Shown piece by piece: positions 1-64,000 of a stretch of 64,000 nucleotides of DNA. Under the pieces are notes generated by a model that saw only the letters and a list, made by a program, of their open reading frames with translations, was not told the DNA's origin and ran no database searches. This stretch comes from Podarcis cretensis (taxonomy: Eukaryota), in assembly GCA_951804945.1 (NCBI GenBank), contig OX638149.1, forward strand, positions 75,702,001 to 75,766,000. Direction: 5' to 3'. The translations under genes and the position numbers were made by a program. Numbering within the stretch: position 1 is the stretch's first letter; each line of letters opens with the position of its first letter.

Positions 1-330
1 TTAACCATTGTCACTGGCAGCGCATTGCAGCTTGCTTCACAATCCAGCAGAGAGCAAACCATTTTTTTTTGTTCAACAGCATATAAGAAAAGTGTAGTAC
101 GGTAGGTATCAGTCCCCTCCCCCAGTATTTCCCACGATGTAAACATCCAGATATGGTGATCCCAAAGTCAATCTTAGGATATCCTGACAGCGTTCAGACT
201 CATCACTGTCTTCCTGCACTGTTTTCACTGTCTCGGAGGTTTCTTCACCCTCCTGCACAGGCTTTGAAAATGGTTGGGCTTGCCATGTGCTTTGCACCAG
301 TGGCACAGCATATGCCCATGCCACCTGAGG
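1..330 (-). mobile_element. Degraded Gypsy-like LTR retrotransposon fragment (Gag zinc knuckle and protease)
   Basis: The minus strand encodes CKAHGKPNHFQSLC (a decayed CX2CX4HX4C) and, further downstream, MVCSLLDCEASCNALP (resembling the LDTGASCNVLP protease motif). It runs off the window edge. Confidence 0.55.
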
Positions 331-1271
331 AGGACGGGATCCAGAGGCCGCCCTCCACGCAGCACAGTCCAGGTGAGGAGAGGGGTAGAGTAGCTGCCAC
401 CAACTCTCCTCCTGCTCTCCACCCCTGGGTCAAACTTGACTTGGGAGCACAGCTGTGGCCAGGCGCAAGCCCCACAGCCAGAAGAGTGGGCAGCAATGTT
501 ACCACCCACTGTCCTCTCTCTGCCCCTGGGACAGACTTGACCTGGGGGTGGAGCTGCCATGGCTGGGCGCAAAGCACACCTCAGCTGAGGAGGGTGGGCA
601 GCGGGCATTGCCACTGACTCTCTTGCTCTCCACCTACGGGTCAGACCTGACCAAGGAACAGAGCTGCAGCCAGGCATGAGTGCCACAGCCCAGACACAGC
701 TCCTTCATGTGTCAGAGCCAGAATCCTATGAAGGAGCTTCTTGTGAAGGCACCTGGTGACACCCCCTTAAAAAATTGCACCCGGGACCAAGTCCCTCCCC
801 AGTCCCCCCACTGCACCACTGCTGTCCACATATGCTAGGTATTTTTATTTATTTATTACTCTTTACATGTTGTTTCCCACAATACAGGCATTGCATTCTG
901 GGTGTCCCTTCACTAGGTTGCATACCCCAGTGTCCTGCATCTGTGTCTCTTCTGTGCCTGCTAATGGTTTAATTCTTGCTTCAAAAGTTCTGCTGCCCTG
1001 CCTATCTCCAGGCAGTGATGCAGCAACAAACAGAAAACCTCTCAGACCCATGCCTGGAAAGCATAGGGCAAAGTGTGGATGAACCCTAAGAGTCAAGCGG
1101 GAGTATCACAAAACAAATAACTTTATTTAAACAAGCTTTCTTTCAACTCCGAACACTCTCTGACCCTCCTGCTCTCTCGCTATACTTTTTGTGCTGATTC
1201 ACTTCTGGGTTATTCACTTCTTAACCCGTTTCTCTCCCTGACTGCTGTCCTACCTCTGACTGTTTCACATA

Positions 1272-1468
1272 CAGTGGTACCTCGAGTTACAGACGCTTCA
1301 GGTTACAGACTCCACTAACCCAGAAATAGTACCTCGGGTTAAGAACTTTCTTCAGGATGAGAACAGAAATTGCATGGCAGCAGCGGGAGGCCCCATTAGC
1401 TAAAGTGGTAACTCAGGTTAAGAACTGACCTCCAAAACGAATTAAGTTCTTAACCCGAGGTACCACTG
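1272..1468 (+). mobile_element. Tc1/mariner-pogo (Tigger-like) MITE
   Basis: TIRs CAGTGGTACCTCG...CGAGGTACCACTG with TA target duplication; four copies in the window. Confidence 0.85.
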
Positions 1469-3389
1469 TATTTTGATACAACCTCCTCCTCCTCCTCCAT
1501 CCCCTTTCCCCCTCTTCCCTTCCCACCCACTATCTCAGCCCTTGCCTTGCCCACCCACTGCCAACAAAATGGGATCCTTCCTCAGAGTGAAGCATTGTGG
1601 GTGAACTTGCCCAGACCATAACTTGGCCTCAACAGCAGCCAAGTACTATTTAAAACTATATAACAACTTTTGAATAGGAGTTTACCGCCACCACAAGCCC
1701 CCATTCTTCCTATGCTTCTATGATGGTTTGGAAAATAAATGCAGAGTGATTTTCAGTGCATATCTGATCACATTCTGGTTATTGTTTCCTTTTTCCTTCA
1801 AAAGATGTAGCCTGCAAGGCAAAAACAGACTTTGTAGTTGGTAAACTCTCGTTGCTCTAGCCCCAATGGCACCTAATAACATTTCTAGCAATTCAATTTG
1901 TGCAAAAAGAATTACAAAATGAGTGAATGAAAACAAAACTCTAGTTGATGACCATATTTGTTATTGAATAAAATAAGAATACTTACAGACTAACAACAGG
2001 TCAACTCAACTGCAACATTCAGTTCAACTGAGCATAAACAGCCCTTCTCAGCTTTCATTTACTACCAAGTTACACAAGTGAAGAAAGAAAGCCTGACTTC
2101 CTGGTTTATACCTAATAGGGACTGTGTAAAAACTATCAACAGGGAGCAGAGCAGTAAAGCTATGAAAGGCTCCAGCAATGATGCAACAGCTACTCTTTTG
2201 CTATTGAAAGAGCCTACAGTATATTCTATGCCAGGGTGATCCAATGTCTGCCACAAGGGCAATAAAACTTTCTGCAAATTAGAGACTGTCCTCTGATCAC
2301 AGAACATTGGCATCCTCCTCTCACCATTGGTGTGCTTGTTCTCTGAGGGTAGCTTGCTGCTCTGCTGTTCCAAGGTTAACAGTGAAAGAGAGGTGGGACA
2401 TTGGTGACTCTGTGACTGCCCAGAAAGCCATTCTGTTGTGCAGTAAACACACAGAACTGTTACTCCATTGCTTCATGGGATCTAAATATCTCTTCCTTCA
2501 CTCTAGCAGATCCACTGAAGGGGAACTGTGCTTTTTCCATATTGGCACAGTTGCTTAAAGTCAGCAATTCTTCCTTTGCAACTGCAGCATGGATTTGACC
2601 GTGTTTCTTTTTTTATTTGGTGCCTTTTTCATATTCAAAAAGTGCCAAATACAAGCCATGTTTGCACACTACCAAGGCAGTACTTCAGTCTCTCTGCTGT
2701 CTCACCTAGATGACTGAGTTGTGTCCAAGACCATAGAGAGTGAAAAATTAATATGATTATTGAAAATTGAAAATTGAGGATTTCCATCCCTCTCCTCCCA
2801 TTCCTCGCAGTCTCCTCCACTTCCCAGGTGGTGAACAGATCCAAGGCAGATTCACAGGATCACCTTTCTTTTGCTATGGTCTGTTTTATTTCTACATCAC
2901 TTTTGGCACAAAGGCCCCCAAAGGAGTGAACGACATTAATGCGAATTACAAAAGAAATAGGCAACAAAAGTATGATACTTATAGCGGGTCAATTGAAACA
3001 ATGTAAAACAGCATCTTTTGGAGGAGAAAGCTCTAGAGATTTGTAATGGGGACATGTTTTGCAATGTCTGTTCACAAATGTTCAAGTTGAAACAGGTAGC
3101 AGGCAAGCTGGCAGGAAGACAAGGAGTTCTGTTCCCAAAGAAAAAGAAAACCCCACTATTTGTTCTTTTCTGCCTGCCAGCTCCCCAAATTAAAAAAATT
3201 TCTGCCTTTCTCTGGTGAAATTCAAACTGCACATGCCGTTCCTTTCAGCTCCACTCTAGGCAATTGGCTACGATACATTTCAGCAACTTAGATATCTACT
3301 GTATACTAGATCCTACGTTTTAGGCTATATACAACCTGAGAGAGCAGAAAGTTTAATAACAAAACAACATACTAGAATATTATAAAATA

Positions 3390-5271
3390 GGGACTTCCGG
3401 GTTAGCGCCAACATCTAATGGCAGATTCCCTCCGATCTCCGGAGGGAATCGGCTCAGTAGGGATCGGGTTCTGCCGCGAAGGCGACGCGGGGACCCTAAA
3501 AAACCACATGTGCGGATGCCTGTGGACGTGGTGACTCGGCGGGCACCATTAGCGCCCCCCCGACCCGCAAAGTAGCCTTTTTAAAGGTTGCGGAACGGAG
3601 GCGGGGAGCGGCGCGGTGCTGAGAGCCCTCTGCTTCCCCTGCTGAGCGAAGCCGCATGCCATGGATGGAGAGCGCTGACTTTTTCCTTCAATATTCGGAC
3701 TAAAAGCAACAACCCGTGAGTAATATGGAAATTGGACTTAAAAGGGAAATTCTTTCTTAAAATTCGGCACGATCGGGGGAAGTGTAAAAAGGAAGTCCGC
3801 CCCCCCCCCGCCTTGTAGATAATCTAGAGCAAGGACCAGCCAACTAAAGTTGGGAGAAAAAGTTGCCTTTTTGGAAGAAAAATTACTATCTTCGCGATTG
3901 GACAGTATATTTGATTTTGCTGGAGGATAAGTATTGGTTTAAATTAAAGTGCAACCCCCCGGGACCTGGGTGCGATCTGTGAAAGAGCCTGCTGGAAAGA
4001 TACGGACTTTGACAGCTGTCAAACTAGCTGTCAAAGTTGGGAAATAAAAGGAAACGTTGCTTTTGGTGATTCTGCTGGCTAGATTTTCTCAGATTTGGAT
4101 TTAATTGTCGGAAGCAAAGGCAAATAAGTTACATTTTGGTCTACTGGATTGAGATTTTAAAGACACTAAGTAAACAGAATCCCCCTAGAGGGGAGTTTTG
4201 GAATACTGCAAGAAATGGCTGTAAGTGGAAAAATACTCGCTGAGCTGAACAGGACTTTTTATCTCCTGGGAAAGTTCCAGGAGCAGAGCAACATCTTAAC
4301 AACAAGGGCAACAGCACTGAATGATACAGTAAACAATCTTGTGGGAACAGGAAGAGACTTGACACAAGTTTTCGTCTCTGAACCAATAGCCCTTGAAGTT
4401 GAAACAGAAACTGCAGCAGCTGGGGAAACGAAGTTTGAAAAATCCCAAGAGACATATGAGGACTTGCTGGAAATTAAAGATGAAGCCACAATGTTGCAGA
4501 AGACACAGCTGGACCAGAGGCCTGGTAGCATAAATTTGATTGAGATGGAAATTGGAGCTTTGGGGACATATAGATTTAAAAGACTTAAGAAACAAAATTT
4601 GAGCTCCATTTTTGAATATAGAGGCCTGCTGGGAAGAAAAATGGACATTATTGGGACAGAGCTTCTTCGAGAGTTGGTGTTGGAAACAAAGGACTGTCAA
4701 AAAGACCGGCAGATAGAAATTGAGAGAGGTTTAAAAGCCTCAGGTGTTTGGGATCCAGGCTGAGAAATGGACGCATTTATGGACACTGGTTTGGGGATCA
4801 AAACCGGGAAAGGGAGGGTGGAAATTGAAAATCCGAAGGGTGATATAATCTGCTTAGATCTTGTTTATATGTTTATTTCTTTATTTATAACTTTTAGGGA
4901 ATGTGGAAAAATCGTGGAAGGGAAATTTGGGCCGACTTGAGGAAAAAGGTTTAAGATTAAGTTAAAATTGGGTTTTTTTAAATTTAAATAGATATAAGGT
5001 TTTAAAAATAAATTGAGGAATGAAAGAAAGAAGAAAAGGAAAATAATAGCATGACATAACAAATTGTTAAGTTTAGGTTGAGAAATAAGATAAGAACTTG
5101 TTGAGTGGATAGTAATGAAATTATAATACAGAAGGGGGAGGTGTGAGGAGGTCGAGGAAATAAGGCTTAAGAGAAAAAAAGGATTGAAATTATACTTGTA
5201 TTTTGTCTGTTTGTGTTTGTGTATTTTTGTGTTTTAATGGAAACTTCAATAAATATCATTTTTTTAAAAAA
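3390..5271 (+). mobile_element. Full-length non-autonomous L1-type retroposon (HAL1-like) with a single non-RT ORF
   Basis: Perfect 16-bp TSD AGAATATTATAAAATA (3374-3389 and 5272-5287). CpG-rich 5' end starting GGGACTTCCGG, ORF at 4215-4763, T-rich 3' UTR, AATAAA at 5248 and a short A tail. Confidence 0.75.
4215..4763 (+). CDS. Retroposon-encoded ORF (182 aa, heptad/coiled-coil-like, possibly derived from L1 ORF1)
   Basis: ATG in a good context (gaaATGg), A-rich coding strand, located inside the TSD-bounded element. No EN or RT motifs seen. Confidence 0.45.
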   Translation: MAVSGKILAELNRTFYLLGKFQEQSNILTTRATALNDTVNNLVGTGRDLTQVFVSEPIALEVETETAAAGETKFEKSQETYEDLLEIKDEATMLQKTQLDQRPGSINLIEMEIGALGTYRFKRLKKQNLSSIFEYRGLLGRKMDIIGTELLRELVLETKDCQKDRQIEIERGLKASGVWDPG

Positions 5272-5400
5272 AGAATATTATAAAATAAAACTTCCTTTCA
5301 AGCGTCTGATCACATTCAGATCACATAAATCAAATATAGATGCACATTTTTCTGACTTTGATTTGGCTGCATAACTTATACATCCAAACTCTCAGTAATT

Positions 5401-5845
5401 CCCGGGCCCCAGGGAAATTAGACTGGCCTCGACTAGAGCCAGGGCCTTTTCGACCGTGGCCCCGGCCTGGTGGAACGCTCTCCCACAAGAGACCAGGGCC
5501 CTGCAGGACTTGACATCTTTCTGCAGGGCCTGCAAGACGGAGGTGTCCTGCCAGGCCTTTGGGCAGGATGCAGTTTTACTTACTTTCCTTTGTATAAAAC
5601 AAGCCCGAAGGAGGCCCCCAACCCGCTCACAGGCCCTTGTATGATCAGTGGAAACAGCTGGTCCTGGCAAGTATTAACCACTCTGAATTCCAATCTGATA
5701 ATTGCCACCTGCCCAGATTTTAACTTGTTTGAATTAATTTTAAGACGTATTTTAATTATTTGATGTCTGTTTTTATGCATATTGTGTGGTTTTTATAATG
5801 TTAGCCGCTCTGAGCCCAGCCTTGGCCAGGGAGGGCAGGTTACAA

Positions 5846-5893
<48 letters not shown>
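5401..5893 (+). mobile_element. L2 LINE 3' fragment with (TTA)n tail
   Basis: Encodes RAFSTVAPAWWNALP, an L2 ORF2 C-terminal motif. Similar to the copy at 16103. Confidence 0.7.
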
Positions 5894-6436
5894 TTACAAG
5901 AGGAGACCTTCCATTCATGGAAGAGACACTCTGGGTCTAAGCACCTAGATTTATCAGGTTATTAAAACTGATTGGACCTGAGTTGTGTAGAAATTATCCA
6001 TTTGGTGTTGGACTGGAGGAGATATCTGAGGTCTTATCAAGGGAGCAGCATGGTAAGAGGCAGGAAGTCGCTCAAGCAAGTGTATTCATTTATAAACGCC
6101 TAATTATTATTATTTAAATACAAGGCCAGGGAATCAAGGGCTAGAAAGACTTGTGGTGGCAGGTTGCAATTATGGAGGCATCCTGCCAATACACAGAAGC
6201 ACTCTCATTAGTACTGTTAGGTTCAGAAGCCTGGGACACAGAACTTAGATGCAGACTCCATTTGCTAAACAAAGAGCATTTACTGCAGAGCACTTTCCTT
6301 GCTGGGTTGCATACAGACTGGAGTTCTTGCTTCCAGAACTCCCAAAAGTCCTGGGGTGGACTAAGCTTGCTTAGGCCAGAGCATTCTGGAATGCTGGTCT
6401 GGATCACTGACTGGATCCGCTCAGTCCTTACAAGTA

Positions 6437-6662
6437 CAGTGGTACCTCGGGTTACATACGCTTCAGGTTACACACTCCGCTAACCCAGAAATAGTGCTTC
6501 AGGTTAAGAACTTTGCTTCAGGATAAGAACAGAAATCGGGCTCCGGCAGCACAGTGGCAGCAGGAGGCCCCATTAGCTAAAGTGGTGCTTCAGGTTAAGA
6601 ACAGTTTCAGGTTAAGTACGGACCTCCGGAATGAGTTAAGTACTTAACCCGAGGTACCACTG
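6437..6662 (+). mobile_element. Tigger-like MITE (same family)
   Basis: Same TIRs and TA flanks. Confidence 0.85.
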
Positions 6663-9600
6663 TATAGCATTGAATGAGAGTCAGAAGGTCAGATACCAGA
6701 CACAGCAGATGCTGTTGCTACCAAAGGAGAACTCATAGCCATTGCAGTCAAGCCTTCCTGTCCAAGTAGAGACAATGGACATCCTGGGAGGATAGGAGGA
6801 CTTCACTGTCCTGGGTGCATCCCATTCTGTAGCCCAGAAGAGGCTCAAGCCCTCCTGCAACCCTCTCTCAAAACTCTCTTGCTGTTTGCAAAATGTAGCG
6901 TGCACTGAGAAAATTGACAGCGTTCCTCTGGCAAACCACAAGAGGCTTTTGAGAACCCTGCCTCGTTCCAGTATCTTCCTAACGTCTTGGATGTTAATGA
7001 AATGATAGCCAGCTTTTGCATTCCCAGCATTGCAACGATTCCAGAAATGAGCCACCAGAGTTTGAATTCAGTATTTATATTTCTAAATGAAGGATTAAGT
7101 GGTTTTATAGAAGGATTTAATCTGCAGATGTAGAGATAGCATGATTTATGTCCTAATCAGAGTTATTTGGAGGGGGAGGGCCCCAGTCATTTCAACAGAA
7201 TTTATTTCCAATGAAGTATATTTAGGATTGAAGTTGGGATTGTGTACTTAAAGGACCCGATCCATCAGGAAGTTTGCCTGTGCAACCCTTCCCCCCCCCC
7301 AATTGAAATGAATGGGAGCTGTCTTAAGAGTACCACCTTGCTCTTGCACGGTGCCTGCTCATTTCAAAGGAGCTGTATGTGTGTGTGCCTTTCACATTTT
7401 GCATTGTGTCACACTGAAATCTGAACACAACATGACAGGAACAAGTCTTTGGGGTGATGCTTTGAGGAGGAAATTGTCTATTATATGCTGCCCTGACTTA
7501 TGCCAGCCTGTCACATTAGAATCTCATTCTCCATTCCCCCCAAATGAAGAAGTCACATATCCTCTTGAATGCAAAATACACAAAAATGATTATCAAGCAA
7601 CACATTGATACTGACAAGTCCTATCCAACCCACGAAAGGATTTCTCTGCAGGATGAATGTCTTTTTTTGACAGGTATATTGGGAGGGCTTCTTAGAGGGA
7701 GAATTTCTCCAAGAGTGTTTCCCCCCCCCCTTCAAAGTGCTGAAGCAGCAGCAGCACCAGGAAGAAGTTGTACTTCTACACAACTTTAAAAAGTAGTGGA
7801 GCCTCTCTGTCTTTCAGGCCTTTTTCACCTGGCTTGGGAGGGCAGGGCCCTGACTGACTCTAGCTACAAAAGGTGAGGCTGCTGAACAGACTCTCAGGCT
7901 GGGGTTTATGGAATTTTGTTGTGGGTTTTCTTTTTTGTTGTTGTTGCCGTTGGGGTTTTTTTGTACCTTTATTTTAGATCTTGCTGTGATTTGTGTGGAA
8001 ATTGTTCCGTTCCGTTGTGTGTTTTTTTAAAAATGTTTTATTTATTGTTTACGACTACTTTTACGCTTTAGTTGATGGGGTTTTTTTCCATGCTGTAAGC
8101 CGCCTTGAAAGGTGGAATAGAGATAAAATTATGTCTCTCTGTGTGTTTTGCTTTTCACATTGGCAGTTAGTACTGAATGTTGATTTTCATGGCTTTTTGA
8201 ACATTAGAGGGCACTAAAGAACCACAAATAGTCACTTAGAGCCAGAGGCTACTGTTAGCTAAGTACATTTCTCTTGAAATCTCTGCACAAAGATTGAAGC
8301 ATAAAATCATAGAAATGTAGAGCTGGAAGGGGATCACAAGGATGTGACACGAACATAAAGACTTGCCATGACCGGATCATAATCCATCAAATGACCAGAA
8401 GAAGAGGAAAATCTCAACCCAGCAGGGAAAAGATGTCACTGATGGCATCAGGTGCGTCTCACTTAGGAGACCATTCCACAGACAGGGGAGGGGGGAGGGG
8501 CACAAAGGCAATTTGCAATGCCTTATGCACACATACCTGAGAGATTTAAGCTTGTTGGTGTCTCTGGTATGTCTCTCTCTTTCATTAAGGGTGTTTGCTT
8601 GTGCTGTGGATGTTTATTCTGTATTGTTTTGTTGATACTGTTGCTGCAGTTTTGTCATGGCATTTAGAACAATAAACCTAGGAACTAGAACATATATACC
8701 CGAGAGTTTCATTGAACTCAATGGTGCTTACTTATGAGTAAACGTAAGATGGTGCTTCTAATTATTCATTCATAGATTCAGTGTTGGTGTATGTTAGCTC
8801 GAGATATGGCTAATTCTGGAACTCAGAAAATTCTGAATGCAAATCATTTGAAATTTAACAAGAGCGAGGTTTCTTTCTTCAGCAAGAATAAAAGGAGGAA
8901 AGTGTCTCAGAGAATGACCAGAGGAGACCAAAAGGAGATATCTCTCTCTCTCTCTCTATCTGTTGTATGGAAAGAAGGGATTTCAAAAGCAACATATAAT
9001 TTTTCAACACTTTAAAGTATTGTGACATGAGAAACTTTGCCTACCTCTCATTTTTCCAATCTTAAGCTCAGTCCTCCAATTTTCCACACGTTTGTGATTT
9101 TTTTTAATTAAAAAAGTCCTCATGAGACTCCATTAGCATTTTAATATGAATTTCTTATAATATGCCAAATTTTCTATGCAATTTTGCCTAATATACACAT
9201 TTTTGGAAAGCAATTTCCCTGAATGCATCTTTGTACATTATTTTTGCTTATAGGTACATTTTTATGCACAATTTGTTCTGGTGTCTGCATTTTTGTAAAC
9301 ATTACTTGGCTGTAGAGCTGCCTTTCAAAACTCCACTACATGAATCTGGAAGGAGGACTACGTTTGGATATGTGTAATGTTGCGGATAGTGTGACTGAAG
9401 TAGGTTAATCTTTAAATGAGAAGTGAATCAAATTTCTTCCCCATCCCAACCTACCACCAACCCCGCTTTTTATATAACTAATAAAGCTACACCAAATTGT
9501 CTTCTGTTGCAATTAGTCATATAACAAAATATACACTGGCTACTTAAACCATGTACTCATAGCAAAAGAAGGAGGAGGAGGAGGAGGAGGACACACCAAA

Positions 9601-10072
9601 AAACCAATTATTCCACATTTAAACTGGTACAATATATGTGTATTTGCATTAGTGAAGTGATAATGCCCCCTAAATCCCACACACGCATTTCAAGGGGACA
9701 CTTTGGGGGATATTTCTGAGATTGGAGGGATGGTGAAAATATTAACCGATTTTGGAAAATGGAAATTTTATGAGGTACAACAGTGCTTTGTGATGTAGTA
9801 GCAAATCTTGAAGTGCAGGAGCTCATCATGACAGCCCTCATGAGTCCAACAAATGCATGCAGCTGTGTTGATCTATTGACACACACACAAAGAGTGCTGG
9901 TATGTAGGATAAAACCCTATTTATTAAGATTATCAGCGGACAGTGATCGAATTGTAAGCTGGTAAAAGGGGGCATAATGTTGGAATTTGGCTAGGGAAAC
10001 ATGGGGTCATGTCCCAGATCAGTCGACCATGTGGACTGCACTCCTATGCATCGTCTCCTGGGACTGGCAGTA

Positions 10073-10298
10073 CAGTGGTACCTCGGGTTACAGACGCTTC
10101 AGGTTACAGACTACGCTAACCCAGAAATAGTACCTCGGGTTAAGAACTTTGCTTCAGGATGAGAACAGAAATCACGCAGCAGTGGCACGGCGGCAGCGGA
10201 AGGCCCCATTAGCTAAAGTGGTGCTTCAGGTTAAGAACAGTTTCAGGTTAAGAACAGACCTCCAGAACAAATTAAGTTCTTAACCCGAGGTACCACTG
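10073..10298 (+). mobile_element. Tigger-like MITE (same family)
   Basis: Same TIRs and TA flanks. Confidence 0.85.
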
Positions 10299-11071
10299 TA
10301 AGCTCAACGGTGCATAGGTTCAAGACCACATTAGAGCTTCCACCAAAAAATATTCAGCTTCCTGAAAGGCATCCTTTAAGCTTTTGATTAGAAATGCAAA
10401 GAATCTCGCAAGGAGGCATTATAATTTAAACTGATAGCATGAAATAGGCAAGAAGCATTGAGCCTTTGTTTATTTTCCTCCTTCCTCCATGCTAATCTGC
10501 CACAAACAAGAGTAACTCTTGAAAGCCTCATTATCACCTCACTTGCCGCAGCAAGGAGAATCCATCAGTTACCCCAGTTCTCCAGCAGATGACACCCTCA
10601 AGCCTGCTCTGAAAAACATCCCAGAGCTGTACTCCTTTCCTCCTCGCTCAGCTCATGTTCCATAATAAGACAGGCAGGGATAGCAGCCTCTTCCTCCTCC
10701 ATTCCCTAAACACTTTGCTTGCGGGGGTGGAACTCCTTTCCACAGGCCTTTCTGATGGCTGGTATTCCCCACCACCACCACAAAATTAGGCCACATCTTA
10801 ATATAGTATAATTCTGGGAGCATTATACAGGGGAGAGGGGTGGCTGCCAGCAGGGGCTGTCTCTGCAATCCACAATGCCTTTGAAATAGCATGGCATGTA
10901 CTGATTTGGTGTTGTTCCAAGGGAGCATTGTAAGTTGTGGGAGAATGGAAACACAGAGGAGTTCCACCGCTACAGCCAAAAGTATGGTTATGGAAAGACG
11001 GGGTGGGGTTGGGGCAGGGGGTTCTCTGTTTTTATTCCAAGTCAGTCTCCACCCCAAAAGCTTTGCTAATT

Positions 11072-11586
11072 TAAAGGTAAAGGTACCCCTGACCGTTAAG
11101 TCCAGTCACGGACGACTCTGGGGTTGTGGCAGTGGCGTAGCATGGGTTGTCAGCACCCGGGGCAAGGCAAGTAATTTGCACCCCCTAACCCGTGGATTTG
11201 CGCCCCCTAACCCTAACCCCCAGATGTTGCGCCCGGTGCGGCCGGCCCCCCCTGCACCCCCCACGCTACGCCACTGGGTTGTGGCACTCATCTTGCTCTA
11301 TAGGCCGAGGGAGCCGGCGTTTGTCCACAGACAGCTTCTGGGTCATGTGGCCAGCATGACTAAGCCGCTCCTGGCGAACCAGAGCAGCACACGGAAACGC
11401 CGGTTACCTTCCTGCTGGAGCGGTACCTATTTATCTACTTGCACTTGATGTGCTTTTGAACTGCTAGGTTGGCAGGAGCTGGGACCAAGCAATGGGAGCT
11501 CACCCCATCACAGGGATTGGAACAGAGGACCTTCTGATTGGCAAGCCCTAGGCTCTGTGGTTTAGACCAAGCACCACCCACGTCCC
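11072..11586 (-). mobile_element. Sauria (Squam1) SINE, older copy, interrupted by a hAT MITE
   Basis: (AAAGGT)n tail on the + strand at the left end; tRNA-like head ending cgtccc at the right end; homologous to the copies at 46-51 kb. Confidence 0.85.
11130..11276 (+). mobile_element. hAT-type MITE (147 bp) with internal CCCTAA units
   Basis: TIR CAGTGGCGTAGC/GCTACGCCACTG with 8-bp TSD GGTTGTGG. Confidence 0.9.
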
Positions 11587-11755
11587 TCCTTTTGATAATT
11601 TCGCTTCCCTCAAATAACTCTGAATTTCACCCCCACTCCAATCTGAAAATTAAATTCTCACTTAAGAACTTCTGGCTCTATATGGAGATAATGTCAAGTG
11701 CAGAAAACACAGTAATCTGGAATGGGCCTAAGAGGGTGGAGGCCAAGAATGTAAC

Positions 11756-11789
<34 letters not shown>
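11756..11789. repeat. (ATT)n microsatellite
   Basis: Direct reading of the sequence. Confidence 0.95.
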
Positions 11790-11889
11790 GCATTTCACCC
11801 TGTGTGCAAATAGAGACAGCCTCAAGAAGCAGACACAATACTGACCACCTAAATGTGGCTTTCACAGAATGCAAAGACATTTTAAAGGG

Positions 11890-11891
<2 letters not shown>

Positions 11892-11929
<38 letters not shown>
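11892..11929. repeat. (AT)n microsatellite
   Basis: Direct reading of the sequence. Confidence 0.95.
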
Positions 11930-11931
<2 letters not shown>

Positions 11932-12093
11932 TAAAGGTGCTATTTATACTGGACCCCACTTTTAGTGGGCAACTACCTTTCCTGAGGAGGGTAGAAAAAA
12001 TATCTCCAAGAGCGCACTTCAGGCCATATTGAGGCTGTACTTGGGGGCCAGTACTTAGGGGCTAGTCGCTCGGCTACCTCTCCAATTCTCTTG

Positions 12094-12236
12094 ACAGAAT
12101 CACAGACTTGTAGCATTGGAAGGGGCCACAAGAGTCATCTAGTCCAACCCTCTGCAATGCAGAAATCTTTCTCCCAACATGGGGCTCAAACCCACAACCC
12201 TGAGATCAAGGGCCTCATGTTCTACCGACTGAGCTT
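12094..12236 (-). mobile_element. SINE with tRNA(Lys)-like head and CR1-type 3' end
   Basis: The minus strand reads AGCTCAGTCGGTAGAACATGAG...GGGTTTGAGCCCCATGTTGGG (A and B boxes), followed by the CR1 tail GGTTGGACTAGATGAC...TGATTCTG. Confidence 0.6.
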
Positions 12237-13301
12237 TAAAACGCAAACCTGTGCCTAGAAAAGCAGAGCAAAGGTAAGTGTGGACAAGCCCTCAGTCTGA
12301 GTTTTCCACTTATTGGAGCAACATTCAAACCTGCCCTGTCTGGAGTCCAGTTGGAGCTCTCCAGGGTGCTGCCCACCTTCCTTGTCTGCCTTTTATTTTT
12401 ACTTAGACTGACCCTGCTTACCCTATGCTACTTAAAATGCAGACATGGGACCATGTGGCCAGGGGCTTGCTGTGTACAATAAAAATGTTCCGAAAACTGT
12501 GGGCAAGCACACACTTAAGATTTGCAGCCCTCAGAACAATAGGTGTTATAGCTTCTAAATTATAATTGTGGAAGGGGTGACCAATAGATCACTTCTGGAG
12601 CAAAGCATTTCAAGCCATACAACTGATTTGTGTGCAGTAAGAGGATATATTGAATGCAGAACAGAGCAGTGAGCCAGAACTTCCTACCTGAATGAAGGAA
12701 AAGATGCTGAAAATTTTCAGGGTTTGTTTGTTTGGTTTTTTAAAGGAGAACTGGCAGGAAAAAGGAAATTTGGGATAGAGTGTGGGACCAATGAAGACTC
12801 CCAAAAGTAGGAGGCCTGTAGGACTGACAGAACCATTAAAGCAGGAACCATCTTGCCTATAAGCCAAAGGCATAACTGTTAACCAGAGGGTTGGTGCAAC
12901 ATTGTCTTGTAAGTACCAGCTTTGTACTCGGAGATAAATAGGGCTATTTTATCCAGCCCACAGCTTTATGGGCTTTTCAGTGGAGGTGGTTCAAAGTTGA
13001 TTTAAGTAGCTTTGAAAGCGGGGGGAGGTTTAAAAGTTCACCCGACAGCTCCCAGAGTCTTTTACTGATAAAAGTTGGCAGATATTTTCATAGTTTGAGC
13101 CTTTTTATCAGGGTAATTTGATCATTAGAGCTCCAACTCATGCAGCAGAGACTCAGTTAAGACTTGACCCGGCGCCATCTTCCCCAGAAGTCCTCCAGAG
13201 GGTTGGTGGTTGAGGCCAACCAGGGACAGCTGTGGAAAGGATTCCTGCACTGAAGGGGGGTTGACTAGATGACCCTTGGGGTCCCTTACAACTACAATTC
13301 T

Positions 13302-13408
13302 TTTTTTCTTTTTTTATTAAAGATTTTCTTGATTTACAAAAGTGTGTGCAATGTCTCTCTTTCGTATTCCCCCCCCCCAATGTAACATTTTTACAAATCA
13401 GTTTCATT
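13302..13408 (-). mobile_element. 107-bp poly(A)-tailed retroposed insertion (L1-type), inside a CR1-like tail
   Basis: 16-bp TSD TTACAACTACAATTCT (13286-13301 and 13409-13424); poly-T and TTTATT on the + strand. Confidence 0.75.
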
Positions 13409-14599
13409 TTACAACTACAATTCTATGATTCTGTGGATCAGCAGCCTGCTTAGCATAAAGCTAGGGATGAGAGGGATGGACTGGTTTCTATTTAGGAATT
13501 GTTTGGCTTCTAGAGGGTTATCAAAAACAACTACATACTTGTGACACAAGACTCTACTGTGATTGTTCTGGGATTCCAACTGGATTCCACACCACCAAGT
13601 TGTGCATTGCATTGACCTGACGCCGATGAACAGAGAACTAAAATACAGAAATTGTCCACTCCTAACCATCCATTAAGTAGTATGGGATATATCCCAAGCC
13701 AAGGGCACCTTGGGGTTTTATGTAAAGAATGCATTCTGGCTTATAGAAATGGCCACAGAGTCAAGCTTATTTTACCACTTTGGCAACTCGGGAAGGCCTT
13801 CTCTGGAAATCCAGCTGCTCCCTCATTATTCTCTCTTAGACAATCCTTTGTAAATGTTTTCATTTTAAAAGGCCTTGAGTGTGTAATTTCTGCTGCTGTT
13901 TAAAAAAAACAGCTGGCTTGATTGCCATTTCAGATTGCATTGTTTTCTTAACCTATATTGTTCATAATATGTGGCTTTGTGATTGCTGCATTGCATTTTC
14001 ATTGATGAAAGCTGCATAGGCACCAGCCTTGCTCCAGATGTGTTCCAGCAGCACATACTGAATCAAGAGATCTAGGCCAGCCTTGGCCAATCTGGTGCCC
14101 TCCAGATGTTTTGGATTACAACTCCCAGCAACACCTACCCCTAGTGTAAGTGTAAATTAAGAGGAAAAAGCAGGGGTGGGGACCCTTTGAGCCTCCAGTT
14201 GTTGCTGGAGCATAACGGCCATCATCCCTGGCTATTGGCCATTCTGGCTGAAGCTGATGGGAGTCAGAGAATCAGACAGGAATAATTCAGTGACACAGGT
14301 GGAAGGCATAAACTGAGGGAATCACAACCACAGAGTGACTCGGCAGAACAGCAAAGGGAGAGAGCAAGGTAGAGTTGAGTTCAGCAGGTTTGGTTAGGAA
14401 GAAAGAGGGTTTTCATTTTTTTTAGATAATGCTTGACACTTGTAATAGTGACTGGTGTTCTCTCCATAGTGAACTAGATTAGGTAGAATATTATACTACT
14501 AATTTAAGATCTCATCGAAGCGAAAACTGGAGATTCCTCATACTATTCTTTAGCAAATAGCCCTAACAATTCTAGTAACTATTAAACAAGTATGCAGAT

Positions 14600-15500
14600 G
14601 TTGATCATCAGGTTTATTTGTGTATTTAGATGTGTAAAAACCTTTTGACAAAGTCCTTCACCAAAGGTTCCTGAGCAACCTTAGCAGTCATGGTAAGAAG
14701 ATGGTTCGTCTCATGGCTTAGTAAGAGAGCAGAGAGTGGGAGGTAATGGAAAAGCCTTGCAGTGGTGGGAAGTAAAAGCAGAGTTCCTCAAGTATCTGTA
14801 CTGGGGGCAATGCTGCTTATTTGCTCATCAGTGATCTGTTAAAAAGGAACGTTGAATTGGCCAGGTGTTGGAATGACACCAAATTATTAAGGATGGTGAA
14901 AAGCCCATTACACTGCAAATATAAAGGGTTCTCTCTAATCCAGATGAATCGACAAACAAGGTTCAACATAAGGGTAAAGTAATGCACATATCTTCAAATA
15001 TACACCAAAAGGGTCTAAACTTATGGTGACTAACCAGGAATATGATCTTAGGATCATGGTGAATAATTCAATGAAAACTTAAATTAGCATGCTACAGCTG
15101 TGAAAAAAGGCAAATTATATGCTAAGGGTCATGAGGAAAGGGACTGAATATGCCCTTATACACTCATGGAATAAAGTTCTAACTTTTTCTTTTTTAAAAA
15201 AAAATAGAATTTGTGCACCATTTTTCTAATTACTGAAAAGCAATTAATGATTCAATAACAAAAAAAACCCCGGCTCTCCCTGCCCCATTTCAAAACAGCT
15301 ACCACAGTGCTGGAAATACTACAACCCGATAAAATACTACAACTTGATAAAACTGACCGGCAGCAGATTCCAGACAGAGAAAAGCAAGAACGTTGTCACA
15401 CTGCACGTAATTAATGGCTGGAGTTTCCTGGCACCAGATGTGGTGACAGCCATGTGCTTTGATGGCTTTAAAAGGAGATCAGCTAAAGTGCATGGGGTGA
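14600..15500 (+). mobile_element. Degenerate CR1 LINE ORF2/3' fragment
   Basis: Decayed YLD..K.FDKV.H motif and CR1-like 3' sequence. Confidence 0.6.
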
Positions 15501-16102
15501 GCTGACTAGTGCAATTGTCTCACTTGGTTGGAGCGGTGGTTGGAGCCATTGCGAAAGGCTGCGTGGTCACACTTTCCTGACTTATTTGCCCCCAACTACT
15601 TCCTTCCTTGCCCCCCTCTCCACCCTCCTGCTGAAGTAAAATGGTTTTGCCCAGTTCTCTCGTTTGGTTTTTAAATTGAACTGTTACCACAAGCATCGGC
15701 ACTAGTGATGTTGAGAGCAGAAACAATAGTGCTAGCAAGGAGAAAGGACTGGATATATGTATGGGAGGAGCAGGCCTGCCGGTCTGTCTGATCACGCATA
15801 CATTAATCCCAGTAGTGGGGCATTACAAGCTTCATAAGTGCAGTCTTAACCACTCAGCTCAAGCCCATGCTGCCACCAGAATCTCCTCACTGCCTGCCTG
15901 CCTTCCCTTGCTGGCTTTCAGCCTCCAGACACGACAAGCCGGCACGTTCAAGAGTACAGTGCCTGCCTCACACCCAAAGTGTGGGTGCTGCTAGAGTAGA
16001 ATATCAATTTATTACAAATATGGAATGGGTAATATTACAAATATGGAATGGGTATGGAATGCCAGTTCACAGAGCAAAGTGGTCTAGTGGGCTTATATCA
16101 GT

Positions 16103-16557
16103 GATGGCTCCGTCCTGGTGGAATGCTCTGTCCCATGAGACCAGGGCCCTGCAGGATTTAACTTCCTTCCGCAGGGCCTGTAAGACAGAGCTATTGCGTC
16201 TGGCTTTCAATTTGAACTTAGCCTTTAATTCTCCTTCCTTCCCACCCCCTTCCCTTTTTATGAAGATTACCCGCTCCGGGATCCCACAGCTAATTCTCCC
16301 CTGGTCTCCTTGCTGGCCCAAATAGGACTAATTTAGCCAGCTAGCCCTGGTGATTATCTAATGTTTATTGGATGCATTTTCCCTCCAAATTGATTTTTGA
16401 ATTCTGAATTTATTGTTATCCTTGTTTTATATTGTATTTTATGCTTTTTTTTGTTGCGTCAATTAAGTGTTTAAAATATGCTGTTGGCCACCCTGAGCCC
16501 GGTTTTCTGAACCAGGAAGGGTGGGGTATAAATAAAAAATTATTATTATTATTTATT
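16103..16557 (+). mobile_element. L2 LINE 3' fragment
   Basis: Encodes APSWWNALSHETRALQDLTSFRRACKTEL; (TTA)n tail; paralogous to the copy at 5401. Confidence 0.7.
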
Positions 16558-16804
16558 AAGGTGATCGCACAGATACACTGGTCCCAAGTTGTTAAGGGCT
16601 TTATATATTATTAGTAACACATTGAACTTGGCCCAGTAGCAAACTGGCCACCAAGGCATAAGTGTTTCATGTGAATAAGGTCTCCACCCTGTCAGCAGTT
16701 ATACTGCAGCATTCTGCACTAACTGCAGACAATTTAGACTTCAGTGTTGAAATACAAATTCCATTTGGATTGTACAAAGCAGATCTTTTTTATGTTCGCT
16801 GTCA

Positions 16805-18190
16805 TTTTTTAAAAATTATATATTCAAAAAACAGACATACAGAGAACGAACAGACATACCCAAAAATAGACATACAAAAAAAGAAAAAGAAACTTACACT
16901 GTACATAAATGAAAACCAATACCGTCTAATATGCCCCCATGTGACTTCCCTTCACCACCACTCGACATTCTGTCTAGTTATTAATCTTATTAACTTTGCC
17001 TCTTTTAAATATTATTCCTTATTTATCTATTTTGTCTGATTATCTACTCTACAAACTTAGTCTATGCATATCAACATATTATCCTTAGAACAGTATTTTT
17101 TCATACAGTCCCAAAGCATTTCCATTCCTTCGTTAATTTCTGATTTGTCTGATGTCTTATGGCTGCTGTTAACTTCGTCAGTTTTATAAGTTCACATAGT
17201 TTACTTATCCATTCATCTTTTGTTGGGATAACAACTCCCTCCCAATTTTTATCAAGTTATAATCTGGCTGTGGCTGTGGCATATAAAAATAGCCTTTTCT
17301 TATCCTGTGGGATGTCTTTTCCCAAAACACCTAATAAATATGCCTCTGGTTTCTTTTCAGTAGAAGTTTTAAACATCTTTTTTAGCTCTTCATGAATACA
17401 CCCCTAGTTTTTTTAATTTTCTCACAGCCCCACCATACATGAATCATTGTCCCCTCCGCATTATTACATTTCCAACATAGATTGGTTTTTAAGTTATATA
17501 TCTTGGCGAGTTTGGAAGGTGTCAAATACCACCTATAGAACATTTTCATTATATTCTCTTTAACAGTGTAACAGGCAGTGAAGCTGATGTCCAACCTCCA
17601 AAGCCTTTCCCACTGTTCCATATATATTGTGTGGCCGATATCTTGTGCCCATTTGACCATAACTTCTTTTAGTTCCTCATCTTTTAGATTGCATTTCAAT
17701 AAAAGGTCATAAGTTTTGAATATTAATATCTTATTATTTTTTAATAATACTTTTCGTAATTTAGATTCTTCTCTCCAAAACCCTATTTTTTTGTCTGAAT
17801 TAAATACATTATTTAATTGATGATATTGAAGCCAGTCGGTGAGGTAATGTCTTATCTCCTCAAATGTTTTGAGCTTCAGTTGTCCCTGATCTTCTTTTAA
17901 TAATTGACTATAATTTGCCCAATTACTTTCTGCATTTAATTTTTTTACTGCAAATGCCTCTAGCGGGGACAGCCACCATGGCGTTTTTGGTTCTAATAAT
18001 TGTTGATATCTGGTCCACACCTTGCATAGAGCATTCCTTACTATATGGTTAGTAAATCCTCTGTGAACTTTCACCTTGTTGTAGCCAAGGTAGGCATGCC
18101 ACCCATACCTGTTATTAACACTCTCCAGATCTAATGTATCTGTGTTCTCTAGAGATATAATTTTTATCAATTATAAGATTACCATCTTTT
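16805..18190 (-). mobile_element. 5'-truncated L1 LINE (ORF2 C-terminus plus 3' UTR)
   Basis: The 262-aa ORF includes KMFYRWYLTPSKL...CWKCNNAEGTMIHVWWGC (L1 CCHC region), followed by a frameshift, the rest of the C-terminus and the 3' UTR. Confidence 0.88.
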
Positions 18191-19437
18191 TAACTGTTTT
18201 AGAATGCCTTTTTTTCTCAAAAAAATTGCAGATGTGTTTGTCACCTTGGGCAACTTTAGGTGGAAGGGCAGAATATAACACAATAAAACTTATTGCAGAA
18301 AGCTACACTTTCCAGAGTGGCTTAACAATCAACGCCTTTTCACAGGGAACTCTGAGAATCATTTCTGTGAGGGGAATTGGGGCCTCCTAACCACTGTCAG
18401 CACCCTTAATAAACTACAGCTCCCAGAATCCTTTTGGGGAAGTCATGACAGTTTGAAGTGGTATCATAGTGTTTTAATATTTGCTGTGAATTTGGCCTCA
18501 GTCTGGTTCCTTGTGCTTAACCCTGGTTTGTCTTTGCATGCCTGTCTTGCCCTACCATTGTCTGGCAATCATGTGTGTGAGGTCTTGTACACTGTAGGCT
18601 TGTGTCCTAACCATGGTCTACACCTGCCAGATTAGGACAGCTACCCCTGTGCTAAGAAGACTGAAACTTTTCCACTGAGCTCAGTTGGGAAACTAAGTAC
18701 AAGGCCTCAGATGCTTCTGCCACATGAATATTTCCATGTTTGCCATGGAGTAACATCAAGCTGCCAACAGAAGAGTCAGTAACACATATTTTCATTTTGC
18801 CACAGCTATTGAGTCTTCAGAGAGAACATGAAACATCAGTATTCTTGGAAATCAATATTAAGCCTAATGCTACTGTCAACTTTATGTGAGGTTAATGGCT
18901 GAATGCTAACTCACTAACATTAACCTTGTTTCATTCCCTATCAGAAAACCAATTGTGGCAAAATCCTGTCACTTGGTTCTATAAATGACTGTGTTTGGAA
19001 GTGAATATTTACAGTACTGCACAACAATGGCTGAGCCCACACAATGGTCAAGTTCAAGCAACAACTCAAGGATTATGAAGCCAGGAACAAGCATTGGGAC
19101 TAAACACTCCCCTCCTTGCATTGTGTATGAGCTTCGGCAATGAAGATTCTTTCTTGGGTTCAGTCAGTGTTTCCCCAGTACATTCAAAACAGGGAATTCT
19201 GGCTTAATACTAGTTAAAGAATCAGAAAAATTAGCCATGAATGATGACCCAAGCCTGTCAGGAGCCACTGTGCTGATGCCATGTGTGGTTCAGGACACCA
19301 CAGTCAAAGAGCATTAGGATGGCTAACTCACAACCACCAAAGTTCAGGAAAATTAGCTTGCAACTCAGGACATAGTTATGGCAACAGGCAATGACGGGTG
19401 GATTGTGATGTACAAGAAAACAGGCCTCAGATTAGTT

Positions 19438-19712
19438 TGCCCTGAGTGCTCACTGGAAGGACAGATCCTGAAGCTGAGACTCCAATACTTTGGCCACCTC
19501 ATGAGAAGAGAAGACTCCCTGGAAAAGACCCTGATCCTGGGAAAGATTGAGGGCACAAGGAGAAGGGGACAATAGAGGATGAAATGGTTGGACAGTGTTC
19601 TCGAAGCTACCAACATGAGTTTGACCAAACTGTGGGAGACAGTGGAAGACAGGAGTGCCTGGCGTGCTCTGGTCCATGGGGTCATGAAGAGTCGGACACG
19701 ACTAAACAACAA
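19438..19712 (+). mobile_element. BovB (RTE) LINE 3' end
   Basis: Encodes SLEGQILKLRLQYFGHLMRREDSLEKTLILGKIEG; ends GAGTCGGACACGACTAAACAACAAC. Confidence 0.9.
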
Positions 19713-22700
19713 CGAGAGGCACTTTGTTACAGACATTGCTTTCTTCAATAGAAAACAAGGTGCCGGTACTCACCATGAAGTTGTTACAGTAGGTGCCACA
19801 CTTTGAAAATTTGGGGGGAGGAAGGTTCCTTTGAGTACCCGGGGGGGGGGGGGACACTGGTTATAGAGCTGGATAAGTGACGGTGGCAGAGGTGGTGGCT
19901 GGGTTGCATTACACAGAATTGGTCTTCAATGTCATTGCTTTTTGCAAATGAATGGAAAGCAGGCCAGTGATAGCTCCTTCCTCAGCTGACCTGTATGGAT
20001 TAGCTGAGGGCTGTGTATGCATGCACATGAGATTAAGTGTATGAGAGCATGGGGAGACAATACCTAATGCTGCTATGCAGCCCCTGGAGTGTTGAGCAAG
20101 GACGAATATGGCCCTCAGGCCAAGAAAAGTCAGCTACCCCTGGGGTAAATGGTTGGGACAGAGAGACAATCATCATAATCAAGAAACATATACTTTCTAA
20201 GTACAATATATGCTTCTGCATTCAAACACTGTGCATTCATGTTGCCTTTTCTAGATAGTAACAATCGCTACAATAAAAGCCAATTCAAAGTTTTGTTTGT
20301 TCAGGAGAGAACATTAAATAATTGCATCACTAGCCTGACGTGGGCAACCCTAAGAGCAGCACCAAAAGAAGAGGCTGTGTGGCACAAACCATGGGGATGA
20401 CAGAATGTGTGGGGACAAGATGGGGACCACTCACCTAGGTGCCTTCCATTTAAGCTATCTGCAGAGCCAAATATCTCAGCGCAAGCTCTATGCCAAACAT
20501 TCAAACAAGCTGTTTCACTTGGAGTGCAGCTGGCATGCAGCGCAGTTGACTTCATGGGCTCCACTCGCCTTGCCCAGGGTGTTATCTGCTCCCGGATACA
20601 TGGACACACATCTATAGGATAGGCAGGCTCACAGTGGACCAACACAAACTTTAAAGTGAACAAAGCTTAGTCTGTGGGGCTTATACTTTATTGGTTAATC
20701 ATTACCGAGGCTTGAAAAGAAACTGAATTCTGCCTTCTTTTGGCAGGGTACCAATCGCTAAAAGGATAACTGTGTATACCATGATCATTTACTCTCCAAA
20801 GCGGGATTGGCTTTGGTCCCATCATCTCTTTTGTGGACTAGATCTGATAGGTTGTTAAATCAAAGGAATTAATATTTCATCACCTGTTTTCGCTTGAAGG
20901 TCTGATTGGATGACTGACCTTTTCTTCTTTCTGCCCCATCAAAAACCCTTCCAACAGGGGTTTACGTCTTGCCTAATGAGGTGTATTGTCAGTGTCACTG
21001 AACCATGATAGCCTTTTTATGAACTGTTCACTGAACAGCATCTTTCTGGACTGCAGGCCATCTTGCAAATCGCCATATGGTCCTCTTGGAAGTTTCATTT
21101 CAATGATAAAACCCCCAGGAACCGGGGCTGTAATGACATTCCCCCACCCGCCAACGCTACTTCACGTCCTCCTGATTTAAGAGGCCAAAACTACTCCCCT
21201 GGATTGCAGCACCTTTGGTGATCTCAAGTAATTTTACTTTTGACTATTGTATCAAATCCATTCTGCTACTTCTTGAAAGATATTTGTGATATTTTAAAAT
21301 CATGTGTAGATTGGAGCTGCTGTTCCTCCCCTGCTATTCCCTCGAAGAGGAAAAGTTTCGTCAACTCACAACTCAAGGAAATGAATTAGAATGGGAGTCT
21401 TTCTTTAAAAGACTTTAATACCTCTTGCATGCCGCTCCCAAACCGCTCTTTAGTGCTCAATCAGAGCAAACGGCAATTTGGATTTTCTCTAGACTGTAGC
21501 TTACTCCAATTTAAAACTAAAGAGCAGGTTTTCCCTGGGAAAGGAGCAGGGCAAGAGGAAAACCACTTGGACTCATGCGTTTTAAACGCGGGACAAGCAG
21601 AAGTGTAGACAAGCCCTGAAATGCAGGATGTTCAAGCACAAAGCACCAAAACACCTTAAATACTAGCAACGTAAGAAGAATCTGCTGCATTAGGGCAATG
21701 GCCCATCTAGTCCAGCATCCTCTTCTCACAGTGGTCAACCTGATGAAGAATGGTAGAGGGCATATAAACTAAGCCTTGCTCCTGTGATAAAGAACAGATA
21801 TGGAGAACTGTGGGGTCCAGTAATTTTTGAAACCAGGTGTTTTTTGCCAACCTGGTGCTCTCTAGATGTTTTGGACTACAACCCTCATTAGCCCCAGCTA
21901 GCATGGCTCTCCTGGATTGGGCTGAAGGAAACTGTAGTCCAAAACAGCTGGAAGGCACCAGCTTGGTGAAAGCTGCCAAGATCAAAAAAACCCAAACAAT
22001 TGAGAATAGGGTACTCTTTTTCTTTTGTTGGGGTGGAGCATCAAAGGGAGGGGGAGAAATCCTCACTCTGGTAAAGCTGGAAGCCCTGTAGGAAACTCCC
22101 ATCAGGATGCCTCAGACACTTGGTTGCAGATGTAGAGTTCGGCAACTCAACTCCCACTCCAGTAACCACAGATGGCAACATTTGCAATGACCTGCAAAGA
22201 TGTATTACGCACAAGTCAGTTAATCTTTGGCAATTCAGTGTAGTTAAGACAGCAAGCTTAGATTAAGTGGTTTTCTTTTAATGAAAAAAGACAGAATGCT
22301 TTCATTTTCCTACATGTCCCAGTCCGGATGCAGTTTCAAAACCTATCAAGCAATTGACTCTCTTGTTACTAAGAATGCTAAACATATTAGGATTAATCCG
22401 TTCCCTTCGCTGCCTTTTGCAGTCGTCAACTCCTTGAAAGTCGGTTAACGTTTGGAGCCCCACTGTACATACAACCTTTGTTTTCTACACAAAGCCGTTT
22501 GAATTTTTTACTCTCCGATGCTGGGTAGAAAAGTTGTTCAATCTTGCAAACACAAACAGAAACCTAAAACCCACCCAATCCTCCAGTAATTCTGTGCTTC
22601 CACTAGTTCTCGTGTTAAAAAAATAGCGCAGTGACAATAACAAAACAAAAAAGTACTCGCAGAGAAGCAGCCGTCGCCGACTGCAAACAAAGGGAGCTGA

Positions 22701-22819
22701 GCCGTGGGCTGGGTGTCATGTTACTCAACCATCTCTTTAAATCGCGTGATACTCGCCACCGCCTTCTCTCCTCTCCCTCTCTAACTCCCCCCCCCCTCAA
22801 TTTTCTAAACACAACCGTG

Positions 22820-23050
22820 ACGGACAAGCCACGCTATCCAATGGCAAGGAGAAGGACAGTTTTGGCGCCTTGCCACACTTCGCCTTTCACCCAATAAGGA
22901 GCCTGGGGAGGCAGTCCGACGCCCTGGGTAGAATGGAGCGTCTACCAATGGCAAGAGTGTTATTGCAGAGAAATAGTATTATGTTAATCGATGTTTTGCT
23001 CGAACTCACTCGGTGAGAGCTTTAAAAAGCGAGGCAGCCCCAGGCAGGCT
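22820..23050 (+). promoter_or_regulatory. CDKN1C: CDKN1C proximal promoter
   Basis: CCAAT boxes at 22838, 22891 and 22945; E2F-type TTTGGCGC at 22861; TATA-like TTTAAAAA at 23021; start of the CpG island. Confidence 0.65.
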
Positions 23051-23243
23051 TGCTAGAAGCGGAGCGAGGCGCGGAAGGTGGGCAGGTTAAGGCGGAGGGG
23101 ATCGGGGCGCGCGCAGGTTATTCCGGGCCCCCAGCGAAGGGAGGCGGCGAAAGCCCAGCCCTGCTCTCCGGGGTTGTGATTTGGATTTGCCAAGGCGATC
23201 GGACCCGCTGCCTCGTCGGGCGGAGAAGGAACCTGCCCGCTCC

Positions 23244-23282
23244 CTCTTACTACTACTACTACTTCTACTTCTACTACTACTA
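23244..23282 (+). repeat. (CTA)n-type trinucleotide repeat in the CDKN1C 5' leader
   Basis: ctc tta (cta)4 ctt cta ctt (cta)4, ending 15 nt upstream of the ATG. Confidence 0.9.
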
Positions 23283-23297
23283 GGCGCCGCCACCATC

Positions 23298-23892
23298 ATG
23301 TCCAACGTGCACCTCTCGAGCGCCTCGGCTCTGGAGCGCCTGGCGGCTCGGCGGACTTTCCCGCTGCACGCTCGCACCGGGGTGTGCAGGAACCTCTTTG
23401 GCCCCGTGGATCACGACGAGCTGAACCGGGACCTGAAGAGCAAGCTGCGGGAGATCTGCGAGGACGGCCAGAAGCGCTGGGACTACAATTTCCAGAGCGA
23501 CACGCCGCTGGGCGGCCCGGGCAGGCTGCAGTGGGAAGAGGTGGACGGAGGCGCCGTGCCCGCTTTCTACCGGGAGACGCTGCAGGTCGGCAAGTGCCGC
23601 TTCCCGGTGCTGGTGATCCGCTCCAAGGCGCCTCCGCCTCCAGCGGGAAGCGCCGAGGCGCCTCCGGAGGCTGATCCCCAGGGGACGGGGGTGTCCTCGG
23701 CCCCCTCCCCGCTCAGCTCTCCGGGCAAGACGGCCCCCTTGGAAAGCACTAGGTCGGCGGGCGAGGAGCGCCTCAACCAGGAGAACCGGGCCGCTCAGCT
23801 CCACAGCTACTCAGGGATTATAATCAAGCCTGTCCCGTGCGCCGCGGCGGCGCTGAAAAGGGCGTCGTCGGCCAGTGTAGCGCACATCACAG
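23298..23892 (+). CDS. CDKN1C: CDKN1C/p57KIP2 coding exon 1 (CDK-inhibitor domain plus central linker)
   Basis: ATG in gccgccaccatcATG context. Translation MSNVHLS...[18 protein letters not shown]...KRWDYNF...[11 protein letters not shown]...VPAFYRET is a Cip/Kip KID with the p57-type PGRLQW and FYRET motifs. Ends at donor ACAG|gtaagc (phase 1). Confidence 0.96.
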
Positions 23893-24414
23893 GTAAGCAG
23901 CGCCGCCGTCGGATTGGGTTGCACTTGTGCCTGTTTTTTGGGGGGGTTGCTTCCACTTTGCCCCTCCCAGCCCGAGTTATGGGGGCGCCCCACCCCTTCC
24001 TCATCTGCGCGGCGTCTTAAAATGATGCCCGGAGGCGCTGCCTCTGCTTAAAATTCCGCGCAGGTACCCGGGGGTTGGTGGAGCGGGGAAGGAAAATGCT
24101 TACGCAGCACATCGCGGCGGCGGCTGCCTCCCCTTTGCGACGTAAACAAACCCCAGCAGCTGCGGCGCCCGCCGCTCGCCGACAGGGGGAGCCCAGAGCC
24201 AGGCGCTCGGTGGCGGCGCCCGGGCGAGCCAAGCAGGGCGGGTCCCTGGTGTGCAACGCGATTGTTTTTCTCCCGTTCCTGACCGAGGGTGGGGTGTGTC
24301 CCTTTCCAGCTCGAAGCTCTTGGCTCGGGTGACCCAAAAAAAAAATAACACACACGCATAGAATCCCTGCTAATCCCTCCCTCCCTCCCTCTTTCTCCTG
24401 GGTCTGATCCGCAG

Positions 24415-24536
24415 ATTTCTTCGCCAAGCGGAAAAGAGTCGTAGACTCGAAAGTGTCCGGGGATCATCCCAGCGCCTTGCCAGCTTCGGTCTCTGCTGTC
24501 CCCGCCGAGCAGACCCCCCGGAAAAGGCTCCGATGA
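24415..24536 (+). CDS. CDKN1C: CDKN1C coding exon 2 (PIP-degron/NLS and QT domain, stop codon)
   Basis: Polypyrimidine tract and ccgcag| acceptor. The spliced frame reads HIT-DFFAKRKRVV...AEQTPRKRLR*, the conserved p57 C-terminus. 595+122 = 717 nt = 238 aa plus stop. Confidence 0.96.
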
Positions 24537-25101
24537 ACGAGGTGAGCGAGCGATGGGTGCACGTCAAGATCGGCTATTTTTTAATACTTAGAAACGGGTG
24601 CAAGTTTTTTTAGGGGGGGGGGTTTCGATCGGCCTTGGGAAGCAGCTCGCCCCTCCCGCTCCGCCCTGCCTCTCGGAGAGGGGCGACCTCTCGGGCGTGA
24701 CTGGTCGTTTGCAGAACAGTTGGGGCCGCTGCCAAAACTTGGCGGGGATTGCAAGGGAATGGGAAGGTAGCGGAGGCTTGCAAAAGGAGCCTCTCCTGAC
24801 TGATCAGTAGGGTGTGTTCCTCATTCTTCTCCTCCGGGCCCCCGATCTGGAGTAACTTCCTGATGGTCAGATATTGCATGGGGCTTGCTTGCTTTTTCTT
24901 TCTTTTTTTTAAAGCCATTCCGCCCCCTCCTCCACCGCTTTTGCTGACTCATCAGTTGCTCCTCGGGGGAGGGGAGAGCGAGGGGCGGGGGCGGGCGGGG
25001 GAGTCTCTTTGTATCGGCCAACAACTCCGTCCAGTTGCGACGTCGCCCGGGAGTCCTCTGTGCAAGTTTGTGCTATGTATGCGCTTGCTCTTCTCTTGCA
25101 G

Positions 25102-25865
25102 ATTTTGCACTACAACACCGAAGTGATTGTTTCCTTGGAAACACAAGAGCTTGAGAGGCCCTTCCTCCTCCACACGTTAAAAGGGACTGGCAAGAGAGAC
25201 CCAGAGTAGGGAGGAAGAATCCCCTGGTTGTGTGTGTGTTTTTTTCTTCCCCGTTTTGTTTTTTTCGTTCCTCCTCTTCTACTCGTGCCCCAGAAGGAAC
25301 TGCTTGTACCTCCATGTAGCAAAAGTGGCCCGACTACAAGCCACCTGACGGAGCAGTGTTAATTTACAACTGTGCAATGTATTACGTTTTATATATATTA
25401 AAAATGTATTATGCCTAATGTGAGTACACTGGCCAGAAGTGTAAAAGCTTTAAAGTCATTTATATAAATGTTTAATCTCTGCTGATCTCTCAGTGCAAAA
25501 CAAACAAAAAATGTATATTTGTAAAAAAACAAAACAAAAAAACAACTTAAGAGTTATACTAACTTATATTTTCTATTTATGTCAAGAAAAAAAAGCGGAT
25601 AACTTTGGTTGACACCCAGTAGTCTGTTTTGTGTGTTTGGTTTTTGTTTTTCTTATTTGGTTAAGCCAAAGGGCACTATATATTTGCTTTTTTGTTATTT
25701 ACAAAAATGTAAATTTATTTTTATAGTGGGTTTTTTTTGCATTCACAAAATGTAGCTATGAATCAAAATTAGTTATTACTTGAAAATAAATCTGATACAA
25801 TGGTTCCTGAGCCGGTCTGTACCACTGCCACTGCAAATTTATGCCACAATGTTAAAATAAAAAGG
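25102..25865 (+). other. CDKN1C: CDKN1C non-coding last exon (3' UTR)
   Basis: Donor GAG|gtgagc after 24541 and acceptor ttctcttgcag| at 25101. AU-rich sequence with AATAAA at 25785 and 25856. The 3' end is approximate. Confidence 0.75.
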
Positions 25866-28829
25866 AATCAAATGTCAATAAGCTGCCTTGGTGTTTATAG
25901 CTTTTATTCTTATCACCCTGTGATTGGAACCCCCACCCCAGTGCACACAATTTTATTTTCTTTGGCTTCTTAAAATTCAGTGTAACATCACTGTTAATAT
26001 TATGCAATAACGGTCATTGGTTCCTTATGTAAGAGCAGAACTGTCAGCCTCTGTGTACTTTGAGAGCAAACCTGAAGGATAGACTGACATTAGATTAAAG
26101 TTATGTTCACCTCACACCTGATTAAACAACTTGCATAAGAAAGTTTGGCTGCAGACGTTGTACTGCACAAAAATCACACTCAAGGCAATCTTAGCCCTAT
26201 TCCATTGTCTTTCTCCCACACCCAGTGGATACCTGCATTGAAGAGAAAAGCTGGGTATCTCTTTGGCCCTACCACACTGTCTCATCCCCATGTTTCAGAC
26301 CCACTACCTGTCTACACCTTGGGATGGGAGCAGGGAGCCTACTCTCATGGCTTAATCTTTTTTTTCCTTTTTTTTTTTTTTTTTGCACCACCACCATCTA
26401 ACATCAGAAAATACCATTATTAGCCTTATTAACTAGTACAAGGAAAAACATAAGCCATAAAACACAAGCATCCTTAAATCACATTCAAATAAAAGTCACA
26501 TTCAAATTCTCTGCCGTGAATGTCCCAGTACCACCAGTCTGGTATGGTTCACACTGGAGAGACAATCTACTCACCTGTTTACGCAAAACACAAATTTGTA
26601 TCACATGGACTACCAAAAAAAGCAGTCCAGCACTGAATATGAACTGCTAGCTATGTCTTTCAAATTGTGATTTGCATAAACAATATTTTTCAAGGTACAG
26701 AGATACACACATACATAATTTTACTTGTATGCTGCCTTTCCATAGTTAAAATACTGGGGCGGCTTATAACATGAAAAAAATACATAATTACAAATACAAC
26801 AAAAGTCACGAACAATAAAACCTCAGAAAGTACACAACTAAACTGAACAATTTCCCCATATATGATAAAATAATATGAGAAAAAGAACTGTTAAGATCTA
26901 TATAATAAATTTTGAAAAATGCAAAAATAAAATTGTTAAAACGATAAAAAAAATTACAAATAATTCTCAACAGCGACAACCCCCCAACAACAACAACCCT
27001 AAACAGTACCCCCAGCACTGTATTTACTGCATGTAGGATGGCTTATTAACTTTAATCCTACCTGCATCTTGGAACATAGATGTGCCATGCCTCCCTCTAG
27101 AACATCCCTGATTATTGGCAATGGTGGCTGTGAGCTGGGGATCGAAGCAGCATCTAGAGGGCCATAGTTTTCCTAGCCATGCTTTGGAAAGAAGGATAAT
27201 TTTATTTCAGTAGCACTGGCTTATACCTTATAATATTTAAGACTAGAGGTGCAAAGCGTCATGAAGCTAAACTGCTCAGCTGCAAAGGCACAGGATGACT
27301 GCAATTAGTTGATTCCATGGATGCCTCCTGTGGAACAGTGGGAAAGGGAGCAGCAAGTTAGAATACACTGTGAAATGCATGGTGGTGGGTTGAAAGCCTG
27401 TTGGCTCTTTATACGCTTGTAAAGGTGCACTCTAGGTGTTGTGTGTGTATTGGAGGCACACTGTTTTTGTCAATAGAAAAGCCATGAGGAAGGAATTTTC
27501 TATCGCCTTCTGAAAATATCATTGGCTAATGTCTTTAAAAGGTATGTATACTCTCACTGCCCTGTGATCTTCAGATGAAGGGTGGTATGGAAATTTTATA
27601 ACAATAACATTTGTTTTTAGGTGGGAGTTGAGAAATCAGTGTTAGTATTGCATAAGATCTGACATCCATCTTTTGAATATATTTGCTTCAAAAGAAGCCC
27701 CATTCATTTCTATGGAAGCAAATGTGGTTCTGATTGTAGCCCATAAGGGGGGGAAATGTTTTAAGTATGGCTCAATGGGACCTTCTGCCATAATTCTGTA
27801 CTCCAGCTCATGTCCAGCGATTGTGCACCACATTGTTAAGATGTACCCATAAAACACAGTGCCCAATACAGCCTAGAAGCAATTGCGCTGATGTAACGAA
27901 CACCTGCTTTCAGCAATGTGCATTGTAAGAGGTCCATGAGCCTGTGAGATATGATTGGCTCCATCTCCTCTCTTGAGCTTAAAATGGCAAACGGGCATCC
28001 GTCAGTATGCTACTAAAAGTATCACTCTGTATGATGTCATTCAAAGTTTAGGACTCCATTGTTAAGAGAAGTGTTTCGATTCAATGAACTCGGTAAATAT
28101 TTTGCCAATGATCACAACAAAATGCAGGTTGCATTTCAGAGAGGTACTCCACATATTGCGATCTGGCCACCATCAATAAGACATAAAGAGATGTAATGGA
28201 AGGACCTCAACAACCAGTATCCTGTTTCAGTCTCTTTCTCTGCAGCCTCCAGTTCCCCTGACGTGTGCCATGCCTTGGCACACCCCTCATACACTACTGC
28301 AAAGATTTGAACTGGCCGTTTAAATCTCCTAGTGACCCGTTATTTATGGATCATTGGCACGATAAACCACAGTGGCTTTTCTGCCATGTCAATGCACTCA
28401 GGGAGCCCTTAATCCTTAACTCAATAGCTGAGAGCCATTCTGGTCTTGTCCACAATAGCATATATCTTTACAAAATATTGCATCTGTTGTGCATGCTTCC
28501 AAAGGCCTTCCAGCACAGCCATAAATTTCCTGGAATGTCAAAATCTTGGCCTTTAATTAAATGTGCCTTATCTCTCACTCACTCACACATACAATATAGC
28601 CAGATAGATTAAGGCTGTAAGCCTAAGAGACTTCAAAATAAGTGCCAAGCAAACCGATGGGACTTATTTTCAGGTAACACATATAAGTAAAAATTTATAG
28701 CATTCTTATTTACATGAACCACTGATTTCAATGGAACTTTACATAAAATTGCAATCAAAAGCTTTCCTCAAAACTTACTGAAGTCCAATTGCAATCCGAA
28801 CTCAGAAGTAAACAGATATTATTATTATT

Positions 28830-29094
28830 TATTGAATTTGTTAGACGTTTTATCTTGCCCAGGGCAACCCAAAGAAACTTACAACCAAACAGATGGACAA
28901 ATAAGTCGGGGGGGACCCACATAGATATATTAAAACCAAGAGGAAAAAGAAATACATTAAAAACATCCCACCCAGTTCTAAAAGGTCACAGTTACTTAAA
29001 GATCAGTGTTGCCTAGAGCCCAGGCAAGCTTCCTTAGAGAGAACATTCAACAAATGGGGAGCCAGCAAAGAAAAAGCCCATTCTTGTATTGCCA
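28830..29094 (-). mobile_element. Old L2-like 3' fragment
   Basis: Minus-strand AFSLLAPHLLNVL resembles the L2 AFS.AAP.LWN.L motif. Confidence 0.45.
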
Positions 29095-29892
29095 TCCTCC
29101 TCCTCCTCTGGCAATCACTCGTAGCTGAGCAAGACTGTCTCCATAAACACCATTTTAACAATGAATCCATAAGTGACTGTGGAGGCCAATTCTGAATCCA
29201 CACATCCCTTCCACAGTGGGGACATTGGTTTCCGGGCGGGAGTTGATCACGGTGTTGATTTACCAAGCGTGCCTTCCTCTTAGCACATTTCTCCCTTGCA
29301 TCCTGAGTTCAAGTGTCTTCAAAGCCCATGACACCTTTGGTAAAGGCTGTTCTCCAACTGGAGCGCTCACAGGCCAGTGTTTCCCAGTTGTCGGTGTTTA
29401 TACTACATTTTTTTAGATTTGCCTTGAAACAGTCTTTAAACCTCTTTTGTTGACCACCAGCATTATGCTTTCCATTTTTAAGTTCAGAATAGAGTAGTTG
29501 CTTTGGAAGACGATCATCAGGCATCCATACAATGTGACCAGTCCAACGGAGTTGATGTTGAAGAATCATTGCTTCAACACTGGTGATCTTTGCTTCTTCC
29601 AGTACGCTGATATTAGTTCATCTGTCTTCCCAAGTGATGTGTAAAATTTTTCGGAGACACCGTTGATGGAATCTTTCAAGGAGTTGGAGATGGCGTTTAT
29701 AAGTGGTCCATGTTTCACAAGCATACAGTGAAGTTGGTAGTACAATAGCTTTGTAAAGAAGCATTTTGGTTTCCCTGCGAATGTCCCAGTCCTCAAACAC
29801 TCTGCACTTCAATCGGGAGAAAGCCACATTCGCAGAGCTCAGGCAATGCTGGATTTAGGCATCAATGTTTCGGCAATGCTGGATTTCGGCAT
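29095..29892 (-). mobile_element. RTE-clade LINE 3' fragment
   Basis: Encodes TKMLLYKAIVLPTSLYACETWT...QLRWTGHIVWMPDDRLPKQLLYSEL...CPHCGR; trinucleotide tail. Confidence 0.88.
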
Positions 29893-30062
29893 TTACTTAC
29901 TGCGGAGTGTGCAGAAGCTTGCAATCCTGTGCACGATTATCACAGAGTAAGTGTGAGCAAATATGCCTAGTACTACTGGGTTGTAGGAGTGCAACTTTAC
30001 TCACTCAGGAGGTTAACCCATTAAAAAGAATCCAACTCGATGGTCCTGGGGCGGCTCCTCCC

Positions 30063-30208
30063 CAGTGGCATAGCTGGGTTGTCAGCACCCGGGGCAAGGC
30101 AAGTAATTTGCGCCCCCTAACCCGTGGATTTGCGCCCCCTAACCCTAACCCCCAGATGTTGCGCCCGGTGCGGCCGGCCCCCCCTGCACCCCCCACGCTA
30201 CGCCACTG
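30063..30208 (+). mobile_element. hAT-type MITE (second copy, near-identical)
   Basis: Same TIRs and interior, with 8-bp TSD CTCCTCCC. Confidence 0.9.
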
Positions 30209-30299
30209 CTCCTCCCTCCTTAGATGGCCACGTGTGTTATTTCACTTGCTTCAAAATGTGGTAAGCAGCCAGCCCTACTGACTTCCCGTCCAGCCCTAC

Positions 30300-31460
30300 T
30301 GCACTACTTACTGAGCCAAATTCCTGGCCTGACGGCACCGTCGATCCAACCCCAATTCGTGGGGCTTCCGAGTAAACAGATCCAGAATTTAGGATCGCGC
30401 CGTAAATGGGAAGATCTGGATTCTAGTAGCTTGAGCAAAGGAGATTGATTTTGCAATTCTAAGGGAGGGCTGTTAATCCGTCTCCCCAAATTACCCGTCG
30501 AACAATAGGTAATTAGGAGCAGTAAATTGAAACTGGTCTGGAGTCTTGTGTGTGTGTGTACGAATATCTTCAGGGCTTTACGGTAACTTCTGCGTCTCGT
30601 TTACACGCCCCCCCCCCCCTTTATGCAGCGCTCTAATATTCATAAGTGGCACAGGAGTGACCCTTGTTCCTCCGCCCCTTCGGAGCCCGGCGCTCTCGGC
30701 CGCCTTCGCCCCGCCCTTCCTCCCGCCCCGCAGCTCCGAACTCGGCGGAGTTTCTTTGATCCCGGGACGCGCTTCCCGCTCAAAGAGGGCGCTTCCTTGC
30801 GAGTCAGTGGCACCCAAATGCAGGGAACCTCCTTCCAAGTAACAGGTCGCTCAGAGAAAGGGGCTATTCGGAGCGGGACCTGCTCCCGCCTACCCCCGCC
30901 CCCGTCCGCCAAGTTACTTTTAACTTGTGGAGTCGCGTGAAAACAGTCGTCGTAAAGCGGCCTTAGGCGGCTGCAAGGGCTCCAGGGAACCAAAGTCTGG
31001 AAAGGCGCTGTCGGGGCGTGTGTGTGTTTTGAAACTCTGGGAGCCGCCATTCCGGATCCTTTGTACGCAACGTGGAAGAAGCAGTCTTCCAGGGACCACT
31101 CGCTTCCTTTCAATGAATGCTTGCTAGGACCTGAGTGTAGCGGGAAATGAAGCGGGGGAGGGGGGATGGGCACGGCGTCGAGGGTGCAGGAGGAGATTCC
31201 GTGTGCAGTTCAGAAGCCAGGCTCGATTTCTCCGCAGTCTGCAGAAAGGAGTGAGACTCCCGCATGGGGGATCCTGGCTTTGATCTTGCCCCGCTAAGTT
31301 GGGCTTGGTCGGATCCAGCTGATAGAAAAGCCCTGCCTTGGGCGTGTGTGCGTGTGTGTGAACTTGTTCCCCTCGGGTTCTCCCTTCCCTTCCCTTCCCC
31401 TCCCCCACCTTCAGCTACAAAGCGATCGCCGACGGTATCTTCTTCCGACCTACAGGGTTG
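30300..31460. promoter_or_regulatory. Orphan CpG island / candidate enhancer or promoter downstream of CDKN1C
   Basis: CpG-rich, not TE-like, GC boxes (ccccgccc), and a cluster of FOX, SOX and homeodomain motifs at 30370-30530. Confidence 0.6.
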
Positions 31461-33849
31461 GTCTGTGGGGTTGTTTGGATATCAGCTCCTTAGAGGAGGT
31501 TCCTTGAGAGGTATTAGTTATTGTGAGAGGCATTTCGACTCCTGCATGAATCAAGCGGCCCCTGGATTCTGGATATCTTCTCTCCTCTCCACCCGGTGCC
31601 CCGCTCCTTTCTTTTTATATTAAAAAGAGTAAGAGAAGTCCGATACGACACAGTACATATTCTAAGCCAGGGAAGCTTTTTAAGAATCCAGCCGGTTGTA
31701 CTGATTTAAAACAAAATCTTCTCTCCCTCGAAGTTCTTCCCCGGGATTAAGCTCAGGCACCGCCCCCTCGGCATAAAAGTAACCTTGATTTACGTCCAAA
31801 CTGTATGATCACTTAATCAAGAGAACTGGATGTTTTTCATAGGCCTCTCTGCCTATGGCGCTGGTTGGAGGCGATTGTCTCTTTTGAAAGGTGAAAGTTG
31901 GGTGGGTGGGGGGGAAGGAGCCTCCCCCCTCCTTATTAAACGCCAACAATACATGGAGGGAGGCAGCTGGATCCTCCAGGATTTATGGGCTTTTCTCTTG
32001 CTTTCATGCAAGCAGGTGTCTCTGGGGCTGCCATTGTCTCAGCCCACCCCACCCCCATGGCTAAGAATAGGAGCTTCTGAAATGAAAGATCCGCAGGCCT
32101 CAGCCTTCAAATGGCCCGGCCTCGGCTGCTGCAGCCCTCCGCTAAGGTGCAAGAAGCCACCCTCGGGCAGTTATTAAACTGATTTAGGAGTTTAGCTGCT
32201 TTTCAAAGCATCCTATTTTATCTGTACACAAAGAGCTTGGCGAGCGGCACAGCAGCTAACCTTGAATTCTGGATGCTCCCGCAAGGGTTTTAAGATCTAG
32301 AGATTAGCTCCCATTGAAGAGCAGCACTTCAGCTATCTTGGGGAGTGGGGGTGTTTGTTTGCCTGTTTTGCTTTTTATTTTGGCTTTTCCAGTATCTTTG
32401 CTGTTGCACGCTATGTCAAAATCGGCCACAGTCCAGAGCTAAGGGAAATGAGTGAGCTTAAGCACACCTGACCCTTGGGGGCGGTGGTCTGTCCTTAGTT
32501 TATCATCCTTGTACACCAGTATGAATTTCTGCCAGCCTCTCAGGATGCTTCCAGATGGGAGCTTATTGTGGGATAAGAACACCTCATCCATGTATGCAAC
32601 AACAGCACCTATGGGCAGATCCACGTCATACATTCAAAACACATCCAGCACACATTTAAAGCAAGCAATTTACCCCAAAGAATTGTGGGAACTGTTGTTG
32701 TCCCCTTACAGAGCTCCAGGTCTCAGCATACTTACCAAACTGCAGTTCCCAGGATTCCTTGGGGGGAGTAATATATCCTAAATATGCATTGAATGTGATT
32801 TAAATGTATGGTTCAGATCTGCCCTATGTCGTTGGCATCAAAATGCAAGTCTGTATTCAGCTACCCTTTATTCTGGGTTTAAGTTTTTTTTATAATAATA
32901 AAAAAAAACCAAACAGACTGTTGCCAACTAACCATTTGCAATATCTCAATGACTTGCTTGCAATATAAAGGCCCAGTCTGGAAGTACCCTCAGTCCACTT
33001 CCATTTGATGCCTATGAAAGCTCCAAGCTGCAGCAAACCAGTGGCTGAAATCTTGGGGTGTTGAGAGGTGGACATTATGTTTAGCATTAGACTAGTGGGT
33101 GTTCCAATCTGGGCTAGGATGCTGCAGGACATTCCCAAATTGGTTTTTGCAGCTGCTGCTTCTGCTTTATAGAAATGTATGCTCCATCACGAGTGGAGAA
33201 GCCTTTGTAGAAGTTAGAAACCAGGAAAATTGTAGACAGGACACCATTTATTCAGTATTCATCCTGAATGGTTTGTAGGGAGTTAGATCAAAGCAAGTCT
33301 TTACCCACGCTATGCAGCACATTTTCCAGTCACTTTCCTTATCACAAAAAGTGTTCTTTTGGGGAAGCAGGTGACCTTCCAATCAAATTATGATTCTGCA
33401 TTCTGAATTTGCCAGAGTGTGGCTGAATCCCACCCGAAAATAGTGACAGCCTGGAAGCACCAAAATGTCAAAAGAAGGGGGAAAAATAATACTGTTTTGA
33501 GTTTCCAAAATGTCATGGAAACGGAATTGTGTTGTTCAGTTCTGTTATAATGATAGCTAGGTGAATTGACAGAATTAGAAGAGAGGGCAAAAGCTGAGGT
33601 GGTGTACAAATGTCTAGTGAAAATTATCACAGGCTTATAAATAATTTAGAAATTTGTTGATTTGGTTTCTCTCTTAGGAAAAAGTTACAAGTTGACAATG
33701 TGTTAGTATGCTTGTCGGTCATACATATCACAATATGAATTGTTTTTTATAAGGCAGAAGCCTATGTAACAGCAGGAATGGGGGATTGGTGGCCCTCATC
33801 CCTGACTATTGGCTATGCTAGCTGGGGCTAACGGGAGCTGGAGTCCAAC

Positions 33850-35360
33850 ATAAGAAGAGCCCTGCTGGATCGGACCAAAGACCCATTTAGGCCAGCATCC
33901 TCTTCTCACAATGGCCAACCAGATGCCCATGGGAATCCTGCAGGCAGGCCCTGAGTCCAACAGTCCTCTCCTCACTTGTGATTCTCAGCAACTGATATTC
34001 ACTGTCTCTAACAGTGGAGGCAGAACATAGCCATGGACAGCCCTCTCCTCCATGGGTTTGTGTAAACCTCTTTTAAATGCTACCCAAGTTGGTGGTCATC
34101 ACTACATCCATCTTCTGACAGTGGATTCCATAGTTTGCCTATGTGCTGTGTGAAGAAGTACTATTCTTTTGCCTGCTGAATCTTCCAAGATTCAGCTTCA
34201 CTTGATGCATTATGAAAGATAATTGGCTCATTGGACGTCCACTTTCTCAACATCACACACAATTCTGTACACCTCTATCATGTCTCTCTGCGCTTCCTTC
34301 TGAACTAAAATGTCCCCAATATTGTGACCTTTCCTAATAGGGGACTTCAGCCAACACCTTGATCATTGTAGTTGCCCTTTCTGAACTGTCTTCAGCTCTA
34401 CAATGACCTTTTTGAGGTGAGGCAACCAGAACTGAACACAGTATTCCAAGTGTCCCTGGTATTTTTGTATATTTGTATAAATGTCATTAGGACACTGGCA
34501 TTTTTATTATCTATCCCTTTCCTATCCCTAACATGGAATTCACCTTTTTCACAGTTGCCGCACACTGGGTCGACACCTTCATCAGCTATCCATTATGGCC
34601 CAAAGGTCTCATTCCTGGCGATATCAGACCTTGTTAACTTATACGTGAAATTAGGGTGTAATGGCTTAGGTTTTTTTAATGCCTCAATATGATGCTTACG
34701 TTGCTTTGCCTTTCTACTGCCCATTCACCCAGTTTGGAGAGAACCTTTTGGAGCTCCTTACAATCACTTTTTGTTTAGATCCTCCTGAACAATTTGGTAT
34801 CATCAGCAAACTTGGCTACATTATTGCTCACAAGTCCCAATATTGATCCTCAGGGAACTCCCTCCAGGTAATTCCTTTTTCCTAGCATGGAATTTGCTCC
34901 CCCCCCCCCACAGCTCCTTCATACTGAGAGGGCATTTTCTATTAGCTGTCTACCATGGCCCCACAATCCTTATCTGGTGTGAAGATTTTCTGCTGTAGTG
35001 TGCATCACTTTAGGATGAAGCTCTCAGTTCTTCCTTATGAAAGTCTTCACCGTCTACCTGGATTTTCACTACTCTGAATAATTAGGTGTTATCCTAAAAC
35101 TTGGGCCTTTCTCTGGCTCCCTCCTAACTCCAGTTCTTTTATGAGAAAGTTAAACAGCACTGGTTCCAGTACAGATCCTTGGGAGAACCCATTTCGGCAT
35201 GCCATCTTTCTCTGTTGTGAGCTGTCCATCTATTCCCACTCTACTTCTTTTTGTTTAACCAGTTTCTAATCTGTAAGAGGATCTGTCCTCTCATCCCATA
35301 GCTGCAAAGTTTAGTCATAAGCCTTTGATGAGAGACTGTCAAATGTATTTTAGATGGCCA
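33850..35360 (-). mobile_element. Degenerate CR1 LINE fragments
   Basis: CR1 3' tail and decayed RT-region sequence on the minus strand. Confidence 0.55.
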
Positions 35361-38300
35361 ATTTTTTTTTAATATAAATTATTTGACAGTCTTATATTTC
35401 AGAGGGCATGCGGATGAATTATCTAATAGGTGCACTATGGCACAATCCACACAAAATTATCTCAAGTGAAGTGCCAGCTGGAGAGCACAGTGCATTTTTC
35501 CATGGGTGAAACATTGTGGTTTGAGTGCTAGATGAGCATAATTTCCCTGCTACTGAAAGAGGAGGTTTGCTTTGGCCACAACAAGTGAGTAAGGGCTGTG
35601 AATTTATTGCACTCAAAATTATCCTTGAGGAAACTAAAACGCTACCACGTATTTTCCTGCTACAAAGTAACAGACTTTGGGTTCTACAAGATAAGGAAAA
35701 CCATTGGATTTTTAAAAATTTCCTTGGAGATGATTCAGGAACACTCAGAGAGCCATTTTACTCGGCCACTGAATTTGAGCCCAATTCTACTCCCCTTCTG
35801 CAGTCTCAGTTCTTGCAGTCTCAATTGGCATCCCTTATAGACTTGGTTAACAAATGCCCACTTTTTGGGTACCGAATATGTGAATATCCACTTGGAAACA
35901 ATAGAAATAGTTTTCTAAGTCGCTTTGTCCTAGGAGAGGACAAGGGAGTATGATTTTTCATTTTCTATCTTTGGAAGGTGTGCTGTTCTGTTTTCCTTCT
36001 CGACTTTGACTGGCTACACCCTGCATAGCACTGCCTCCTTCTTATTCCCAGCACAAAGCACACTGCCCCTATTCTTCTGGCCTTTGTAGCCATATGGCAA
36101 ATCCATGTAGACACAGCCAACATCCATTTATTCAGGCACATAATGTCCCGCAACAGGGAACAATTGGAACTTTGTTTGCTTCTATTATTGATGCGAATGG
36201 GCGAGAGAGAGAGAGGGAGGAATCATTTAACTATAAGAGATATCCAGCTAATTATGAGCCATATGTGCCTTTAGTGTCAAAGCAATCCTATGAAGTTCAT
36301 TTTATACCTAGACCACTTTATTAGGTGCCGAAGACAGATGTCCCCCAAAAGTGCATGCATTAGAGGAAACTTGTGTAGCGGAGATCTTGAAATATTTAAC
36401 TGAGGCTTCTTCATCTGTCAGGGGACTTTAAAGTGCCATTTGTCACAAGGATGTGGATGTGTGCATTACACACTGATTAGATTTAGAAGCTTCGCATTTT
36501 GGGGATGGCAGAGTTTTAGTTTACAAGGAATATTACAGCATCAAGCATTTTCTATATAGGATTCATGTGACAATAGAAGAACGGGACCAGTTAGAATAAT
36601 ATTAACCTCTGGAGTTAATGAGAACTAGAAATTCTCTTTGTCTTTGCTCATTCTTCCAAGAACAGAGGTTACAATGTTCCTTTTGAAACATTTTCCTCCT
36701 GTCCAGCAGCCGGAAAGTGAATTTAGCATGTTGAAATCCTCCTTCCTTGGAATGGAAGGAGTGTCCTTAAGCGATAATCCTACAGCACTTTCCCAAAGGG
36801 TTAGGCACACTGCAGGGAAATTAAGGGAAAGCTGGCTAGTGGGAAAATCTTCATTCATTTTTCTATTGATGTGGCTGTCAGACTCATCCCTCGCCAAATG
36901 CTCAGATGGAAACCGCTCTTTGCCTCCTCAGACCCAGCTAGAGAACATTTATTGGTGACTGCAACTCCTGTGTATAAATTAAACAATATCAGCTTGACTA
37001 AATTGCCATTTTAAAAATCATTTCCCTGTGTCCTTCCTTTAATTAATGCTTCTGTCACTGAAATAAACCATTATCTATCCATTCATAGGTAATATTTGAG
37101 AGGTAGTTCATGAACAGACGTTACTGTCGTCTCCCCTTGGGTATATTTAAAAAATAATAATCTTTGTACAATTCCTTATTTCATTGATATCAGTTAATTA
37201 AGAGATGTACACAGATGGGTTTTTAAAAAACATTGTTCCCCACCTTACAGAGGACAGCTCCTATTAAAGTCCACCTAAAATTTCCCCTTCTTAATTTGTG
37301 CAGCAAGAAGAGGTTAATAATACTAGTTCTTTTATGCAAACCTTGTTTTCAGCCACTTGCCTTAATTCCTTATTGGTCTCTTCACACCAGCATTTGTTAT
37401 TTAGCAGAGAAATAATTTTGGATGAGACAAGGGGTAAATGTTGGGAATATCTTCGTTTTCTTTTTAAAATCCATCCATCTTTTGTCACAATGTATTCGGT
37501 GTAAATAACAACAATCGTGCATATTCATCACCCCTCATTCTTTCTCCCGTTTCCTAAATATACCTTCCGCAATCGTTAAGGGAGTGAGTTCATAGCAAGT
37601 GTGTTGTATTTTTGGGTGGCGGGAGGACAGACTGCCGTATATGTTATGCTACTTAATCAAAAGCCTTGCAAAGAGCCCATCTGGAGCCTCTTTGGAAACT
37701 GAATTGATTATGGGGAGGAAAATAGATATGGTGGGACACTTCTGCCAATATATACGGAACTAATCAGGTTACTGCAGCTGGGTGGCCAGCTCATAATAAA
37801 ATAAACCCCATTTTGATTCAGCCTGACTACACAATGCAGAATTCACTCTACAGCTGTCTCTTCTGAAGTCTTGATTCCCCAAAGCCATTCCATAAAAACC
37901 CTGCCTGCCTTCCATCCTCAGAATTTAAATAAAAATATTTAACAGGACAATGTATTTGGTCTTCCCTACTCCTCTAATAGTGGGTGAATGAATATATCCT
38001 GAGGCAGGTATGCTTCTGCCAGGTAAATAAAACTGCAGCCAGGCACTGGCACAGGACAGAGTTCTGTTATTGCTGAAGCGATGTAGACTCTGTGGCCCTG
38101 AACCCTGCTTGTATGAGGGACCTCCTTCCTTGAAACCCTCATTTTCCAAGGCCCAGTTTCAGGTACTGCAAAACTCTCTATCCAGGGTTGCCTTGAAGGA
38201 CAATTCAAAGGATTCCAAAGGTTAAGAATGTGGAAGCTATCTGGAATTTGGAGACTGGAGCACACTACTTTTGGCTTCCATCATTTACACTGGCTAGCCA

Positions 38301-38411
38301 TTTGTTTCCAAGTTCAGCTTAAAGTGCTGGTTTTAACATTTAAAGTCCTAAACAGCTCTCTCTTTGTGTGTGTCATCTGTTCCTTTGTAAACCATGCCCA
38401 CCAGTTAAGAT

Positions 38412-38955
38412 AATAATAACAATTTATTATTTATACCCTGCCCATCTGGCTGGGTTTCCCCAGCTACACTGGGCGGCTTCCAACAAAAGATTAAAAATAC
38501 ATTAAAACATCAGTCATTAAAAACTTCCCTAAACAGGACTGCCTTCAGATGTCTTCTAAAGTCAGATTGTTGTTTATTTCCTTGACATCTGATGGGAGGG
38601 CATTCCGCAGGGAGAGAGCACTACCAAGAAGGCCCTTTGCCTGGTTCCCTGTAACCTCACTTCTTGCAGTGAGGGAACCGCCAGAAAGCCCTCGGCACTG
38701 GACCTCAGTGTTCACGCTGAATGATGGGCGTGGAGATGTGCCTTCAGGTATACTGGGCCGAGGGCGTTTAGGGCTGTAAAGGTCAGCACCAACACTTTGA
38801 ATTGTGCTCGGAAATGTACTGGCAGCCAATGTAGGTCTTTCAAGACTGGTGTTATGTGGTCTCGGTGGCCACTCCCAGTCACCAGTCTAGCTGCCGCATT
38901 CTGGATTAGTTGTAGTTTCCGAGTCACCTTCAAAGGTAGCCCCACGTAGAGCGCA
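38412..38955 (-). mobile_element. L2 LINE 3' fragment
   Basis: Encodes LYVGLPLKVTRKLQLIQNAAARLVTG...HITPVLKDLHWLPV.FRAQFKVLVLTF. Confidence 0.9.
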
Positions 38956-41176
38956 CGTAGATTGGCACATCTGTGCCTCTGATCATGGCCCTGCACTCAA
39001 CTTGGTTGATTAATTATTTGTAAAGTAATTCTGATTTCAGTAGAACTTATTTCCAAGTAAATGTGTTAGGATTTCTGTCTTAATTGTTTTATATCCAAAA
39101 TAATTAGGATGAGAGTTGGAAACAAAACAGAAATAGTATCAGATTATTCTATTATTTTTAGATGCCCACAGATACATGACTGTTAAACTCAGTAAAAGCA
39201 ATACAACACCATGCCAGCAAAAGAAATAAGAAAAGAAAGGATTACAGGGAAGTGGGCTGAGGGTGGCTGGGGGAAAAGAAGCCTTGAAATAATTTTCAGT
39301 GAAATTATATATTGGCTATAAAGGTCGAGGCTCAACAGGAAAATGATTATAGGTTACACTGATATGGAGCATGCACTGGCAATTGAAAGGGGAATACTGT
39401 GAAATGTCAAGAAAGCAGAGGAGTCTGTATTTATTTATTTGCTCACCCATTATCTCAGTCTTCAGAATATAATGGGCCGATCAAGAGATTGACCATTTCA
39501 GGAGAAGGGTGCCTTCATTTCTCTACGTGACTGTAGATTATTTCGGCTTCAGAAGACAAGAATGTCCCTTTAACATCTGACCTGGCCTTTATTTAAGAGA
39601 AGCACTTCACGGTTCAGGAAAGACAGACAATTTTCTAATTCCCAGCACTGCTGGAGACTGAGGCAGCAACTTCCAGACAGGACACCTGCTAACACTAGAG
39701 AAATGGCATTATTATGTCTACAAGTTTACAAATCTGAGGATCAGAAAGCTTTTGCTGCTGCTGCTATAACACAGGCCAAGGATGACGACTTCTTCAAAGT
39801 TTCAGAGGGGTTTCCCCCCGCCTCTTCTTCTTCCAAGGAACGGCCCCTTTTCACTTCCAGTCTCAGCAGATCGGTTTCCACATGAAAAAGTCAATAGTCA
39901 AAGAGCTTCCTAAGTTTCATTGGTGTGTAGCAGAAAGCGGATTAAGACTTGAGGCCTTTTTACTGGCAAGCCTCTAAGCAAATAAAGGTTCTTGCATTTT
40001 AAAAATAAATAAATAACATATATGATAGTCCACCAAATGGGTGACACAGCAACTTGGAAGTATTTTAATAAGACTCTGGGTGCAATGCAGCTTTTAAAAT
40101 GTTAAGATTGTGATGTGGCACTTTTATTTGTGTTAGTTGCTTTCAAGGACAATTCTTTTTTGTAAGAACTGCACCCCAGTTCCAAACAGATTTGCTTGGA
40201 AGTTTCTTGTATTGCTTTTCAGTGGGATTAAGACTGCCAGTCTGTGTAGACAGTACTAAGCTAGATGGGACCACTGGATTGGCTCAGAATAAGGAAGCTT
40301 CTGATGTTCCTATGTTGGGATATTTCAAGCTTAAGATATGCCTGTACAACATAAGATCAGTAGGGACTGAGGACTGGTGACTTATTCGAGAGAAGGTGGG
40401 ATTTGTAGCCAGGGTTTCTTAGCTCACAAGCAACTACGCTACAGCAACAGATGAACCAGCTGGCAGACAGCCAGCAGTGGCAACATTAATACAGGAAAAA
40501 GCAATAGATCAAATGGTGTAATTCCCCCTCATTTCATGATGCTTACATTTAATATGCTGAAAGCAAAAGGTGCCAAACTTGCAAAAACACAGCCTAAAAT
40601 GCTGAACTTTAAAGCACAGGCTTAGGAGCTACAAAGCCATGCTAGTGGCTTGTGCATGCCAGTACCACACTCTGCCCTGTCTCCATGGAAAGGAAGTTTT
40701 GCTGCCCTGAGTGAGCTGTCCCCAGTCCTGCAGTGCCCTAGACCTCAGCTGACACTGAAGTATTAAGACTTTCCCGTTTGCCCTGTGCAAAATAAACTGC
40801 CTTGGGGCAAACGTCACAGTACAGAGATACAGACATGCTTGAAACTGCTTTAATGCTTCCGGATGCACACATTTCACGTCATGTTGTAGGATTCTGCTTT
40901 AAGTCTCTGTGCCGTTAAGATTTGCTCCCAACATTAAAAACAAACCATCTTGCCCAGGCTCATCTAACAAATCAGTGGATAGAGCTCAGCACAGATCTTA
41001 CAACCTTTCCTTGCCTAATTCAATCAGCTTGCCCTGTGCAAGTGTTCTAGAACAGCTATGGCTACAACCACTAACCAATTTAGATTGTCCCATAACGTGC
41101 CCTGCGAAATGAGTGCATCTGCAATGCATTACATGCATGAGGCCTGGCTTGGGCAGCCAGCCCCGTCGCTCTATTC

Positions 41177-41498
41177 CAGAGGTCAGCAACCTTTTTCAGT
41201 CGTGGGCCAGTCCACCATCCTTCAGACCATGTGGTGCACCAGACTATATTTTTTTTGGGGGGGAAGAATGAATTCCTATGCCCCACAAATAACCTAGAGA
41301 TGCATTTTAAATAAAAGCACACATTCTATTCATGTAAAAATACCAGGCAGGTCCCACAAATAACCCAGAGATGCATTTTAAATAAATGGGCACATTCTAT
41401 TCATGTAAAAACACGCCGATTCCCGGACCGTCTGCAGGCTGGTTTCAGAAGGCAATTGGGCCACATCTGGCCCCTGGGCCTTAGGTTGCCTACCCCTG
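41177..41498. mobile_element. hAT-type non-autonomous DNA transposon with an internal ~70-bp tandem duplication
   Basis: TIRs CAGAGGTCAGCAACC/GGTTGCCTACCCCTG with 8-bp TSD CTCTATTC. Confidence 0.8.
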
Positions 41499-41666
41499 CT
41501 CTATTCCATGGATTAGAGTTTGGCAGGCTTTATCTTAAGCCTTTATATCACTTTAAATTAAATGCAACTACAGAAAAAAGCAACGGAGCCCTGGGGATAT
41601 CATCAAACGAAAACTAGAGAAAGGCAGTCGTCTGTTTTTTGCAGTTTAAGATGGTCTGAAAGAGGG

Positions 41667-41782
41667 CATGGGCATAGCCAGGATTTTTTTTTGGGGGGGG
41701 GCAAAACTGAAGTGACTTCTATTGTTTTACTTGATCTAGGGGAGGGCAGCTGTCCCCCTGCCCTCCCTTGGCTATACCCATG
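41667..41782. mobile_element. hAT-type MITE (116 bp)
   Basis: TIRs CATGGGCATAGCCA/TGGCTATACCCATG with 8-bp TSD AAAGAGGG. Confidence 0.85.
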
Positions 41783-42656
41783 AAAGAGGGATCGCTGCTG
41801 ATGGTGCATATGCTCATCCCATGTCCACCTGTTGAAACATGTTTTTAGATGGTTCCACAAACGTGCAAAACTTGTTTGACCGGAAGCATCAGTGAAATAA
41901 AAGAGAGGTGCATGGGAAACAAAGGCCTCAACCACTTCAGAAACTACTGTCATTCTCCATCCTAATGAATAAAGGAGGACCACTGAAGCACCTTACACAT
42001 CAATGTTGCTTCAGGAGAGGCAGTTCTGGAGTGGAGACGCAGTGTGGGTGCTTAACCCCATGTTCACCTGCAACTTTTCAGCTCAGAATTGCATTCTCAC
42101 AAGCGATCCCCACCGTGGTTCCAGTTTCCTGCTTGCCTTCAAAGCATCTGATAGGAATCTTATGGGAGTGATTTGGAGCAGAAAAAATGAGTTTGAAAGA
42201 GGCTGAAGCACCTCCCCCCAGCATTGTTTCTACATTTTTCATCAACTCCTCTCAAAGCAGCTTTTTATTTTAAGAGGGAGGGGAAGCCTTGGGGTCTGTG
42301 ATACACATTTGCCTGTGATATATAGTTAACCTCTAAGTCTATCCCACTACTTACCTTATGACTTATAGGGTGGACTAACTAGAGAATTCCTACCATGCTT
42401 CCCAAGCTATGTTCCAGTTCAGTGAATGAATGAACTGGCTGCTTGGTTTCTTTAGCAGGCTAATAAATATTTTAATCCTTTGCAATGTAATAAATGTAGG
42501 GTTTTTTTTAAAGGGGGGGGCTATTATGCTGTATGTTTAAGTCTGTCTACATGAATGTTTTCCATCTTTCTTGGAGATGCAAGTGATGAACTCATGTTTA
42601 ACTCATTGTATGGAAATTATAAATAGAAATAAATGTATAAGAATTAAATGTGGTTA

Positions 42657-42660
<4 letters not shown>

Positions 42661-42707
<47 letters not shown>
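42661..42707. repeat. Compound (TC)n(AC)n microsatellite
   Basis: Direct reading of the sequence. Confidence 0.95.
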
Positions 42708-42709
<2 letters not shown>

Positions 42710-43629
42710 CTAAATATGTTTTTTTAAATTAAAAGCATGCTTCAGTTGATCAACATTTTAACCATGTTGATCAACATTTTAACCATGGTCTTCTAGCAAA
42801 TGAGAATCTAGTGCCACCCTCAACCATGGATGCATTGGTGTGAGCACAAGCAAGTCCTTTCTTCTTTTCCAGTTCTAATTCCCCATCTGTACAATGGAAA
42901 AAATCATGGTCTGCCTTATAGATTTGCTGTGAAGGCAAAGGACAAAACTCTATCCACATATGTCTCACTGTGTTCTATAGGGTTTCTACACCCTGGTGAG
43001 TGTATTTAGGATTGCAGTTGATATCCAATATAAATGACAGGCAGCCTAGGATCTTCCCATGTAACCAAATGATGTGCTGAGGTGGTAAAATGGGCAGTAT
43101 AACAGACTATGAGTAGGGGGAGCACAGTTCTGAATGCTGCTCCACATTAAAAACACATTGAAAAACACATTAAAGTTGACAAAGAACTAGACTAGAACCT
43201 TTTCTTCCACTATGTTTGCAGGGAGCTCCTTTAATGTGAAGAAATATTCAAAAGCAAAGCATAGGAAGCTGACTCCTCCTGAGTCCGTCTAGCTTAATGT
43301 TGTCTAAAATAGGGGTGGGAAGCCTTTTCCTTACCATTGACCCACAGGAAAAGTTGATTTGGAGCTGCAGGTGATAGCTGGTCAAGCCAAAGTGGGCAGT
43401 GTTTGCTGCACTGCAAGACTGCAGAATCCCCTCCCCACAACAGACAGTCTTTCTCTCTCTGCCATCTCTCGAATAGAATTAGATTGTGAGCCTTGGGTTC
43501 CTCATCCCAGCTCTAAACTGTTTGGCAATGGCTCGAGGGGTTGTAGGTCGGAGTTGTTCCCAGCCTTATCAAGGATTGACCCACCAGGGGCCTTTTGCAT
43601 GCCATGTATGTGCAACAGTTACTGAATGA

Positions 43630-43800
43630 GAAGGCCTGGACGCATGCAGAAGGCCACTGGTTCAGTCCTCAGCATCTCCAGGTGAAGCTTGGGAAAACTT
43701 TGTTCTGCAACCTTGGTGAGCTGCTGCCAGCCAGGCCAGAGGAAGACAGTCCTGAGCTACCTGGACCAGTGAGGTTGCTCCATATAAGGCACCTTTCTAT
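43630..43800 (+). mobile_element. Squam3-like tRNA-derived SINE (degenerate)
   Basis: CATGCAGAAGG...GGTTCAGTCC...CATCTCCAGGT...GAGCTGCTGCCAG...TATAAGGCA, similar to the copies at 51888 and 60073. Confidence 0.5.
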
Positions 43801-44095
43801 AGTTTGGCTTAGGTGTTCTGTTAGGCAAATGGCCAGGCACTTCCTTACATATTCACCTCTGGTGACTGAACACTCAGTGGCCATAGAGGTGCATATTTCT
43901 ACCAAGCCCCACATTTCCACAGCTGTATATGTGGAAGATTCACACAATCTTTCCTCCTAAGGAAAATAAGGTGGTGGGAAGATGGTGCAGATGTAGCAGC
44001 TTCTCTCCACCCAGGACCTTCTCCCATTACATAGCAGGTCTGGTAGGAACATCTGAGCATCTAGTGCTTCTCTACTACCTGCTTGAAGCTCTATG

Positions 44096-44864
44096 ACATT
44101 GATGCTGAAATCCAGCATCACCTGAGCTCTGCAAGCGCAGCTTTCTCCCCATTTATACGCAGAGTGTTTGAGGTCCAGGACATTTGCTGGGAAACAAAAA
44201 TGCTTGTTTACAAAGCTATTGTACTACCAACTTTACTGTATGCTTGTGAAACATGGACCACTTATAAATGCCATCTCCAGCCCCTTGAAAGATTCTATCA
44301 ACAGTGTCTCCGGGGAAAAAATACATGTGACTTGGAAAGACAGGTGAACTAATGTCAGTGTACTGGAAGAAACAAAGATCACCAGTGTCAAAGCAATGAT
44401 TTTTCAACATCAACTTCATTGGACTGGTCATGTTGTGCCAATGCCTGATGATCGTCTTCCAAAGGAACTACTCTATTCCCAACTTAAGAATGGAAAGCGT
44501 ATTGCCAGTGGACAACAAAAGAGGTTTAAAGTCGCTCTCAAGGCATAAATTCTAAACTGTAGTATAAACACCGACAACTGGGAATCACTGGCCTGTGAGT
44601 GCTCCGATTGGAGAACAGCCTTTACCAAAGGTGTCATGGACTTTGAAGAAGTACAAACTCAGGTTGAAAGGGAGAAACATGCTAAGAGGAAGGCATGTTT
44701 GGCAAATCCTCACCACAATTAACTCCCGGCGCAGAAACCTATGTCCCCACTGTGGAAGGACGTGTGGATCCAGAATTGGCCTCCAAAGCCACTTGCAGAC
44801 CTACTGTTAAGACCATGTTTATGGAAGACAATCTTACTCGGCTACGAGTGATTGCCAAAGAAGA
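44096..44864 (+). mobile_element. RTE-clade LINE 3' fragment (same family as 29095)
   Basis: Encodes DIDAEIQHHLSSASAAF...KAIVLPTLLYACETW...CPHCGRTCGSRIGLQSH. Confidence 0.88.
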
Positions 44865-45099
44865 CTACTCCTCACTTGGAGAGACCTCGTCTGTATCTGG
44901 ACGCTGAAGGTGTGGACAGGGTCCTCTAGAAAGCCTTTGGGGAGATTATCTGTGGGGCCTGATCAGTTCTGCGATGCCTCAGCCTTCAAGCAGGGACCTG
45001 CCATTCTGGAGCAGCTCTTCGGCTGGGGTCTCCACCACAGGCTATTCCTAGGAGGGTTTGGCGAGAGAGAAAGAGAGAGGAGAAGCAAGTCCCATGGGC

Positions 45100-45810
45100 A
45101 GATTTTAATCTAATCACTTCCCTGTCAAACTAATCCCTGCCTGACTCGGATAGGACTTAAGAAACGTGCCTGGAAACCCAAAAGCAAATCTCATTTGAAT
45201 GAAGCACACACTCCGCAGCCCCCATCTGCAAAGAGCCGCAATTAAAGGCGAAAAGAGAGAGAGAAATTAGCATTTTCCGCGGCCATCTGGCATGAGGAGC
45301 AGGCGAGGGGGAACAAAAGGCGCTGGAGGCGGAGGGGAGAGGCGAGTGTGCCACGGCATTGACCTGCAAATGAGCCTTTGTCAGCGAATTAAAGCTTCCC
45401 GGACCCCCCGGGACACCCCAAAACAGGCACCATTACAAACCATCCGGACAAAAAACCACTCATCAAAACTGTCTGAGATGGGGATGGAGCTGGGCGGGGG
45501 GGGGGGGTGTCGGCCGGCGGAGGAAATGGAGGGAGGGCAGGACGGGATGAAATAGGCGCCCGAGACAGCGCACCACACCTCCGTAATAGGCGGCTAATAG
45601 CCGGGAGAGATGCGAGGAGGAGATGCAGCTTCTGCGGGGAACTTGCAGCGAGCGACAGCCTGAAGTCTTTGGGACCATCACCCGCCAAACCACTCGGGAT
45701 TTGCGGTTTGAAAGCGGGAGATTTCATGGTGCAGATTTACCGCGACTGTCACCATCACCCCAGTTCTCCTGCGGGGATCAAGAGCAGGGAGTTAGTGGTC
45801 TGCTAGATCC
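45100..45810. promoter_or_regulatory. Second orphan CpG-rich element / candidate enhancer
   Basis: CpG-rich, not TE-like, with repeated TAAT/TAATCC motifs, a CCATCTGG E-box and a CTTTGT motif. Confidence 0.5.
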
Positions 45811-45857
45811 CGTCCCTTTCCCTGATGCTGCTCCTTCGGCTCCTGCCCTGATATTTC

Positions 45858-46175
45858 ACAGAATCATAGAGCTGTTGAGTTGGAAGGGACCTCGAGGGTC
45901 ATCTAGTCCAGCCCCCTGCAAGGCAGGGATCTCAGCTAAAGCATCCATGACAGGTGGCTCTGCTTAGAAACCTCCAAGGAAGGAGAGTCCACAGCCTTTC
46001 AAGAGAGTCCATTGCACTGTCCAGTAGCTCTTGCCGTCAGAAAGTTCTTCCTGATGTTTAGTCAGAATCTCCTTTCTTGAAACTCTCATAGCTCCACTGA
46101 GTCTCCTCTTTACCAGACTGAGGATACCCAACTCCTTCAACCGTTCCTCATAAGGCTTGGTTTCCAGACCCTCCT
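45858..46175 (-). mobile_element. CR1 LINE 3' end
   Basis: Encodes GLETKPYEERLKELGILSLVKRRL and has the CR1 tail (ATGATTCTG). Confidence 0.8.
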
Positions 46176-46393
46176 CTGCACATGTTCCAGCTTCTGGTGG
46201 GGCTCTCTTGGACCTGTTTCTTTTCACAAGAACAGGATCTGCAGGAGGAAAACAAGCAGCCCCCCGAAAGGACCATCTTGAAAGAGCAAAAAGTTTTCCA
46301 GGGTCAGAGAGAAATCTAAAATGAACTGGTTGGCTGGCTGGCATCCAGGTGTCTTGGGAGACAATAGAAAAATGCTCCTGGTGTGTGTGATTT

Positions 46394-46768
46394 GGGACGC
46401 AGGTGGCGCTGTGGGTTAAAGCCTCAGCGCCTAGGGCTTGCCGATCGAAAGGTCGGCGGTTCGAATCCCTGCGGCGGGGTGCGCTCCCGCTGCTCGGTCC
46501 CAGCGCCTGCCAACCTAGCAGTTCGAAAGCACCTCCGGGTGCAGGTAGATAAATAGGGACCGCTTACCAGCGGGAAGGTAAACGGCGTTTCCGTGTGCGG
46601 CTCTGGCTCTGGCTCTGGCCAGAGCAGCGATGTCACGCTGGCCACGTGACCCGGAAGTGTCTCCGGACAGCGCTGGCCCCTGGCCTCTTAAGTGAGATGG
46701 GCGCACAACCCCAGAGTCTGTCAAGACTGGCCCGAACGGGCAGGGGTACCTTTACCTTTACCTTTACC
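46394..46768 (+). mobile_element. Young Sauria (Squam1) SINE
   Basis: GGGACGCAGGTGGCGCTGTGGG head, B box GGTTCGAATCC, (ACCTTT)n tail, CpGs retained. Confidence 0.92.
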
Positions 46769-46769
46769 T

Positions 46770-46770
<1 letters not shown>

Positions 46771-46808
<38 letters not shown>
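46771..46808. repeat. (GT)n microsatellite abutting a SINE tail
   Basis: Direct reading of the sequence. Confidence 0.95.
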
Positions 46809-46810
<2 letters not shown>

Positions 46811-48307
46811 AGTCAAACCGCTGGAGAGTTACAATGCCTGCTCTGGCTGTAGAGACAGATACAACTGGAACAATAAGAAAATCGGGTTTCCTGGACCGTT
46901 TTAATTGCCACCTCTTTCATTGTTAAAGTTAATACAGATTGTGCCAAAGTGAAAGCCAGTCCGCACCTACTTCAATTATCCCCCCTTCCTGTAACACAGA
47001 CCACCCCTAAACAGATTGACTTGGAAGCTAGTTAGACCCATAAGTTTCAACAACATCATTTGCTTCTAAACAAACCTGCAGTCCAAGCCTGTGCCTGCTT
47101 ATTTGGGAACAAGTCCCGGCAAATTCATTGGGACTCTTGGATGCTGCCCAGCAGCCTTGGATGCTGTCACACCACACTGCCAGGCTTCCATGGCTCTGGC
47201 AACCCAGTAAGTGCCCTCTTTAAAGAAGGGTCTTCAGAGTAGATTGTGAAATCTTTTTTCCTGGAGTGGGAAGATAACAGACTGGTCTGGAAACTCCCAT
47301 CCTGGAAGAATCCATTTTAATGGGGGCACTGCCAACTTTTCCCCAACTACTGCTTCCTTAAAAGGCCAGAAATGTTTTGTTTTTATATGTGATTTCTGTA
47401 AACACAGCTGTGTGGTGTATCCTGTCCCCCCCATCCGTCCATCCCGCATCTAGGTGTACTGAAATATTGTATTATCACTCTCCAGCTTTCCATCCATGTT
47501 TATTTATATTTAACTACATTTATATCTGGCTTTCCCCACAAGGAACTCAAGGCACTGTACATCGCTCTCCTGACCCCAGCCCATTTTATCCTCACCACAC
47601 CCCTGTGCTGTAGGTAAGGCTAAGAGATAGTGAAGGCAGCCCTGTTTAGGGAAGCTTTTAATACCTGAAGGACTATTGTATTTTAATATTTTGTTGGAAG
47701 CCACCCAGAGTGGCTGGGGTATAAATAATAAATTATTATTATTAATTATGATGATGACGATGAGTGGTCCTAGGTCACACTGTGAGCTTCACAGCAATGA
47801 CTTTAGAAGAAGACACTCAGTGGGGGTGGGGAGGTGAAATGAGGAGGGAGCAAAGGAAACAAAAAAAGTAAGACTGACTGCATGAATAGGAGCTGATCCA
47901 TTGCAAGAAAACACAGGGTAGTCAAAGTTGCTGCAAGGTGAGTCTCAGCTTATTGTCACAGCATCTCCATGCCAGGAGAGGTGGCACCTGTTGCAGTTCT
48001 ACCTGTCATGCAGGAGATAAATGCATAGGAGTTCTGCTGACAGAGCTGACAACCCAAAGCAGCTATAACAATGAAATCCGCTGGTGAATAAATGACATAA
48101 GCATCTATGGGCCTGCCTTTCTCCAGCCTTACTTTGATAAATTCGCCTGACTGCACTGTCTACTGTAGTTACATTATGTTCTGCAGCATAACTGGAAAAT
48201 CTTAATAATAAAATGAAGCCTGCTAGACTTTGTTGTGGAAATAAGTATGTAACTGCATTTACAACGGAGTGGGGGGAAATCTAGTTTAGTTTCTCTAGCA
48301 TATAATA

Positions 48308-48670
48308 TAAAGGTAAAGGTAAAGGTACCCCTGCCCGTATGGGCCAGTCTTGACAGACTCTGGGGTTGTGCGCCCATCTCACTCAAGAGGCCGAGGGCCA
48401 GCGCTGTCCGGAGACACTTCCGGGTCACGTGGCCAGCGTGACATCGCTGCTCTGGCGAGCCAGAGCCGCACACGGAAACGCCGTTTACCTTCCCGCCAGT
48501 AAGCGGTCCCTATTTATCTACTTGCACCCGGGGGTGCTTTCGAACTGCTAGGTTGGCAGGCGCTGGGACCGAGCAGCGGGAGCGCACCCCGCTGCGGGGA
48601 TTCGAACTGCGAACTGCTGACTTTTTGATCGGCAAGCCCTAGGCGCTGAGGCTTTTACCCACAGCGCCAC
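48308..48670 (-). mobile_element. Young Sauria (Squam1) SINE, inverted
   Basis: Reverse complement of the 46394 copy; TSD CATATAATA. Confidence 0.92.
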
Positions 48671-50486
48671 CATATAATAACTCCTTCCCAAATCCCTTTA
48701 AGACTGTCTCTTAATTGCCTTGCAGGGAAGCCCAAATGGGCTATAGCAGCAGGATCAAATGCAGACACCCTTAAGTAGGGAATGATCAGCAAATGAGGCA
48801 ATGAATATTTATATAGATGTGTACTGAAGCACAGTGGAAGACAATTCAAGTTATCTGAGGAAAACAAAGAGAGCAGATATGTAAACATAAACTGCAGTCT
48901 AAAGTGTGAGACCCAGAAACAACAAAACAAACGTTTGTTTACACATGATAGTATCCTTAAGCCCCTCACACTGTATTTGTGCAAAAGTGTGAATGTTCTG
49001 CAAATTAATTATTTTAAAAATAGGGATTTTCAAATGCAAGTCAAGCTGAACCCTGGCAGTGGATTCAGGGTTTCACCCAAGCAGAATCCCAATAAAAACG
49101 AAGTAGGACTCTCTAGTAGATTTCAGCAGCATGTGCAAGGTCAATGGAATCCATCTTTCTCATTGCGTAACACCTCCACATATGCCCAGTGAGGCCACTC
49201 TAGGCTGTGTTTAAGGATGTGGCAGACACAACATCAGGAAAAGCAATGCATAAAGGGGATCAGAGAACGATGTACTAGTCAAGAAACAAATCCCAATCAT
49301 GCCTCTAGCCAACTGTCTCTTCAGTGGGGGAAACAACAGGTAATGAAATCAGTCATATCAGCCTCAGCAAATCGTCACATGGTCTCATCACACGTATACA
49401 AGCATGTGTCTATTTGACTATATGTGTTAGTATATACTATACATACATATGACCGACAGTCTATGCAACAAAGTGCAAGGCATATCAAAAAGGATATTAA
49501 ATATACACCTAATGTTCTCTCAGAGATGCAAAATAATGATGGAGTGCTTGTTCTGAGTGCTAATACTCTTGTTTAAAGTCTGCTTAAAACATCTTGCTCT
49601 TTGGTGTGGAGATTGTAGTATTTACATACATATTTTATCATGTCTTTGATGAGACTGTGTGACAATTTGATGAGTCCAGCGTGTGACTGGTTTATATTTC
49701 TTCAAAGTGAAGAAACCGTAGCTCCTGGTAAAGAGCCAACAAGCTATACACATATTGGAAACCATTTCTTGCCACATAAACTCATTTGTGTACTCTTCCA
49801 CATATTATTTTCGCTCCCTGGTGGCTTAAGAATGGGTTCTCCAGAATCCACTGCATTACGGATCAGATACAGTTATTGTAGCAGATTTGGATGCAGGAAA
49901 ATAACTTCCTGGGGTGAAGTTCAGTTGTTCTGCCCAATTTTATGCATGCTAATCAAGGCAGGTTTTACATTTGCATTGTACATGTGGGGAAAGCAAAAAC
50001 ATTTAAAACAGGGGTGAGGAATTTTGCACACACACATATGGCAGTTGCTAAATGAAAGGAAAGTCAATTGGAAGGACATAGTTGACAGTATGCAGAACCA
50101 GGGTCAATATTGGCTGGAGTCAGAGCCCAAAGTGGACAGAGCTACATCATCTCCCTCCCTCTCTTTTGGCCCCCCTCTCTGATGCGTTCTGCCACTCCAT
50201 TCTTTCCCTTTTTTCCTGCCGCCCCTCTTGTCCTTATTTCGTGGTTTCTAGAACACACACGTTCTTCCGCCATCCTCTTACAGCTCAGAGCTGCCTCTGA
50301 CTCTGCTGGGCCTTCAGACATATGAATTATAGTGGAGATTGCTGGATAGCTAGACACATATACTGTACATGCACATACACAAATCTTGGTCAGAGGTGGT
50401 GCAGTTGTAAAGAGCAAAGTCAGAGAAAAATGAAATATACAAAAACACATGCATATATAACTGCAAAAAATTAGTTTGTATATATA

Positions 50487-50590
50487 AGGTGGACTGTAGT
50501 CCACAAAGGCTTATGCCAGAATAAATTTCTTAGTCTTTAAGGTGCCCCAGGACTCTCTGTTCTTTTTGCTGCAACAGCAATGGCTACCAT
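50487..50590 (+). mobile_element. Penelope-like element terminal fragment
   Basis: GTGGACTGTAGTCCAC hairpin followed by GCTTATGCCAGAATAAAT...TAGTCTTTAAGGTGCC, which resembles reptile Penelope ends. Confidence 0.5.
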
Positions 50591-50809
50591 TCTGGACATA
50601 ATTAATAACAGTAATTCACAAAACTGTTGTTGTTGTTGTTGATTATAACAACAACAAAGCCATTCTGGCATTGGAAAGTTAATTAACACACAGTGTGTTA
50701 AAAATCTGTTGTTCTGATTCAGTCCACAAGTGATACCATTGAACTTTTTTATGAATTGTAGTGGTTTCAGGTTGCTGTCCCCTTTTGAAGTTCCTTTGTT
50801 TCAATACTG

Positions 50810-51389
50810 CAGGGGTAGTCAACCTTTTTTTTAAAGGGACGCAGGTGGCGCTGTGGGTTAAAGCCTCAGCGCCTAGGGCTTGCCGATCGAAAGGTCGGCG
50901 GTTCGAATCCCTGCGGCGGGGTGCGCTCCCGCTGCTCGGTCCCAGCGCCTGCCAACCTAGCAGTTCGAAAGCACCTCCGGGTGCAAGTAGATAAATAGGG
51001 ACCGCTTACCAGCGGGAAGGTAAACGGCGTTTCCGTGTGCGGCTCTGGCTCTGGCTCTGGCTCTGGCCAGAGCAGCTTTGTCATGCTGGCCACGTGACCC
51101 GGAAGTGTCTCCAGACAGCGCTGGCCCCTGGCCTCTTAAGTGAGATGGGCGCACAACCCCAGAGTCTGTCAAGACTGGCCCGTACGGGCAGGGGTACCTT
51201 TACCTTTACCTAGTCAACCTTTTTATACCTACCGCCCACTAATGCATCTTTCTTGATAGTAAAATTTATTACCGCCCACCAGTGCTCAATGGAAGGAGGA
51301 TTCAGCTTGTGCCGTAGAACCCCCTACCACCCACCTAGAATCCGGAAACGCCCACTAGCGGGCGGTAGGGACTAGGTTGACAACCCCTG
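50810..51389. mobile_element. hAT-type MITE interrupted by a Sauria SINE
   Basis: TIRs CAGGGGTAGTCAACC/GGTTGACAACCCCTG with 8-bp TSD CAATACTG. Confidence 0.85.
50836..51210 (+). mobile_element. Young Sauria (Squam1) SINE nested in a hAT MITE
   Basis: Near-identical to the 46394 copy; TSD TAGTCAACCTTTTT is derived from the host MITE terminus. Confidence 0.92.
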
Positions 51390-51887
51390 CAATACTGAAT
51401 GTGGCCACCTTAAGTTTAGTTACAGTGTATCCTGGGAGGTTAAAATATTCCAACATTAGTTTTTCAGTTGTATTGCCATTTCTGATGTCATATCAGTGTC
51501 TATTTATTCTTTTGTGTAGAGATTGGCCTCTTTGCCTTATGTAGGAGTTGAGTATTGCTGGCAAATGATGTTATTACATTGCAAAGTGAACAAGGCAATG
51601 GACACCTGATGTTGTGGGTTCCATTCATTCTACATTCCAACATACTGATTTCATTCAAACATATTACGTTTTCAGACAGGTAGCCATGTTACCATCTGTT
51701 GCAGCAAAATCAACAGGGTCTTGTGGCATGTTGATTTTTAAAGTGATAATGATAAGGCTTTCCTTGGATAAAACTATCAATAAACCTTACTTTAATCTTA
51801 AAACATAATCAATTTTCCTCCATTGCTATGGGATTGTCCAGTGGAGGAGGTATAGTTGCATTTGCTGGGTTGAGAAGGAGGGCTGTT

Positions 51888-52070
51888 TAGGAAGTTGCCT
51901 TATACGGAGGTCAGGCCATTGGTCCTTCTAGCCCACTATTATGTCCACTGACTGGGAGCAGCTCTATCCAGGGTTTCAGATTGGTGGCATTCCCACCTAC
52001 CTGGAGATTAAATGTAGAGCCTTCTGCATGCAAGGCAGATGCATTACCCCTGAGCTATGGAGTTTCCCCA
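51888..52070 (-). mobile_element. Squam3-like SINE (degenerate)
   Basis: Reverse-complement similarity to the copy at 60073. Confidence 0.5.
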
Positions 52071-53571
52071 TCCTTTCACAGCCATTGCAGTTAGCAATGC
52101 AAATAGCAGTTTCACAGTCATCTGCTAGGAAACACCAACCTGGAAAATGTCTCCCAGACTTAGCAATATGTGACAATTGACATGTGTGAATGAACACACC
52201 TGATCCCCATGCAAAACTAATACTGTTTAGTGGAGACTGTTCACACATTCGGCTCAGGGTCAACAAGTGCTGCCGTTGCATCTGTGAACTGTTCCAGTGA
52301 TGGAGGGAAAGAGTGAGAGCACTCAATGGGGGCAACATGACCCAGGCAGATTCCTGATTCCTGCCCAGTCTGCTCAGGAGAATGTGAGGGTGTCGAGAAG
52401 GCCAGTGTCACAAAGGGACCTGCAGCTGCAGGAGTATAGTGGAGGTGCCCTGCTCTTGCTAGCGACCTTCCTTCCTTCCCCTTCCTTTCCTCCAGGCTCC
52501 AGGGCTGTATTTAGGGCCTCCAGGTGCCGCTCTGTCCGCATTTGTTTGCAGTCAATATTCATGTGCTTCTATCATCTGGGTGGCTCTTTTCACAATGATC
52601 AGCCGGGCAGAAGGCTGAGTGACAGGAGACTCGTGGCTCCACTGCTTTTGGAAAGGAAAAGGAAGGAATAGAATGGAAGTTGCCTGCAGCTTGCATAGGG
52701 GGAATTCTTCATTACTCTTCAGAGGTGGGACAGGGAATTATTTGACAATCCAGGATTGTACATTTTTGAAGGAAAGGATGGTATAGATTGGCTACACAGA
52801 ATAGGCATGTGCAATTATTTATGCATGCTTTTTTAAAAAAACCCCACACACAACTGAAACCAAATATGTGTCATGCTAACCAGACAAGATAAACTCACAA
52901 ATGTTAGCCCTAATGTTTCCCAGTTCACAAAGGTTAGCCCTTTACTCCAAATGATAAATTGAAATATCTCCATTTGCCAAAGAGCACATAATAAGCGGCA
53001 AAGACACAACTAAAGCTTTATTAATCTGTAGCAAGAAGAAAGCAAAACCAAAAAACTGTACAGTGCAGTACTAAGACTATCTGCACAGAAGTACAGTAAA
53101 TCCCACTGAGTAAATCCCAACTTGCTCCCAGGTAAGTATGCATATAGTTGTAGACTTAGTTTAATCTGACACACACTAGGTAAGACCTGATGTATTCAGT
53201 GTGGCTGATGGCCTAATAAGTATGCCTAGGGTTGCACTCCAAAGGTGGCACCTAAACACACTTGGATATATTCAAGTTAGTGTGGCTCATTTCCAACTAA
53301 ACTTGCATAGGATTGTGCTGCGTGCACAGACTCCAGTCCTACATGCATGTAAAAAAAATAAAATTGTTTGGTTCATTTCATTGGGCCTTACTTCCACGTA
53401 AACATGCACAGGTTCAGACTTGATGCTAGCTCATGGCCAAATGCACAAAATGCATCAATAATCCTATTAGCAGAGAACTGCACCTGGCCTGTTAGAGCTG
53501 CTTGTTATTGACTCTGCTGTGGTGATCCTGTGACATGGCTTGATGGATCAACATTCCTGTACTGTGAAAGA

Positions 53572-53877
53572 GTGACCTGGGTGGCGCTGTGGTCTAAACC
53601 ACTGAGCCACTTGGGCTTGCTGATCCGAAGCATACCTGTGCAAGTAGATAAATAGGTACTGCTGCGGCGGGAAGCTAAACAACATTTCCGTGCGCTCTGG
53701 TTTCCGTCACAGTGTTCCATTGCACCTGAAGCGGTTTAATCTTGCTGGCCACATGACCCGGAAAGCTGTCTGTGGACAAACACCGGCTCCCTTGGCCTGA
53801 AAGCGAGATGAGCACCGCATCCCATAGTCCAGCCTTTGACTGGACTTAACCATCTAAGGGTCCTTTACCTTTTACCT
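53572..53877 (+). mobile_element. Older Sauria SINE with internal deletion
   Basis: GGTGGCGCTGTGG head, GCAAGTAGATAAATAGGTAC core, ACCTTT tail. Confidence 0.8.
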
Positions 53878-56800
53878 CTTAGTGTTAAAGTCTAGAGGAG
53901 GTATCTGAGGAGGGGGGAGCTTCATGGGTAGGAGGGGGAGTGAGGCCAGCCTGCTGCCCTTGCCTCTAACATAGCAAAACTCCCCACTCCCATGCATTGG
54001 GTGTGAATGTCTGCATAGTGAATGCTGATTTATGCATGTTCTGGAACCTTGCAAAATCAGGGTTCCAGAACCCTGTGCTCTCTGCATGCAGGTTTCTCAT
54101 CAAATGTCCATGTTCAACATATAGGTGTCAAGGATGGGCTCAGACAGCTGTGTGATTTTGGACATAGAGGAATGGTCCCATTGCTTCTTCTGTGCATGAG
54201 GATCCTTCATATGAGGATGACACATGAAGGAGTCAAAAGCAGTTTGGCACATGTACAGACAACTTGCACACACATTCAGAGCAAAGCACGTACAAGCCTA
54301 GAATTTATCCTTTTTAAAAGAAATAAAGTTTAATGTGAAAGGAAAGAAGGTGACATTGAAGAAACCACAAGAAATAAAGAAAGCTATGGTGAGGATTTCT
54401 ATACTATGCCACACAACAGTTCGTTTATATCACATTCATTTTGATAAGGTACACATTCTGATGAACAGACGGGGTGGTAAAGCTAGCATAGCCCTGATCA
54501 CTTAATATATTTAACATACGCTTTCCAAATTAATAATCTCATTTTACAGAGAAACTGAAGTACAAACATAAACTGTCGGCAGTGTTGTGAGTGGCATGTC
54601 AGTCCGGAGCTTAATTTTGGTTTTCCAACTCTTGAGCCACCCCCTGTTGAGCAGCTTGATTTGCCTCAATTGGTAGGTGACAATGTTTATCTTCTTCCCC
54701 TGGAAAGCTTCGCCTGCTGATTTCTACTCATCGGCTGCTGTCAAAGACATGGCTCCCCGCCCCTAAAGTTGCTAAGTTACCAACTCAGTTTAAGGGCAAG
54801 CAATAGTACAAGTTAAATGTGACTATGTGTTGCTCACACCACATTTTTATCCAGAGTGAGAAGAAACACTCCTCTCTCTCTCTCTCGCTCTCTCTCTCTC
54901 CCCCCCCCCCCCCCGCATTTTACCATGCAGATGAGCTCAGTGTCTTCAGCGCAAAGCTTTTCCAGAGAGTCACTGTTCTGGTCTTTGCAATCAATTGATA
55001 CATGATAATTAGATTCCTCGAGAAAAGCCAAACAAAGGCTGCCATTCACCCCCTGCTTCTCCCACATGAATCCCAGTGAGAGAGATCTGGGACATTCGGC
55101 AGAAACCAGACAGCCAACATTCTCCAGCACTAAAAACACAATTTGGCTTGGGGTGTTCATTTAACAAACAGATCCTTGAACCTTGCTTCTGTTTTCAGCT
55201 TATTTAAACCATGTTTCTTTGTACTCAGTTCATTAAAACATGTCTTTTCCTACGATCTGTTTTTACGTTTCAAGAATCCAGTATTGTATTTTTGCGGTGG
55301 CAGATGGCCCTAAACATCCCATGGTAAGTGAGTTGGCAAGATTCAAGTACACACACACACACACACACACACACTTCAAGAACACTTTTTGTAACCAATC
55401 ACTCCTCGCCTTCGACCAGGCCAAAGGAGATGGTGAGGGAATTTTTATTTGCTGCGACTCAAACCCCAAATCCAAGGAAGTTCACTGTGAGGAGGATGTA
55501 TTATGAAAATTGCACAAATTATGCTAATTTGATCATTGGACTTCAGACTATGCAGTTTCATCATGGACAGCAATAGCTGATTGGCAATAGGAAGTAACAA
55601 CAAACAATTGCCATGTGTGGAGAGAGACAAAGAGAAGGCCATCACTGTACTTTACCTCTTCCATGACTCCAATACAGTGGCTCTCAGGACAGCTACAGCA
55701 GCCCCAAGAAGCTCTCAGTTCAAGGTGAGCAGGCCTGATGGATCTTCCTGGGCACATTTCTGTAAAGCAGAGGGAGCTGCCATCTCAGTCACTGCATCCT
55801 CCTGTTGGAAAGTGACAGCAGCAGCAGCAGCAGCAGTTTCTATCCCTGGAGCTGAGCCTGGAGAGATCTCCACCTGTAGCCCTTCTGCTTGAGCTGGGTG
55901 CTTTCCAGTGCTGGTGCTGAAAGCATGAAGCGGCAGGAGCCAACAAGTTTTTTTCAGTGTGCCAAAGCATGTGGGGCAGGTCTGTTCAGCTACAAGGTCT
56001 GGCACTTGCAATTCCCTTGAGAGTCCTCACTGGTTGATCTCAGGTGTGTGGATGCAATGCATCAAGCAGGTCACCACTTCCATTCCTGTTTCTCTTGTTG
56101 TACATTCAGTCAAGTGCTGCACAACAGCTTTGATGCTGGCATGCCATATCAGGCATGCTACAGCCTAGGTGAATAGCCCTACGTTGCTAGAAATGATGAG
56201 CTGGGCTGGGCTGGGCTGGGCTGGGATAGTTAGCACTGGCAGTTTCACATTTGTTATTAAAAACCAAGTATGTTGTGAAAAGAACAACCGCATCAGCCAC
56301 AGCCAAACAGGTACTCACCATGAAGTCTTAGAACTGAGTCATGAGAAAACAATTTAACATCGACTGCAATATATTGTACAGACCTTTCTTGGATCTGTCC
56401 TTCACAAGGGGTGACTTGCTTCTGACGCAGGAAATGATGTTCGTATAATATGAAGCAAAAGTCCTGCTAGCTAGTTGTACAGGAGTCAAATCTTTACGCT
56501 GGTGTAGAGCTCTGTTGATTCTGAAGAGGCTTTTCATAGATAATCTTGCAGCAGTAAGGCTTGCACAGGCAAGGCTAACAAAGGCATAAGACAAAGAAAA
56601 TCAAAGACAATACACACGAGTGTGTGTATTTAAGTGCTTGCAGATTTCAGGAGAGAAAAGTGAGAAATCTACTTTAGTATTCTTTGCCCTTCCTAAAGAA
56701 GCTATGTTTTCAGTTCAGTGAACAAAACTGCACACTGAAACACCAAGACATTCGCTTTAAGTTTTTGTCTAATGGGAAAAGATCAAATTTCTGTGAATAC

Positions 56801-56982
56801 ATTTTCTACTGAAAACAAGGGGGGGAAAAAACAACCTGAAGAAAGAGGTGAGATTAAGGGTTTCTAGGCCACGGAGGTCAAATGAGACACGTACAAAATT
56901 TGTTGAACATTTTCTTCTCAACAATCACAGGCAAGTTGTCACAAAGTTTTTTTATGATACCCACAAAAGCACACTGTTGTAT

Positions 56983-56999
56983 GTGCTCCCTCTACTGGC
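56983..56999 (-). promoter_or_regulatory. Candidate CTCF site
   Basis: The minus strand reads GCCAGTAGAGGGAGCAC, close to the CCASYAGRKGGCRS consensus. Confidence 0.4.
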
Positions 57000-57109
57000 T
57001 CAGTTTCAGCACTGATGCTCAATGATATATAATGCTTTCTGTGCTTTAAGGATGTCATATGAAATGTGAAATGTAATGTCTCCTGCGCTATTTTGTGTAA
57101 TGCAGAATG

Positions 57110-57345
57110 GACTTACGGGATTCAGTATCACAAGATGTGGTGGTAGCCATTGCCTTAGATGGCTTTAAAAGGGGGCTAGTAAAATTCACGGAGGAGAGGT
57201 CTCTCCCATGATGAATATCAAATGCAGGAAACAAAGAATAGAGGAGAGCCGTTACCTCTGGGAACAAAATGACCAGCTTTCTGAATTTCCCTTAAGTATT
57301 TGGATGGTCACTTGTGGAAACAGAATGCTGGACTTGATGGGCCCT
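57110..57345 (+). mobile_element. CR1 3' fragment
   Basis: GATGTGGTGGTAGCC...GATGGCTTTAAAAGGGG...GCTGGACTTGATGGGCC. Confidence 0.5.
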
Positions 57346-60072
57346 CAGGACTCATGATGTAAATGTGAGTCCAGGTATGAAATATAACTCCTTTTGACCA
57401 AGGAAAAATATTTTACGGGCAGTTATCATACTGCCTACCACCAAAACTTGCTCTTGTTGCCTGCTTCTTTAGTTTCAAGGGGCAGAAGAGACACCCCTGA
57501 TTTTGACAACTGGCAACATTTAGGTTTGTTTCCTCCTGGTTCCTGTAGTTGCTGTCTAGTCTATATTCTATAACAGAGCAAAGAGACAACAGGCCGTTCA
57601 AAGCAAGGGCTAGTATTGGAAGTGGAGCATCAAACCTACCTACAAGATATTACAGTGAACAGTTCTGAGAATTAACTGCCCTGACCATTAGTTCTCCTTT
57701 TGCTGCATGTTCAGAAGGCAGTACAGTGTCTGCCTCTGACTGGTAAAGAGCCCAGTCACGGGACCACTTTAATCCATTGCTGCCTCGGAAAGTGTTTTTG
57801 CTTAAACCAGCTGATTTTTAGTTGCGGTTGTGTAGCTGCCAAATGACATGCACAGGAGCTGTTGTGGATTACATTTTGCCACTCAACTTGCAAACCCTCA
57901 ATAGGTTCAGCATGTGATTGAAGGCAAAATCTGGCCCACAACTGAGGTTAGCTTGCTGAGACTTGGTCAAAAAGGGGAAGAAAGCAGCAAATATGCCCTG
58001 GCTGCTATCCATTAGCACATATAATAGGAATGGCCCTCCCCTCCCTACGCAAGGGGCATGAGAATACGTATTTCCACAATACTTAGCTCATTTCAATTCA
58101 ATTTAATTTTTTAATGCTTTTTATTGTATGGTTTTATGCACAGTTGTTGTAAACCGCTCAGATATATTTTATAAATAGTGGTACATAAATATTTTTTATA
58201 AATAAATATACGTGTAAATGAGGCAGCACTGTAACAGTTGACGTTATGGTCTCTGAAGAGTGGAGGCCATTCTTGCAATTGCCATTCACACATCAGATCG
58301 TGTCTGTCAAGCAAGCACTACGACAGGCACATAGACTAACTCTTGCACCAGTTTAGTCTGACACTGCAGACTGGGCTGACAAAACTGGTCTCAATGCGGA
58401 TCACAAAATGCCACAAGAGAGCAGAAGTAATAGCATTCCTATGTTTTTCTCACTGTAATTATTCAAGAAGAAAAAAAGAATTACATTACAGATTCACCAT
58501 TTATTTTCAGAGTACTGAGTTAAAATGAAGCTGCTTCCGCTGGCGTTTAAACTTATTGAGCGAGATTTTCCAAAACATTCACAATGTAGTTGATGGTGTT
58601 GAACAACATGGGGAGAGCCACAGGTTAGGCACCCTTGCCTTATGGCCTGTAAAGATACACTTGGAAATGTTTGGCCTGTTGAAACCCTTGAAGCCAGAAA
58701 GATAGGTGACTACAATGTCCACTGGCTTCTTGCCTGACAGTGTTCATGATTAGCAAAACTGGAGTTAATTATGCAAAATAAGATCATTTATGCTCCTTTC
58801 TTTAAATTGCACCTTTCATGAATGTCACAAAATCCAGCTATTTGTAGAGCTGAGTCTGAATTGCCTGGGCACCACATTTTAATTTTGTTTAGTACGCACA
58901 GTCTTGTTTATGTCTTTGCATGTGCATTCTTTGGAAAAACAGGAAATTCCATGCAGCCCCACTGAAGATGGAGGAGTGAGGGAGACGAAAGCAATTTCAC
59001 TGGGAGCAGTGATGTTAGCTACAGATAATATCTGTCACAGAATGCATTTGAAGCTTAATACATATAACTGGAGAACACAAGAGACTAGGTTAAAATAACA
59101 TGAAGGTTAATAGGGCTCAAAGCAGATTTGATCTTTTCCACAGAACGTGATTTACGATTTTAACCTTAAACTTTTGAAAATGGTAAAAGAAATTTGCCCA
59201 CTCTTCCTTAATCTGTGTTTTTAACTTTTCTGCTAACCTTTAAGCCCTGGACAGTGCTTCTCCTGTGAAGACATTTTGTAATGACTTCAAAACTTCAACT
59301 CTGAGTTTGCAAAAACATTGTGATAATACAAATCCCTAATCCGATTGCTAGTTCAGTTTTAGTCACACCATGGATATTAATTACCCCGCCCCCACTACTG
59401 TGATCCATTTCCTTTTAATTAATTACTTTTTTCAGCTGCTTTTGTTATATTAATTAATGCCACATTCAGAATTGATGCCATTCTCACTGATAACTGAGGC
59501 AAATAGTTTCAAGCACATAACTTTCCTAACCATTCAGTCTCTCAATCCACATTCAGTTTTGGATTAGCTGCTTTGATTCTCCTTCCAGAAAGGCATGCTA
59601 ATGCTCTCTTTCTTTTGGCAGTCAGGACCACCTGTAACCCACATAAAGATGCACCTAAATGTGTATAATGCATGAATTCCATTGGTCAGGTAGGAAAAAA
59701 TCCCACCTTAACTCCACCAGGGCAAATTTGGGTCTTTGAAATTTCAACAGTGCTCCATGCAAGGCAAAAATTCACCACTCACCTCTCGCCTTCCGTTCTG
59801 CTCAATTCACTATGTCGTAATTGCAATACCCTACTAGATCCAAGACAAAATTTCTCAGATGACATTTTTCTGATAACTTGTTTATTACTTTTCTTCAGAA
59901 GGTCACTTTGCAGAATGTTGGCTGAATAGCCACCCTTTTTCTGGCTGCTGCCACCCTCCACCCAACCCTGCGCAGCCCACAATGCCCCTGAATGATGCTT
60001 GGTCTGAGGCATTGTGATGAATGCGAAAAGAAAGAGGTTGTGTTAGTGCCACTGCAAATGACAAGCCATTCA

Positions 60073-60255
60073 GGGGGGAAGGCCATAGTTGAGTGGCAGA
60101 ACATTTGCTTTGTACATAGATGGTCTCAGTTTCACCAGGTATAACTGGGAGACAACCCTGTCTGAAAATCTGGTGAGTCCCTTCCAATCACTGTTGACCA
60201 TGTTGAGCTTGATGGACCAATGGTCTGAACTCTGGATGAGGGAGCTTAATAAGCC
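60073..60255 (+). mobile_element. Squam3-like SINE
   Basis: GGAAGGCCATAGTTGAGTGGCAGAACAT tRNA-like head and GATGGACCAATGGTCTG tail. Confidence 0.5.
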
Positions 60256-60379
60256 CTGCCTACAAGAAACTGTTGGAGAATTTATTCTCCTTCCTTGAAA
60301 AATTTGGTGAAATGGACCCCCAATTTCTCTGTTGGCAAAGAGGATGGAAAATTTCAATAGGATATTTGTCCACAATTTC

Positions 60380-61330
60380 TCAAAAACAAGTCTTGCTAGA
60401 CTCAATCTCATTTCTTTTTATATATAGAGAGAGTTACAAGCTTGGTGGAGCAAGGGAATGCTGTGGACATAGTGTATCTTGATTTCAGTAAGGCTTTTGA
60501 CAAAGTCCCCCCATGATATTCTTGTAGAGAAACTGGTAAAATGCGGGCTGGAAGAGGTAACTTAGGTGGATTTGTAGCTGGTTGACTGACTGAACCCAAA
60601 GAGTGCTCACTAATGGTTCCTTGTCATCCTGTGTTTTTCACAACTGCTGCACATTGGGTTGACATCTTCATAGAGCTATCCACTATGATCCCAAGGTTTC
60701 ATTCCTGGTCACTCACTTCGAGTTTAGACCCCATGAGCATATATGTGAAGTTAAAATGTTTTGGTCTTACATACATCACTGTACACATTGTTACATTGAA
60801 TTGTGTTTGCTATTTTACTGCCCTTTCACTCAGTTTGGAGAGGTCCTTTTAGAGCTCTTTGCAACCCCCCTTTTAAAACCACCCAAAACAACTGTTCACC
60901 CCTAACTCTAGAACATTTATGAGCAAGTTTAAAAGTACAACACCTATCCTTGGAGAACTACATTTTTTTACATCCCTCCTAGGACAAGTGTTCATTTATT
61001 CCTGCTCTCTGCTTCATTATTTAACCAGTTCCTGATCCACAAGAAGAACTCCCCTCTTATTCCATGACTGCTAAGCTTTCTCAGGAGTCTTTGCTAAGAG
61101 ATTTTTCAGAAGGTGTCCAAGCACACAATATCAACTGGATCACTTCTCTCCATATGCCTGTTGACATTCTCAAATAACTTTAATAAGCTCGTGAGGCTTG
61201 ATTTACCCTTGTAGAAGCCATGCTGGCCTTGCTTTAGCAAGGCTTGCTCTTCCATATGCTTATTTTATCTTATCTTTAACAATAGTTCCACCAATTTTCC
61301 CCAAACAGGCATTCAGCTAACCAGCCTGTC
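60380..61330. mobile_element. Two opposed CR1 RT fragments (+ strand to ~60625, then - strand)
   Basis: VDIVYLDFSKAFDKVP on the + strand; a QHGF motif and RT-region sequence on the - strand. Confidence 0.7.
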
Positions 61331-63102
61331 ATGCTTTCTAGAAAAGACATTGATTCTTTTGAGTTTTCTGGGGGAAAGTTAGATCACTATTTGTCAGGAT
61401 ATAAAAAAACAAGATATTCTGGAAAATGTTCTTTCCCTGCCCTAGATAGAACAATTATTTATAGCTCTAGGCTAACCTGCCACATATAGAATATTGCTAA
61501 TTCAGCCACTGGGGGTTTGGGGCATCATGAAAAGAATTAAAAACAAAAACAAAGCAAAAATCATGAAAACAGGGATCTATTTGCATCTAAATGGACATTG
61601 GGAATGAGAAGAACATGCTCAAGAGGAAAGCGCAGTTATTGCCAGTTCACAAGACTTATTTGCCGATATCATTGTGGGAACCACATGAATTACAAAACAT
61701 CTGCAAGGTCCAGAGTGTCAATTATGCCTTTATGTACACGGGTGAAAACGTCACATGATTGAGTCAGTCATTGGACATGGTCAATTGTACGTTTTTATCT
61801 ACTGCCTAGCCTTAAAGCTTCATTCCACAGTCACATTAGACAAAGGGACTGTCAGCAAGAGAGATGGATCAGTTTGGCCACTCCTAGGAGTCGCTTGTTG
61901 GCATAGACTATGTCCACAATGGTGGACAGCTTTGTCTTTTGGTCTGTTCATATCCTGGCTGGCTGGTGCTTCTAAAAAGTCTGTTTCATATTCATACATC
62001 AATAGGTAGCTAAACCAAAAGGCTTTCAGCACACAAAGCAACACCATCAACTTGGATTTTAAAAGGCAGTCTTGGAACTGGCTTTCAAATTTTCTTAATT
62101 TTATTAAGCAAATGTTCTGTTTGTTAAACCAAATTCTGCATTAATTTCCAAGAAGTTCAAGCCACTTCTTTAAAGCTCACATCATTATCCAAACAATGGT
62201 TGGCTATCTAATACTACTTCTAGAAAACTCTTTAAGAATTGTTTTGAAAGTATATTAAATAAATTCCATTTGCCAACAAGCTGAACAAAACTTACTACTA
62301 TCATTTTTTCATTTCCCCATACTGGACAGTTTCATAAAGAGAAACTTAAAGCAGACAAAAGGGTTGAATTACCAATGTGGTACATTCATGCTCCATAAGT
62401 AACTAATACTATAAGCAACCTAGTAATAGAGTACAGCATCTTGCTATAAATGAGAGAATGTATTTGATGTACTAATTTTAGACTGCAGTCCAATGCACAC
62501 TAACCAGGAAGTAAAGCTCACTTAACTCCCTACTTTTGAGTAGGCATGTACAGAAGTAGTGTACTATCACTGTGTTCAATGCAACATCTGATACATTGCC
62601 TAATACACATTTTTACAGTCTCTGTGAAACTTATTAATGTTCAATTCAAACACCAGTTTTAAGTTTTATTTTATGTGCCTTGTAGCCAATGTGAAGATTT
62701 AAAGAAAAACTTTCAGACTGTAAGACAATATCAAGTCTTCATGCAAAACATTTTAAAACAACAACATCAGTATTACGGTAACTGTCCTTTATGTAGACTT
62801 TGCCTGGAGATTTGTATGCTGCTGCTCTTAGGTATGTTGCTGTATCTTGGGTTCGTGTTGTTTTTATTTTGACTTTGAAACTGAAGCTCTGATGTTGCAA
62901 AGGCATTGTAATTGCAGATCCCATTGTTAACCAGCTTTAATCAAGTAGACATTATCTACCTCCACAGCTGTGATCCACATCCTTTTAATTCATTATGATT
63001 TCAAGCTGCTTTTCTGACACTAATTAATGCTCTGTTTGGAACTGATCCAATTCCTACTGGTCTTATTGGGAAATAGGATCAGGCCCATCTACATTTTCAA
63101 GC

Positions 63103-63570
63103 CCCATAGTTCTGGTCACCTCAACTCAAAGGATATAGTGGAGTTGGAAAGGGTTCAGAAAATGATTGAGGGGATGAAGCGACTCCCATATGAGTAAAGT
63201 TTACAATATTTTGGGCTTTTTAATTTAGAGAAAAGGCAAGTAAGAGGCAACATTATAAGTATACAAAATTATGCATGGTGTAGAGCAGGGGTAGTCAACC
63301 TGGTCCCTACCACCCACTAGTGAGTGTTTCAGGATTCCAGGTGGGCGGTAGGGGGTTCTACGGCACATGTTACTATAGCACTGGTGGGCAGTAAGGAAAT
63401 TTTACCAGCAAGAAAGATGCATTAGTGGGCGGTAGGTATAAAAAGGATGACTACCCCTGGTGTAGAGAGAAAAGAATTTATTCCTTTCCCATAACACTTC
63501 AACCTGTGGCCATCCAATGAAATGAGACATTGGAAGATTCAGAACAGATAAAATAGAGTACTTCTCACAG
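63103..63570 (+). mobile_element. CR1 3' fragment interrupted by a hAT MITE
   Basis: QFWSP...ELERVQ...LEKR.RG-like sequence of CR1 ORF2. Confidence 0.65.
63286..63459. mobile_element. hAT-type MITE (same family as 50810, opposite orientation)
   Basis: TIR CAGGGGTAGTCA/TGACTACCCCTG with 8-bp TSD GTGTAGAG. Confidence 0.85.
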
Positions 63571-63703
63571 TGCAAGTTTCTAAATATTTAATGTGTGATT
63601 AAGATTTTTAATATTCATGGGACAAAATCTACTGGGAAGGAGCTGCTGTGTTCATGAGGCCTGACACTCAGCCAAGTCTGTGAAGTTCGTGCTTTTGCTA
63701 ATA

Positions 63704-63928
63704 CAGTGGTACCTCTGGTTACGTACTTAATTCGTTCTGGAGGTCCGTTCTTAACCTGAAGCACCACTTTAGCTAATGGGGCCTCCTGCTGCCACTGCGC
63801 TGCCACTGCACAATTTCTGTTCTCATCCTGAAGCAAAGTTCTTAACCCAAGGTACTATTTCTGGGTTAGTGGAATCTGTAACCTGAAGTGTATGTAACCT
63901 GAAGCATATGTAACCCGAGGTACCACTG
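63704..63928 (-). mobile_element. Tigger-like MITE (same family, inverted)
   Basis: Same TIRs; the interior is the reverse complement of the other copies. Confidence 0.85.
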
Positions 63929-64000
63929 TACAGAGTTAACTTCAGCTTGGAATGGTGTGATTTACTGCCGGCTCACTCTGCGGCAGCCACCAATGTGGAT

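Follow-up and report, generated by a model that had tools for sequence, protein, structure and literature searches.

At positions 3390-5271 of the Podarcis cretensis DNA analysed here (64,000 nucleotides; the window), a retroposon carries a single open reading frame (ORF) of 182 aa. The locus raises the question of what kind of element this is, where its protein came from and what that protein might do. The original prediction took it for a recently active, self-promoting, L1-dependent element resembling half-L1 (HAL1) elements, possibly of an undescribed squamate family, with a cargo that was possibly a novel protein.

The element is flanked by target-site duplications (TSDs; AGAATATTATAAAATA) that are 100% identical, and the coordinates of its parts are given in Table 1. 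The locus was compared with four DNA-like runs. In one of these (X5), a single contig fuses position 3373 to 5272 and skips 1,898 bp, with 16 ambiguous letters and a junction that is exact across the TSD; in another (X1), a contig extends from the flank into the element. The CpG observed/expected ratio was 1.0-1.1 over the first 400 bp of the 825-bp leader and fell to 0.1-0.6 in the remaining leader and the ORF. The element starts with ACTTCCGG, presumably an ETS/GABP-type motif, which also opens autonomous L1s of the same genome. No endonuclease (EN) or reverse transcriptase (RT) was found in any plus-strand frame. The perfect 16-bp TSD, the leader of about 800 bp with a CpG-rich first half, the lack of EN and RT, and the G-rich patch, T-rich 3' UTR, AATAAA and A tail had all been predicted and were located as described, the A tail being short at about 6-8 nt.

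Table 1. Coordinates of the element and its parts in the window
Feature	Positions	Strand	Basis or remark
Left TSD (16 bp)	3374..3389	+	Repeat identity; empty site in run X5
5' leader of L1 origin (presumed internal promoter); 7 upstream ATGs	3390..4214	+	Colinear with L1 5' UTRs
5'-most ~230 bp, replaced by an L194/L197/L213-type L1 5' end	3390..3620	+	Diagnostic sites
Single ORF, 182 aa, eroded L1 ORF1p	4215..4763	+	Intermediates, HMMs, tree
N-terminal heptad helix, from the initial heptads of the coiled coil in ORF1p	4215..4358	+	Omega 0.48, 2dlnL 31.7 versus omega = 1
Acidic linker, second half of coiled coil	4359..4529	+	Omega 0.86, not significant
RRM remnant, 20/93 parent positions	4530..4589	+	Alignment; omega 0.79, not significant
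CTD remnant	4590..4691	+	Alignment; omega 0.71
Conserved C-terminal stretch, CTD end and ORF1 tail repeat	4692..4760	+	Omega 0.31; ends at founder deletion junction
Putative decayed remnant of last ~43 ORF2 codons	4761..4900	+	Via intermediates; below significance when this copy is taken by itself
3' UTR	4764..5271	+	G-rich patch 5125-5165, T-rich tract 5195-5240, AATAAA 5248, short A tail
Right TSD	5272..5287	+	Repeat identity; empty site in run X5

Copies of the element were abundant in the 1.5-Gb genome searched. A DNA search returned copies that were mostly 83-100% identical (40 of 6,721 candidates scored), and exact TSDs of 13-22 bp were present in 25 of the 30 loci fetched, most of which had the same start. 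Forty diverged copies chosen from a protein search mostly followed the same plan of about 1.8-2.15 kb without an internal ORF2. Overall the family copies span 1.8-2.3 kb; neither they nor the element itself contain an ORF2 with EN and RT. The exact 5' 16-mer of the family occurred 1,846 times (control, 0). Sixty of these matches were taken irrespective of their ORFs: the first 30 on contig 1, and 30 from the 35 that followed, 5 of which were passed over as known from protein searches; two of the matches represent one local duplication. Family members made up 55 of the 60, which puts the number of 5'-intact copies at roughly 1,700 at least; some L1 copies have the same 16-mer. The nearest relatives of the copy in the window diverge from it by about 2%.

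The insertion marks are of the L1 type: TSDs of variable length (13-23 bp; mode 17 bp in 54 family TSDs), an A tail, and a T|AAAA bias with T before the cut and A-rich sequence after it. A cut of this kind is the expectation for the L1 endonuclease. The ORF was open in 36 of the 55 sampled members, one of these being altered in its last codons, and in every sampled subfamily; in-frame lengths took 32 different values from 174 to 261 aa. Open frames were found in 5 of 17 members of basal types and in 31 of 38 of derived types (Fisher p 4e-4). The more frequent breakage of the basal types suggests that the eroded lineages, those without RNA-binding domains, which account for 38 of the 55, are the younger ones. 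The element is thus, with near certainty, a young copy of a large HAL1-type retroposon family that arose from a lizard L1 by internal deletion; its many copies with a shared start and differing TSDs, the empty site and the selection on its ORF described below bear out what had been predicted of the family. Family copies were also seen lying in or beside the full-length L1s L194, L210 and L211, on the opposite strand.

Queried directly, the 182-aa ORF resembled nothing. Pfam returned nothing credible for it and 35 relatives, the protein database and the ESM Atlas were blank, and a profile search yielded 11 proteins, of which the 10 looked up had no names and came from Logan only. A Transposase_22 search of the genome gave no match and its controls were also blank; the same Pfam model failed to match the two L1 ORF1s scanned (L071 and L075), Pfam missing even lizard L1 ORF1s. 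Direct profile comparison with L1 ORF1 gave a probability of 0.1-0.2%. AlphaFold models were of low confidence (pLDDT 41 for the 182-aa ORF and 52 for the 261-aa ORF of a basal copy, L160), neither Foldseek nor PDB sequence searches matched an ORF1p, and searching by fold was not informative. The comparison with L1 ORF1 by profile and structure that had been proposed as a check therefore failed when made directly, and the link runs only through intermediates.

These intermediates surfaced when copies were sampled regardless of the state of their ORF, and they form a size series from the parent L1 through ORFs of 261, 238, 214 and ~205 aa to the 182 aa of this copy. At the base stands L160, a TSD-flanked element of 2,282 bp that consists of an L1 leader, ORF1, the last ~43 ORF2 codons and an L1 3' end, and of whose type at least 150 copies were found. 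Its 261-aa ORF matches residues 77-306 of L1 ORF1 (E 2e-38) followed by the ORF2 tail (72%, E 1e-14), and in DNA L160 is 81% identical to the L1 copy L212 in the leader and 78% in the ORF. UniRef and the ESM Atlas (0.93) both annotate the parental ORF1 as an L1 RRM protein, and the closest homologues of the parent proteins that carry a name are Podarcis records. Stepping-stone HMMs connected L160 with L1 at 159 bits, L150 with the basal copies at 188 bits and this copy with the intermediates at 97 bits (shuffled controls reached at most 5.7 and reversed controls 11.7), while the HMM of the parent L1 scored this copy at 0.6 bits. In a tree of 34 proteins the 25 family rows formed one clade (100/99), sister to L212, with this copy as the most derived tip. 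As judged from these comparisons, the ORF descends from the ORF1p of one L1 subfamily (L212, L211, L208, L210), and the suggestion of a cargo protein that is novel by origin is not supported.

In the founder, some 51 codons were lost from the N-terminal end, and its deletion joins the ORF1 tail repeat to the end of ORF2, which supplies a stop out of frame. The ORF2-tail match stands at z 22-25 in basal copies and 1.3 in this copy. No GT donor was found at the 3' junction of the large deletion; the 5' junction can be read as GT..AG but lacks a pyrimidine tract. The predicted likeness to the L1 3' end at 16.8 kb stood in part: the ORF2 fragment there is real and the architecture similar, but the 3' 300 bp of that L1, compared with the element, scored 56, when shuffled sequence averaged 58 and reached 80, so the likeness is architectural only. 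That locus (16810-18125, minus strand) is a 5'-truncated L1 that covers ORF2 residues 913-1250 and is interrupted by stops and a frameshift. Elsewhere in the genome, two large L1 clades, L071-L091 and L182-L213, include many full-length copies. The L071-type clade was considered as the parent and rejected, as the common part is only the first 445 bp plus a weak 3' match.

The original prediction could recognise neither RRM nor CTD in the protein, and the series supplies the reason: both were eroded. With domain borders set by the author from ORF1p motifs, 77, then about 50 and finally 20 of the parent's 93 RRM positions can be aligned along the series, and 66, 46 and 42 of the 66 CTD positions. 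The first half of the RRM was apparently lost several times, on separate branches (the L158, L153, L165, L171 and L046 lineages). The heptad spacing that had been noted in the ORF proved to be conserved, as hydrophobic positions 7/11/15/18/21/28/35 are nearly fixed across 75 open ORFs; the low-confidence AlphaFold model places N-terminal helices at residues 2-44. The protein as a whole is acidic (pI 5.0), with a net charge of -10 in the middle. Over its last 70 residues most lineages carry a net basic charge, and the second large lineage is near-neutral or acidic there (L171 -2, L097 +2).

Selection on the ORF was assessed with a codon model of the author's making, applied to sequences picked for their open frames and with recombination ignored. 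Among the 75 open ORFs, internal-branch omega was 0.48 for the first 50 codons, 0.38 for the last 33 and 0.43 for both ends together (2dlnL 52.8), and 0.89, not significant, for the middle; shifted frames gave 1.61 and 1.34 and leader pseudo-codons 1.08. The proposed dN/dS test thus came out well below 1 at the ends of the ORF. L1 and the late family lineages were compared in 32 rows including the parent. Omega was 0.23 in L1 and 0.48 in the late family for the first half of the coiled coil, 0.30 and 0.86 for its second half, 0.22 and 0.79 for the RRM, and 0.23 and 0.71 for the CTD, and 0.73 and 0.31 for the CTD end with the tail. Under this model the RRM and CTD drift towards neutrality along the series, and the N-terminal helix and a stretch of 30 residues at the C-terminus remain under purifying selection. 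Selection on the ORF of a mobile element implies an advantage in cis.

Two readings of the element can be set aside on this evidence. Internally deleted L1s do occur in this genome (L148, L164, L213), and the element might be another one-off deletion decaying neutrally; its dispersed copies with differing TSDs, the nearest about 2% apart, and the selection on its ORF rule this out for practical purposes. A captured foreign gene or a de novo gene unrelated to L1 would accord with the blank Pfam, database and Atlas searches and with the negligible direct profile probability. This origin is nevertheless most improbable, and we regard it as refuted by the continuous intermediates, nested deletions and common junction.

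The family has exchanged sequence with other L1 subfamilies. The leader profile is colinear with 19 of 21 L1A loci over positions 1-445 (one partially) and with L1B loci up to 1-850, and diagnostic sites change from the parent type to the X type at L053 and stay so in every later lineage, which shows that the first ~230 bp were replaced by the 5' end of another L1 subfamily. Trees of the 5' UTR misplace the root and do not recover one family clade (p-AU 0.22), which we attribute to this swap. The 3' end probably also came from other subfamilies: the nearest 3' ends are those of L204 for basal copies, L197/L205 for L159, and L198/L206 for L046 and the copy in the window (scores 175/187 for the latter). 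Recruitment of new 5' UTRs is described for L1 in a passage of PMC5381506. Repeated swaps fit a family RNA that would enter the same reverse-transcription complexes as L1 RNA.

The element would work much as HAL1 does (PMC5753468, PMC2241872, PMC4161310). Mammalian HAL1, including rat RNHAL1, is the same kind of non-autonomous L1 derivative with ORF2 deleted (excerpts of PMC5753468, PMC5786205, PMC2241872). These excerpts and the present data agree on the retention of 5' UTR, ORF1 and 3' end, on high copy number and on L1-type TSDs and tail. The structure of L160 makes the lizard family an L1 derivative by ORF2 deletion, the transitive HMMs and the tree make its single ORF an ORF1p homologue, and it propagates as a separate family in which that ORF is under selection. 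The HAL1 passages concern ORF1p-encoding elements of mammals, whereas the lizard family comes from a lizard L1 subfamily. Unlike that of HAL1, the lizard ORF1p has shed ~51 residues at its N-terminus along with 73 of 93 RRM positions and 24 of 66 CTD positions while the family spread, and it does not have the complete set of coiled coil, RRM and CTD. Going by its sequence, the element is a HAL1 by origin, set apart by an ORF1p that is not intact. In the part of the literature searched, including PMC5203782, we found no squamate HAL1 and no eroded HAL1 ORF1; lizard entries may be present in Repbase/Dfam or in Bao & Jurka 2010.

Other known systems share single features. HeT-A and Ag-Sponge likewise encode one ORF1-type protein, proposed to multimerise with that of an autonomous partner, but they belong to the Jockey and CR1 clades and not to L1, and the excerpt of PMC5786205 that treats them does not mention domain erosion. 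In truncated human ORF1p acting in trans, the N-terminus together with the coiled coil forms the active part, as it would here; the copies described in that part of PMC5605252 are dead-end L1s that suppress L1, whereas the lizard family replicates with a selected fragment. SpIREs also combine a 5' UTR/ORF1 deletion with an N-terminally truncated ORF1p, but according to the section of PMC5860796 concerned they keep ORF2, arise by splicing and are mostly dead ends, in contrast to a long-lived family with a large deletion that lacks a GT donor at its 3' junction.

There are two views of why half-L1s keep ORF1, one crediting RNA binding in cis (PMC2241872) and the other multimerisation with the protein of the partner (PMC5786205). 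The deletions found in this family tell these views apart by a series made in nature, as the RNA-binding domains have decayed and the coiled-coil start is still selected. The reading that we favour, with some reservation, is that this half-L1 is copied by borrowed L1 ORF2p, with its eroded ORF1p as a docking adaptor. Transcription would start from the internal promoter and the 182-aa protein would be made and act in cis; its retained N-terminal coiled-coil helix might dock on L1 ORF1p assemblies by co-assembly as its C-terminal stretch holds RNA or a partner, and L1 ORF2p would carry out target-primed reverse transcription in trans, the first and last of these steps following established L1 biology. 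Possible ORF2p donors are L1s of this genome with open ORF2 frames of 1,263-1,286 codons. For the docking step itself, in which the eroded ORF1p would link its own RNA to L1 ORF1p particles, we put the chances at about even.

A predicted complex of two L206 coiled coils with the first 60 residues of the protein scored 0.38 (best control, 0.00). In the calibration, which differs from this job, 5 of 78 solved complexes and all 4 passing mismatches came up to the mark with scores of 0.60 or less. Three runs gave 0.38, 0.20 and 0.42, with at least 90% agreement in contacts and a partner pLDDT of 66-72. The model lends docking slight support, and the score may reflect only the kinship of the coiled coils. 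Four runs presumed to be RNA contained only pieces of diverged relatives. Truncated human ORF1p is reported to affect L1 in trans via its N-terminus and coiled coil, although it suppresses L1 rather than helping it, which speaks against docking (both in the portion of PMC5605252 concerned). The N-terminal heptads of human ORF1p are able to open and might join trimers into meshworks, and they depend on the C-terminal heptads to trimerise (statements in a section of PMC5940361). Against docking, the C-terminal heptads have decayed in this family and the protein is net acidic; a passage of PMC5381506 adds that lizard ORF1p may not be trimeric. Multimerisation with a partner has been proposed for HAL1 as well as HeT-A (excerpt of PMC5786205). 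We also entertain, as a tentative idea that is perhaps wrong, that ORF1p changed here from an RNA chaperone to a two-ended adaptor, the helix plugging into L1 ORF1p and the loose tail becoming a new constrained motif, with every step kept in one genome.

Three other accounts of the ORF were weighed against docking. The protein may be a minimal chaperone that associates with itself and uses the C-terminal stretch to bind its own RNA, with no contact to L1 ORF1p. That stretch is now its most constrained part, the basic last 70 residues of most lineages would suit RNA, and an excerpt of PMC2241872 ascribes the success of HAL1 to ORF1p binding its own mRNA; yet the RRM and the CTD, which bind RNA in cooperation (a section of PMC5940361), are mostly deleted, and the C-terminus of the second large lineage is not basic, so that we consider this account rather unlikely. 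It also seems improbable that translation alone matters, the open frame stabilising the RNA on ribosomes where ORF2p is caught, with the peptide sequence nearly irrelevant. The near-neutral middle, the many in-frame lengths and a strong start context (purine at -3 and G at +4 in 73 of 75 ORFs) accord with it, but an open frame alone would yield omega near 1; the low omega of both ends, with clean controls, and the nearly fixed heptad positions count against it. Equally improbable, in our view, is a competitor whose helix would poison L1 ORF1p assemblies, loosen the cis preference of L1 and free ORF2p for nearby half-L1 RNA. The suppression of L1 in trans by human fragments of N-terminus and coiled coil (PMC5605252, in the part cited above), the weak pass of the predicted complex, and the numerical excess of family-type 5' ends over the 725 found for the L1A start (an L1 count for one clade only) are compatible with this, but a purely trans effect would aid non-coding copies equally and would not keep the frame of every sampled subfamily open. 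The docking account remains the one we prefer. In one subfamily, stops were also seen just upstream of the ATG.

The family also shows that erosion can leave an ORF1p undetectable, so that it stands as an orphan protein on a retroposon; this is relevant to similar elements with an unknown cargo. Several other L1 loci showed unusual structures. In L085 (G000:C8:21963400-21971900), ORF1 runs into ORF2 in one frame of 1,103 codons. In L213 (G000:C12:548100-556600), an internal deletion has fused ORF1 in frame to the last ~190 residues of ORF2, giving a frame of 565 codons, and the Podarcis protein record P0020 has by its appearance a similar ORF1/ORF2 fusion; both are possible founders of new half-L1s. 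L148 and L164, TSD-flanked and 3,654 and 617 bp long, join about 135 bp of an L1 5' end to 3' ORF2. At L203, about 990-1045 on the reversed locus, the start motif forms a short tandem array in the L1 5' end.
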